Part shown: positions 1-44,335 of the stretch, piece after piece
Layout of the letters: each line of letters opens with the position of its first letter
How positions within the stretch are numbered: the stretch's first letter is position 1
DNA from: a virus
Taxonomy: Duplodnaviria; Caudoviricetes
Reading direction: 5' to 3' (one strand)
DNA: 44,335 nt
Virus record (IMG/VR): IMGVR_UViG_3300032103_000228
Coordinates: 1-44,335 of that record
The notes under the pieces: model-generated
Told to the model about the DNA's origin: nothing
Seen by the model: the letters and a program-made list of their open reading frames with translations, nothing else
The model's database searches: none
Made by a program: the position numbers and the translations under genes

Positions 1-323
1 GGCCGGTGGGTCCGTTGGACTTCTACTTGGTCCTCGCGCTTCAGGAACGCCAACACGCGCTCTAGGTTTGGCCGTAGGACACTCCAAAGCATAGGCTCTT
101 CAGACACTAGCTCGAAGTCGCTGTAGTACACCTCGAGGCTTTTAGGGCGCATCTCGACTGACGCGTCTTTGGTCCACTTGAACCCGAACTTGGCCAGGTA
201 GTCTTCAAGCTGTGGGGAGATGAGTCCGATGCGCAGTCCGAGCTCGATTTCAATACCGACAGGGGCTTTGTCCAGGTTGGCGGCCTCGACAAGCCAGCAG
301 ACCAGCTCATGCGCGTTAATCAC
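1..323 (-). CDS. Putative amidoligase-family protein, N-terminal part (runs off window edge)
   Basis: Not in the ORF track. GTG at 323 opens a stop-free frame to position 1: VINAHELV...APVGIEIELG...FKWTKDASV...DFELVSEEP, matching the GxExE / DxS / ExVS pattern of the other amidoligases here. TAGTTA motif 4 nt upstream. Confidence 0.55.
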   Translation of the reverse strand, partial: MINAHELVCWLVEAANLDKAPVGIEIELGLRIGLISPQLEDYLAKFGFKWTKDASVEMRPKSLEVYYSDFELVSEEPMLWSVLRPNLERVLAFLKREDQVEVQRTHR

Positions 324-781
324 GCCCTAACTAACGCAGCAAGTGCCATGGAAAAGTCAACCCAGACACGGTAGTCGTCGTGGCGCAGGGCTTTACGGGC
401 GTGCTGAAGCGAGGTCTTGCACGACCGGTGCACGACAAGGGCCTTGGCAGTGTATTCGGTGAAGCGGGCCAAAGCCGCGTCGTCAGTGCTGAGGGCGGCC
501 CTGGCAGCATGGTAAGGCAAGATGCGCCAGCTCAACCGGCTAAGCTTTCCTTTGTACTTTAGCCGCCAGCGGCGCCGTTGGTTGGATGAGCCATTTTCAA
601 ACAGTCGCTGGGCGTACTGAATGTGCGGGAGCACCAGTGGGTCGGTCGCGGGCAAGAGGACTGAAAACAGGTAGAGCCCAAACTGCTTTTCAAGTGATTC
701 TTTCTGCTCAGGCGTCAGGTCTACCTGAACCATTTGAATGTCCGTGGCGCCACTGAGTAGCTTGACAACTTGTCGAATCAT
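320..781 (-). CDS. Hypothetical protein
   Basis: ORF; ATG at 781 overlaps the upstream stop (ATGA coupling). Confidence 0.6.
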   Translation of the reverse strand: MIRQVVKLLSGATDIQMVQVDLTPEQKESLEKQFGLYLFSVLLPATDPLVLPHIQYAQRLFENGSSNQRRRWRLKYKGKLSRLSWRILPYHAARAALSTDDAALARFTEYTAKALVVHRSCKTSLQHARKALRHDDYRVWVDFSMALAALVRA

Positions 782-1362
782 ACTTCTTCCCAGGGTAGTA
801 CTGTCTCGCATTTTGGAGGAGCTGGGGTTTGGGCTACAACTCTTCCATTGGCCGGAGAAAATGAGAAGTCGCGTGCCCTAACGGCTCGGTCAGACAGCAA
901 GTGGTACGTGGTCCTCACCACGGCCATGACCGGCCCAGACACCCAAGCCGGCCGGTAGTTGAACTTAAAGTCGACCGCGTTCATCTCGGGAAGGTTGGCG
1001 ACTTCGCAGTCAATCCACTGGATGAACGGGACTTGTTGGATGGCGCGATCTTGGACAAATCTTCGGAGGGCGTTAGCGCAGTGCGTGAACCCAGCGTTTG
1101 GGCGGTAGTAGCGATGAAATACTGCGCCGAGTTCACCTGAGGCTGCTGAGTTGGTAACCACATTTTCTAGCTTGCGCAGAATGAAGCTCTGGATTTGTGG
1201 CGGCATGGCGTTGACCAGCACGCCACTCAGGACGAAGGCCTCGTCAAATGACGAAAACGTGCGAGGAGTCCAGTCACGCCGAAACAGGTAAAGCGAGCCG
1301 TTGTGCTCCACAATTTCGCCGGCCTTGTACTCCTTGACGTAGTCGAGTTGGGCGTTAGGCAT
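778..1362 (-). CDS. Hypothetical protein
   Basis: 194-aa ORF coupled to both neighbours. Confidence 0.7.
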   Translation of the reverse strand: MPNAQLDYVKEYKAGEIVEHNGSLYLFRRDWTPRTFSSFDEAFVLSGVLVNAMPPQIQSFILRKLENVVTNSAASGELGAVFHRYYRPNAGFTHCANALRRFVQDRAIQQVPFIQWIDCEVANLPEMNAVDFKFNYRPAWVSGPVMAVVRTTYHLLSDRAVRARDFSFSPANGRVVAQTPAPPKCETVLPWEEV

Positions 1363-1646
1363 CAGACCTCTTCAAATGGGAAGACCTGCTCGGTGTGCGG
1401 GCGCTGGACCGCTTTGAGCTCGGGGGCGGGAACGCCTTCACCATGAGTGGCGTCAGTGGCGACATCTTGGCTTGTCCGAGTGATCTTGAACTTCTTGGCA
1501 ATTTCGGCGTCAGCACGTTCAGCGTCATCTAGAGTAACCCAAGTGGAGTTGTCATAGTTGACGACGTCCACTGCGACGTCCACTGTGTTGTAGGCAATGG
1601 AGTCGTTCCAGAGGGCTGCCATTGCACCAAGGCTATTTGGACTCAT
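1362..1646 (-). CDS. Hypothetical protein
   Basis: 94-aa ORF in an operon-like run. Confidence 0.65.
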   Translation of the reverse strand: MSPNSLGAMAALWNDSIAYNTVDVAVDVVNYDNSTWVTLDDAERADAEIAKKFKITRTSQDVATDATHGEGVPAPELKAVQRPHTEQVFPFEEV

Positions 1647-2115
1647 GAATCCTCTTGATCAGGGCAGAGGTTGACCGTCCCTCAATCATGGGGACGAATT
1701 TGATGGAGACGCCTGCAAGTTGGAGCACACGCCGTTCTCCAGAGTCGAGGTTGTCAAGCGTGTAGTCGCCACCTTTGACGTAGACCGTGGGGGCGGCGCG
1801 ACGCAGAAATTCGGTGGCTCGCTCGCCGTCGAAGATGACGACGTGGTCGACAAAGCCGAACGCGGCCAAGACGAGTGCACGTTCATCTTGCGGTTGAATG
1901 GGCCGTCCTGGACCTTTAAGCGCCCGCACCGAGGCGTCACTGTTGAGTCCGATGACGAACAGCGGGGCCAGCTTTGAGGCTTCGTACAGGTACCGGACAT
2001 GTCCGGCGTGGATGATGTCAAAGCACCCGTTGGTGACCACGATGTCGTTGTGCGGGCGGTCCCAGTTTTCGAGCGCGTGAATTTTAGACTCAGGACTGTT
2101 TACGCTGTTGCACAT
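1633..2115 (-). CDS. rfaE2: RfaE/HldE domain II-like sugar-phosphate nucleotidyltransferase (cytidylyltransferase family)
   Basis: TNGCFDIIHAGH (HxGH), GLNSDASVRALKG, YVKGGDY, GRSTS motifs. Confidence 0.9.
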   Translation of the reverse strand: MCNSVNSPESKIHALENWDRPHNDIVVTNGCFDIIHAGHVRYLYEASKLAPLFVIGLNSDASVRALKGPGRPIQPQDERALVLAAFGFVDHVVIFDGERATEFLRRAAPTVYVKGGDYTLDNLDSGERRVLQLAGVSIKFVPMIEGRSTSALIKRIHESK

Positions 2116-2489
2116 AATTTAACTAGAGAACGTTCTAATCGAGCAGCCCACCAGTTTGACCCGTGGTAAAATCGCTTTCTGAGCATGCTCGTGCTGCTCG
2201 CGTTTCAACTGCTCAATTTTGCGCAATTGGTCTGACCTCATCTAGCTGATGGTGACGAATCAAAGTGAACCAACCTAACCACCGGCCTCGCCGACAAACC
2301 CGTATCCCGTCTCGGAGCATGGGAGGAACAATGAATTGGCAATAAGAAGTGTTGGACCATGTCAACCGCCTCCTTGAAAGCCGAAACCTGAAATTTGACA
2401 GCCTGGACAGCTTTGTCGTTTTTGCTAGCGTAACCTTGGGTCCCGGGACCAAGATGTCTTGAACTTGAAGATTGCGCTGAAAGACGCCG

Positions 2490-3377
2490 CTAAACTTCCA
2501 CCAGAGTCTCATTAGGATCGCCAGCCAGCATGGCTGCCACTTGCGAAAAGGTGCTGTGGGCTGTGCCTACGACGTACTTGCACTGGGCCAGCGCATAGAG
2601 GTCAACCATTGCCTCGATCATTCCCTCGCGTGTGCACCGGGCGGTCGACGGGTGGTTCTGGTTGCGCTCAATCCACACTCTTTTTGGTTGGGTGATGACC
2701 AGATTTCCGTATCGGCGTTTGAACTCGTTCTCGACTGGTTGGTAGTCAGTGGCCAGGTAAAATGGGCGGCGGATGTTTTCAAATCGATGGTCAAGCGAGG
2801 CGAAGAACTTCTGGTTGGTTGAGGAGATGAACGGGGCTTGGCGCCGCACGTGCACGCCGAAAATTCCAGATGGTAGCTTCAGTTTTTTGACACGTTCCAC
2901 AACTTCGTCGACGGGCCTAAACCCGGCCAAGATGGCGCGTGCTTCAACAGCGGCGTCGCAGTGCGCCTGGGAAGTTGGGATGGCCTCGTTGTAGAAGCAC
3001 GGACAGTAATGCACCCGCATGAGCAGGATTTGCTCTTGGTCGCTCAGCTGAACCTTGTTGAAGTCCGTGTTGTTGTAGACTTTGAGCGTGTGCCAGCAAT
3101 CGAGCAGCCAGTGGAGGTCGGTCTCGTTGAAAATGTGAAGTTCGTCGTTGTGGAAAAGCTCGCTGAAGTTGCAGCCAACGCCATCTTCGCCGTTGATGGG
3201 CCACCAAAGGACGAACTTTCGGTTGAGCTTCTTAGCCAGGCGCAAGTTTCCAGCGGCCGCGAGCAACCGGTTGCAAAGCCCGGAATTGCAGGCCGAAATC
3301 AAGTGGCGGTGTGGCACGCCCTGTTTGTCCGCGTAGAACGGCCAGTCAACCGTTTTCTTGTCAAATATGAACGCCAT
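2490..3377 (-). CDS. O-fucosyltransferase-like glycosyltransferase (NodZ/GT11/GT23-type, GT-B)
   Basis: SGLCNRL, GVHVRR, FYLATD, DLYALAQC..VVGT..STFS motifs; start placed at ATG 3377. Confidence 0.75.
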   Translation of the reverse strand: MAFIFDKKTVDWPFYADKQGVPHRHLISACNSGLCNRLLAAAGNLRLAKKLNRKFVLWWPINGEDGVGCNFSELFHNDELHIFNETDLHWLLDCWHTLKVYNNTDFNKVQLSDQEQILLMRVHYCPCFYNEAIPTSQAHCDAAVEARAILAGFRPVDEVVERVKKLKLPSGIFGVHVRRQAPFISSTNQKFFASLDHRFENIRRPFYLATDYQPVENEFKRRYGNLVITQPKRVWIERNQNHPSTARCTREGMIEAMVDLYALAQCKYVVGTAHSTFSQVAAMLAGDPNETLVEV

Positions 3378-3553
3378 GGTAATTAGAACGTGAACTACAT
3401 GTTCGTACATACGATGTTTAATTTTGAGCAACTTTCTGCTTTCGTGGTGTTTGTTTTGAGCGCCGCCATGACCGTGTTAATTTTGAGTTAAGTCAAAAGC
3501 CGGAGCGGCGAAAAAGATTGTCCAGTGGTTGGGTCAGGCGACGTAAAAACTCC

Positions 3554-3967
3554 ATGAGTGGCGATCCAAAACAAATCGAGGCACGGCTTAAGAAGCTTGA
3601 GACTGATTATGACCGTGAAGTCAACAAGATGCTTCAGATCCTGGAGAAGATCCAGCAGCGCCTTATTGGAAGCCTTGACGACCGGTCAGCCCCTGGCTTA
3701 ATTGGTGAGGTGCGCGATCTTCAAAACGAACTTGAACAGGCCAAACTCAAGATTGGAGAGCTCCGAACTGAATTTGAGCAATTGAAGATGAGCCGTTCGG
3801 CTGACGCTGCTGCGATGCGCGAACTGTCCGAGATGAAACAGCAACTTCCGGCGCTGTGGAAGAAGGTGCGGATGTACGACCGGTATCGCTGGATCATTAT
3901 TGGCGGTGTCCTGGTGATTGGATACTTGGTCAGCGAGGTTTGGGAATACTTCATGACGAAGGGCTAA
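3554..3967 (+). CDS. Coiled-coil protein with C-terminal transmembrane helix
   Basis: Heptad-rich helical region followed by hydrophobic WIIIGGVLVIGYLV. Confidence 0.75.
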   Translation: MSGDPKQIEARLKKLETDYDREVNKMLQILEKIQQRLIGSLDDRSAPGLIGEVRDLQNELEQAKLKIGELRTEFEQLKMSRSADAAAMRELSEMKQQLPALWKKVRMYDRYRWIIIGGVLVIGYLVSEVWEYFMTKG

Positions 3968-3972
3968 CCAAC

Positions 3973-4443
3973 ATGAACATGCACGCTGCCTTTTTGCGCG
4001 TGTTAGGCCAACTCGCGCGGGACCTTGGAGTAGAAGTTCCAATTAAGGTCTTGGTAGTTGAACGGGATGACAACTGCTTTTGGATCGTTCGCGATTTGTT
4101 TTCGGTTTGTCCGAAGCTTGAGATCAAGCGGGCTCGGACAGTAGACTCTGCCCGCAATTTCCTACGTCGCGAGTACGTGGACGCTGTGGTGGTTTTCTCA
4201 AAGTACTCAAAAGCGTGTTCCCAGCTGGGTGTGCCGGTAATTGTTATCACAACTCAGCAAGACGCTCCTCCAGTCCCGTTGACTTGCCAATTCTTTCTTC
4301 CGTCTGTAAAACCGCAATATGTAGAGTCGACGGTTAGACGCGCACTAACACAAACCTGTTCTTGTATGCGGTATGAAAAAGATCCTAGTCGCTTCGCTCA
4401 TCGCAATCATCGCAATCACGGCACTTACGGCGTCGCTCATTAA
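3973..4443 (+). CDS. Degenerate response-regulator receiver (CheY-like) protein
   Basis: IKVLVVERDD...ARTVDSARNFLRREYVDAVVV...VPVIVIT resembles the receiver fold; the phosphoacceptor Asp after the third strand is absent. Confidence 0.5.
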   Translation: MNMHAAFLRVLGQLARDLGVEVPIKVLVVERDDNCFWIVRDLFSVCPKLEIKRARTVDSARNFLRREYVDAVVVFSKYSKACSQLGVPVIVITTQQDAPPVPLTCQFFLPSVKPQYVESTVRRALTQTCSCMRYEKDPSRFAHRNHRNHGTYGVAH

Positions 4444-5071
4444 CACCGGTTGCAAGACCACTCCTGAGGGAGTGACTGCGGTCGACACCAACGTCATCCA
4501 GCAAGTGGCGGTGGTTTTCCGTAATGCTGCACGGACGTCTGCCATCATGGTGATTGCTGACGACCCGACGACCAAACAGTGGTTTGAGCTGGCTCAGGCA
4601 TCCATCGGTCAATTCGTGGTCGGTACGGTGCACGACCCGCAAGCCTTTAAGGACGCCATCAACAAGTTGCCAAAGTTGAGCAACAAGTGGGCAACGTTCA
4701 TCGTGGGTAACGTGGTTGACGCGTACGAAATCTACTACATCAACTATTCGGCGCCGGTCACTGACAAGACAGCCGCTGGCTGGGTGGCCGTGACGTTCTT
4801 GAAAGCAATCCAAGAAGGATTCATTGACACGACTGCAAGTCGTACAGGCGCTTCTGGCCAGGTGCAAACCCTGGAGCAGGCCAAGGCGTGGCTGAAAGCC
4901 AAGGTGGCCGCCAAGACGCCAAGACCGTCAAGAAGTGATTTCGGGCGGTCAAAGTTATGGGCCCGCAGGAAACTGCGGGCCTTTTTATTTAGGATATGCC
5001 TTTCATTGGGATCGTCTACGGGGCGCGCGGAGACAGCTGATCTACGCAACTCGGTCTGCGCTCTCGGCTAA
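4373..5071 (+). CDS. Lipoprotein-like membrane protein (native stop probably TGA 4936-4938)
   Basis: MKK + hydrophobic signal + TGC lipobox-like; the tail runs through a terminator because of an 8-bp duplication at 4910-4925. Confidence 0.7.
   Translation: MKKILVASLIAIIAITALTASLINTGCKTTPEGVTAVDTNVIQQVAVVFRNAARTSAIMVIADDPTTKQWFELAQASIGQFVVGTVHDPQAFKDAINKLPKLSNKWATFIVGNVVDAYEIYYINYSAPVTDKTAAGWVAVTFLKAIQEGFIDTTASRTGASGQVQTLEQAKAWLKAKVAAKTPRPSRSDFGRSKLWARRKLRAFLFRICLSLGSSTGRAETADLRNSVCALG
4960..4990 (+). terminator. Rho-independent terminator
   Basis: GGCCCGCAG-GAAA-CTGCGGGCC followed by TTTTTATTT. Confidence 0.8.
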
Positions 5072-5431
5072 GCAGGTCATGCCTGCCAAGACACCTTTGG
5101 ACGTCAATGCCCATCCGAGGAGAAATTCTGGCTGCACTAGTGTTTGACTTGCTGGATCAGTTTGACCTGCCGCAGCCCGCGCACCATTGCGACAGTTTGG
5201 AGTTCCAACGTACCTGGAGGGTTTTGGGCGTTCAACTGCGGCATGACCTTGTTCAAGCGTACCCCAGAAGTTTTTCAAAGACTGGATTGACCAGTACCAA
5301 CAACAGCGAATGTCCAGCAGTGTGGTGGCCGTCGCCGAAACATGAAGACGCTCACTACGACGCGTGGACCAATTGTCACGGGCAGCGTGTTCAGAGACAC
5401 CAGCTGGTTGATTCGTCTCGGATAGCACTTT

Positions 5432-5463
5432 TTTGTTTACAATTCCTCGTGGTGCGGTATAGT
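5432..5463 (+). promoter_or_regulatory. Sigma70-like phage promoter (class A)
   Basis: TTTGTTTACA-N13-CGG-TATAGT; ATG 7 nt downstream. Confidence 0.8.
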
Positions 5464-5470
5464 AGCCACT

Positions 5471-6655
5471 ATGAGCGAACTTGCACGACAAATAGTTGCG
5501 ATGACCGACGAACAGCTGACCAGCGAGTATTGGGTCAGCACGAAGTCTGGTCGCCTGTTCAAAATCTCGGCGGTCTCCGATGAGGACGAGACGCGTGAGG
5601 TCACCTACTATCGGGTCGGAGAAGCTGAGGGTTGGACGCGTCCGCTGGTCAAATTTGCTGGCCGTTTCCGCATTGCCAGCAAGCATGAGATTTTTCAAGC
5701 GCTGGTCAGCCAGATGCGCGAATGTCAGCTGGCTGACGGTGATCAGGAAGTTGGTTTCCTGATTGAGCCTGACCATCGCCACGAGCTGGAAAACATGGTG
5801 CTCTACCCTGAGACCCGCCAGACTCTCCAAATTGGGTTGAATCGCGTGCTCCGTCGGGCGGAGTTGGAAGAAGCGTGGCAGCTCAGCCGCATCGAGCCCC
5901 GCGCCAACCGCTGCGTGTTGAATCTGCACGGTCCTCCGGGAACGGGCAAGACGATGAGCGCCTACGCCGTGGCCAAGCGCTTCAACAAGAAGATTTATCA
6001 GGTTGACTACTCGCAGATCATCTCAAAGTGGGTCGGTGAGACCGCCAAGATGATTGCGGCGGCTTTCGAGTCTGCTCGCCGCCACGACGCCATCCTGTTT
6101 TTTGACGAGGCGGACAGCTTGATGAGCAAGCGCATTGACATGTCGGGTGAGGCTCAAAGCTGGGCGACCAGTATCAACCAAAACCGAAACGTGTTCATGC
6201 AGGAGCTCGACCGCCATGACGGCGTGGTGCTGATGAGCACCAACAAGTTCTGCAACTTTGACGAGGCGTTCCTGCGGCGTGTGGCTTGCCACATTCCCTA
6301 CCGCCTGCCGAACCGCATGATGCGCGTGAAGTTGTTCAAGCTCCACTTGCCTGAAAACAACCGGGTGCGCGTGGACAACTGGGAAGTCCTCGGTCGCGCG
6401 AGCAAGAATTTTTCGGGTGGCGACATCCTCAACGTGGTGGTGAACGCCATCAACCGTGCAAGTCTGGCGGATGACCCAGCGGCATGGTTTTTGACAACGG
6501 ACGACTTGACGGCTGAGGTTACGCGAGTTGCGGAGGCCAAGAAGCAGCATGGCTCTCGGGTGGATGAGAATTACGTCCCGCTTGCTGATTCGACGGCGGC
6601 CTCAACCTTGGTGCGCCCTCCGATTGCGTCTGACGCGTCTGACGGCGCGGAATAA
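5471..6655 (+). CDS. AAA+ ATPase with N-terminal DUF1653-like domain
   Basis: Walker A GPPGTGKT, Walker B FFDEAD, SKWVGETAK, STN...DEAFLRR; N-terminal WTRPLVKF..RF resembles DUF1653. Confidence 0.9.
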   Translation: MSELARQIVAMTDEQLTSEYWVSTKSGRLFKISAVSDEDETREVTYYRVGEAEGWTRPLVKFAGRFRIASKHEIFQALVSQMRECQLADGDQEVGFLIEPDHRHELENMVLYPETRQTLQIGLNRVLRRAELEEAWQLSRIEPRANRCVLNLHGPPGTGKTMSAYAVAKRFNKKIYQVDYSQIISKWVGETAKMIAAAFESARRHDAILFFDEADSLMSKRIDMSGEAQSWATSINQNRNVFMQELDRHDGVVLMSTNKFCNFDEAFLRRVACHIPYRLPNRMMRVKLFKLHLPENNRVRVDNWEVLGRASKNFSGGDILNVVVNAINRASLADDPAAWFLTTDDLTAEVTRVAEAKKQHGSRVDENYVPLADSTAASTLVRPPIASDASDGAE

Positions 6656-6657
6656 CC

Positions 6658-7011
6658 ATGATTCGTTTTGTTCAATCTTATGGCCGGTATCTCGGCCGCT
6701 GGAGCGGCCGAGACCGCTGGGACTGGGAAATCCGGTTGGTCAGCGACATCAATCCGCTTGAGCTTGAGCTTGTTGAGAAGGTGGTCTACACTCTCCACCC
6801 AAGTTACGAGCGCCCGACGCGGGTCAAGACCGACATTGAAAGTGGCTTTGCGCTTTGCGAGAAGTCCACCGGCGTTTTTGAGATCAAGGCAACGGCCATT
6901 ATGCGGGCGGGGGCGCCAATTCGCTTTACCCACCGACTAGAGCTTTTCTTTCCAGCGCACCTTGAAACTGTAGTTTATGACGATGAGCACGACCTATTGC
7001 CAGTCAGTTAG
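6658..7011 (+). CDS. Prokaryotic YEATS (pYEATS) domain protein
   Basis: WDWEI...VEKVVYTLHPSY..P...GF.L.E...G.FEI...H.L is the YEATS signature. Confidence 0.8.
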   Translation: MIRFVQSYGRYLGRWSGRDRWDWEIRLVSDINPLELELVEKVVYTLHPSYERPTRVKTDIESGFALCEKSTGVFEIKATAIMRAGAPIRFTHRLELFFPAHLETVVYDDEHDLLPVS

Positions 7012-7465
7012 CAAAATCATCTCGGGTGGCCAGACCGGCGCTGACCGTGGCGGTCTTGACTTTGCCCGTGAGGTTGGAATTACCATGGGCGGTTGGTGCC
7101 CGAAGGGCCGTAAGGCCGAAGACGGCAAGGTGCCGGACGTCTACCCGCTGATTGAGACGGCGTCGGCGGACTACCTTGAGCGGACGAAGCTCAATGCTGA
7201 AAACAGCGACGGCACCTTGGTGGTGTTCATTCCGCCGTTGAAGGGCGGGTCGGCGAAGACAGTCCAATATGCTCAAGATGCCCGCCGCTACGTGCTGTCC
7301 ATCCAGTGCACGCGAGACCCCCAACAGGCTGGGTTGGACGTGCGGCGGTGGATTGAGTCCAACCAGATTCGCGTCTTGAACGTGGCGGGTTCGCGGGGTT
7401 CGCGGGCGCCGGCCGTCCACGACTACGTGATCATGCTGCTGCGGGCGGCGTTCAATCCGGCATGA
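6977..7465 (+). CDS. SLOG-family 'putative molybdenum carrier' protein
   Basis: KIISGGQTGADRGGLD, GGWCPKGR.AEDG, RT..N...SDGTL, LNVAG.R. Confidence 0.88.
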   Translation: MTMSTTYCQSVSKIISGGQTGADRGGLDFAREVGITMGGWCPKGRKAEDGKVPDVYPLIETASADYLERTKLNAENSDGTLVVFIPPLKGGSAKTVQYAQDARRYVLSIQCTRDPQQAGLDVRRWIESNQIRVLNVAGSRGSRAPAVHDYVIMLLRAAFNPA

Positions 7466-7707
7466 GGCTGGTTTTGGCTATCTTGGGTGTTGCGCTGACT
7501 GGCTGCGTGCCGGTGGGCCGCAACACCCATTTGGTGCTGGGCGTGGGCGTGTTTAGGACATCCCAGACGAATCAGGTCAAGATAGTCAAGGCAAGTACTC
7601 TCGGGGTGCATTTGGGTGACCGCAGGGTTAACCTGGGAGCTTCTACGGTCATTCTGGCGGACATTCCCACCAACAGCAATACCATTCTGGAGCTGAAAGG
7701 TAGGTAG
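7462..7707 (+). CDS. Small lipoprotein
   Basis: Signal peptide with LTGC lipobox. Confidence 0.65.
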   Translation: MRLVLAILGVALTGCVPVGRNTHLVLGVGVFRTSQTNQVKIVKASTLGVHLGDRRVNLGASTVILADIPTNSNTILELKGR

Positions 7708-7710
7708 TCT

Positions 7711-8100
7711 ATGAACAGATTCATCGTGGTAGCAGTTCTGGCGCTCGTAGCCGCGGGTTGTAAAACCAACTCGGTGATTACGACCACCCAGACCGGGCTC
7801 GGGGTTAGCATTTCTGAAAACCCGTCGACCCAACTTTACGAGGCGCGCCTGGGTTACTTTCGAAACGAGTTTGCATACGTGCCTGGAAACACAACGTCAG
7901 TGCCGGACGTGATGCTGGAAATTCGCATGGAAAATCTGTTCCGGGGCGGGTTGGTTTACCAGCGCTTGGCCGTGGGCAAAAACGCAGTCTCGCAACCTGG
8001 CGCATCGCTGATGTTTGCCAGGGACGCGGACGGAAACTTGAACAGCAACGTGGTTGACGCGGTGACCCGCAAAATTCAATCTATCCCTGAGCTGAAATGA
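7711..8100 (+). CDS. Lipoprotein
   Basis: Signal peptide with AAGC lipobox. Confidence 0.7.
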   Translation: MNRFIVVAVLALVAAGCKTNSVITTTQTGLGVSISENPSTQLYEARLGYFRNEFAYVPGNTTSVPDVMLEIRMENLFRGGLVYQRLAVGKNAVSQPGASLMFARDADGNLNSNVVDAVTRKIQSIPELK

Positions 8101-8252
8101 ACACGCGAGTTTTCAGGATTGACTTGGTGGCCGCCACTGACGTGGACGCGCTGATTTCCACGAAATGCGACGAGCAACTGGCCGAGGGGTTTAAGCTGGC
8201 GTCGACGTTTATTTGGGGAACTCAGCTCGTGCTGATTTTCCAAAAAGTGTAG
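8097..8252 (+). CDS. Small hypothetical protein (51 aa, DUF4177-like)
   Basis: ATGA-coupled ORF MNTRVFRIDL...LAEGFKLAS...LIFQKV, below the ORF-track cutoff. Confidence 0.55.
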   Translation: MNTRVFRIDLVAATDVDALISTKCDEQLAEGFKLASTFIWGTQLVLIFQKV

Positions 8253-8276
8253 TTCTACTACGCGCGATCTTTGAAA

Positions 8277-8683
8277 GGGCCTGTACTGGTTTCGATTTGA
8301 CACGAGACCTTGTGACAGCATGCCGAGGATGACCGTTGGCCTCGTTAATCACGTCGGTCACAACAAAACGCTAACACTGTTAACGTTGACTTCGCGCCTT
8401 CTGTCGCCGAAGCTGACGCCGTTCTGGCTCGGTTCGGTTATGTGAATGCCGAAGCTGTCGCGGCCTGATTCAGGTCGCCCGTCTGCCGGTAGACTCCTGC
8501 TAAACCGGGTCAGGCGCTATCGCAGGGATAAGCGGCTCGCCAGACGCCGGTGATCGAGGCTGGCAACAACGAAGCGGCAGTAGTGGTTTGTCACTTCCAC
8601 GCCGTGGGTAAACTGTGACTAAGCATGTAGCGGTTCCAAGCAACGTGGCAAAGACGCGGGTTCAACTCCCGCCAGGTCCACCA
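8277..8683 (+). ncRNA. ssrA: tmRNA
   Basis: GGGCCTG/CAGGTCC-ACCA acceptor stem with G3-U; 5' TGGTTTCGA; T arm GCGGG-TTCAACT-CCCGC; tag ORF 8370-8468 (ANTVNVDFAPSVAEADAVLARFGYVNAEAVAA*). Confidence 0.93.
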
Positions 8684-8751
8684 ATTTCCCGGAGGGAGTC
8701 GGGCAGTGCGTGATGGCAGGCATAACACTGAAAGCTTGACATCTGGATTTC

Positions 8752-8827
8752 TGCGGGGTACATCAGTTGGTAGATGGCTTGGCTCATAACCAGGAGGTCG
8801 TCAGTTCGAGTCTGACCCTCGCTACCA
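8752..8827 (+). tRNA. tRNA-Met(CAT), initiator-like
   Basis: Cloverleaf with encoded CCA, anticodon loop CTCATAA, unpaired 1:72 (T/T), GCGGGG acceptor as in tRNA-fMet. Confidence 0.88.
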
Positions 8828-8916
8828 ATTTCCAGCAGCCGTGCTGGAAGAACAACCCATGTTTTATTGGCCGTTATGTCTGAACCGCCTTGTGCGCGCC
8901 CGGATTTGCTTTGGGA

Positions 8917-8993
8917 CCGAGTGTAGCGTAGCTTGGAAGCGCGTCTGGTTTGGGATCAGAAGGTCGTGGGTTCAAATCCCACCACTCGGACCA
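8917..8993 (+). tRNA. tRNA-Pro(TGG)
   Basis: CCGAGTG/CACTCGG-ACCA acceptor, anticodon loop TTTGGGA, T loop TTCAAAT. Confidence 0.92.
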
Positions 8994-9004
8994 TTGGTGG
9001 AGGC

Positions 9005-9040
9005 AACAGCGCCATGCGACCAACATGGCGCTGTTTTTTT
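9005..9040 (+). terminator. Rho-independent terminator after the RNA gene cluster
   Basis: 12-bp stem AACAGCGCCATG / CATGGCGCTGTT followed by a T run. Confidence 0.85.
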
Positions 9041-9069
9041 GTTTACAGCGCGCATTCGGGCGGTATGTT
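9038..9069 (+). promoter_or_regulatory. Class A promoter
   Basis: TTTGTTTACA-N13-CGG-TATGTT; ATG 6 nt downstream (9076). Confidence 0.75.
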
Positions 9070-9075
9070 GTAAAC

Positions 9076-9276
9076 ATGAACGACGCAGTTGTTAGAGAAA
9101 ACACCGCGGTGCTGGCGTTTCGACTGCCAGAATCCAAGGTCAAGCGATTGGCCAAGGAGCAGGAGGAACGAAAGCCCATCGGTGTTTACTCGCCCAACCA
9201 GTACGCTCGGCACATTGTCGACAAATACCTGAACGGTGAACTGATTCCGCGCGAGGAGTCCGTAGTTACTACGTGA
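9076..9276 (+). CDS. Small ribbon-helix-helix-like DNA-binding protein
   Basis: VLAFRLPESKVKRL...SPNQYARHIVDKYL fits a strand-helix-helix pattern; directly upstream of the tubulin gene. Confidence 0.55.
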   Translation: MNDAVVRENTAVLAFRLPESKVKRLAKEQEERKPIGVYSPNQYARHIVDKYLNGELIPREESVVTT

Positions 9277-10409
9277 ATGAAGAAGTTGACCTGATTGTTC
9301 CTGACATTCCGATGCCGCCTGAAGTTGACGCGGCGCAGGGAGAGATCAAGGACGAAACGGACGTCGCGTTCAAGTTTGCTTTCGTTGGTTCTGGGCAAGG
9401 CGGTTCGCGCCTTGCCCAGACTTTTTTCAAGCTGGGGTACCGCCGCGTTTGTGCCATCAACACCGCCGAGCAGGACCTGGCCACCATCGACCTTCCCAAC
9501 AAGCTGCTGATTGGAAACGGCGGCGTAGGCAAGGACCCCAAGCTGGCCAGTGCTCAGCTGGCAGAGCGCCGCGAGGACGTGTTGGACTTCATGCAGCGGT
9601 CATTTGGCCCCGTGTTTGACCGCATCTTCGTTACCGTCGGCGCGGGAGGCGGCACGGGCGCCGGTACGGTCCTTGACCTTGTGACCATTGCCTCAGAGCT
9701 TCAAGAGTCCTTGAAGGTGAAGTCGTCGAAGGTGGGTGTGGTCGTCGCGCTGCCGAAAAATTCAGAGGGAGCGCGAGTGTGCCACAATGCTTACTGGACA
9801 CTTCACTACCTGACTGACCTGGTAGAGAAGGGCGTGGTTTCCCCGCTGATTATCATCGACAACGAGAAGATCAGCGCCATCTTTCCGGGTTTGGCCGTTG
9901 ACCCATTCTGGAACACGGCCAATTCAAGCGTGTGCAGCCTGTTCCACCTGTTCAACAACGTATCGGTCAAGCACAGCCGCTACTCGTCATTTGATGCCAA
10001 CGACTTCAAGTTGGTTCTGGACGCCGGTTTGATTGTGTTTGGTGCGTCGCCCTTGAAGAAGTGGGACACCGCAACCGACATCAGCTCAGCGGTGCGTGAC
10101 AACCTGAAGCGGAACATTCTCTCGGGAGGGATTGATCTTGGCACGGGCGCGGTTGCTGGGGTGGTCATCATCGGCGGCAAGGAGGTCATGGAGAAGGTTC
10201 CACAGGAGTTTCTGGACCACGCTTTTGACCAGTTTACCCGGACTTTGAAGAGCGGCTCGACTGTCCACCGTGGAATTTACTGTGGGGACAAACCCACCTT
10301 GGTGGCTTACACGACGATCGGCGGATTAAGCCGCCCAGTTTCTCGACTTGAAGAGCTCAAGAAACTGGGCAACGTGACTTTGGGAACTCCGGTTCCCACC
10401 TGGCCCTAG
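9273..10409 (+). CDS. Tubulin/FtsZ-family GTPase (PhuZ/TubZ-like)
   Basis: VGSGQGGSRLA, AINTAEQDL, GGVGKDP, signature GAGGGTGAG, IIIDNE. Confidence 0.92.
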   Translation: MNEEVDLIVPDIPMPPEVDAAQGEIKDETDVAFKFAFVGSGQGGSRLAQTFFKLGYRRVCAINTAEQDLATIDLPNKLLIGNGGVGKDPKLASAQLAERREDVLDFMQRSFGPVFDRIFVTVGAGGGTGAGTVLDLVTIASELQESLKVKSSKVGVVVALPKNSEGARVCHNAYWTLHYLTDLVEKGVVSPLIIIDNEKISAIFPGLAVDPFWNTANSSVCSLFHLFNNVSVKHSRYSSFDANDFKLVLDAGLIVFGASPLKKWDTATDISSAVRDNLKRNILSGGIDLGTGAVAGVVIIGGKEVMEKVPQEFLDHAFDQFTRTLKSGSTVHRGIYCGDKPTLVAYTTIGGLSRPVSRLEELKKLGNVTLGTPVPTWP

Positions 10410-11302
10410 ACCTTCGGGTATTTAGGTTTCCAGAACCCTTTTTCGTCCTGTGCGAAGTCTCCGCACAGGTACGGTTCGCTCTCTACCATCATCTTGGAGA
10501 CGACCGAGAAGACGTAGGCGATTTCTTCTTCAGCCGCCTCGCTGGAACGCAGCGCCATGATGTGGCGCACGGCTCGAGCGTTCATGGTCCACACCCCGCC
10601 GGTTGCAATGCCCATGGGCATAATCCGGCGCATCATGGACGTGATTTGCTTCTTCCCATGGAATTTCGAGTCAGGCGCGAGCTCTTCTTTCCAAATGTCT
10701 TGGAGCTTCGCGTAGTTCTGCTCGGTCATCTTCATGTGGTCCTGGAAGACCCGCTGGGTGTCGACTTTCTTGTTGTACAACGCAGCGAGGACGCGGATGC
10801 GGTCTTCAGGAGTTGGACGTGGATCCTCCGCTGTCCAGGTGGCGCAGTACTTGTGGGCTGCTTCTTCAGCAGATGTGGTCCGCAACGACGTGGGCAGCCA
10901 CCAAGGAATATCGTTGAATCGGACGTAACGCATTGAACCTTCGGAAATACCGACGCCGGCGCGGTGACGATTCATCTCTCCGGTGAATACTCGGCTGACG
11001 CCCTCGATTGCGAAGGTGAAGACCGAGTGCTCAAAGACCGATCCATGGCCAGATTTCAGAATGTTGTCGATGTACTCCGCCATGTCCTTGCGGACCTTGG
11101 TAACATTGGGGTTCAACGACGTTTGGAAGCTCATATAGCACCGCTTTGCCGCAAGGGCGATAAGCAGGGCGGGATCAGTTACGGTTTCAGAGGTTGGAAT
11201 TTCAAATTCGTTTGCCCCAAGGTGGTCGAGCCACGCGCGCACTGCTTCTTTTCGGACTTGGGTTTTTGCGAGCATGAAAACTCGAATATCGACATTTCGC
11301 AT
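10406..11302 (-). CDS. thyX: FAD-dependent thymidylate synthase
   Basis: GHGSVFEH, SRVFTGEMNRHR...SEGSMRYV (RHRx7S), NARA..H...LR...AAEEEI. Confidence 0.93.
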   Translation of the reverse strand: MRNVDIRVFMLAKTQVRKEAVRAWLDHLGANEFEIPTSETVTDPALLIALAAKRCYMSFQTSLNPNVTKVRKDMAEYIDNILKSGHGSVFEHSVFTFAIEGVSRVFTGEMNRHRAGVGISEGSMRYVRFNDIPWWLPTSLRTTSAEEAAHKYCATWTAEDPRPTPEDRIRVLAALYNKKVDTQRVFQDHMKMTEQNYAKLQDIWKEELAPDSKFHGKKQITSMMRRIMPMGIATGGVWTMNARAVRHIMALRSSEAAEEEIAYVFSVVSKMMVESEPYLCGDFAQDEKGFWKPKYPKV

Positions 11303-11479
11303 AATAGTTATGTTTGAGTTTATGCCAAAGGTAAGCTATCGGCAAGTCAGATCGTAGAACTGTACAGACCAAGGGCTCAAAGGAAATTGCCGAGCTTGAC
11401 GGAACGAGCCCTTTAGCTGTTAGAAACGTGTTAAACGTGTTAAGAAAGTCTGGAGTTGTGATCCGTAGACAGGGGCGCA

Positions 11480-11902
11480 ATGAAGTCTACCGAGCGGAAA
11501 AGGCATGGTCTTGCCGGTTTTGCAGTCCGGCGCAGAACAGCTCCGTCGTACGTTTATCGCCTTGCGGCAATTTTGAAACTCGGTGGACGGTGCATTTTAT
11601 GTGGGACTCGAGATTTTAGAGTGCTCGAGATCAATCACGTTAACGGAGAAACAGATTATTTGAGGGTGGCCTGCGGTGAAGTTTCAGGTCTTGAAGTTCG
11701 GTGTGCCAACTGCAGCGTGATTCATGAGTTTGAGCGCGGAAACAAAAAGTTGCTGTCTGTGATGGTCAACCCGACGACAGGACATCTTACCAAGATTGGA
11801 AAAAGTTGCTATCTGTCCGGCTTTTCGAGCATTCAACGCCTTTTGATCGGCCCTCTTTTTCCGCGGACAATCCACTCCGGATGCTGTCTGGTCCAGTGCT
11901 GA
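11480..11902 (+). CDS. HNH homing endonuclease-like protein, possibly degenerate
   Basis: LGGRCILCG..D...LEINHVNG...LEVRCANC; AT-richer segment, oriented opposite to both neighbours. Confidence 0.65.
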   Translation: MKSTERKRHGLAGFAVRRRTAPSYVYRLAAILKLGGRCILCGTRDFRVLEINHVNGETDYLRVACGEVSGLEVRCANCSVIHEFERGNKKLLSVMVNPTTGHLTKIGKSCYLSGFSSIQRLLIGPLFPRTIHSGCCLVQC

Positions 11903-12075
11903 TCTCCCTTGGAGGGCTGTCGCGGCGCATTGTCTTCAACCGTTCCAAGAAATAGGTGTTTTGGGTTAATGCACTGGATTGTCGCAGCGGTGACGAACAA
12001 TTAGAAATTGAACCGTTAAACAGCTCAAACGAAACTCTGTGCGCAGCCTTTTAGCTTAGACTTTACTGATTTTCA

Positions 12076-12903
12076 CTAAATACCTACGGGTCTTGTCATG
12101 TGAAAAAGGCTGTTATTTGAATGCTCAGGAAAAGCCGGCGCCACCAAAGTGGTAAACTGCGCGTGACTAAGAAACTTCTTTGACTTGACCAAGAGAGGGT
12201 CGGTCTTGATGCGCTCCTGCATCTCTTCAGGAAGATGAGTCACCCCGCAAAATGTTCCGAACGTCTCCTCAATTCGAAACCCAGCCTCTTCGGCGACTTC
12301 AAGCTTGGCCTCGTACTCCCACTCGCGGCTCTCGCCGTCTTCGTCCAAGTGGTTTTCAGCCGTGGAATCAGACACGCCAGCATTCGGTGTGCTAAACAGA
12401 CAGGTGCCGCCGGGCTTGGTCCAGTTGAACAACTGCCGCATCATCTGGGGTCCTTTGGACCGCGGAATGTGCTCAAAGGTCTCAAAGCAAACTACCAAGT
12501 CAAACTGCCCCGGCCAACCCTCCAACTGAGTATGGTCGTCCACGAGTAGGTCAGTCTTGACCAACGTGATCGGCACTTTCCAACCGTCGTCCTCGGCCGG
12601 CAGCCACTGGCGAGTCGCTCGAAGTTCAAACCCCCAGTATTGGAAATCGTCGACGGGTTTCAGGCGGTTGCGCCACAGGAAATACGGGAGCTGGAGCTTG
12701 CCGCACCCCACGTCCAAGAGCGTCTTGCACTCCTTCAACCGGCTGGTCAACAACTTCCAAGTGTAGGCATACCGGTTGCAGTGGGCCAACCAGTCATTGT
12801 GGGTGGCATAACCGCGGTCTACCGACTCGGCAGCCAGCAACTCGGTCAAGTTGCAGTTGTCTTCGTTCCGGTGGTTTAACTCAAAAAATTTGCGCGTTGG
12901 CAT
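12076..12903 (-). CDS. Class I SAM-dependent methyltransferase
   Basis: LLDVGCG, FDLVVCFETFEHI, KPGG...STPN. Confidence 0.85.
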   Translation of the reverse strand: MPTRKFFELNHRNEDNCNLTELLAAESVDRGYATHNDWLAHCNRYAYTWKLLTSRLKECKTLLDVGCGKLQLPYFLWRNRLKPVDDFQYWGFELRATRQWLPAEDDGWKVPITLVKTDLLVDDHTQLEGWPGQFDLVVCFETFEHIPRSKGPQMMRQLFNWTKPGGTCLFSTPNAGVSDSTAENHLDEDGESREWEYEAKLEVAEEAGFRIEETFGTFCGVTHLPEEMQERIKTDPLLVKSKKFLSHAQFTTLVAPAFPEHSNNSLFHMTRPVGI

Positions 12904-12923
12904 GCGCAAAAGAACTCGGTCGG

Positions 12924-13307
12924 TTAAAGGTAACGTTGAATCCTATTCCAATAAACGAGCGTCGCCTTGCGGCGGTGTCCCGCTGGACCACCGTTGTGCA
13001 CCCTAGCCAGGGTCTTGTAATCGTGGCGCTCTACGGCTCGAGGCGCGTACTTGTTCAGCACGGCAGTGACCACCTTCAACGAGTATCGGTAATCTGCGCA
13101 GTCCTCGTACTTTCCGGGCAAGCCGGAATCAGCCCAATAGGCATAGTGGATTTGGAATGGCCCGAGTGCCTTTCCTCCGTCACCCCGGATAGCGCCCAGT
13201 CGACCTCCTGTTTCGACCATGTGAATGGCCTTCACAAATTTCGGTGACAGCTCAGCTGCCACCCCAATGCACGCCGTTATCATGACAGCCATGAAGAGAG
13301 ACTTCAT
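12924..13307 (-). CDS. Secreted lysozyme-like muralytic enzyme (i-type/destabilase or transglycosylase-like)
   Basis: Signal peptide, AIHMVETGG (catalytic Glu), GPFQIH..YW.D, ARVHNGGP..H...YW. Confidence 0.8.
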   Translation of the reverse strand: MKSLFMAVMITACIGVAAELSPKFVKAIHMVETGGRLGAIRGDGGKALGPFQIHYAYWADSGLPGKYEDCADYRYSLKVVTAVLNKYAPRAVERHDYKTLARVHNGGPAGHRRKATLVYWNRIQRYL

Positions 13308-13313
13308 GCCCAC

Positions 13314-13344
13314 AACATACCGGGAACACCGAGATTTGTAAACA
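13314..13344 (-). promoter_or_regulatory. Class A promoter
   Basis: Minus strand TGTTTACA-N14-CGG-TATGTT; ATG 6 nt downstream (13307). Confidence 0.75.
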
Positions 13345-13369
13345 GAACCACGCGTGTTCTTCGACCCGT

Positions 13370-13512
13370 ATGCGAAATGTCGACATCAAAGTCTTCCTCA
13401 TTGCCAAGATCAGCGTGGACCGCGAAGCGGTTCGAACTGTCTACTGGCTATGAAATCCCCAGTGAAGAAACGGTCACCGACCCGGCCTTGCTGATCGCGA
13501 CGGCTGCCAGAG
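13370..13512 (+). pseudogene. thyX: Diverged, frameshifted copy of the thyX 5' end
   Basis: MRNVDIKVFLIAKISVDREAVR / YEIPSEETVTDPALLIATAAR versus intact MRNVDIRVFMLAKTQVRKEAVR...FEIPTSETVTDPALLIALAAK. Confidence 0.88.
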
Positions 13513-13595
13513 TCCAAGGTCAAGAGTGCAGGCAAGCTGCTGAAAACTGGTCAGCAAGCTGTTCTGGCGTCGTCACCCCGATTTGAGCAGCCGTC

Positions 13596-13724
13596 ATGGC
13601 TGCCAGAAGAAAGACAATGTTCAATACTGGAAAACATGCGAAGTCTGACCTTGCCCGTAGATTTCGGGTGTCTATTGGAACAATTTCCGGGGTCATTACG
13701 GGACGGGTTTGGAGAAGTAGTTAG
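13596..13724 (+). pseudogene. HTH remnant resembling the C-terminus of an HNH homing endonuclease
   Basis: KSDLARRFRVSIGTISGVITGRVW. Confidence 0.5.
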
Positions 13725-13730
13725 CCCACT

Positions 13731-14432
13731 ATGCCAAAGCTCAAGTCCATCAGGTTAAAGAACAAGTCGAAAACGCTTGACCCGCGGCTTGACCGCGTCG
13801 TGCGTTTTGACAAGCGCTCTCGCGAGTTTCCAATTCGCGCCTTGATTGAGGCGCGAAAACCTCGAAGCTATACGTGGTCGTGCAAGACGTTTTTGGACCA
13901 AGGTCAAGAAGGCGCCTGCACTGGTTTTGCCGTAACCCACGAGGCCGCTGCGCACCCTGTCTGCGTCAGGGTTGACGAAGCCATGGCTCGTTCAATCTAC
14001 AAGCGGGCCAAGCAGATTGACGAGTGGCCAGGTGAAGATTACGAGGGAAGCTCGGTGCTGGCGGCTGTCAAGGCAGGTCAAGAGTGCGGTTGGTACGGCG
14101 AATACCGCTGGGCGTTTGGGATTGATGACTTGAAGCTAGCCTTGGCCTACAAAGGACCTGCGGTGCTGGGCGTCAATTGGTACGAGGGCATGTTTGAGCC
14201 TGGCCACACAGGTTTCATCCGACCATCCGGCGCCCTGATGGGAGGACACGCGATCCTGGCTAACGGCATCAGTCTTCGCGCTCCAGGTTTCGTGCGGCTC
14301 CACAATTCGTGGGGACAAAGCTGGGGGCTGAACGGCGAGTGCTTCATCACGTTTGCTGACCTTGACACTTTGCTTCGCCAGGACGGTGAGGCTTGCATTC
14401 CAGTTCAGCGCAAAAATCCAACCGTTCTCTAA
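13731..14432 (+). CDS. Papain-like (C1) cysteine peptidase
   Basis: DQGQEGACTGFA (Gln, Cys), GGHAI (His), HNSWG (Asn). Confidence 0.9.
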   Translation: MPKLKSIRLKNKSKTLDPRLDRVVRFDKRSREFPIRALIEARKPRSYTWSCKTFLDQGQEGACTGFAVTHEAAAHPVCVRVDEAMARSIYKRAKQIDEWPGEDYEGSSVLAAVKAGQECGWYGEYRWAFGIDDLKLALAYKGPAVLGVNWYEGMFEPGHTGFIRPSGALMGGHAILANGISLRAPGFVRLHNSWGQSWGLNGECFITFADLDTLLRQDGEACIPVQRKNPTVL

Positions 14433-14435
14433 TCT

Positions 14436-15434
14436 GTGTCTGGTCTCGTACTCATTGAAGGACCAGACGGCACAGGTAAGTCGACGTTAGCGTCGCAGTT
14501 CAAGCAGGACCTTGGTGCGATCGTGCTTCACCAGCGATACCGCTGGAAAAATCGCATGTTCCACTATCACACGGCCGTATTGCGCCGGGCGCTAAAGCTG
14601 GTTGACCAAGGTCACCTCGTCGTCTTAGACCGGTTGTGGCCGTCTGAGCTCATTTACGGTCAGGTTTACCGCGGAGGGTCTCCAATTCCTCTCGAGGGGC
14701 GGTTCATGGACCGCGTCATGCTCAAGCACGCGTCGCTTTACATCTTCTGCGGGGGCGGCCCTAAGGTCATCGCTGAGCGCCATGCCAAGCTTAAGCAGCA
14801 GCGCGACGAGCTTTACGAGTCGCACATCGAGCAGCTGGCGTTAGCCTATGACCGCTTTGTGAAAGACTTCGCGTCGGTGGGCGACTTCTGGCGGTTTGAC
14901 GTGATGCGGTATTCCATCGAAGACGACGGGGCTTGCCCGTCTGACTACGTCAAGCGCGCTGCCACGCGCCTTGACCTTTGGCGAAAGCGACAGTTTCAAC
15001 CAGCGCTTTCGTTTACCCAGCAAAACATCCTTGGACACGCGGCTTGGGCGAAGTTTCTGTTTGTGGGTGACAAGTGCAACCAGAAGCACCGTGGCACGCT
15101 CTGGCCGTTTTACGAGTACGGGAACTGCAGCTTGTTCATGTCGGAATGCCTTCATGAGCTTGGTTTCCGAGAAGAGCTTGGCATGTGGACTAACGCGAAT
15201 GCCGGCACTGAGTTTAACTCGCTGCTTGAGTTCAGACCGCATTTGAAGGTCATCGCCCTGGGGGCTGACGCACACAACACGCTGCACGCGGCTGGCGTCA
15301 AGCATGAGGCGGTGCCTCACCCGCAATACGGTCGGCGGTTTGACCGCGACGGATTCAAGCGCCATCTCAAGTTAGTTCTTAGTCCTGATGAAGTTCAAGA
15401 CCACGCACGAAGCGTATCTGGCGGTGCTTCGTGA
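14436..15434 (+). CDS. dNMP (thymidylate-like) kinase fused to a C-terminal UDG-like domain
   Basis: LIEGPDGTGKST P-loop, VVLDR..PSELIYG; C-terminal FLFVGD...VIALG..A...VPHPQY. Confidence 0.75.
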   Translation: MSGLVLIEGPDGTGKSTLASQFKQDLGAIVLHQRYRWKNRMFHYHTAVLRRALKLVDQGHLVVLDRLWPSELIYGQVYRGGSPIPLEGRFMDRVMLKHASLYIFCGGGPKVIAERHAKLKQQRDELYESHIEQLALAYDRFVKDFASVGDFWRFDVMRYSIEDDGACPSDYVKRAATRLDLWRKRQFQPALSFTQQNILGHAAWAKFLFVGDKCNQKHRGTLWPFYEYGNCSLFMSECLHELGFREELGMWTNANAGTEFNSLLEFRPHLKVIALGADAHNTLHAAGVKHEAVPHPQYGRRFDRDGFKRHLKLVLSPDEVQDHARSVSGGAS

Positions 15435-16182
15435 GGTGCTCGAGCACCCAGATTTTTCGCCGTCTCCACGCGGGCTTCCCATTTACGAGAAGCTCAATTT
15501 CACGTTTACGGTCGACGAGCCGTCGTCAGAGCCGATTGTCACGCGCGATGAGCAGCGTAATGAGGTCATCGCCGACTACACCCGCAAGGAGTTCGACATG
15601 CATAACAGTGGCGAGACGCGCGTCGAGCTTTGGGGACAGATCAGTAAATTCTGGACGAAGATCGCCAACCCTGACGGCCACATTAACTCGGCGTACGGGT
15701 ATCTAATTTGGCATGATTTTAGCTGTGGAAATCCGGCATTCGAGGCCGACCAGCTCGGTATGATTTCGTGCCAAGAAGATTTGCTGGCGCTTCAGAAGGT
15801 GAATGAAGAGTTCATGCGGACTCCATGGGAGTGGGCGGTTCAAGCATTGAAGCGGGACAAGGACACGCGCCAAGCAGTCTTGAAGTTTCACAAGCGCGAG
15901 CACCTGTGGTTTGGAAATAACGATCAGGTCTGCACAATGCACGGTATCTTTCACATTCGAGAAAACCGGCTCAACTTCACCGTGGTCATGCGGTCTAACG
16001 ACCTTGTCAAGGGCACGGTCTATGACACGCCGTGGTTTGTCTCATTGATGGACATGATGATTGGAGAGCTAAAAGGCACCTACCCAGACCTTGTCAAGGG
16101 TTGGTATTGCCACGTGGCTCACAGCCTCCACATCTACGATCGTGACGTGCCTGTGGTGAAGAAGATGCTGGGGATGGCCTAG
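15388..16182 (+). CDS. Thymidylate synthase homolog, predicted dCMP-modifying (hydroxymethylase-type)
   Basis: DTRQA, DQVCT (catalytic Cys), MRSNDLVKGTVYD with Asp at the E. coli ThyA N177 position, HSLHIY. Confidence 0.85.
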   Translation: MKFKTTHEAYLAVLREVLEHPDFSPSPRGLPIYEKLNFTFTVDEPSSEPIVTRDEQRNEVIADYTRKEFDMHNSGETRVELWGQISKFWTKIANPDGHINSAYGYLIWHDFSCGNPAFEADQLGMISCQEDLLALQKVNEEFMRTPWEWAVQALKRDKDTRQAVLKFHKREHLWFGNNDQVCTMHGIFHIRENRLNFTVVMRSNDLVKGTVYDTPWFVSLMDMMIGELKGTYPDLVKGWYCHVAHSLHIYDRDVPVVKKMLGMA

Positions 16183-16188
16183 CAAATT

Positions 16189-16221
16189 TTTGTTTACAAC
16201 CGCGCGCGGTTGCGGTATTGT
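16189..16221 (+). promoter_or_regulatory. Class A promoter
   Basis: TTTGTTTACA-N14-CGG-TATTGT; GTG 5 nt downstream (16227). Confidence 0.75.
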
Positions 16222-16226
16222 CCATC

Positions 16227-17393
16227 GTGAACAACGCTCTTCCATTTAGTGTCGGCTGGGAGCTGGAGTTTGCACTGCGTGACGCAGACAGGCTGCGGAC
16301 GATTTCAAACACCATGTTTCGCGCTGGTATTGACAATGACTGCTACGGGCGCTGGCGCCGGTCGCCTGTCTCTGCGGAAAAGTGGGACTTGAAGACCGAC
16401 TCAAGCTGTGGTATCACGCCCGGTGCGGTCGGTTTCGAGGCAGTCAGCCCGGTGATCTACAACTACACCGACTTGACCCATCACGCGACAGCCGCACCGC
16501 TGATTCGGCGCAACGGCGCCATCATCAATGAACGTTGCGGGCTTCACGTCCACATGGGTTTGGCGCAGCACCCTGACTACTCTCCAGCGGCCGTGGACCG
16601 TCTGATTCGCTTTCTGAACCGTTACGAGGCGGCCTTCTTCATGTTGGTGCCCGTGACTCGCAGGAGCAACCCGTATTGTAAGCCTATCCCCATCCCCATC
16701 GCGGACCGAGTTCGCCGGACCCACGGCAACATGGACATTGGCATGGCGTGGGCCGACAAGAATACCTGGGTCAATTTCCAGACTCTCCCGCGCATCGGCA
16801 CGGTTGAATTTCGGCTGTTCCCCGGAACGCTGGACAAAAACGAGATTGTGGGCACGGTGATGTTCCTTCAGCAGGTGATGGAGTGCGTGATTTCGCGCGG
16901 GAAAGAAGTTCAGTGGGGAAAGGCGCGCGCCAAAGACAGTCGGATGCTTTTCTACACCATGCTCCAGCAGGCAGGTTTCTATGGCAAGGATTTTGACCCT
17001 GACCGTTTGAAAATCGCGCGCAAGTGGGCAACCAGCCACTTCGGCAAGGAAAACCGTGGGACTGACCCAGTGGTCGAACCTGTCCCTGCTCCTGAACTTC
17101 GCGGACACAGCGGCGGAAACGTATTTAGCGCAGAGCCGACATCGACAACCGAGGAACCGCCGCGTCGACCTCGTCGTCCGTTTCGGGCAGCTGGGACTCA
17201 CACAGGCCGGTTGTCCGCGGTGACCCCGACTCCTCAAACGAGTCCAATGGATCAGACAACCGCCCAGTCGACGACGGCGGTGACCCCGGTGTGGACTGAC
17301 GTGGACGCGACGTCGGGGACCGTCCATGAAGTCATCTTTCAGACCGAAGACGACTTTGCTCCCAACTCAGACAATGAACCGAGACCACTATGA
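16227..17393 (+). CDS. Putative amidoligase (COOH-NH2 ligase, Amidoligase_2-like)
   Basis: VGWELEF, WDLKTDSS, FEAVSP, NERCGLHVH, YCK, WVN, TVEFRLFPGT; low-complexity C-tail. Confidence 0.88.
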   Translation: MNNALPFSVGWELEFALRDADRLRTISNTMFRAGIDNDCYGRWRRSPVSAEKWDLKTDSSCGITPGAVGFEAVSPVIYNYTDLTHHATAAPLIRRNGAIINERCGLHVHMGLAQHPDYSPAAVDRLIRFLNRYEAAFFMLVPVTRRSNPYCKPIPIPIADRVRRTHGNMDIGMAWADKNTWVNFQTLPRIGTVEFRLFPGTLDKNEIVGTVMFLQQVMECVISRGKEVQWGKARAKDSRMLFYTMLQQAGFYGKDFDPDRLKIARKWATSHFGKENRGTDPVVEPVPAPELRGHSGGNVFSAEPTSTTEEPPRRPRRPFRAAGTHTGRLSAVTPTPQTSPMDQTTAQSTTAVTPVWTDVDATSGTVHEVIFQTEDDFAPNSDNEPRPL

Positions 17394-17800
17394 ACACTGT
17401 GAAAAGCAACGGCTCCTTGAGGGCTGAACCAACTGTGCCAACTGTGCCAACTGTGCCAACTGTGCCAACTGTGCCAACTGTGCCAACTGTGCCAATTCCT
17501 CCGGTTGTCGAAGACCAGCCTGAAGGTCTCCAGTTCATCGTCCAGTCGTGCGATGGACCTTGCTTGGCCAGCGCCGCCGCCCGAAAACGGCTGGGGGTCA
17601 AGCCGGGCGACATGCTCCAGATTTCCAACAGTCGCAGAGACCAAGTTCACTGCGAGGTCCACCAGATTCCGAAGCAGGCGGTGACCTTGGCCAAGGACAA
17701 CTGGATTTGGCTGAACTGCAGCGACCTCCGGCTCCTGTGCGTTGTGCCGGGAGACAAAGTGTGGGTGGCGAAGTCCGACGAGTGGATGGAGTTCCCGTAG
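17390..17800 (+). CDS. Hypothetical protein with (PTV)7 repeat
   Basis: ATGA-coupled 136-aa ORF. Confidence 0.6.
   Translation: MNTVKSNGSLRAEPTVPTVPTVPTVPTVPTVPTVPIPPVVEDQPEGLQFIVQSCDGPCLASAAARKRLGVKPGDMLQISNSRRDQVHCEVHQIPKQAVTLAKDNWIWLNCSDLRLLCVVPGDKVWVAKSDEWMEFP
17429..17495 (+). repeat. 9-bp tandem repeat (CCAACTGTG)x7
   Basis: Seven perfect units plus a partial unit, read directly. Confidence 0.97.
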
Positions 17801-17813
17801 TTTAGTTTTAAGC

Positions 17814-17840
17814 AACGCCGGCTTGTCCGGCGTTTATTTT
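17814..17840 (+). terminator. Probable intrinsic terminator
   Basis: AACGCCGG-CTTGT-CCGGCGTT followed by TATTTT. Confidence 0.6.
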
Positions 17841-17847
17841 GCACAAA

Positions 17848-17879
17848 TTTGTTTACAAATCCACGTACGACGGTATAGT
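17848..17879 (+). promoter_or_regulatory. Class A promoter
   Basis: TTTGTTTACA-N13-CGG-TATAGT; ATG 9 nt downstream (17889). Confidence 0.8.
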
Positions 17880-17888
17880 AGCCCCACG

Positions 17889-18467
17889 ATGAACATCACG
17901 ATTGCGCCCGGGTTGAGGCCGACCTTCTTCCCGATGCGGCCGACGACTGGTTACATGATTCGTTCGGTGGACACCATCAAGCGGATTCTGGACCAAGTCG
18001 CGACCGGGTCGCACGTGGTCCAGCCCAAGCTGAACGGCGACCGTGGGACGTTGACCGTCCTCGACAGGAAGGTCTACATCTTCAATCGTCACAGGTCTGC
18101 TTACAAGATGACCGTGGTCAACCGCGAGGATTACTCGACCCTCCCTGACAAGGCCGTCTTCGACGGCGAAATCATCGAACGTCACTTTACCCCTTTTGAA
18201 GCCATCGTCGGCGGCAAGTCCTTGATGGACGAGTGCGTCACGGTCCGAATTGCCGAAGCCAAGGTGATTGCGGAAAAGTATGACGAGTGGCTTTTTGAAA
18301 CCCCGTCGCTTGAGTGGCTGATCGAGAACTTCAAGACCCAAGTGCCGCTCAACAAACGCTGTCGCTGGGAAGGCGTGGTGAAGAAAGCGACCAAGAAACC
18401 GTATACCCCGATGAGCAACGACAGTCAAGACAGCCCGGACTGGTGGAAACACAAATGGGTGAAATGA
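17889..18467 (+). CDS. Minimal ATP-dependent ligase/capping-family nucleotidyltransferase (adenylation domain only)
   Basis: Motif I QPKLNGDR, III FDGEI, IV EGVVKK, V WWKHK; no OB domain. Confidence 0.8.
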   Translation: MNITIAPGLRPTFFPMRPTTGYMIRSVDTIKRILDQVATGSHVVQPKLNGDRGTLTVLDRKVYIFNRHRSAYKMTVVNREDYSTLPDKAVFDGEIIERHFTPFEAIVGGKSLMDECVTVRIAEAKVIAEKYDEWLFETPSLEWLIENFKTQVPLNKRCRWEGVVKKATKKPYTPMSNDSQDSPDWWKHKWVK

Positions 18468-18470
18468 CTT

Positions 18471-19052
18471 ATGGTGCGATTCAAATTCCAAATTGAAGGT
18501 TACGACAGCGACTGGCTGGCGGGCGCCACCGGCGCCCGCGGTCTGCGCGACGCGGTCGAGCAGCTTCCGACATCCAACGTGCCGTGCCAGTTGAGTTTCC
18601 AAGCCGCGAACATCACGGGTGACCAGCTCAAGAACTTTCTGGCCCTGCTGGCTAAGTGCTGGCGGCACATCCAGTTCGGGGCAACTCCTTCCTCGAACCC
18701 GTGGAGCGGCTGGAGAGAGCGCGCCATCGAGGAACTTGACTTTGCCCGTCTGCTGCCGCCGAACATGACCTTTGACGTGGAGACCAGCGTCTGGTCGGTA
18801 ATTACGTCTCCGTGCAGCGTCAAGAGCGGGGCCGCGGTATTGCTCCGGTTGGTGAACATGCTGGAGTGGTCGGTGAAGTTCTCGGACCGCATTCGGTTGA
18901 CCACCAACACACCGTTCAAGTTCGAGACCTTTGAAGAGATTTCGAAGCACTGCCGTCCTGGGATGAACTTCCCTGAACGTCGTCCTGAACCTGAACGTAC
19001 GCCCGAGAATGCGCCTGCTGCGCCGGCCAACGAGACGGCCGCGATGCTTTAG
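18471..19052 (+). CDS. Hypothetical protein
   Basis: 193-aa ORF 3 nt after the ligase. Confidence 0.7.
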   Translation: MVRFKFQIEGYDSDWLAGATGARGLRDAVEQLPTSNVPCQLSFQAANITGDQLKNFLALLAKCWRHIQFGATPSSNPWSGWRERAIEELDFARLLPPNMTFDVETSVWSVITSPCSVKSGAAVLLRLVNMLEWSVKFSDRIRLTTNTPFKFETFEEISKHCRPGMNFPERRPEPERTPENAPAAPANETAAML

Positions 19053-19183
19053 TCCATCGCCAATAACTTGCGGCCAGCGGGCGTCCTCAACCGCCTTCGC
19101 GAACGAGAAGATCGGCGAGGTTCACACCATCCCGCTTCCTGAGGCCAAAGAAGAACAGTAGCTGCGGATTCGGCCGTTCTGGG

Positions 19184-19189
19184 TAGTTA
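19184..19189 (+). promoter_or_regulatory. TAGTTA motif (candidate late promoter, class B); representative copy
   Basis: Same hexamer 4-7 nt before starts at 323(-), 2115(-), 9273, 13731, 19196, 38369(-), 39039(-), 39082, 42866. Confidence 0.65.
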
Positions 19190-19195
19190 ACCAGT

Positions 19196-21556
19196 ATGGC
19201 CGAAAACACGCTGCGTTACATTAAGGTTGACTACCAGAGCCACCGCGACGCCCTCATTCAACGGGTGCGCTCGCGCTGGCCTGGGGTTTGGAACGATTTC
19301 TTCACCAGCAGCTTTGGGTCGATGATTATCGATCTGGTCGCTTGGTCGACTGCTACCATCGCCTTTTTGATCAACCGCCAGGCGGCGGAAAACTTCGTCC
19401 CCACCATGACCTTGCGCGAGTCTGCCGTGCGCATTGGGGCCTTCGTGGGGTATCAGCTTCGTGGCCCACTTCCAGCTTCCCTCGCTTGCGAGGCTACGTT
19501 GACCTCTCCGGCGGTGAATCAGGTTATGGTGGCCAAAGGTTCGCTCCTGCGTGTCGGTGACCATGTGGTGCCATTTGAGGTGGACCGCGACTATGTGATT
19601 GAGGTGGGAAAGACGTCTCCTGAGACCCGCGCGGTGGTGATTTCGGCCGCGTTGACCGGTTCAAAGACACTGTCTACTAACGCCGTGGTGACGGGTGGTT
19701 CAACTTACGTTGACCTGGTTGACTCGTCGATCAATCTTCAAAATTACGTGCAGATTGGCCAGACGTTTCGCCAGCTGCCACTTCCAATTTCTGGAATCGA
19801 GGAAATCTACACCATCCAGTCGATTGAGGCGGCACCCGGGGCGGTGAGCTACAACCGGTTGGTTATCTCGCCTTCCTGGCATGGACAAACAACGACCGAC
19901 GTTGTGGCTGACAGGTCGCAATCCGAAATTGCAGCTGAGGTTTATGACCGGCGCATTGGGCTGGTTCAAGGTCAGACGCTGAGTGACCAGTTTGTGACCC
20001 CGTCAACTGAATCTCCGTCCTACACTATCAAGTTGAGCCACACGCCGGTGATTGACGGTTCGGTTTTGATTACGGTCAACGGCGAGCCTTGGTATCAAGT
20101 TTCGTCTTTGGCCGTCGCTGATTCGTCATCGCAATCTTACGAGGTGCGGACGTTGCCCACGGGACAAACCGTGGTTTTGTTTGGTGGTGGCCAGTTTGGC
20201 CAGCTCGTCCCTCAAGATGCCGCCGTCATTGCCACTTACCGCATCGGCGGGGGCACTCAAGGAAACGTTGCCGTTGGGTCAGTCAACGTCTCGGTGGCTG
20301 GAACGAGCGTGGGCGGTTTGGTTGTCGTGCCATTGCGCAACGACACCTCAGGTGGACAAGGTGGTCGGGAAGCTGAGACGCTAGAAGAAGCGCGGGTCAA
20401 TATCCCGTACTTTGTCCGGACCAATGACCGGGCGGTAACTCTTGATGACTACCAGACGATTGCCCAGGGTTACAGCCACCCGCAGCGCGGTTCGGTTGCT
20501 TATGCCCGCGCGGCAGTGCGCACAGAAAACTCTTTGCTTGAAGGCAACATGGTGGTTATCTACGCGTGGACCACGGGTTCGGCTGGCGGCCTAGAAAACC
20601 TCTCGTTGACCTTGAAAGAGTCGCTTCGTGAGTACATGCAAACCAAGGCGGTGGGGACTGATTACGTGATGATTGCCGATGGTTCAGACCGCCCAGTACC
20701 GTTGAGCTTGCGGTTCAAGACGCTTGACGGGTTCGACGTGGTGGCCACGGAGGACTTGGTCAACAGCACCATTCGGAGCTTCATCTCCAATCTGCGCCCT
20801 GGCCAGCCGGTGATTTACTCTAACCTCCTGAGGGCGGTCGACGAAGTTTACGGCGTCGACACCGTGGCAATGTCCACCCCGACGTCGGACTTGAACACGT
20901 CAAATCCGACCGAATTGTTTACCCCGCCGGATGACGAGTTTATCTACGCGTTGGACCGTGTGCCAGGCACACGGTCCAACGCGTATGTGGCCCAGTTGCC
21001 GGCGGCACCGTTGGCCGCGTGGTCGTTCAGGGCTTTCCTGGACGGTAACGAGTTGACTGTGGTACCTGATACTTCTCCAGGCTACGCTCGGTTGCTGGGC
21101 GGCGCGTTGTTGACCACCCGGAAGTCGACCGTGAACCTTCTGAATGGCCAGGTGACCTTCTACACCGCGTCGTCAGGAGACTTCCAGATCATGCTCAACT
21201 ATGTCCAGGGGTATGACCGGGAGCGCACGGTGAACGCTTATGTGGGCTATTCAGGCGACAACTCGCAGGCCAAACGGCGCGAAATCAGAAATGCGTTGCA
21301 AGTGTGGAGCAACAACCTGGCCGTCGGGTCAGCCATCTACGCGGGCGACGTGAACCGGATTTCGACCGAGTACGATACTCCTGGAATTACTGTGTCGAAG
21401 AGTAACGTGGCCGCGGTGGTCGCCTCGGTATCCGGGGTAACTTCAGTGAACCGCGTGGCACTTGACACCCCGGCGAATGTGGATTTTCGCGTGACCGCGA
21501 CTGACTTTGAGCTTTTGAAGCTCGGGCTGATCGTGCTCAACAATCAGGTGGACTAG
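19196..21556 (+). CDS. Baseplate wedge protein (T4 gp6 / baseplate J-like)
   Basis: DYQSHRDALI, RESAVRIG..VGY, LFG.GQFG..P, YRIGGG..GN, ETLEEAR...RAVTLDDY. Confidence 0.88.
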   Translation: MAENTLRYIKVDYQSHRDALIQRVRSRWPGVWNDFFTSSFGSMIIDLVAWSTATIAFLINRQAAENFVPTMTLRESAVRIGAFVGYQLRGPLPASLACEATLTSPAVNQVMVAKGSLLRVGDHVVPFEVDRDYVIEVGKTSPETRAVVISAALTGSKTLSTNAVVTGGSTYVDLVDSSINLQNYVQIGQTFRQLPLPISGIEEIYTIQSIEAAPGAVSYNRLVISPSWHGQTTTDVVADRSQSEIAAEVYDRRIGLVQGQTLSDQFVTPSTESPSYTIKLSHTPVIDGSVLITVNGEPWYQVSSLAVADSSSQSYEVRTLPTGQTVVLFGGGQFGQLVPQDAAVIATYRIGGGTQGNVAVGSVNVSVAGTSVGGLVVVPLRNDTSGGQGGREAETLEEARVNIPYFVRTNDRAVTLDDYQTIAQGYSHPQRGSVAYARAAVRTENSLLEGNMVVIYAWTTGSAGGLENLSLTLKESLREYMQTKAVGTDYVMIADGSDRPVPLSLRFKTLDGFDVVATEDLVNSTIRSFISNLRPGQPVIYSNLLRAVDEVYGVDTVAMSTPTSDLNTSNPTELFTPPDDEFIYALDRVPGTRSNAYVAQLPAAPLAAWSFRAFLDGNELTVVPDTSPGYARLLGGALLTTRKSTVNLLNGQVTFYTASSGDFQIMLNYVQGYDRERTVNAYVGYSGDNSQAKRREIRNALQVWSNNLAVGSAIYAGDVNRISTEYDTPGITVSKSNVAAVVASVSGVTSVNRVALDTPANVDFRVTATDFELLKLGLIVLNNQVD

Positions 21557-21680
21557 CCGATTCTCCAATCCAAGATCTGTGGCACAAACCGAGTGACTTT
21601 CATAGGTCCATCCGGCGTGCTTTCAGGCTTTTGCGCGAAAAAGCAATAGTTGAGGTCTCGATTTGCTGCAAAGACGTGTT

Positions 21681-22922
21681 TCATGGTATTTGTCCGAGGC
21701 GGATGACGGTGACTCCTGCCGCGTCAGGGATGTAGCGGTGGGGGTCAAGCACGACAGAGCCGCGCGGAAAATTGAACCCGCGGAACTCGCGGTGCTTGGT
21801 GCCGATGAGGTAGACTGCCTTCTTTAGTTCAAGCGTGCCGGCGTCAACGTGTGGGTCCCAGATGACACAGTCAAACCCGTCGCGCCGGAGAAGTTCGGCG
21901 CAAAGGAGCGCAGGGCTTCCGGTGGTAATGTTGGTTTCGGGTTTGAACGACTTGCCCAGGATGATCTTCGGCAAGTCGTACTGCTTCATCAGGTTGACCA
22001 GCCAGTGGGCTTGCTGCTGGCGGGCGAGCATCAGGTTTTCGAAGATGTCACAGCTCAGATTGAGCTTGCGAGCCAGATAGGACATGGCAATGTTGTCACG
22101 TGGGTGACAGCTGCCGCCGTCACCCATGCCAGCGGTCATGTACTTGGGAGAAAGAAGCCGGTCGGTGCCTTTGCAGAGCGCACTGGTTACCGAATCCACG
22201 TCGGCCCCAACCTGGTGGCAGACCTCCATGAGCATGTTGACGAAGGTGAGTTTGGTGGAGATGAACGTATTGTAGGCCACCTTGGTCAGCTCAGCACTTT
22301 CAACTGTCATGCGGCAGATGGGAGGCACGGCGCCGGTCAATTGGAGGTAGAACTTCTGGTAGACATCGATGACTGGCTGTCCGGCTTCTTGATCGGCGCC
22401 GATCAAGACAAACTCGGGGTGCAGGAAATCACGCATGACCGTCCCCATGGCGATGAAGAAAGGATTGTAGACCAACCGGCACTTTCCTTTGAGGACAGGC
22501 ATGACTTCACGTCGGATGCTCCCTGGCAACGTCGTTGAGATGACCACGACAGTTTGGCTGGGCTTGACAAACTTGGCCACGTTTTCGGCGGCCGATCGGA
22601 GGTACGAGTAGTCAAAGTCAGCTCTTTCCGGCGGAAGTGACGTGGTGCCTTCGTATTCAGGGTGGTGCGGAGTTTGGATTGCCAAGTAGATGACGTCAGC
22701 GCGCTCGACGGTTTCCTGCAGTGCGCCGAATCGAATCTTGGACGACGCTAACCAGGTTTTGAAATCGCCTGTGCCGTCAGGACCTGCTTCGCGATGTGGG
22801 TAGTTATTTTTGTCCATCAAGGACGTGGTGACATCGTGTCCGACGACATCAAAAACTCGCGCAAGCGAGACAGCAACCGGCATGCCGAGTTTTCCAAGTC
22901 CAATGAATCCAATTTTTGTCAT
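21681..22922 (-). CDS. ugd: UDP-glucose/GDP-mannose dehydrogenase family protein
   Basis: GFIGLGKLG, YNPFFIAMG, AELTKVAYNTF, GDGGSCHPRD (catalytic Cys), LGKSFKP. Confidence 0.92.
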   Translation of the reverse strand: MTKIGFIGLGKLGMPVAVSLARVFDVVGHDVTTSLMDKNNYPHREAGPDGTGDFKTWLASSKIRFGALQETVERADVIYLAIQTPHHPEYEGTTSLPPERADFDYSYLRSAAENVAKFVKPSQTVVVISTTLPGSIRREVMPVLKGKCRLVYNPFFIAMGTVMRDFLHPEFVLIGADQEAGQPVIDVYQKFYLQLTGAVPPICRMTVESAELTKVAYNTFISTKLTFVNMLMEVCHQVGADVDSVTSALCKGTDRLLSPKYMTAGMGDGGSCHPRDNIAMSYLARKLNLSCDIFENLMLARQQQAHWLVNLMKQYDLPKIILGKSFKPETNITTGSPALLCAELLRRDGFDCVIWDPHVDAGTLELKKAVYLIGTKHREFRGFNFPRGSVVLDPHRYIPDAAGVTVIRLGQIP

Positions 22923-22978
22923 AGGTAGGTTCGCAGTATTTGTTGGTCTTTATGGGCATGCTCGTGTACTGCGCCATG

Positions 22979-23308
22979 TTAGACCTGGTCGCGGATAAAG
23001 TTATTGTAGTGGTCGATGAGCGCGCCTGGGATTATGAAGTTCCAGTTTACTGACTTGACGGTAAAGGTGGATAGCCAAGCGTCGTTGTGCTAGTGGAGTG
23101 ACAGGTGGCCCAGAATCCGTCGGACCAAGGAGCTGAGGGGATCGTTGAGGGGATCGTCGTCCCTGGCCAGGACTTCTACGTTGTCAGGGTTGTCACAGTT
23201 TGAAAGGACGGAGTTGATGGTGTCGATGGTGTCGATGGTGTCGACGGCACAGCTGGCTCGCTGCTGGGTGGGCAGAAGCACGGACAAGAGCGGGCCATTT
23301 CCGCGCAC
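22979..23308 (-). pseudogene. GT2 glycosyltransferase remnant
   Basis: LLSVLLPT...INSVLSNCDNPDNVEVLARDDD is a GT2-like N-terminus, followed by an early stop and internal 9-bp x3 and 12-bp x2 duplications. Confidence 0.6.
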
Positions 23309-23332
23309 TATTAAAACAATTCTTAGTGAGGT

Positions 23333-24136
23333 ATGAACGATGGTAAAAAGAACGTGGCGAGCTACAGTATCTTCGGCGATGACGACCGGTACTGGGGCGC
23401 AGTGCGAGGGGTAGTTTGGGCTCACCATCACATTTTTCCGGGTTGGGAGATTCGATTTTACCATGACGAGCGGATAAACGTTCATGGAAGTTGGTTGTTG
23501 AAATACGCCAAGGCAGGCTTGGTGAACCTTGTCGACTGCGGTCCAACGCCCCCAATTGGAATTGGGGCACTCTGGCGCTTCAAAGCGTTGTGGGATACAA
23601 ACACGAGATATGTATTGACCCGCGACATAGATTCGCTTCCGTTGATCCGCGACCGACTGATGGTTGAAGAGTTTATTGGCACGGGACTTCCAGTGCACGC
23701 GATTAGCGACCACTCTGACCATTCATGGGACATGCAGGCTGGAATGCTCGGGTTTCTAACCCCGAAGTTCAGGAACATGGTCTCCTTCGTGTCTTGGGAG
23801 TCGATGGTGGCGAAGGCAGGGGCACTCGGTATCAACATGGCAGTACGGGAAGGTGGGCCTGACCAGCAGTTGTTAGGTTGTCTCGTGTGGCCGTTGGTGG
23901 CGCAGTCGGCGTGCGAACACCGCCTTAAAGGGGTGACTTTCCGCGGGGGAGGTGCGCACTTTAGCGAGGTCAAGGTTGTCGAACTTCCAGACGTGACACC
24001 CGGGGTTCAGAAAGGGGCGGACGAGCTGATGCCATTCATGGGCTGCCCAGGGTTTGACCGAGGCCGTGTAATTTTATTTTTCAAGGAGCACGGAAACGCG
24101 GAAACCACCAGGAAACTGGAGGAGGCTGAAGCATGA
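23333..24136 (+). CDS. Putative GT-A-like glycosyltransferase (SxSxFG...WRF...RDxDS family)
   Basis: SYSIFG, FPGWEIRFY, LWRF, TRDIDS (DxD), H.ISDH..H...AGMLG, DQQLL...VWP. Confidence 0.65.
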   Translation: MNDGKKNVASYSIFGDDDRYWGAVRGVVWAHHHIFPGWEIRFYHDERINVHGSWLLKYAKAGLVNLVDCGPTPPIGIGALWRFKALWDTNTRYVLTRDIDSLPLIRDRLMVEEFIGTGLPVHAISDHSDHSWDMQAGMLGFLTPKFRNMVSFVSWESMVAKAGALGINMAVREGGPDQQLLGCLVWPLVAQSACEHRLKGVTFRGGGAHFSEVKVVELPDVTPGVQKGADELMPFMGCPGFDRGRVILFFKEHGNAETTRKLEEAEA

Positions 24137-24836
24137 AAAGGTTCTCGACGGCGTTGTTTGGAAACGTAGGCTACAACCTAGAGCCTGTCACCGCGTCAGC
24201 GCTTACGTTTTTCCCAGGCTGGGAGTTCAGGATTTCCACGACATCGGCTAGAGCATGCTTTGGCGGTTGTTACCGATGTGGGACCAGTCTGTGGACTATT
24301 TCTTGTGTCGCGACTTAGACAGCCTGCTGCTGGTCAAAGACCGTCGCATGGTTGAGACTTTCATCTCGGTTAAGGCAGCTGTGCACTGCGTGAACGATCA
24401 CCCGGACCACTGCGTACCGATGATGGGCGGCATGACTGGATTTTGGCGCTATGCTTGGAACAAATTGCCGGGGTCAACGCTCTATCCTGACTTTGAACAC
24501 TTGACTGAGGTTCAGGACGAGTTTTGGAACCAATACGGTGCGGACCAGTATTTGATGTGGCAAAAGCTGTGGCCTATCGCCCAGCAAAGCGTGTGCGAAC
24601 ATCGGTTGGCTGGATGGCTTCCGATTCCAGGAATGGTCCACTCGAGCACCACGGTTGAACCGCACCCGTTGCCTGACGTTGACCCGCACTTTCTTGAAGA
24701 GGTTGAGCACCCATATCACAAAAAGCCTTGTGCGCGCGGAGACTCCTACGCCAACTTCATGGGCGCGCCGCAGTTCACTGACCAGGCGATGTTGGATTTC
24801 AGGCAGTGGGGACCGCCGTCCGTTTTGACCCTTTAA
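24133..24836 (+). pseudogene. Frameshifted paralog of the preceding GT-like gene
   Basis: FSTALFG..FPGWEFR in one frame (24133) and MLWRL...CRDLDS...DHPDH..MMGGMTG..DQ in another (24255). Confidence 0.7.
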
Positions 24837-24841
24837 CACTT

Positions 24842-24867
24842 TTTGTTTACAACCGCGCGAATAGCGG
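24842..24867 (+). promoter_or_regulatory. Broken class A promoter (-10 lost)
   Basis: TTTGTTTACA-N13-CGG followed by a duplicated CCTTGGTGAGAAA instead of TATAGT. Confidence 0.55.
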
Positions 24868-24932
24868 CCTTGGTGAGAAATCCTTGGTGAGAAAATTCAT
24901 GGCCGGGGCGTGTTTTTACCAACCGCTGGAAC

Positions 24933-24990
24933 ATGAAGAATTTGTTTGACAAGGACTATTACGAGCGCGGCTGGAGAAGGGCATCAGCGG
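24933..24990 (+). pseudogene. Short remnant resembling a methyltransferase N-terminus
   Basis: MKNLFDKDYYERG then frameshift to (L)EKGIS. Confidence 0.3.
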
Positions 24991-25055
24991 ACCACTTGGT
25001 CAACAGGCACAGTCCCACGTCCTGCCGCTGTCCGGTCTTTTCCCGACTCTCGTAT

Positions 25056-25085
25056 TGTTTACAATTATCAGAATCCCGGTAAGGT
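25056..25085 (+). promoter_or_regulatory. Class A promoter (variant -10)
   Basis: TGTTTACA-N13-CGG-TAAGGT; ATG 5 nt downstream (25091). Confidence 0.6.
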
Positions 25086-25090
25086 TCAAC

Positions 25091-25410
25091 ATGAAACGAC
25101 GCATGGAACAACGTGGTTCCGTCGAGCACGACAAGTTTTTTGAGCCCACTGACGACCTCGGTGGGGCGCGGTGGGCTACTGGCGGTATCCCAAGCGGCGT
25201 GGGACAAGAAATTCAACGAGAAGCGCAAGGACAGCCTGCGTGGTCATTAAGACCGCAAACAACGTCAAGATCGAGAACCGCCCGTCGGCCGAAGGTCGTT
25301 GGGGTTTGGAAGTGGAAACCCACCAACTTGTCGGTGAGCGAGATCACCAACAAAATGTGCGAGCGCTGACCGCCGTCAATTCAAAGTGCGGCGTTCATTG
25401 CTCCATGTGC
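25091..25410 (+). pseudogene. Decayed amidoligase paralog
   Basis: Broken frames containing VIKT..., RWGLEVET..LVGE, AVNSKCGVH (compare VNKSCGLH). Confidence 0.5.
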
Positions 25411-25435
25411 GTAACTATAACTTATAGGATTATTT

Positions 25436-25999
25436 ATTTGCGTCATCCTATCATGCAAGTCCAGGCACCCCTCGCTAGAGATGCTTGAGCGCGCCCGCGC
25501 CGCGAATCCGCACGGTGCAGGCGTGGCATGGCGTGAAGGAGGCTTGGTGCGCTGGAGAAAAGGATTGGATGCCGTGGGAGTAGCTCAGCTGATTGCCGAC
25601 GGCGTGCTTCAATTTCCATACGTGGTGCATTTTCGACTCGCGTCGGTGGGCGAGCGCGTTCCTGAGCTGTGCCACCCGTTTCCAATCACAAATGCAGCGC
25701 CAACAGACCTGGAGGGTGACGCGTTGTCAGTCCTGTTTCACAATGGCACGTGGCGGGACTACGAGAGTCACTTGCTTCGGATGAGGCTGAACGGTCAGAT
25801 TTCCGACACACGGGTATTGGCTGCTTGGATTTCTCAGAATGAAAAGCCGACGGACGAAGGTTGGTTTGCCGACTTGATGCTTGACCGGTTGAGCGAAACC
25901 AGCCGGTTCGCGCTTTTCGACCACCGGGGGCCAATCTTGTACGGGCGCTGGTGGAGAATCGACCAGGTGGATTTGTCGAACACAATTTTTATGAAGTGA
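25436..25999 (+). CDS. Class II (Ntn) glutamine amidotransferase-like protein with ATT in the start position
   Basis: ATT-TGC-GTC-ATC gives (I/M)CVIL...; ANPHGAG, VHFRLASVG, LCHPF, LFHNG, SDTR. Confidence 0.75.
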   Translation: MCVILSCKSRHPSLEMLERARAANPHGAGVAWREGGLVRWRKGLDAVGVAQLIADGVLQFPYVVHFRLASVGERVPELCHPFPITNAAPTDLEGDALSVLFHNGTWRDYESHLLRMRLNGQISDTRVLAAWISQNEKPTDEGWFADLMLDRLSETSRFALFDHRGPILYGRWWRIDQVDLSNTIFMK

Positions 26000-26002
26000 T
26001 GT

Positions 26003-27190
26003 ATGCCGAACATCAACTCTACAATGACCTTTGGGCTGGAGCTCGAAATGGTCAAGTTGACCCCGCAGGCGCGGGGCTTGATGGCTCGGCACAGTTTTTC
26101 AACCCACTTCGACCGGTCGATCAAGGGGCGGAATGGTGAAGACTTGCCTGAGACTGTTGAAGCCGGTGGCGGTGTCGAGATCATCACTAAGCCATTGTCA
26201 TTTCAAGTTCGTGCAGCTCAAGACGGTCGTGGAATGACTGTTAACCTCGGGGCGTCGACGGACGCAGTGCGCGCCGTGTGCGAGTGCGCGGCCGAGGTGA
26301 ACAAGTCGTGCGGGCTTCACATCCACCTTGGACGTCCTTCGGCAAGCTGCCTCACGGCGTCAGCATGGCAGCCTGAGCACACTCGCACCATGCTGCTGAT
26401 TGGACTGTCACTCGAGGAGAAGCTGTTTGGGCTTTGTCCACCAAGCCGCCGAAATTCGTCGTATTGTAAGCCGATTCGCCAGTGCTACACGGCAGAGGAA
26501 CTCGGCTCCTACTACCCGATGGGCACGGTCAATCCCGGCAAGTATCAAAACCCAAAGCGCTATTGCTGGTTAAACACAGTGGAAACCCGGCGTGACCACC
26601 CCCGTTCACCCCGCACCATTGAAGTTCGCATGATGGGCAGTGTGCGCCGATTTGACTACATTTTGTCGTGGGTTAAGCTGTGGTGCAAGATTGCCGGTTA
26701 TGTGGGTAACGTGCCCAGTTCGCTGGCCATCATGCACTGCTGTTTTTCAGGGTCGCTGGACAATGACTTTGCGGAGATCAAGCGGGTTAAAGATGAGCGG
26801 GTCAACCGGCTTGCTGAACAGCCTGCAGGAAGACCTGTAGAGCCGACGCCGGATGAAGTTGCGCAAGAGCGCGACGCGTTTGAGCGCGACCTTCAGCGCA
26901 TCATTGAAGACGAGCGCTCGACCGCTCGGAGGTCTCGCCGGACGGCAGCCTGGAATGTCGTTCAGCGCGCGCAGGAGTCCGACCCGTCGAATGAGATTTC
27001 GTCGGTTTCAGTTCCTGATTGGGTCGACCCGGACCCGGTCAACCCAATCAGTGACACTCTGATGGAAGACGGTGATGAAAATGTGTCGCCGGCATCAAGC
27101 CGCGAACCGATGACTCAGACCACTATTTCAGAAAGGGCAGCACGGCTTGCGCGAGGGCTTCGCCGGGCCAACATCGACAACAACACGTAG
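26003..27190 (+). CDS. Putative amidoligase (COOH-NH2 ligase)
   Basis: TFGLELEM, FDRSI, GVEIIT, NKSCGLHIH, YCK, RYCWLN, TIEVR; charged low-complexity tail. Confidence 0.88.
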   Translation: MPNINSTMTFGLELEMVKLTPQARGLMARHSFSTHFDRSIKGRNGEDLPETVEAGGGVEIITKPLSFQVRAAQDGRGMTVNLGASTDAVRAVCECAAEVNKSCGLHIHLGRPSASCLTASAWQPEHTRTMLLIGLSLEEKLFGLCPPSRRNSSYCKPIRQCYTAEELGSYYPMGTVNPGKYQNPKRYCWLNTVETRRDHPRSPRTIEVRMMGSVRRFDYILSWVKLWCKIAGYVGNVPSSLAIMHCCFSGSLDNDFAEIKRVKDERVNRLAEQPAGRPVEPTPDEVAQERDAFERDLQRIIEDERSTARRSRRTAAWNVVQRAQESDPSNEISSVSVPDWVDPDPVNPISDTLMEDGDENVSPASSREPMTQTTISERAARLARGLRRANIDNNT

Positions 27191-27196
27191 CAAGTT

Positions 27197-27228
27197 TTTG
27201 TTTACAAATTAACGAGCTGCGGTATAGC
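27197..27228 (+). promoter_or_regulatory. Class A promoter
   Basis: TTTGTTTACA-N13-CGG-TATAGC; ATG 6 nt downstream (27235). Confidence 0.8.
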
Positions 27229-27234
27229 ATTACC

Positions 27235-28284
27235 ATGTGCGCGATTATTGGATGGGCAGGAAAATTGCCAAAAGGCCTGTTGACCCGGCTCCTCGTGGCG
27301 TCGGAAGCCAGAGGCCGTGATTCGACTGGTGTCTCGTTCAGAACTCTGGACGAGTCTGGCAAACCCTCAAACCTTTGCTACCGCCAAGTTGTGCCGGCAC
27401 GGACGTTCGTGGAGCTGCACAAGTCCTTCATGAGCGACGCTCGGCGCGCCCCCCGCGGTCTAGCGCACACTCGACGGGCAAGCCCCGGCATGCCCGTCGA
27501 CAATTTGAACGCCCACCCTTACACCTGGCCCTACCAGCCTTACGGCCGTTACCTGTTTGCCCACAATGGCCGCATCGAAAACTGGGTCGACATCAAGGCC
27601 AAGTGGCTGGATCAGTACAGCAATGAGCTGAATGCAAAGGTGGCCGAGGTCGTTGAGCTGCTCAAGCCGATTGACGAGACCGTCACGCCTGAGTTTCTCT
27701 TGAAAGTACTTCGGGATTGTGTGGCGGGCGCGTTGGTGAAGGACGACAAGGGCGGCGAGAAGATCAAGTGTCTTCCGCTCCCGACCATCTGGTCGACTGA
27801 CAGCACAGCGGCCGTCTTGAAGGACTTGCTGGCGCACTTTTCAAGGACATATTACTTCGAGATCGCAACCACGGATTCGATGGTCCTTGGGCCGCATGTG
27901 GAGAACCGCGACTTTTCGAACCTGGTCGGGTGCATGGCGGTGGTGTGGATGAAGGCCGACAAGGTGTTCACTTACCGATGTGCCAAAGAGGCCATCGTGG
28001 CCAACATCATCTGGAAGTACAAAAAGCCCGCCGATGGTGAGTCCAAGGACGACCAGATGTTGACGGTGGTGTCCAGCACTCCTGAGATCATTGTGGACAG
28101 TATCGGAAAGCTGGTCGACATCGAGGTTGATTACGCTTTCAGCGACATTCGCGAAGGCACGGTCTACGAAATCACCCCGACTGGAATTGAGAGTCAGGGC
28201 AGTGTCCCGTCGCCTGTGGGTCACGAGGACAAATTCACCTCGGACGTGGTTGAAGGCCCTGACGGGGCCCCGATCGCTGAATGA
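27235..28284 (+). CDS. Class II glutamine amidotransferase (Ntn) with a large internal insertion
   Basis: MCAIIG (Cys2), RGRDSTG, AHTRRAS, NAHP, AHNGRIEN, TDS. Confidence 0.88.
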   Translation: MCAIIGWAGKLPKGLLTRLLVASEARGRDSTGVSFRTLDESGKPSNLCYRQVVPARTFVELHKSFMSDARRAPRGLAHTRRASPGMPVDNLNAHPYTWPYQPYGRYLFAHNGRIENWVDIKAKWLDQYSNELNAKVAEVVELLKPIDETVTPEFLLKVLRDCVAGALVKDDKGGEKIKCLPLPTIWSTDSTAAVLKDLLAHFSRTYYFEIATTDSMVLGPHVENRDFSNLVGCMAVVWMKADKVFTYRCAKEAIVANIIWKYKKPADGESKDDQMLTVVSSTPEIIVDSIGKLVDIEVDYAFSDIREGTVYEITPTGIESQGSVPSPVGHEDKFTSDVVEGPDGAPIAE

Positions 28285-28616
28285 AACTGAAAATGTCAGA
28301 ACTGATAGGGGTGCCAGACAGGAAATGCTGCAAATGCAAGGCGCCTGTGGAGGCCGAACGGGTTAGGATTCTGAACTCTAACCTGTGTGCCTCGTGCGCT
28401 CATGAGTTGGAGCAGAAGCTTGTCGCCAAGAATGGCGGTCCCTTGATTCATCGGGCGACTCTACGCCGGCAATACAAGTTTAATTTCAATGAGATTCACG
28501 TTCCGCACGAATGGGAAGAGCCCAAGTCGAAGCGCAAGAAAAGACTGATTCCCGTGCTGATGCTGGACGAACGCCGTCGGTCAAAGTGCCTTATCACGGC
28601 TGTCTACGACGACTAG
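28281..28616 (+). CDS. TraR/DksA-type C4 zinc-finger protein
   Basis: CCKCKAPVEAERVRIL...LCASCA. Confidence 0.6.
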   Translation: MKLKMSELIGVPDRKCCKCKAPVEAERVRILNSNLCASCAHELEQKLVAKNGGPLIHRATLRRQYKFNFNEIHVPHEWEEPKSKRKKRLIPVLMLDERRRSKCLITAVYDD

Positions 28617-28822
28617 TCTTCTTCTCCCGGCTTTGGGTGCTCCCATCGCCGATCGCCTTCGAGGAACAGTTCGGAAGCGATCAATCTCACGGCCATGTCA
28701 ACTTTTTCAGCGTCTGCCCCGATGGTGACAAAGCGCACTTCGTTCATGCCGGGTACGGTCACTGCAGCTTTGAGGCCGCACTTATTCAGCAGCGCTCTTC
28801 CGTCTTCAACGGTCAGGTTCAT
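28613..28822 (-). CDS. Hypothetical protein
   Basis: 69-aa ORF, ATGA-coupled to the helicase. Confidence 0.6.
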   Translation of the reverse strand: MNLTVEDGRALLNKCGLKAAVTVPGMNEVRFVTIGADAEKVDMAVRLIASELFLEGDRRWEHPKPGEED

Positions 28823-30216
28823 CGCAGTTCCTCGGGCAAGGCTTCTTCATCGCGGTTTCCACGCCGGCGTCGACGTTGGTTGCCGTCTTCTTCAGGGTCG
28901 TATGGGATTTCCTCATTGATTCTGATTTGCATCACCTCGGGCGAAACTTCACCACGAAAGTGCTGCTCAGACTTGCCGTGGCGGTTGATGAAGACAAACA
29001 GTCGGATGACGTTTTGGCGGTACTCAGCTTCGGTTGCGCACAGCCCGATGGCCGCGTCTACCACGCCGCCGACGCCGAAGTAACCGCGGAACGACGTCAT
29101 GTTAGGAACGGCAAGTCCCACTGTCTCACGGTTGCAGCGGTCAGGCATGATGACGCAGCAACCTAGTTCCTTGCCCATGGCACGGGCATCGGTGTAGACG
29201 TCATACTGTTGCAGGTAGTCTTTGACGTTTTTGGTTTCAGCAGACCGGACAGTTTCCGCGTAGTCCACGACGATGGCTTTGGGCCGGAGTCCGAATTGCC
29301 GAATGGCCTGCTTGGCGTGCGCCTTGATCTGGCCAATGGTCGCTTGCTTCGCGGGAAAGTCCTTGAACAGCAGATTTCCCGCGATGGTGTGCGTCATGCT
29401 CTCGTGCACCGCGGACTTGAACTTCTCTGGGGAGTCCCAGAGATAGTCCATGTTTTTGCCCGTGATGTTGGTTAACGCCCGGATGGCTGCAAGTTCCTGC
29501 GAGATTTCGCACGAATAGTAGAGGACGTCCTGCGCGATAACCGGACCGGCGATGTTCAGCGCTAAGTTGATGCAAAATGCGGTCTTGTAACGCTTGGGCG
29601 GGGCAACTGGCACGATGAGCCAGCCGGGACCCCAGCCATTTCTCCACACTCCATCGAGTAGCGGGTAGCCGGTGGGCACCCCGTAGTCTCGCGCCGTGAC
29701 CTTGTCAATGATGGCGTCGGAGTGGGCGTGCAGGATGTAGCCCATGTCATCCAGGTTCTGGCCGACGTTCAAGGCGTCTTCGAACATCTTGACGACGTCC
29801 ACGTCTACCGGCTTGGCATCTTTGATGTTCTCGATGACCTTTCGGACTGATGTTAGGACCTCGCGCTCTCGCGCAAAAGCGACCGACCGGTCGACGACGT
29901 AGTCAATGTCTCCGGTGTCCATCTGCTGGAGTTTGGTCAGGTACTCGCGCACTTTGTTTGGCACGTCGTCTTCAGTGACCTCCACCCGGCGCGCTTGGGA
30001 TTCTGACAACTCGGTCAGGGTTTCCCAGCTCGGAAACCGTCCAAATTTGGCACTGTGGTTAAGCGCCGCTTCAGCCACAATGGTCGCGTGTGTGCCAGTG
30101 AATTGACTGGCCTTGAACACCCGGTCGAACTTCAGCATCTGGTCAGGGTGCTGCAGGATGCAAGCCAGGACCAGGTCTTGAAACTCGTTGGTGAAGTTGT
30201 ACTGTTCGCGTTGCAT
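28819..30216 (-). CDS. DnaB/gp41-like replicative helicase (divergent)
   Basis: VPTGYPLLD..G, APPKRYKT, YSCEIS, IVVDYA; N-terminal helical domain. Confidence 0.8.
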   Translation of the reverse strand: MQREQYNFTNEFQDLVLACILQHPDQMLKFDRVFKASQFTGTHATIVAEAALNHSAKFGRFPSWETLTELSESQARRVEVTEDDVPNKVREYLTKLQQMDTGDIDYVVDRSVAFAREREVLTSVRKVIENIKDAKPVDVDVVKMFEDALNVGQNLDDMGYILHAHSDAIIDKVTARDYGVPTGYPLLDGVWRNGWGPGWLIVPVAPPKRYKTAFCINLALNIAGPVIAQDVLYYSCEISQELAAIRALTNITGKNMDYLWDSPEKFKSAVHESMTHTIAGNLLFKDFPAKQATIGQIKAHAKQAIRQFGLRPKAIVVDYAETVRSAETKNVKDYLQQYDVYTDARAMGKELGCCVIMPDRCNRETVGLAVPNMTSFRGYFGVGGVVDAAIGLCATEAEYRQNVIRLFVFINRHGKSEQHFRGEVSPEVMQIRINEEIPYDPEEDGNQRRRRRGNRDEEALPEELR

Positions 30217-31232
30217 TAGGATCGGAGGTATGCCAGTGCCGAGAAGTCATGGTCAACCAGACGCTCGACAAAGTAGTTTTTCATCGCGATGGAAAGCTGT
30301 CCCCATAGGGTCATCATGTCAGTGACCTCAGGAGACCGCGTGGTAAAGTCGTCAGGAGAGAACCCATAGTGGACCAAAACCCGCTTGATGGCAATAGGCG
30401 CATTCCGTTCTCGGATGCTGAAGACTGCTTTGGTTTGGCGACCTTTGCGCCGGCTGTCTTTCTTGAGCTCGTGGTGCACCTTGCTGACCGCGTAGCGGTG
30501 GCGGTTGAGCTCGGAGATTTCGGAGTGCACACCGCGATTTGGGAGTAACACTAACCGAATGTAGGAGTCTTCAATGGCTAGCCAGTATGGGTCAAGCGCC
30601 AGTTCCTTGGACTGGTAAAATGGGAGCCCGTAAGCGCCTGGATACCGAAGCTTGTAGCCCACGATCCACTGGCCAGCGATGATTTCGCTGTTGAGCATCT
30701 TGGCCTCAAGACCTTGGTCTTGGGTCTTCATGACGTTGTTCAACGCCTGGAGGTCGAATGTGCCAAAGGCCTTGCTGCAAGCGCCTCGGTAAAGCTCGGC
30801 CCGACGAATGGCGTATGGTCCAAGTAGCGCGTTGGCGTAGAAAGTGCGTTGTGGCGCAGTGGCACGGTGTCCAAACATGGAGGCCAGCATGAACATGCGG
30901 AGTGTGCAGCCCGTCTGGTCGCACGCTGCTTGCAAGATTTCTGCTGCGCGTGGCCGACGGTCAAGCCGGTCAGTTGGGGCGCGTTCAAAGATGGTCAGGT
31001 AGCACCGCTCGTAGAGCTGCTGAAGTTCGTTGAGCTCGGGGTCTGATGGGAGCTGGGTCTCTTCAAGCTTTGGGGTGAAGTTGAACGATAGCTCAGAAAG
31101 CCGTGGACGCGCGCGTTTGCCCATGAACGCTCGGCACTCAATACGGTGGGGACAGTTAGCGCAGCGCGGGTCAGCTTTGTCGAACTCTAAGCTGAAGCAG
31201 GGCAACGGGGCTTTGATTGGTATTCTTTCCAC
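30216..31232 (-). CDS. Hypothetical protein with N-terminal Cys cluster
   Basis: 338-aa ORF, CF...C..CPH..EC; coupled to the helicase. Confidence 0.75.
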   Translation of the reverse strand: MERIPIKAPLPCFSLEFDKADPRCANCPHRIECRAFMGKRARPRLSELSFNFTPKLEETQLPSDPELNELQQLYERCYLTIFERAPTDRLDRRPRAAEILQAACDQTGCTLRMFMLASMFGHRATAPQRTFYANALLGPYAIRRAELYRGACSKAFGTFDLQALNNVMKTQDQGLEAKMLNSEIIAGQWIVGYKLRYPGAYGLPFYQSKELALDPYWLAIEDSYIRLVLLPNRGVHSEISELNRHRYAVSKVHHELKKDSRRKGRQTKAVFSIRERNAPIAIKRVLVHYGFSPDDFTTRSPEVTDMMTLWGQLSIAMKNYFVERLVDHDFSALAYLRS

Positions 31233-31266
31233 TGCGTGATTTAGAATTGATTCTGATTAGAACTGC

Positions 31267-34200
31267 ATGAGTGACGAACCAAAAGCCAAGCGGGTCTCTA
31301 AGCCACGGCATGTCTTTCAGAACCTAGCCAGTCAGCCGCTGGTAATGAAGGACATCGACAAGTACTACCGTGACGCGCTTTCGTCGCTTCACGGCGTGTC
31401 AGACCAAGGTCGGATGTTGGTGACGACGTTTGACCCGGACAACCCGCTGGGCAACCTGACTCTTCAACCCGGACCTGAATTTGCGCTGTGCCAGAAGTGC
31501 AATCTCTGGGAGCAAGGGGCGGAAACTCCATTCATCAACTTTCAAGGGTCTGAAGACCCGTTGGTGACCGTCGTGGTCGACGCAGTGTCTGCCAAGGAAG
31601 ACCACTACGGAGAACTCGGGGCTGGCGGCACGTCAGCGTTCTTGAAGCGGCTGTTCACCGAGTTGGATTTTGACTTGAGCCACGTGCGCTGGGCGCCAAT
31701 CACCAAGTGTGCTGCGCGGTCAGGTTCACTACCAAACTTCTCAACCAAGGGAAAATGGTGCCGTCACTTTTTGGTTCAAGACCTGATGCGCCACCCTCCC
31801 AAAGTCATCATCCCAGTGGGAAGCGTGGCGCTTGGGTTGCTGTCGCACAAGTCAAATGCGCAAGATTGGAGCGGCCGTGAACTGGTCTATCGCGGGTGGC
31901 CAGACGACTGGTTGACAAACCCGGATTTTGCGCGTCCGCGCAAGCACCCGGCAGACCCAAAAGCGACCATCATCGGCCACCCCATTTTTGGCCCAATTCC
32001 TACCCACCGCATTCCAGTTGTGCCGGTGCAGGCACCCAGGATCGTCTACGCCACTCAAAATCCGCAGCTGGTTGAACGCTGGCAGCGCCACGTCAAGCAC
32101 GCGCTGCAGTGTGCCATCAATGGAGTGCAGCCTCGGGTTTACAACAAGGCCTGGTGGAAGCTGTCAACCGACCCGGACGAGATTGAAGAGGCCTTAATGG
32201 AGCTCATTGAGCACCCAGGCACGCTGGCGGCCTACGACACTGAAACCAACGGGGTCAAGCCGTGGGCGGTTGGTGCCGCGATCGTGTTCATGATGTTTCG
32301 TTGGATTAGCCCGGTGACTGGAAAGCCACGGTCGATCGGTTTTCCATGGGATTATCCGGAGAGTCCGTTGTTTGGCGACGTTGAGCGGTTGTCGCCGGTA
32401 GTGCTGCAGGCCATCTACAAGTCAACCATCGTGGCGCACAACGCGGCGTTCGACGCACTGTTCACTGCCGCAAACGTGCGAGGCGCGCACTTGGAGAGCA
32501 TCGCCGACAGCATGATGTATGACACGTGGCACATGGCTTACGCGTTGCGCCAAGCGACCGGCACGCTGGGCTTGGAGATGATTGCGTACCAGTGGGTGCC
32601 TGACATGGCGGGCTACGAAGAAGACATGGCGCTCTTGATTGAGCTGCACCGTGACACGCTGCATCCTGAAGAAGGCGGCCACTACGCCATGTGCCCGGCT
32701 GACAAGTGGGAGACGCATCTTAAGCCGTACGCCATGGGTGACGTGGAGGTGACCTACGAAGCCAAGGGCCAGATTGAAGAGCGATTGACCCAAGCTCAGG
32801 GGTTCAACATGCCGCTGGCTCACCCCTGCAATCGTGGAAGATTTCGTTGGTTTCGCCCTCCGAGCCGCCAGTGGGTCTACAACAGCGTGGTGTCGCCGGC
32901 TAACCGGACGCTCATCAAGATTATGGGCCGCGGCATGTATGTGGACACTAAGGAGCTGGAACGATTGGAAGACCTGTTCCCAAAGAAGATTCGTGAGCTT
33001 CGCGGTCAGCTCCGCGCGGTTGACCAGCGGGTCATGGAGTGGTGTGAGCAGAAAGAAGCCACCGAACCAGGCTGGGAATTGGACCTTGAGAACAAGACGC
33101 AACTCAAGGAGTGCCTGTTCAACGTGCTGGAGCTTCCAGTTAAACGGCTGACCGAAGCTGGCCGACGTGTGTTTGGAGAAGCAGACAACGTGCTGGCGTC
33201 GCTTCCGCGTGGCGAAGCCATCAAGTATGCTGCGTTGGACAAATACACCTTGAACATGATGTCGGTCGATCACCCTCAGGTGCGGCCGCTCCAGACCTAC
33301 CGCAAGGTCTTCAAGGAATACAGCTCCTATGTGCGCCCGATGCGCAACCTGTTTACCGAGGGGCTTGACAAGACGCGCCGCAAGACCATCCAACACTTGG
33401 CGCGTGACGGCTGTGTGCACGCGAGCTTCTTGCTGACAGGCACGCGCGGCGGCCGCCTTTGCGTGTCTAGAGACACGGAGCTTGACGTGCTGGTAGACGG
33501 GTTACCGGTACGAGTTGCAATTTCTGATCTTTACATGTTTTCTGGTAAACAAGTAGTTACGCTGACGCACACTGGTTGTCTGCGCCCAATTCGGAACTTG
33601 TTTTTCAAAGGTTATGAAGAGATGTTTTACGTCCGTACGCTCGGTGGTCGGGAAATTAAAGCCACCGCCGGGCACCTCATACACGCCGATCGGGGATGGG
33701 AAAGTATTAGCAGTCTCTCCGTCGGGAGTCAGCTACAAGTTGACGTACAAGCCGCGTCTTGGCGTTATTCTGACCGAGGACTCATTCGTGGAGCTGTCCT
33801 TGGACAAGAAGCTTGGGGTGAAGGAGATGTGTCCTTTGACTGGACGGAAAGTATGTCTGAGGAGCAGAAAGATTTATGGAAAGAAGTACGGTTTGGAGCT
33901 CAAAGAGCTTTGCAGTGCGAGATTAGCCCAGTCACAAAAGGGAAACAAGAATGGAAGGAGACTTCCGTCGGTGTCCATTCCAAAAGACGAGCTGGAAAAG
34001 TTAGTCATGGCGGGTCAGTCACTGACTTTAATCGCTCAAAGATACCGAACAACGGAGTTTATCGTTCAACGGAACATAGACTCGGCAGGTCTCCAGAGGA
34101 TTGGGTCTGCGCCGTTGTGGGCAAGGTCGTTGACGGAAGAGAGGATTGCTCAGATAGACACGATGTGCCCGGGGCTGAAAGACGCCTTTCACAAATTTTC

Positions 34201-36744
34201 CACGGACAAGCCAGCGTTTTACATGAAGGCGTACCAGTCGTTTCTTCAGCTGTTGGAAATGGCGTGGTTTTTGAAGGACGCTTGTTCAATTCCATTTTTG
34301 AGGTATCGCCACGAAAATGGCGGGTTGGACGAAGTCAGCTGGACCATGAACCGGTACGAAGTTTATTTTGCTCAGGAGTTGATCGCAGCGGGTGTGCCAT
34401 TTGTGCGAGAGTTCGTGTTTCACGGGGCGAAGAGGGCCGATTTTGCAATCGTGGGAACGAACATTTTGGTCGAAATCGATGGGCAGTACCGCACTTTGTT
34501 GGAAAACGCCAAAAGAGATCAGTTGACGGCGAGTCTTGGATACCAGACAGTACGGGTTTCTCTGAAAGAGGTGACAGAGTCCATTTCAGAGGTAGTCAAG
34601 AAGATTCAAGATTTGGCACAGACACCGTCTGCGAGATCAGGTCGGTTGGTTTGCAGGAGGTCTGGGACATAGAGGTTGAAGGAGACCATTCATACGTTGC
34701 AAATTCGTTCGTTCATCACAACAGTTGCAAAGAGCCTAACCTGCAGCAGCTTCCACGCGAGGGTCTCATCAAGCGGGTTTACACGTCCAGGTTTCTTGAC
34801 CGCGGGTGCGTCTATCAAGGTGACCTCAGCCAGATTGAATTACGGCTTTTGGCTGCCGCGTGCGGCGACGACGCCATGGTAGATGCTTACCATCGGGGGA
34901 TTGACCTGCACTCGCTGACCCACAGCAAGATTTACCGGAAGGCGTACGAGGAGTGCACGAATGACTACGTGGAGTGGCTGCAGCGGAACAACCGGACGTC
35001 TGACGCCAAGAAGGTCAAAGAGGAGCGCAAAGTCGCCAAGTGTGTAGACCCATTGACACTTGTGTCAATCAACGGAGAGCTCCGCCGGATAGGAGAGCTT
35101 CATTCTGGGCGTGAAGAAGACACATTCTATCCTGTTGCAGGTCTGCGCATCCAATCTCCCGATGGCCCGGACGTGCCCATACGTAACTTCTACAGTAACG
35201 GCACGAAACGAAGATTCCTGGTGGTAAGTCGCAGAGGTCTTGTCGTTTGCAGCGAGAATCATCCATTGGAGCTGTTTGACGGTCGCCTTAAAAAGGCTGG
35301 AGAGCTTCGTAAAGGAGATATTTTATCAGGATCAACTAGGATGGTTTCTAAAGCAGAAAGTCCGGAAGTTCAATTCAATCCATTTGGAAGTCAACCTTCC
35401 AGCGGGCCATTTTTCACAAAAGTTACTCCAGAGATGGCTTACCTGCTTGGGTTGTTTTACGGTGACGGTTGTTTGAACAAGGGACTCGTGTCTATTTCTA
35501 CCGGTGGGACTCCGAGCTATTTTGCGTGGCAAGACACAATTTCAGACGTAGCCAAAAGATGTGGATTTGAGCCGAGTATTAAAAGAACACTCTGGTCGGA
35601 AGAAACCGGGTCTTACGGAGCTGTGATATTTGGAAGCACTAGGGTGTCAGACTTGTTCGTTCAGCTTGGAGCAGTATCGTCGGACTTTAGGCGGCGCACC
35701 CTTCAACTTTCAGGTTGGTTGTTAAACGCCGACGATACGGTTAAACGAAACTTTCTTGCCGGTTGGTTTGACACAGACGGATCATCTACACGTTCTGGGT
35801 GCCTGAGCGGGACGGCTAAATCGTGGGCGCTGGTTCAGGACATCACTGTGCTGTTAAACACACTCGGGATTAGGTTCACTGTTGAGCCTTCATGGAACTC
35901 CAAGCACGAGAAATGGTATTTTCGAGTCAATCTTTCGGTTGAAGATTCATTTTCGTTCAAGGGACTGATGCGGCACGATAAGCGGCACAATTTACGCCAG
36001 TCGTCTTACCGTCCAAGAGTAAGTGAAAATAAGGTGGTTGAAGTTATCGAACTGGAAGCTGGAAGCCTAGTCGACGTTGAAGTTGTAAGCCAGAGTCATT
36101 TGTTCATAACAAACGGACTCACGTCCAGGAATACTGTGAACTTCTTGACTGGCTACGGTGGGGGAGCGTTTGGGCTTCAGACTTCACTGGCCAGTCAGGG
36201 CATCTACATGTCGTTGGACGAGTGCGAGAACATCTTGGAGTCTTTCTTTGACGCCTACCCGTCGTTGCGCCGCTACCTGTCCTACTACAAAAACTTCATC
36301 CTCAACAACGGGGTGGCTGTGTCGATTCTGGGACGCGTCCGGATTTTCGAGGAGGTCTTCGGCGACAACGAGGAAGCCAAGGCCAAAGCGTTACGCGCCG
36401 GTTGCAACCACTTGATCCAGAGCACAGCCTCAGACATGATGCTGATCTGCCTGATGGTCATTGAGGCCTGCATGCGAAACGAGGGCCTAGAGTCACTCCT
36501 GGTGTCCACGGTGCACGATTCTCTGGTCATTGACGCGATGCGCCATGAGCTTCCGGCCGTTCACGGGATTGTGGACGAGGTGTTGAACAACATCCCCAGT
36601 GTGATGACGGCCGTGTTCGGCAGCCACTACGATACGTCGTGGTGCATCGTCCCATTTGCGGGTGACAGCGAGGTGGGGCCAAACATGTTGGACGCCAAGA
36701 AGATTTCAACCAACCCTGACTGGGATGCGCTCCTTGCGGCATAG
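31267..36744 (+). CDS. polA: Family A DNA polymerase with N-terminal UDG-like domain and two inteins (~1040 aa after splicing)
   Basis: N-terminal C..C.L...KC...C UDG-like region; Exo DTET, HNAAFD, YAMGD; motif A DLSQIELR, B K|TVNF..GYG, C VHDS. Confidence 0.95.
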   Translation: MSDEPKAKRVSKPRHVFQNLASQPLVMKDIDKYYRDALSSLHGVSDQGRMLVTTFDPDNPLGNLTLQPGPEFALCQKCNLWEQGAETPFINFQGSEDPLVTVVVDAVSAKEDHYGELGAGGTSAFLKRLFTELDFDLSHVRWAPITKCAARSGSLPNFSTKGKWCRHFLVQDLMRHPPKVIIPVGSVALGLLSHKSNAQDWSGRELVYRGWPDDWLTNPDFARPRKHPADPKATIIGHPIFGPIPTHRIPVVPVQAPRIVYATQNPQLVERWQRHVKHALQCAINGVQPRVYNKAWWKLSTDPDEIEEALMELIEHPGTLAAYDTETNGVKPWAVGAAIVFMMFRWISPVTGKPRSIGFPWDYPESPLFGDVERLSPVVLQAIYKSTIVAHNAAFDALFTAANVRGAHLESIADSMMYDTWHMAYALRQATGTLGLEMIAYQWVPDMAGYEEDMALLIELHRDTLHPEEGGHYAMCPADKWETHLKPYAMGDVEVTYEAKGQIEERLTQAQGFNMPLAHPCNRGRFRWFRPPSRQWVYNSVVSPANRTLIKIMGRGMYVDTKELERLEDLFPKKIRELRGQLRAVDQRVMEWCEQKEATEPGWELDLENKTQLKECLFNVLELPVKRLTEAGRRVFGEADNVLASLPRGEAIKYAALDKYTLNMMSVDHPQVRPLQTYRKVFKEYSSYVRPMRNLFTEGLDKTRRKTIQHLARDGCVHASFLLTGTRGGRLCVSRDTELDVLVDGLPVRVAISDLYMFSGKQVVTLTHTGCLRPIRNLFFKGYEEMFYVRTLGGREIKATAGHLIHADRGWESISSLSVGSQLQVDVQAASWRYSDRGLIRGAVLGQEAWGEGDVSFDWTESMSEEQKDLWKEVRFGAQRALQCEISPVTKGKQEWKETSVGVHSKRRAGKVSHGGSVTDFNRSKIPNNGVYRSTEHRLGRSPEDWVCAVVGKVVDGREDCSDRHDVPGAERRLSQIFHGQASVLHEGVPVVSSAVGNGVVFEGRLFNSIFEVSPRKWRVGRSQLDHEPVRSLFCSGVDRSGCAICARVRVSRGEEGRFCNRGNEHFGRNRWAVPHFVGKRQKRSVDGESWIPDSTGFSERGDRVHFRGSQEDSRFGTDTVCEIRSVGLQEVWDIEVEGDHSYVANSFVHHNSCKEPNLQQLPREGLIKRVYTSRFLDRGCVYQGDLSQIELRLLAAACGDDAMVDAYHRGIDLHSLTHSKIYRKAYEECTNDYVEWLQRNNRTSDAKKVKEERKVAKCVDPLTLVSINGELRRIGELHSGREEDTFYPVAGLRIQSPDGPDVPIRNFYSNGTKRRFLVVSRRGLVVCSENHPLELFDGRLKKAGELRKGDILSGSTRMVSKAESPEVQFNPFGSQPSSGPFFTKVTPEMAYLLGLFYGDGCLNKGLVSISTGGTPSYFAWQDTISDVAKRCGFEPSIKRTLWSEETGSYGAVIFGSTRVSDLFVQLGAVSSDFRRRTLQLSGWLLNADDTVKRNFLAGWFDTDGSSTRSGCLSGTAKSWALVQDITVLLNTLGIRFTVEPSWNSKHEKWYFRVNLSVEDSFSFKGLMRHDKRHNLRQSSYRPRVSENKVVEVIELEAGSLVDVEVVSQSHLFITNGLTSRNTVNFLTGYGGGAFGLQTSLASQGIYMSLDECENILESFFDAYPSLRRYLSYYKNFILNNGVAVSILGRVRIFEEVFGDNEEAKAKALRAGCNHLIQSTASDMMLICLMVIEACMRNEGLESLLVSTVHDSLVIDAMRHELPAVHGIVDEVLNNIPSVMTAVFGSHYDTSWCIVPFAGDSEVGPNMLDAKKISTNPDWDALLAA
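33460..34722 (+). mobile_element. Intein 1 (421 aa) at the GRL|S site
   Basis: Starts CVSRDT, block B ATAGH, ends VWDIEV..DHSYVAN.FVHHN|S. Confidence 0.92.
33740..34672 (+). CDS. Out-of-frame (+1) Vsr/DUF559-like PD-(D/E)xK endonuclease nested in intein 1
   Basis: Frame open 33614-34672; HTH-like SLTLIAQRYRTT...V; nuclease-like E...AQEL...REF...RADF...LVEIDG...RD...GYQTVRV; start uncertain (TTG 33740 or ATG 33827). Confidence 0.8.
   Translation: MTYKPRLGVILTEDSFVELSLDKKLGVKEMCPLTGRKVCLRSRKIYGKKYGLELKELCSARLAQSQKGNKNGRRLPSVSIPKDELEKLVMAGQSLTLIAQRYRTTEFIVQRNIDSAGLQRIGSAPLWARSLTEERIAQIDTMCPGLKDAFHKFSTDKPAFYMKAYQSFLQLLEMAWFLKDACSIPFLRYRHENGGLDEVSWTMNRYEVYFAQELIAAGVPFVREFVFHGAKRADFAIVGTNILVEIDGQYRTLLENAKRDQLTASLGYQTVRVSLKEVTESISEVVKKIQDLAQTPSARSGRLVCRRSGT
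35041..36132 (+). mobile_element. Intein 2 (364 aa) with LAGLIDADG endonuclease, in polymerase motif B
   Basis: Starts CVDPLT, CSENH, YLLGLFYGDG and FLAGWFDTDG, ends HLFITNGLTSRN|T. Confidence 0.93.
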
Positions 36745-36750
36745 CAAAAT

Positions 36751-36782
36751 TTTGTTTACAAATTCAAGTCGCGCGGTATAGT
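36751..36782 (+). promoter_or_regulatory. Class A promoter
   Basis: TTTGTTTACA-N13-CGG-TATAGT; ATG 6 nt downstream (36789). Confidence 0.8.
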
Positions 36783-36788
36783 GGAATC

Positions 36789-37080
36789 ATGCGTGCATTG
36801 AACTCAAATTTAGTTGGTCGGAAGGTCAAAGTTGACTTCCACACCTGGAACCTGTCGGCGATTTACACTCGGCCTGACGAACGCCGGAACACCAAGCTCG
36901 GCTTGCTTCCTGACGTTCGTCAGGCCGACGTTTGAGAAATACGGTGATGACGCCGTCGGAGAGGTGGTGACCGCGTACCAAGACAGCGATGGGACCCCGA
37001 AGTTTCATGTGCTCCTGCCGGACGGTTCAATTCTTGACTGCTACATCAGCGTGTTCACCGTGGTCGTAAACCCTGCTTGA
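36789..37080 (+). pseudogene. Small gene split by a frameshift
   Basis: MRALNSNLVGRKVKV... stops at 36935; a protein-like continuation FEKYG...GEVVTAY...FHVLLPDG lies in the +1 frame to 37080. Confidence 0.5.
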
Positions 37081-37083
37081 CTT

Positions 37084-38127
37084 ATGCCTACACAAGGACC
37101 CATCCCCATTTACAGCGGAAACCGCAAGATCGGTATCGAGCTTGAATTCGACGCTGGAAATGCGACGTTCAATCTTCCAGGTCGTCTGCCAACCGGCTGG
37201 AACCGACACGCGGACGGCAGTCTCTACAACGGCAGCGAGATTGTGCTTGAGCCGCCTGAAACCCACACCGACGCGGTCCCCAAAATCAAGACGTTGAACG
37301 ACGCGTTGGACAGCACCGGCACCTATGCCGGGCGCCGGGGCGGAATGCACGTTCACGTCCAAGTTGCCGACTACACGATCGACGACGCCGTGCATTTGGC
37401 AAACCTTTACCGCCACTTTCAACCGGCCATCAACACGCTGGTGGCTAAGTCGCGGGTCAACAACCACTTTTGTCCGGCCTATACGTCGGTTGTGACCCGG
37501 AACACGCTGATTGAGAAGTTTCGCATCACCACTCCGGCGTCGACCCGCAGCGAGGCTCGGTGTTCCCGTTCCTACAGCGTGGTCAATTTCGCGATGATGC
37601 GGTGCAACAACCGCGAAGACCGCACGGTGGAATTTCGCCAGGGCAGCACCTCGAAGCGGGCAGACTGCGTGGCTGGTTGGTCGGCGTTTTTGCTGGCCTT
37701 GACTGACCTCGCCGCGAATGAGCCGATGTGCGAAGCTGCGATGCGGCTGCCGTCTACGGTAGCCGGTCTTCGCCGCGCGATGACGATGGTGGAAGAGTCC
37801 ACGGGCAACCAAAACCTGTCAGAGTGGGTGCAGTGGCGCCACGACTACCTGAACGAAGAGCCCACGCCTCAACTGATTGACGAGGCCGTGCGGCGCATTG
37901 GGACCCGGTGGCACGGCATGTTTTTCGTGTCACGGCAGCTCAACATCAACAACGCTCTGTCCCAGAAAATTTTGGAGAAGGCTCATGAGCAAGGGAAGCT
38001 TGAGAAAAATGGGGTCAAGTATCGTGCGCCTTACGCGGCCCACGCGGAGAACGACCTCAATGAGTTGGTGGACGCCATGGTTCAGCAAGAAGCTCAACCT
38101 GCCCCGGCGGCTGCCGGGGCAGCCTAA
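37084..38127 (+). CDS. Putative amidoligase (COOH-NH2 ligase)
   Basis: KIGIELEF, HADGSL, GSEIV, GGMHVHV, FCP, YSVVN, TVEFRQG. Confidence 0.88.
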   Translation: MPTQGPIPIYSGNRKIGIELEFDAGNATFNLPGRLPTGWNRHADGSLYNGSEIVLEPPETHTDAVPKIKTLNDALDSTGTYAGRRGGMHVHVQVADYTIDDAVHLANLYRHFQPAINTLVAKSRVNNHFCPAYTSVVTRNTLIEKFRITTPASTRSEARCSRSYSVVNFAMMRCNNREDRTVEFRQGSTSKRADCVAGWSAFLLALTDLAANEPMCEAAMRLPSTVAGLRRAMTMVEESTGNQNLSEWVQWRHDYLNEEPTPQLIDEAVRRIGTRWHGMFFVSRQLNINNALSQKILEKAHEQGKLEKNGVKYRAPYAAHAENDLNELVDAMVQQEAQPAPAAAGAA

Positions 38128-38369
38128 CCAATCCAGTGGCCGTGACCACGGCCAACGAACTCGTCAATCCAACGAACCAATTCCTGAGGATCAAGATGAA
38201 TGCTGTAACGAGACAACCAGCTGCGGGCGTGCTCGACCATGTCGTGGTCCTTGCGCATGCCTTTCCAGTTTCGTCGCCAGTCGTGCCGGCCGACTTCCTG
38301 TTCAATGAAGTCGGACGCGACATCTTCAATGTCGGGAACAAGCTGCTCAATTAGACGTCTCGCAACCAC
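38124..38369 (-). CDS. Hypothetical protein
   Basis: 81-aa ORF with TAGTTA 4 nt upstream. Confidence 0.6.
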   Translation of the reverse strand: MVARRLIEQLVPDIEDVASDFIEQEVGRHDWRRNWKGMRKDHDMVEHARSWLSRYSIHLDPQELVRWIDEFVGRGHGHWIG

Positions 38370-38378
38370 ACCCTAACT

Positions 38379-38876
38379 ATGCCAAGCCCAGTTCAACACG
38401 ACGATGACGCGCGGTACGGGTACTACGTTCCACGGTTGAAAATCGGCCAGGTATTTTGGAGTGTCAAGAAGCTGTTGGTCTGCGTTCGCGTAAGTGACTG
38501 CTCAGCCCGGGTCATCGAGACTACCCTAAATCAGGTTGAGGACCCAACCCACATCTACAATGAGTTTGACCGGCATGGCTACCGCATCACCTCCCACATC
38601 GAGATGGCCCCTGGAGAGCACGTGTGCATTCTCCCGTTGGAGCGTATCAAGTTACACGAGTCAACTTATCGACCGATAAACAGGGCGCCTCTTGGGGTCG
38701 AAATTGTGCCGATTCCAGACCGTAGCCAGCCGCCCAAGCGAAAGCGCCCAAGTCAGCCAGGGGTGCACAAGACAGTCGTCGAGGACGAACAGGTAGCGGT
38801 CCTTGAAGCGTTGGAGATGAGCGCTCGGATTGCGACTGGGCTTATCCGCAGCAGCCTAAAAGGTTCACGGCTTTAG
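38379..38876 (+). CDS. Hypothetical protein
   Basis: 165-aa ORF. Confidence 0.6.
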   Translation: MPSPVQHDDDARYGYYVPRLKIGQVFWSVKKLLVCVRVSDCSARVIETTLNQVEDPTHIYNEFDRHGYRITSHIEMAPGEHVCILPLERIKLHESTYRPINRAPLGVEIVPIPDRSQPPKRKRPSQPGVHKTVVEDEQVAVLEALEMSARIATGLIRSSLKGSRL

Positions 38877-39039
38877 GCCGGTCTTGGGCGTACTCCGAGT
38901 TTCGGACAGGAGGGAACCTTTTCAGCGGGCACCCAAGAGGGCTGGTGACGAAATGTCCACGTGAGCACCCGCCCATCCAGTGGGCGCAATTGGCGCACAC
39001 CTTCAGCCGGTATTCTCGAGTTTTGTTGTCAACAACCAT
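38842..39039 (-). CDS. Small Cys-rich hypothetical protein
   Basis: R..VCANC.H...C......CPL; TAGTTA upstream. Confidence 0.55.
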   Translation of the reverse strand: MVVDNKTREYRLKVCANCAHWMGGCSRGHFVTSPLGCPLKRFPPVRNSEYAQDRPKAVNLLGCCG

Positions 39040-39081
39040 GATGCTTAACTACGCAATTCTTAGAACTAGCGTAGTTAACTT

Positions 39082-39849
39082 ATGGCCAATCCGGTCTGCA
39101 ATGCCTTGGGCATTTTGACGAGCGCACAAGGGTTGATCTTCAACGAGATCAACAAGCGCGTGGCGTCACTGCGTCGACTTGCTCAGATTCTTGAAAATCT
39201 GGGAGACCTCAACACTCTCATTCCAAACATCAACAACTTCATCCCCATTGCTGAGATCGACACGCTCATGTACGAGCAGCTTCGTCAAGCGTGCCCGCAG
39301 CTTGGGCTTCCGCCGTTTACCGGTGTTGGCGACATGAAGGCGGCAGTGGCTAAGGCCTATGCGCGCGTGCAGGACTACCTTTACAACAGTCCCTACAACC
39401 GAATGGGAAGCATCCAGTCCAAGTTAGACGATGCCTTGTCGAAGTTTACCCAGTCCGCAGGACCTTGGGATTACATGAATTGGATGGCCTGCGTCCAATT
39501 TGCGGCCTGTGATTTTCCTGACGCGGTTGTGGCTGAGGTTCAGTCTGGGAGGCAGCTTTTTGTGGAGCAAATCGGGGTGTTTTCACAGCCGATTAACCAG
39601 GCAGAGGGCGAGATCAAGTTGGGCGTTCAACACACGGTGCGGGGAGAGCCGGGGTCATCGGTTGAATACGACGGCGTGACTTACTACCCTGGAGACAGTT
39701 TCACTGGAATACGCGACGAGCCAAACTTTACGACGAATGGAAATGCGCAGGTCTACGCTAAACCGTATGTGACCAGCGACGTTCAGCGCCAAAAGATGGA
39801 CGACGTTAATGAGGTGTTCAAGTGGATTGACGAGAACGGAACCCTTTAG
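39082..39849 (+). CDS. Hypothetical protein (possibly virion-associated)
   Basis: 255-aa ORF; TAGTTA 4 nt upstream. Confidence 0.7.
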   Translation: MANPVCNALGILTSAQGLIFNEINKRVASLRRLAQILENLGDLNTLIPNINNFIPIAEIDTLMYEQLRQACPQLGLPPFTGVGDMKAAVAKAYARVQDYLYNSPYNRMGSIQSKLDDALSKFTQSAGPWDYMNWMACVQFAACDFPDAVVAEVQSGRQLFVEQIGVFSQPINQAEGEIKLGVQHTVRGEPGSSVEYDGVTYYPGDSFTGIRDEPNFTTNGNAQVYAKPYVTSDVQRQKMDDVNEVFKWIDENGTL

Positions 39850-39864
39850 CCTGTTCTTGTTAGC

Positions 39865-40029
39865 ATGGCAGACGAGCAGAAATACGTGGTTGTCAACGGA
39901 GACCAGCGGGTGACCGATGGCCTTTCCGAACAAGAGGCGCAGAAACGCGCGGATGAGCTGAAACGCCGGCTTGAAGAAAGCCAGAAGTCATCTGACACAG
40001 TCTCTGTGAAACCTCTACTGTTCGGTTGA
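39865..40029 (+). CDS. Small hypothetical protein (54 aa)
   Basis: MADEQKYVVVNGDQRV...KPLLFG*, TGATG-coupled to the next gene; below the ORF-track cutoff. Confidence 0.6.
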   Translation: MADEQKYVVVNGDQRVTDGLSEQEAQKRADELKRRLEESQKSSDTVSVKPLLFG

Positions 40030-40835
40030 TGCCAGGAAATCCCGATCAGCTCCAGTTGTTCAATGATGGGCCGCCGGTCCGAAGAGTTGAGGTGTACACA
40101 GACTCTGTCCTCGAACAAGTGCTTGACCGGTCTGCCAGAGAGGCGCGCGACATCATCGAGATGAATTGGGCGCGCATTCACCCTCCAACGCTCCCACTTC
40201 CTGTCGAACCTCTGCGTCGCATTGACCCGCCGTCTGCGCTTCCTGCCGTGCGCGAGACTCCGCCGTCTGCGCTTCCTGCCGTGCGCGAGACTCCGCCGTC
40301 AGACGCGCCTTTGGAAGTCATCACACCGTTGCCTCCGGCGCCGGACGATGCTGTGCTTGACACTCTGGACGAAGTCATCGACTCGCTCAAAACAGGGCGT
40401 GAGATTTCTGGTTTACGAGAGCGTATTGCGCAGCTGGTGACCAACCAAGAGAGCCGCGCGGAGTTAGTGTCCAATATGGCGATGACCCACGACTTTGACC
40501 GGTTGTCACGCTACATGCGCGCTCGCGCCTCGCTGGAAGACATTCTCTTGACCGCAGCCATTGACCGTTCGCTGAGCCCGACTCAGGCTCTCGCGTTTCT
40601 GAAAATCACACAAGAGCAGTCAGAGATCATCCTTAACCGTGTTCGCGCTGGCGCGAACAACATCCAGGATTTGCTGTCGTTGCTTAACAAGGCCGACTAT
40701 GCGCTCCAACTTCAGGACGAAGAGCTTGCCAAAAAGTTTTCAAACACGTCGCCTCAAGGTCGTGAGATTATTCGCCGTTTGGCTCACCGGTTGAATAAGG
40801 TCGCGGCATCAGACATGACTCAAGTTGAAGACTAA
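40029..40835 (+). CDS. Hypothetical helical protein, candidate terminase small subunit
   Basis: Overlaps the terL start; identity inferred from position only. Confidence 0.5.
   Translation: MPGNPDQLQLFNDGPPVRRVEVYTDSVLEQVLDRSAREARDIIEMNWARIHPPTLPLPVEPLRRIDPPSALPAVRETPPSALPAVRETPPSDAPLEVITPLPPAPDDAVLDTLDEVIDSLKTGREISGLRERIAQLVTNQESRAELVSNMAMTHDFDRLSRYMRARASLEDILLTAAIDRSLSPTQALAFLKITQEQSEIILNRVRAGANNIQDLLSLLNKADYALQLQDEELAKKFSNTSPQGREIIRRLAHRLNKVAASDMTQVED
40227..40300 (+). repeat. 33-bp in-frame tandem duplication (PPSALPAVRET x2)
   Basis: CCGCCGTCTGCGCTTCCTGCCGTGCGCGAGACT twice plus a partial third unit. Confidence 0.95.
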
Positions 40836-42858
40836 AACCGAACATGTCGACGTTGTCTTGCACAAGATTCTTGAGGGCGAAAACGTAGACGAGCTTTTAT
40901 CGAGTTTGCGCCCCTCCGAGAAGGAGCTTTTCTATCAACTTCTGAACCTGGTCCGTCAAGATGGCGACACGTCATTGATCGACCAACTGTGGCGCGTTGA
41001 CTATCGGCGAAAGCCACCGACGATCAAGGAGTTCATCTACGACGACTACTGGCTGGGGACAGTTACCCGTCCTGAGGACGAAAACTCGGGCATCTTTCCG
41101 ATCTGGCAAAAGAATCTTGAACACGACTTCGACCTCGACTCGCGCATCCACAACTTGGTCATCACCGGGTCGTTGGGCACTGGCAAGACGTGGGTGATGG
41201 GCATCATCTTTCTTTATCGCCTGGCAATGGCGGTGCTGCTGCGAAACCCACAGAACTTCTTGGGCTTGTCCAAAGGTTCGACGATCGTCTACGTTGTCCT
41301 CTCAATCAGCAAAGCAGTCGTTGAGGAAACAGCGTTCGGTGACGTGAAAAACTTCATGGAGAAGTCGGCTTTCTTCCGTGAGGAGTGCCACTACAATCCA
41401 AACCTCAAGTATTCCAACATGCGGATTCCGTTTCCCAACGACATCCTGCTGACCGCAGGTTCAAAAGGTCAGCATGTCATTGGCCGAAATACCATGGGGG
41501 TTTGTTTGGATGAGGGCAACTGGCGCTTGGAAGCTAACCCCGATCTTAAGGCTTACAAGCTTTACGACGAAGTCCGCACGCGCATCAAAAACCGCTTTCA
41601 AAAGGTCGCTGGATTTTTGCCTGCTATTTCGGTGCTCTCATCGTCTGCCCGTGATGAATCAAGTTTCACGGAGAAGGTCATCAAGGACATTGAGAGCGCC
41701 AAGGACGTCAAGACTGAGAAGGTTTACCGGTTTGCAGTGTACGAAGCACGGCGTCACTTGCTGACCTTGAAGCCGCGATGGTTTAAGGTCTCGCACGGCC
41801 TTAAAAACATCGACCCGATGATTTTGGAAGGCTGGTATCGTGAGGACGGCTCTCCAATTGAAGGCGAAGACACACGGCATGAGTCCGCGCCTTCGGGCTG
41901 CCGCGTGGCGCTCGTGCCTGAAGACTACCTTGATGCGTTTAAGCGCAATTGCAAAACGGCACTTCAGTCGGTGTGCGGCATCAGCACCGGTGGAAGTCAT
42001 CTGTTGTTTCCGTCGACAGTTGACGTCGAGCGCTGCATTGAGCTGGCTGAACGCGACGGCGTGCAAAACCCGGCCCGCGTCGAGCACCTGCCCATTTCGA
42101 TGGAAGACCAGTCTGAGATTTGGGACTTCCTAGACCATCGCAAATTTTGCGCCACGCGGTACAGCCAAGTTGTGCCGTTGCGCCACCCGGAGGCGAAGCG
42201 CTTTGGGCACATTGACTTGGCCACAGCGAATATGGCGGGAGTGGCAATTTGCCACTTGGTTGGAAATCAGCGGGTTGACGGGCTAGTCAAGTCAGGCATC
42301 GTATACAGCGAGTTTCGGTTGGTGGTCGAGTATGACTTCATCTTGACCATCATCGCCGGCAAGACTCGTCCAATCTCGCTTGAGAAGATTCAACGCTTTT
42401 TCTTCTGGTTACGCCAAGAGTGTGGGTTCAATTTTGGGATGATTACTGCGGACTCTTGGCAGTCGGCCATGCCGCTGCAGATGATGCAGTCGCGCGGGTT
42501 TGAGACAAAAGTGCTGTCGATGGACCGGTCCAAGGCGCCGTATTACGCGTGGAGGACTGGCTTTGAGGAGTTGCGCATTCGGCCTTGTAGGAGTCGCCAG
42601 ATGATGATTGAGGCCGAGGCCTTGCTCGATGCACCCAACATGGTCGACCACCCGCCTGAGGGGTCCAAGGACACCACGGATGCTGCCGCGGGCGCATATT
42701 GGAACGCTATCAACTACGAGCAAGAGGCTGGTTCGCCATCAGGAACTGAACCGGCCATGCACCCTGATGCTGCAATTAGCCAGGGAATTGAGGAGGCCCC
42801 TCCAATCACATTGCCGGTCAAGCCGGAAGAACGCCGCACGCCTGTGTTCCATGCGTAG
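40825..42858 (+). CDS. terL: Terminase large subunit
   Basis: Walker A ITGSLGTGKT, Walker B CLDE, nuclease HIDLA, ITADSWQS, DHP..GSKD..DA. Confidence 0.9.
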   Translation: MKTKTEHVDVVLHKILEGENVDELLSSLRPSEKELFYQLLNLVRQDGDTSLIDQLWRVDYRRKPPTIKEFIYDDYWLGTVTRPEDENSGIFPIWQKNLEHDFDLDSRIHNLVITGSLGTGKTWVMGIIFLYRLAMAVLLRNPQNFLGLSKGSTIVYVVLSISKAVVEETAFGDVKNFMEKSAFFREECHYNPNLKYSNMRIPFPNDILLTAGSKGQHVIGRNTMGVCLDEGNWRLEANPDLKAYKLYDEVRTRIKNRFQKVAGFLPAISVLSSSARDESSFTEKVIKDIESAKDVKTEKVYRFAVYEARRHLLTLKPRWFKVSHGLKNIDPMILEGWYREDGSPIEGEDTRHESAPSGCRVALVPEDYLDAFKRNCKTALQSVCGISTGGSHLLFPSTVDVERCIELAERDGVQNPARVEHLPISMEDQSEIWDFLDHRKFCATRYSQVVPLRHPEAKRFGHIDLATANMAGVAICHLVGNQRVDGLVKSGIVYSEFRLVVEYDFILTIIAGKTRPISLEKIQRFFFWLRQECGFNFGMITADSWQSAMPLQMMQSRGFETKVLSMDRSKAPYYAWRTGFEELRIRPCRSRQMMIEAEALLDAPNMVDHPPEGSKDTTDAAAGAYWNAINYEQEAGSPSGTEPAMHPDAAISQGIEEAPPITLPVKPEERRTPVFHA

Positions 42859-42865
42859 TTAAGCC

Positions 42866-43177
42866 ATGCGAGCTGAACTTGTTCAACACAGCATGTTTAT
42901 GAACACCCCGCTCTACGGGGTGGACGGCGAGGTGGTGGCAGGTCTTCAGCGCCCTCCGGCAATCGAGGACCCATCAGATTTAGTTTACGTTGTGCCGACC
43001 GCTGGGGTCAACCGATTTGACCTGGTGTCGCAGCTGTTTTATGGCACACCCGACCTTTGGTGGCTGATCGCAGAGGTCAACAACATCATCGACCCGCTGG
43101 TGGGTGTGGCAGCAGGAACTGTCATTCGCGTGCCCACGCGCGACCGCATGTCCAAAGAAGGCATGTTGAATGGATAG
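42866..43177 (+). CDS. Baseplate gp53 / tail protein X-like (LysM-type)
   Basis: RFDLVSQLFYGTPDLWWLIAEVNNIIDP...G..IRVP. Confidence 0.85.
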   Translation: MRAELVQHSMFMNTPLYGVDGEVVAGLQRPPAIEDPSDLVYVVPTAGVNRFDLVSQLFYGTPDLWWLIAEVNNIIDPLVGVAAGTVIRVPTRDRMSKEGMLNG

Positions 43178-43180
43178 CTT

Positions 43181-43654
43181 ATGAGTAACGGTTACCTTGT
43201 TGAGCGACAGCTCGAAGACACCATTTCACTGCCGTTGCTGCTTCCGGTAACGCGGCTTGAGCCCAATTCTCAAATCATTTTGGCGGTGGTGAAGTTGAGC
43301 GGCGTGTCGCAGCATTTGAAACATCGCTGGATGCAGCTCAAGATCGTTGGCCGTGACCCAGTGACTCCAACCATGCCTACGATCGTGGATTCGTTCATTG
43401 GAGGCTACGCTTACGGCGCAATTTATGATTCAGCTGGGGCCGTTGTGGCTGGCACCATCACGGTTTGCTCAGACACTGACGGTCTTCAGCCTCCTGCCTT
43501 TGGAGAGTTTGAAGACACATCGGTTGACATTGCAGGCCCAGCGTCTCCAGGAGAAGAGGAGTACACCTACCGTGTGGTTAACAACTGCGAGTCCATTGCC
43601 ATTCAGCTCGTGGCCACGGGGGCTTGGCGGGTGGTCCTAAACAAGGTAACATGA
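43181..43654 (+). CDS. Hypothetical beta-rich protein (probably structural)
   Basis: 157-aa ORF; weakly similar to the next gene (ER.L...P..L...Y...V.NN......V.TG). Confidence 0.7.
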   Translation: MSNGYLVERQLEDTISLPLLLPVTRLEPNSQIILAVVKLSGVSQHLKHRWMQLKIVGRDPVTPTMPTIVDSFIGGYAYGAIYDSAGAVVAGTITVCSDTDGLQPPAFGEFEDTSVDIAGPASPGEEEYTYRVVNNCESIAIQLVATGAWRVVLNKVT

Positions 43655-44079
43655 TTTCCCAGAATCGATTTGAACGCATCCTTGACGTTCCTGTTTCGTG
43701 CCCGCAAGTCGAGTTGAGGGCACGTTCCTCGCTGTTGGTTTGTACGGTTAGATTGAAGCTTGGGCAGGTGTTGAGGGTAAATTGGCTGGGCGCGAAGATT
43801 GCGCGGCTAATCACGACTGACGTTCCGCTGAAGGTTAGCTCGAATCTTGGGTTGTGCTACGTTGGAGTGTATTCCGGAGATTTGGATGACGTCACGCGGC
43901 CAACCGGGGTGTCACTGATTCAATTGGCGTTGAACCAGGTTACTCCAAAGCAGATGATCCCGCACCATTTCAGAAACTTCACCTCGCCTGACACGTACTC
44001 GGTGTTTGTGACCAACAACACGTCTAACTTGATTTTTGAGGTGGTCGTGACCGGATCAGCCAAGCTCTACCTGGAATGA
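43651..44079 (+). CDS. Hypothetical beta-rich protein, apparent paralog of the preceding gene
   Basis: ATGA-coupled ORF. Confidence 0.7.
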   Translation: MISQNRFERILDVPVSCPQVELRARSSLLVCTVRLKLGQVLRVNWLGAKIARLITTDVPLKVSSNLGLCYVGVYSGDLDDVTRPTGVSLIQLALNQVTPKQMIPHHFRNFTSPDTYSVFVTNNTSNLIFEVVVTGSAKLYLE

Positions 44080-44080
44080 T

Positions 44081-44335
44081 ATGATCGACTCCGCAAAGGT
44101 TTATCCGGTCTCTTTAGATTTTGGGCATGCGCGCATGTCGATTCCAGACGTGCTGTTGACTCAAGTTTCGTCCACAGCCCCATTTGACGCGTTGAAGTTT
44201 GCTGAGCGTGACATGGAGCTGTCGTGGCGCGACCTCGCTGTGGCTTCATCCTTCTTGCAGGTTGCGCTTGAGGCCGCGACTGTTTGGTCATTTCCTGTTG
44301 ACCGTCCCCCGTATCCCGTCGACAGTGCCAGGCAC
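44081..44335 (+). CDS. Hypothetical protein, partial
   Basis: ATG 1 nt after the previous stop; frame open to the window end. Confidence 0.55.
   Translation, partial: MIDSAKVYPVSLDFGHARMSIPDVLLTQVSSTAPFDALKFAERDMELSWRDLAVASSFLQVALEAATVWSFPVDRPPYPVDSARH

Follow-up and report, generated by a model that had tools for sequence, protein, structure and literature searches.

We report that an intein in a phage family-A DNA polymerase gene carries, in its +1 reading frame, a second gene that ends in a predicted Vsr-type nuclease domain, and we suggest that this nuclease is probably the homing endonuclease of the intein, made separately by internal initiation. The evidence comes from comparison of the two overlapping frames among related inteins and from a structural model of the nuclease.

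The polymerase gene and its splicing frame

The window (the whole stretch of DNA analyzed, 44,335 nucleotides) is phage DNA, encoding a DnaB helicase, a baseplate wedge protein, thymidylate synthase and kinase, and amidoligases, with PHROG matches for 12 of the 25 ORFs scanned. Its family-A DNA polymerase precursor (31267..36744, + strand) is a stop-free ORF of 1825 aa that comprises a weak uracil-DNA-glycosylase (UDG)-like N-terminus, a 3'-5' exonuclease, a polymerase domain and two inteins; an intein-free relative, P0010, has 1036 aa. Intein 1 (33460..34722, + strand; 421 aa) is inserted in frame at the conserved GRL|S site of the polymerase, and it runs from CVSRDT at 33460 to HHN at 34722, followed by Ser. 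The class 1 motifs are all present, namely Cys1, ATAGH (the TxxH of block B), VWDI (block F), His-Asn and the +1 Ser, so that the splicing blocks are normal, as described in the first-pass annotation. The Pfam family Intein_splicing matched with an E-value of 9e-7, under its curated cut-off. From the intact motifs, we infer that intein 1 is a self-splicing-type insert that would be excised from the precursor. The host frame is not broken into two genes in the manner of a fractured gene or a split intein, since it forms a single ORF.

The middle of intein 1, a linker of about 290 codons, reads as a shadow of the +1 gene. Gly, Arg, Ser and Val each make up 11-12% of it, compared with 4.5-7% in the N-extein, and the GC content of intein 1 is 0.50, compared with 0.57-0.58 in the exteins. 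Pfam found no nuclease in the intein's own frame, and intein 1 is therefore not a canonical bifunctional intein; composition and Pfam scan agree with the earlier description of a G/R/S/V-rich middle lacking a nuclease motif. Intein 2 (35041..36132, + strand; 364 aa) is conventional, and a Pfam match to LAGLIDADG bears out the in-frame endonuclease that had been assigned to it.

A Vsr-type nuclease in the +1 frame

Starting at 33566, the +1 frame contains no stop before the TAG at 34672, and its first ATG lies at 33614. The resulting ORF (33614..34672, + strand; 352 aa) overlaps both splicing regions of intein 1 and is predicted to consist of a helical, HTH-like N-terminal and middle region and a C-terminal Vsr/DUF559 (EDxHD-type) nuclease. 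When 11 control stretches taken from window genes were read in shifted frames, open runs reached at most 120 codons (+1 frame) and 109 codons (-1 frame). Pfam placed DUF559 at the C-terminus of the product with an E-value of 1.4e-5, above the curated cut-off, which upholds the first reading of this frame as open and Vsr/DUF559-like. Two homologs of the +1 protein were found, both of 352 aa and 88% and 80% identical to it.

The structure and profile comparisons that had been proposed for this ORF also returned nucleases. A family profile built from 10 members matched 3HRL (E 1e-11) and the catalytic domain of I-Bth0305I, 3R3P (E 2e-6). In an AlphaFold2 model based on a 10-row alignment (mean pLDDT 74, pTM 0.45), residues 243-342, encoded by 34340..34639 (+ strand), form a Vsr-fold domain that was superimposed on 3hrl (Z 12.5, rmsd 2.2, 91 residues aligned), on 3r3p of I-Bth0305I (Z 11.9, rmsd 2.5, 93 aligned) and on Vsr itself (1cw0, Z 9.8); Foldseek with the whole model gave no match at an E-value of 0.001 or better. 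The domain contains E249, D276, E287, D289, an Arg (Arg293) in place of His, and D302, and no variation is seen across the 10-row alignment at E249, D276, E287, D289 or G290. The remainder of the protein is predicted to be helical, with a three-helix HTH-like segment at about residues 119-162 (33968..34099, + strand) that appears as helices in the model. Matches to this segment were weak (7tz1, Z 5.6; NarL-type, E 0.14-0.45), and the structure search barely probed this part of the protein. Pfam gave no match to NUMOD in the Vsr-type +1 ORFs. As far as prediction from sequence and model can confirm it, the +1 ORF ends in a Vsr/EDxHD-type nuclease domain, and the Pfam, PDB-profile and fold matches, together with the frame-specific conservation described below, sustain the proposal of a separate nuclease gene in this frame.

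Selection acts on the nuclease frame

P0004 and P0001 represent two frames of one element: they fit a single DNA, with 0 incompatible positions, where P0002 gives 52. Aligned to the window without gaps over codons 94-385, this element is identical at 258 of 292 residues when read in +1 and at 185 of 292 when read in the intein frame. Counting minimum differences, we found changed codons to be silent in 83 of 117 cases in the +1 frame as against 4 of 111 in the intein frame; the frame-specific selection analysis that had been called for thus finds the nuclease frame conserved. The same pattern was seen directly in DNA: in 16 of 18 pairs, two of which are near-identical, with cores aligned on the +1 protein, the most variable position was intein position 3 in the N-terminal region and position 1, the +1 wobble position, in the core. 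In three groups aligned purely as DNA, the variable position switched from 3 to 1 at about codon 76-91 and reverted near the C-terminal blocks.

We also analyzed stop codons in the intein frame of the window. None of 43 at-risk codons gives a stop, where 15.4 were expected from local T usage (log10 P -8.9); the zero itself follows from the open frame, and the expected number constitutes the test. In the other 36 nuclease-bearing DNAs, 3-28 stops were expected. By comparison, the locus L062, which has the family nuclease and no intein, contains 28 stops in the corresponding frame and shows no avoidance (28/59 vs 79/144). These results confirm, for the sequences compared, that the double coding of intein 1 is real, and they show selection in the overlap acting on the nuclease, with the intein frame kept only free of stops. 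Both frames are indeed open over about 1 kb through intein 1, as first noticed, and the suggestion that selection holds the intein frame open is borne out by the absent stops and by their presence in L062.

It might be argued that two compensating indels, arising in sequencing or assembly, moved an ordinary in-frame nuclease out of frame. The locus is covered by assembled contigs of one run only, X1, with an 8-base gap at 33797-33804, and runs X2 and X3 gave no coverage; the X1 contigs match the window letter for letter across the covered intein and probably derive from its own source sample. In addition, one related intein, L017, does contain a frameshift. However, the +1 layout recurs in every one of the nuclease-bearing inteins (34 of 34) whose DNA comes from other samples, and two errors cannot yield 290 stop-free intein codons where about 15 stops are expected. 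The stop avoidance therefore rules out compensating indels, and we regard an artefact as extremely improbable; the in-frame nuclease that such an error would have displaced was seen in 0 of those 34 inteins.

Translation of the nuclease

The first-pass annotation had proposed initiation at TTG 33740 or ATG 33827. The TTG (33740..33742, + strand) stays a candidate, with Shine-Dalgarno pairing of -6.9 kcal/mol, compared with -6.0 kcal/mol for ATG 33827 and a weak -3.5 kcal/mol for ATG 33614 (33614..33616, + strand), all pairing energies being computed without a shuffled control. A TTG at the equivalent codon is also found in L002, L003 and L047, without good pairing there. Use of ATG 33827 is unlikely because this codon lies downstream of a conserved L53/F58 motif, which would be lost. 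The earlier list had omitted ATG 33614, which we consider a serious candidate. Over intein codons 52-93, third-position differences number 6 of 42 against a wobble rate of 0.315 (P 0.009), indicating +1 constraint, and the model has confident strands at +1 residues 22-53; these two observations therefore favor ATG 33614.

Related inteins with an HNH-type nuclease, described below, provide further information on initiation. Each of the 22 HNH-type rows examined has a start at intein codon 73-88 that shows Shine-Dalgarno-like pairing (-6.2 to -13 kcal/mol, again without shuffled control); L018, L036 and L050 have a +1 stop immediately ahead of the ATG. Among the Vsr-type inteins the starts occupy no single conserved place, and ATG 33614 has no convincing ribosome-binding site. 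Given the HNH starts with their pairing and the +1 stops before ATG, internal initiation is favored, and the nuclease is likely, judging from these signals, to be made as a separate protein. Alternatively, ribosomes translating the polymerase could undergo programmed +1 frameshifting, generating a fusion of N-extein, intein N-terminal region and nuclease. This could account for a +1 frame that is already open from 33566, for the constraint that begins at codon 52 and for ATG 33614 having a weak ribosome-binding site; upstream of this ATG, at about 33597-33608, lies the T-rich run TTG TTT TTC AAA. However, the run is not conserved in L002 or L003, which have LYFKG and LYYKG, +1 stops stand immediately ahead of the ATG in L018, L036 and L050, the HNH-type inteins have their own paired starts in every row, and the stand-alone nuclease of L062 has its own AGGAGG and ATG. 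Thus, we consider frameshifting unlikely and internal initiation the better reading. No sigma-70-like promoter was found in 33200-34900, RNA folding over the three start regions was not unusual (z 1.55, -0.47 and -1.28), and there were no repeats of note.

A family of inteins with out-of-frame nucleases

We scanned viral contigs with seven polymerases and obtained 45 loci, 39 of which have an intein C-terminal motif; the nuclease alignment, used as a query, matched 78 loci in metagenomes, 30 in viral contigs and 62 in genomes. In the 62 genome (GTDB) loci, the match was restricted to the C-terminal part. Twenty-seven metagenome and viral loci matched most of the ORF, and 26 of these are the +1 reading of an intein of this kind (a count that includes duplicates, several loci being assigned by identity to another locus); the exception is L062. 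Scans of viral contigs with single proteins yielded 0 matches for the +1 ORF and 0 for the C-extein, and the intein query gave one weak locus; no full-length relative was found among GenBank phages.

After removal of four exact and three near duplicates, four truncated loci (L014, L015, L027 and L039), the frameshifted L017 and the unrelated intein L041, 36 related inteins remained that could be read as DNA, their hosts being putative polymerases by their match to the polymerase query. In the +1 frame, fifteen of them (419-505 aa) have a Vsr-type nuclease and 19 (258-286 aa) an HNH nuclease; two are mini-inteins; a nuclease motif in the intein frame was found in none of the 36. Pfam HNH_3 matched all 15 HNH-type ORFs scanned. 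These sister inteins (L004:2204-3037, L016:2147-3004 and 17 others) occupy the same polymerase site, and their +1-frame HNH gene has a conserved start. In an unrooted tree of the splicing regions, the HNH inteins are set apart by a branch with strong support (98/95), and the minis lie among the Vsr type. The two types share one site and one splicing-domain family, and the N-terminal regions of their nucleases are weakly alike (hhalign probability 82%, E 1e-5, 11% identity).

Several members of the family show unusual forms. In the longer inteins of L028 (5220-6734) and L063 (3445-4950), which have 502-505 aa, the N-terminal segment of the +1 ORF is duplicated. In L017 (2440-3319), the frameshift fuses the start of the +1 ORF to the intein C-terminal frame, which reflects an error or a dead allele. 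In L062 (1-1490), a piece of polA breaks off precisely at the intein site (SRTG), where the family nuclease begins without any intein; the 2.8-kb contig lacks the remainder of polA, and no Rfam intron was found near the free nuclease. It is possible that L062 is an intein-less fractured gene, a remnant or a chimera.

Distribution and mobility

Among the best 120 of 278 polymerase matches, 116 had a readable site, and together with P0005 they gave 117 related polymerases, in which the site is empty in 92, holds a shadow-type intein in 13, a mini-intein in seven, a partly deleted intein in two and a LAGLIDADG intein in three. A site compatible with the +1 nuclease motif was found 81-88 residues from the end in 13 of 13 shadow-type inteins, whereas any such site occurred in 5 of 117 extein controls. 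The 13 shadow-type inteins require 12 changes on the FastTree extein tree, and their clustering is no greater than in shuffles (182/500). Empty P0074 and full P0075 are identical over 405 of 405 extein residues, and P0075 and P0099 share 98% identity in the splicing regions at 82% extein identity. Since stretches of extein with and without the intein can be identical, and since splicing regions can be 98% identical in exteins of 82% identity, the spread of this intein family looks recent. The patchy distribution can also arise by repeated loss.

The window's own clade is different. The window and its sister P0004, which has the same intein, share 93% extein and 86% splicing-region identity, and the nearest empty allele, P0010, is at 78%. 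This fits vertical descent without a recent jump; sporadic distribution and lateral spread were thus found for the intein family and not for this clade.

In P0018, P0019, P0075, P0085 and P0099, inteins of the family are inserted at either RL|C or RLS|C, two positions that differ by a single codon (33457-33462 in the window); P0018 and P0019, whose exteins are 99% identical, carry different inteins one codon apart. Unrelated in-frame LAGLIDADG inteins lie within two codons of the same site in P0056, P0112 and P0117. The inteins of P0086 (245 aa) and P0116 (218 aa) retain part of the shadow linker and are likely decay intermediates.

If the nuclease is not a homing enzyme, it may be a nuclease useful to the host (in DNA repair, degradation of host DNA or exclusion of competing phages) that happens to reside in a non-homing intein. 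Strong purifying selection over long distances, a fold common to repair and restriction enzymes (Vsr, PvuRts1I) and the vertical pattern in the window's clade would all be in keeping with such a role, and since cutting a rival's polA would also help the carrier, this reading overlaps with homing. However, 92 of 117 related polymerases do without the insert, including some that match carriers exactly over a stretch of extein, and mini and partly deleted forms recur. Recent lateral transfer between the P0075 and P0099 lineages and the presence of an unrelated HNH domain in the same place in sister inteins also argue against it, so that a purely host-serving function appears improbable.

A homing endonuclease made separately thus remains our preferred reading, and it can be described as follows. 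Ribosomes would read the polymerase frame through the whole insert, whose frame is observed to be open, and the N-terminal splicing region would fold up with its C-terminal counterpart and remove the intein, along with a 290-residue linker that has no meaning of its own. A second initiation, at a +1-frame start within the N-terminal splicing region, would produce the nuclease, which, as the distribution suggests, would cut intein-free polA near GRL|S in co-infections, and repair would then copy intein and nuclease together. Selection, as the substitution patterns show, preserves the nuclease sequence and keeps the intein frame no more than stop-free. It is plausible that the nuclease originally invaded a mini-intein; we put this no more strongly because the trees lack a root and deletion appears to have produced some of the short inteins. 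We also considered that the out-of-frame state is stable and favored, with one ancient +1 cassette, a ribosome-binding site embedded in intein codons, nuclease synthesis uncoupled from that of the polymerase, and Vsr and HNH domains swapped within that frame. The absence of any in-frame case among the 34 inteins, the shared site and splicing family and the weak N-terminal likeness (hhalign 82%) led us to this idea, which we hold tentatively and think somewhat doubtful.

A histidine substitution in the window copy

The codon at 34490..34492 (+ strand), CGC, encodes Arg293 of the +1 ORF at the predicted general-base position. The remaining catalytic residues of EDxHD, Glu/Asp/Asp, are kept (E249, D276 and D302), and the change is silent in the intein frame, where it affects the third base of a Pro codon. 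The first-pass annotation had remarked that EIDGQYR lacks the usual His. The Arg is confirmed, but the loss is private to this copy, since 17 of 18 sequences (relatives plus window) retain His; the Arg letter at 34490 comes from one assembly and from the assembled contigs of run X1, probably the window's own source sample. In I-Bth0305I (PMC3239194), His213 is the presumed general base, was mutated for inactivation and was required for dimer formation, and the spacing from Asp to His is the same in the two proteins (196 to 213 there, D276 to R293 here). By this analogy, because Arg replaces the catalytic His, the window's nuclease copy is likely inactive or weakened, and the copy is likely at the start of decay towards a mini-intein.

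Relation to known systems

By its other-frame ORF, open host frame and selection in the nuclease frame, intein 1 falls among the non-canonical inteins with an out-of-frame endonuclease, which have already been described in preprints of 2025-2026. Among the closest layouts is that of the DnaX intein of cyanobacteria, in which a LAGLIDADG homing endonuclease is encoded out of frame as a +2 ORF (Phillips, DeSimone and Gogarten, bioRxiv 10.64898/2026.09.14.751524). As here, a contiguous intein contains a same-strand shifted nuclease ORF with a putative Shine-Dalgarno sequence, purifying selection acts in the nuclease frame and is relaxed in that of the intein, alleles of the full, mini and empty kinds coexist, and a secondary-invasion model is proposed. 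The DnaX case differs in having a LAGLIDADG nuclease in a bacterial clamp-loader gene, whereas the present family has Vsr/EDxHD nucleases, or HNH in sisters, in phage family-A polymerases. Non-canonical inteins have also been reported from actinobacteriophages, with endonuclease VII and antisense VSR-like and LAGLIDADG nucleases (Gosselin, Arsenault and Gogarten, bioRxiv 10.1101/2025.01.02.630785). In that preprint, a VSR-like (possibly EDxHD) nuclease lies outside the intein frame, a same-strand out-of-frame nuclease occurs and DNA polymerase is among the hosts; however, the VSR-like gene is antisense, the same-strand case is endonuclease VII in frame 3, and its authors typically find the second ORF beyond the splicing domain, whereas ours overlaps both splicing regions. 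Both preprints cite Gorbalenya 1998.

Likenesses also exist to three other systems. In the fractured genes of Dassa et al. 2009 (PMC2677866), a Vsr-like endonuclease gene stands free between the two halves of a split intein, on the same strand and often with a 6-69 bp overlap with the C-terminal half; as described there, the host frame is broken and splicing occurs in trans, whereas here the host frame is open through the nuclease gene, an outcome that the consulted passages of their model do not include. I-Bth0305I (Taylor et al. 2011; PDB 3R3P), an EDxHD homing endonuclease of 266 aa encoded in a group I intron of recA, is likewise reported to join an N-terminal HTH-type DNA-binding region to a C-terminal Vsr-fold domain with the same Asp-to-His spacing, but it is intron-encoded and has NUMOD repeats, none of which were detected here, and it keeps the His that is Arg in the window copy. 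The ShiLan insertion (Arsenault et al. 2025, PMC11855218), a hidden HNH in a phage methylase, also leaves the host frame open across an out-of-frame nuclease gene; it differs in lacking a splicing domain, in its HNH nuclease and in its non-essential host gene. In the full-text literature, with few subscription papers covered, we found no same-strand Vsr-type nuclease in a whole polymerase intein, and the bioRxiv supplements may list one.

Because this layout has already been reported for other inteins, current views are not overturned. Annotation nevertheless reads such inserts as inteins with a decayed middle and overlooks the nuclease, and mobile inteins in phages are therefore probably undercounted. 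A single polymerase site holds full forms with two nuclease types as well as partial, mini, empty and intein-less forms, some in identical stretches of extein, and with this range it becomes possible to test in what order nuclease invasion, splitting, fusion and decay took place. The linker also offers a natural case of a 290-residue protein stretch that is constrained by stop avoidance only.

Other features of the window were observed. Intein 2 ends in Ser-Arg-Asn followed by Thr, so that the usual penultimate His is missing, and the sister polymerase P0004 (93% identical) lacks this intein. The polymerase N-terminus (31267-31900) resembles uracil-DNA glycosylase (Pfam E 0.08), and relatives are so named by their sources. 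Elsewhere, the window encodes three amidoligase-like genes (16218-17393, 26003-27190 and 37084-38127), a glutamine amidotransferase-like gene (27235-28284) and a UDP-glucose dehydrogenase (21681-22922).
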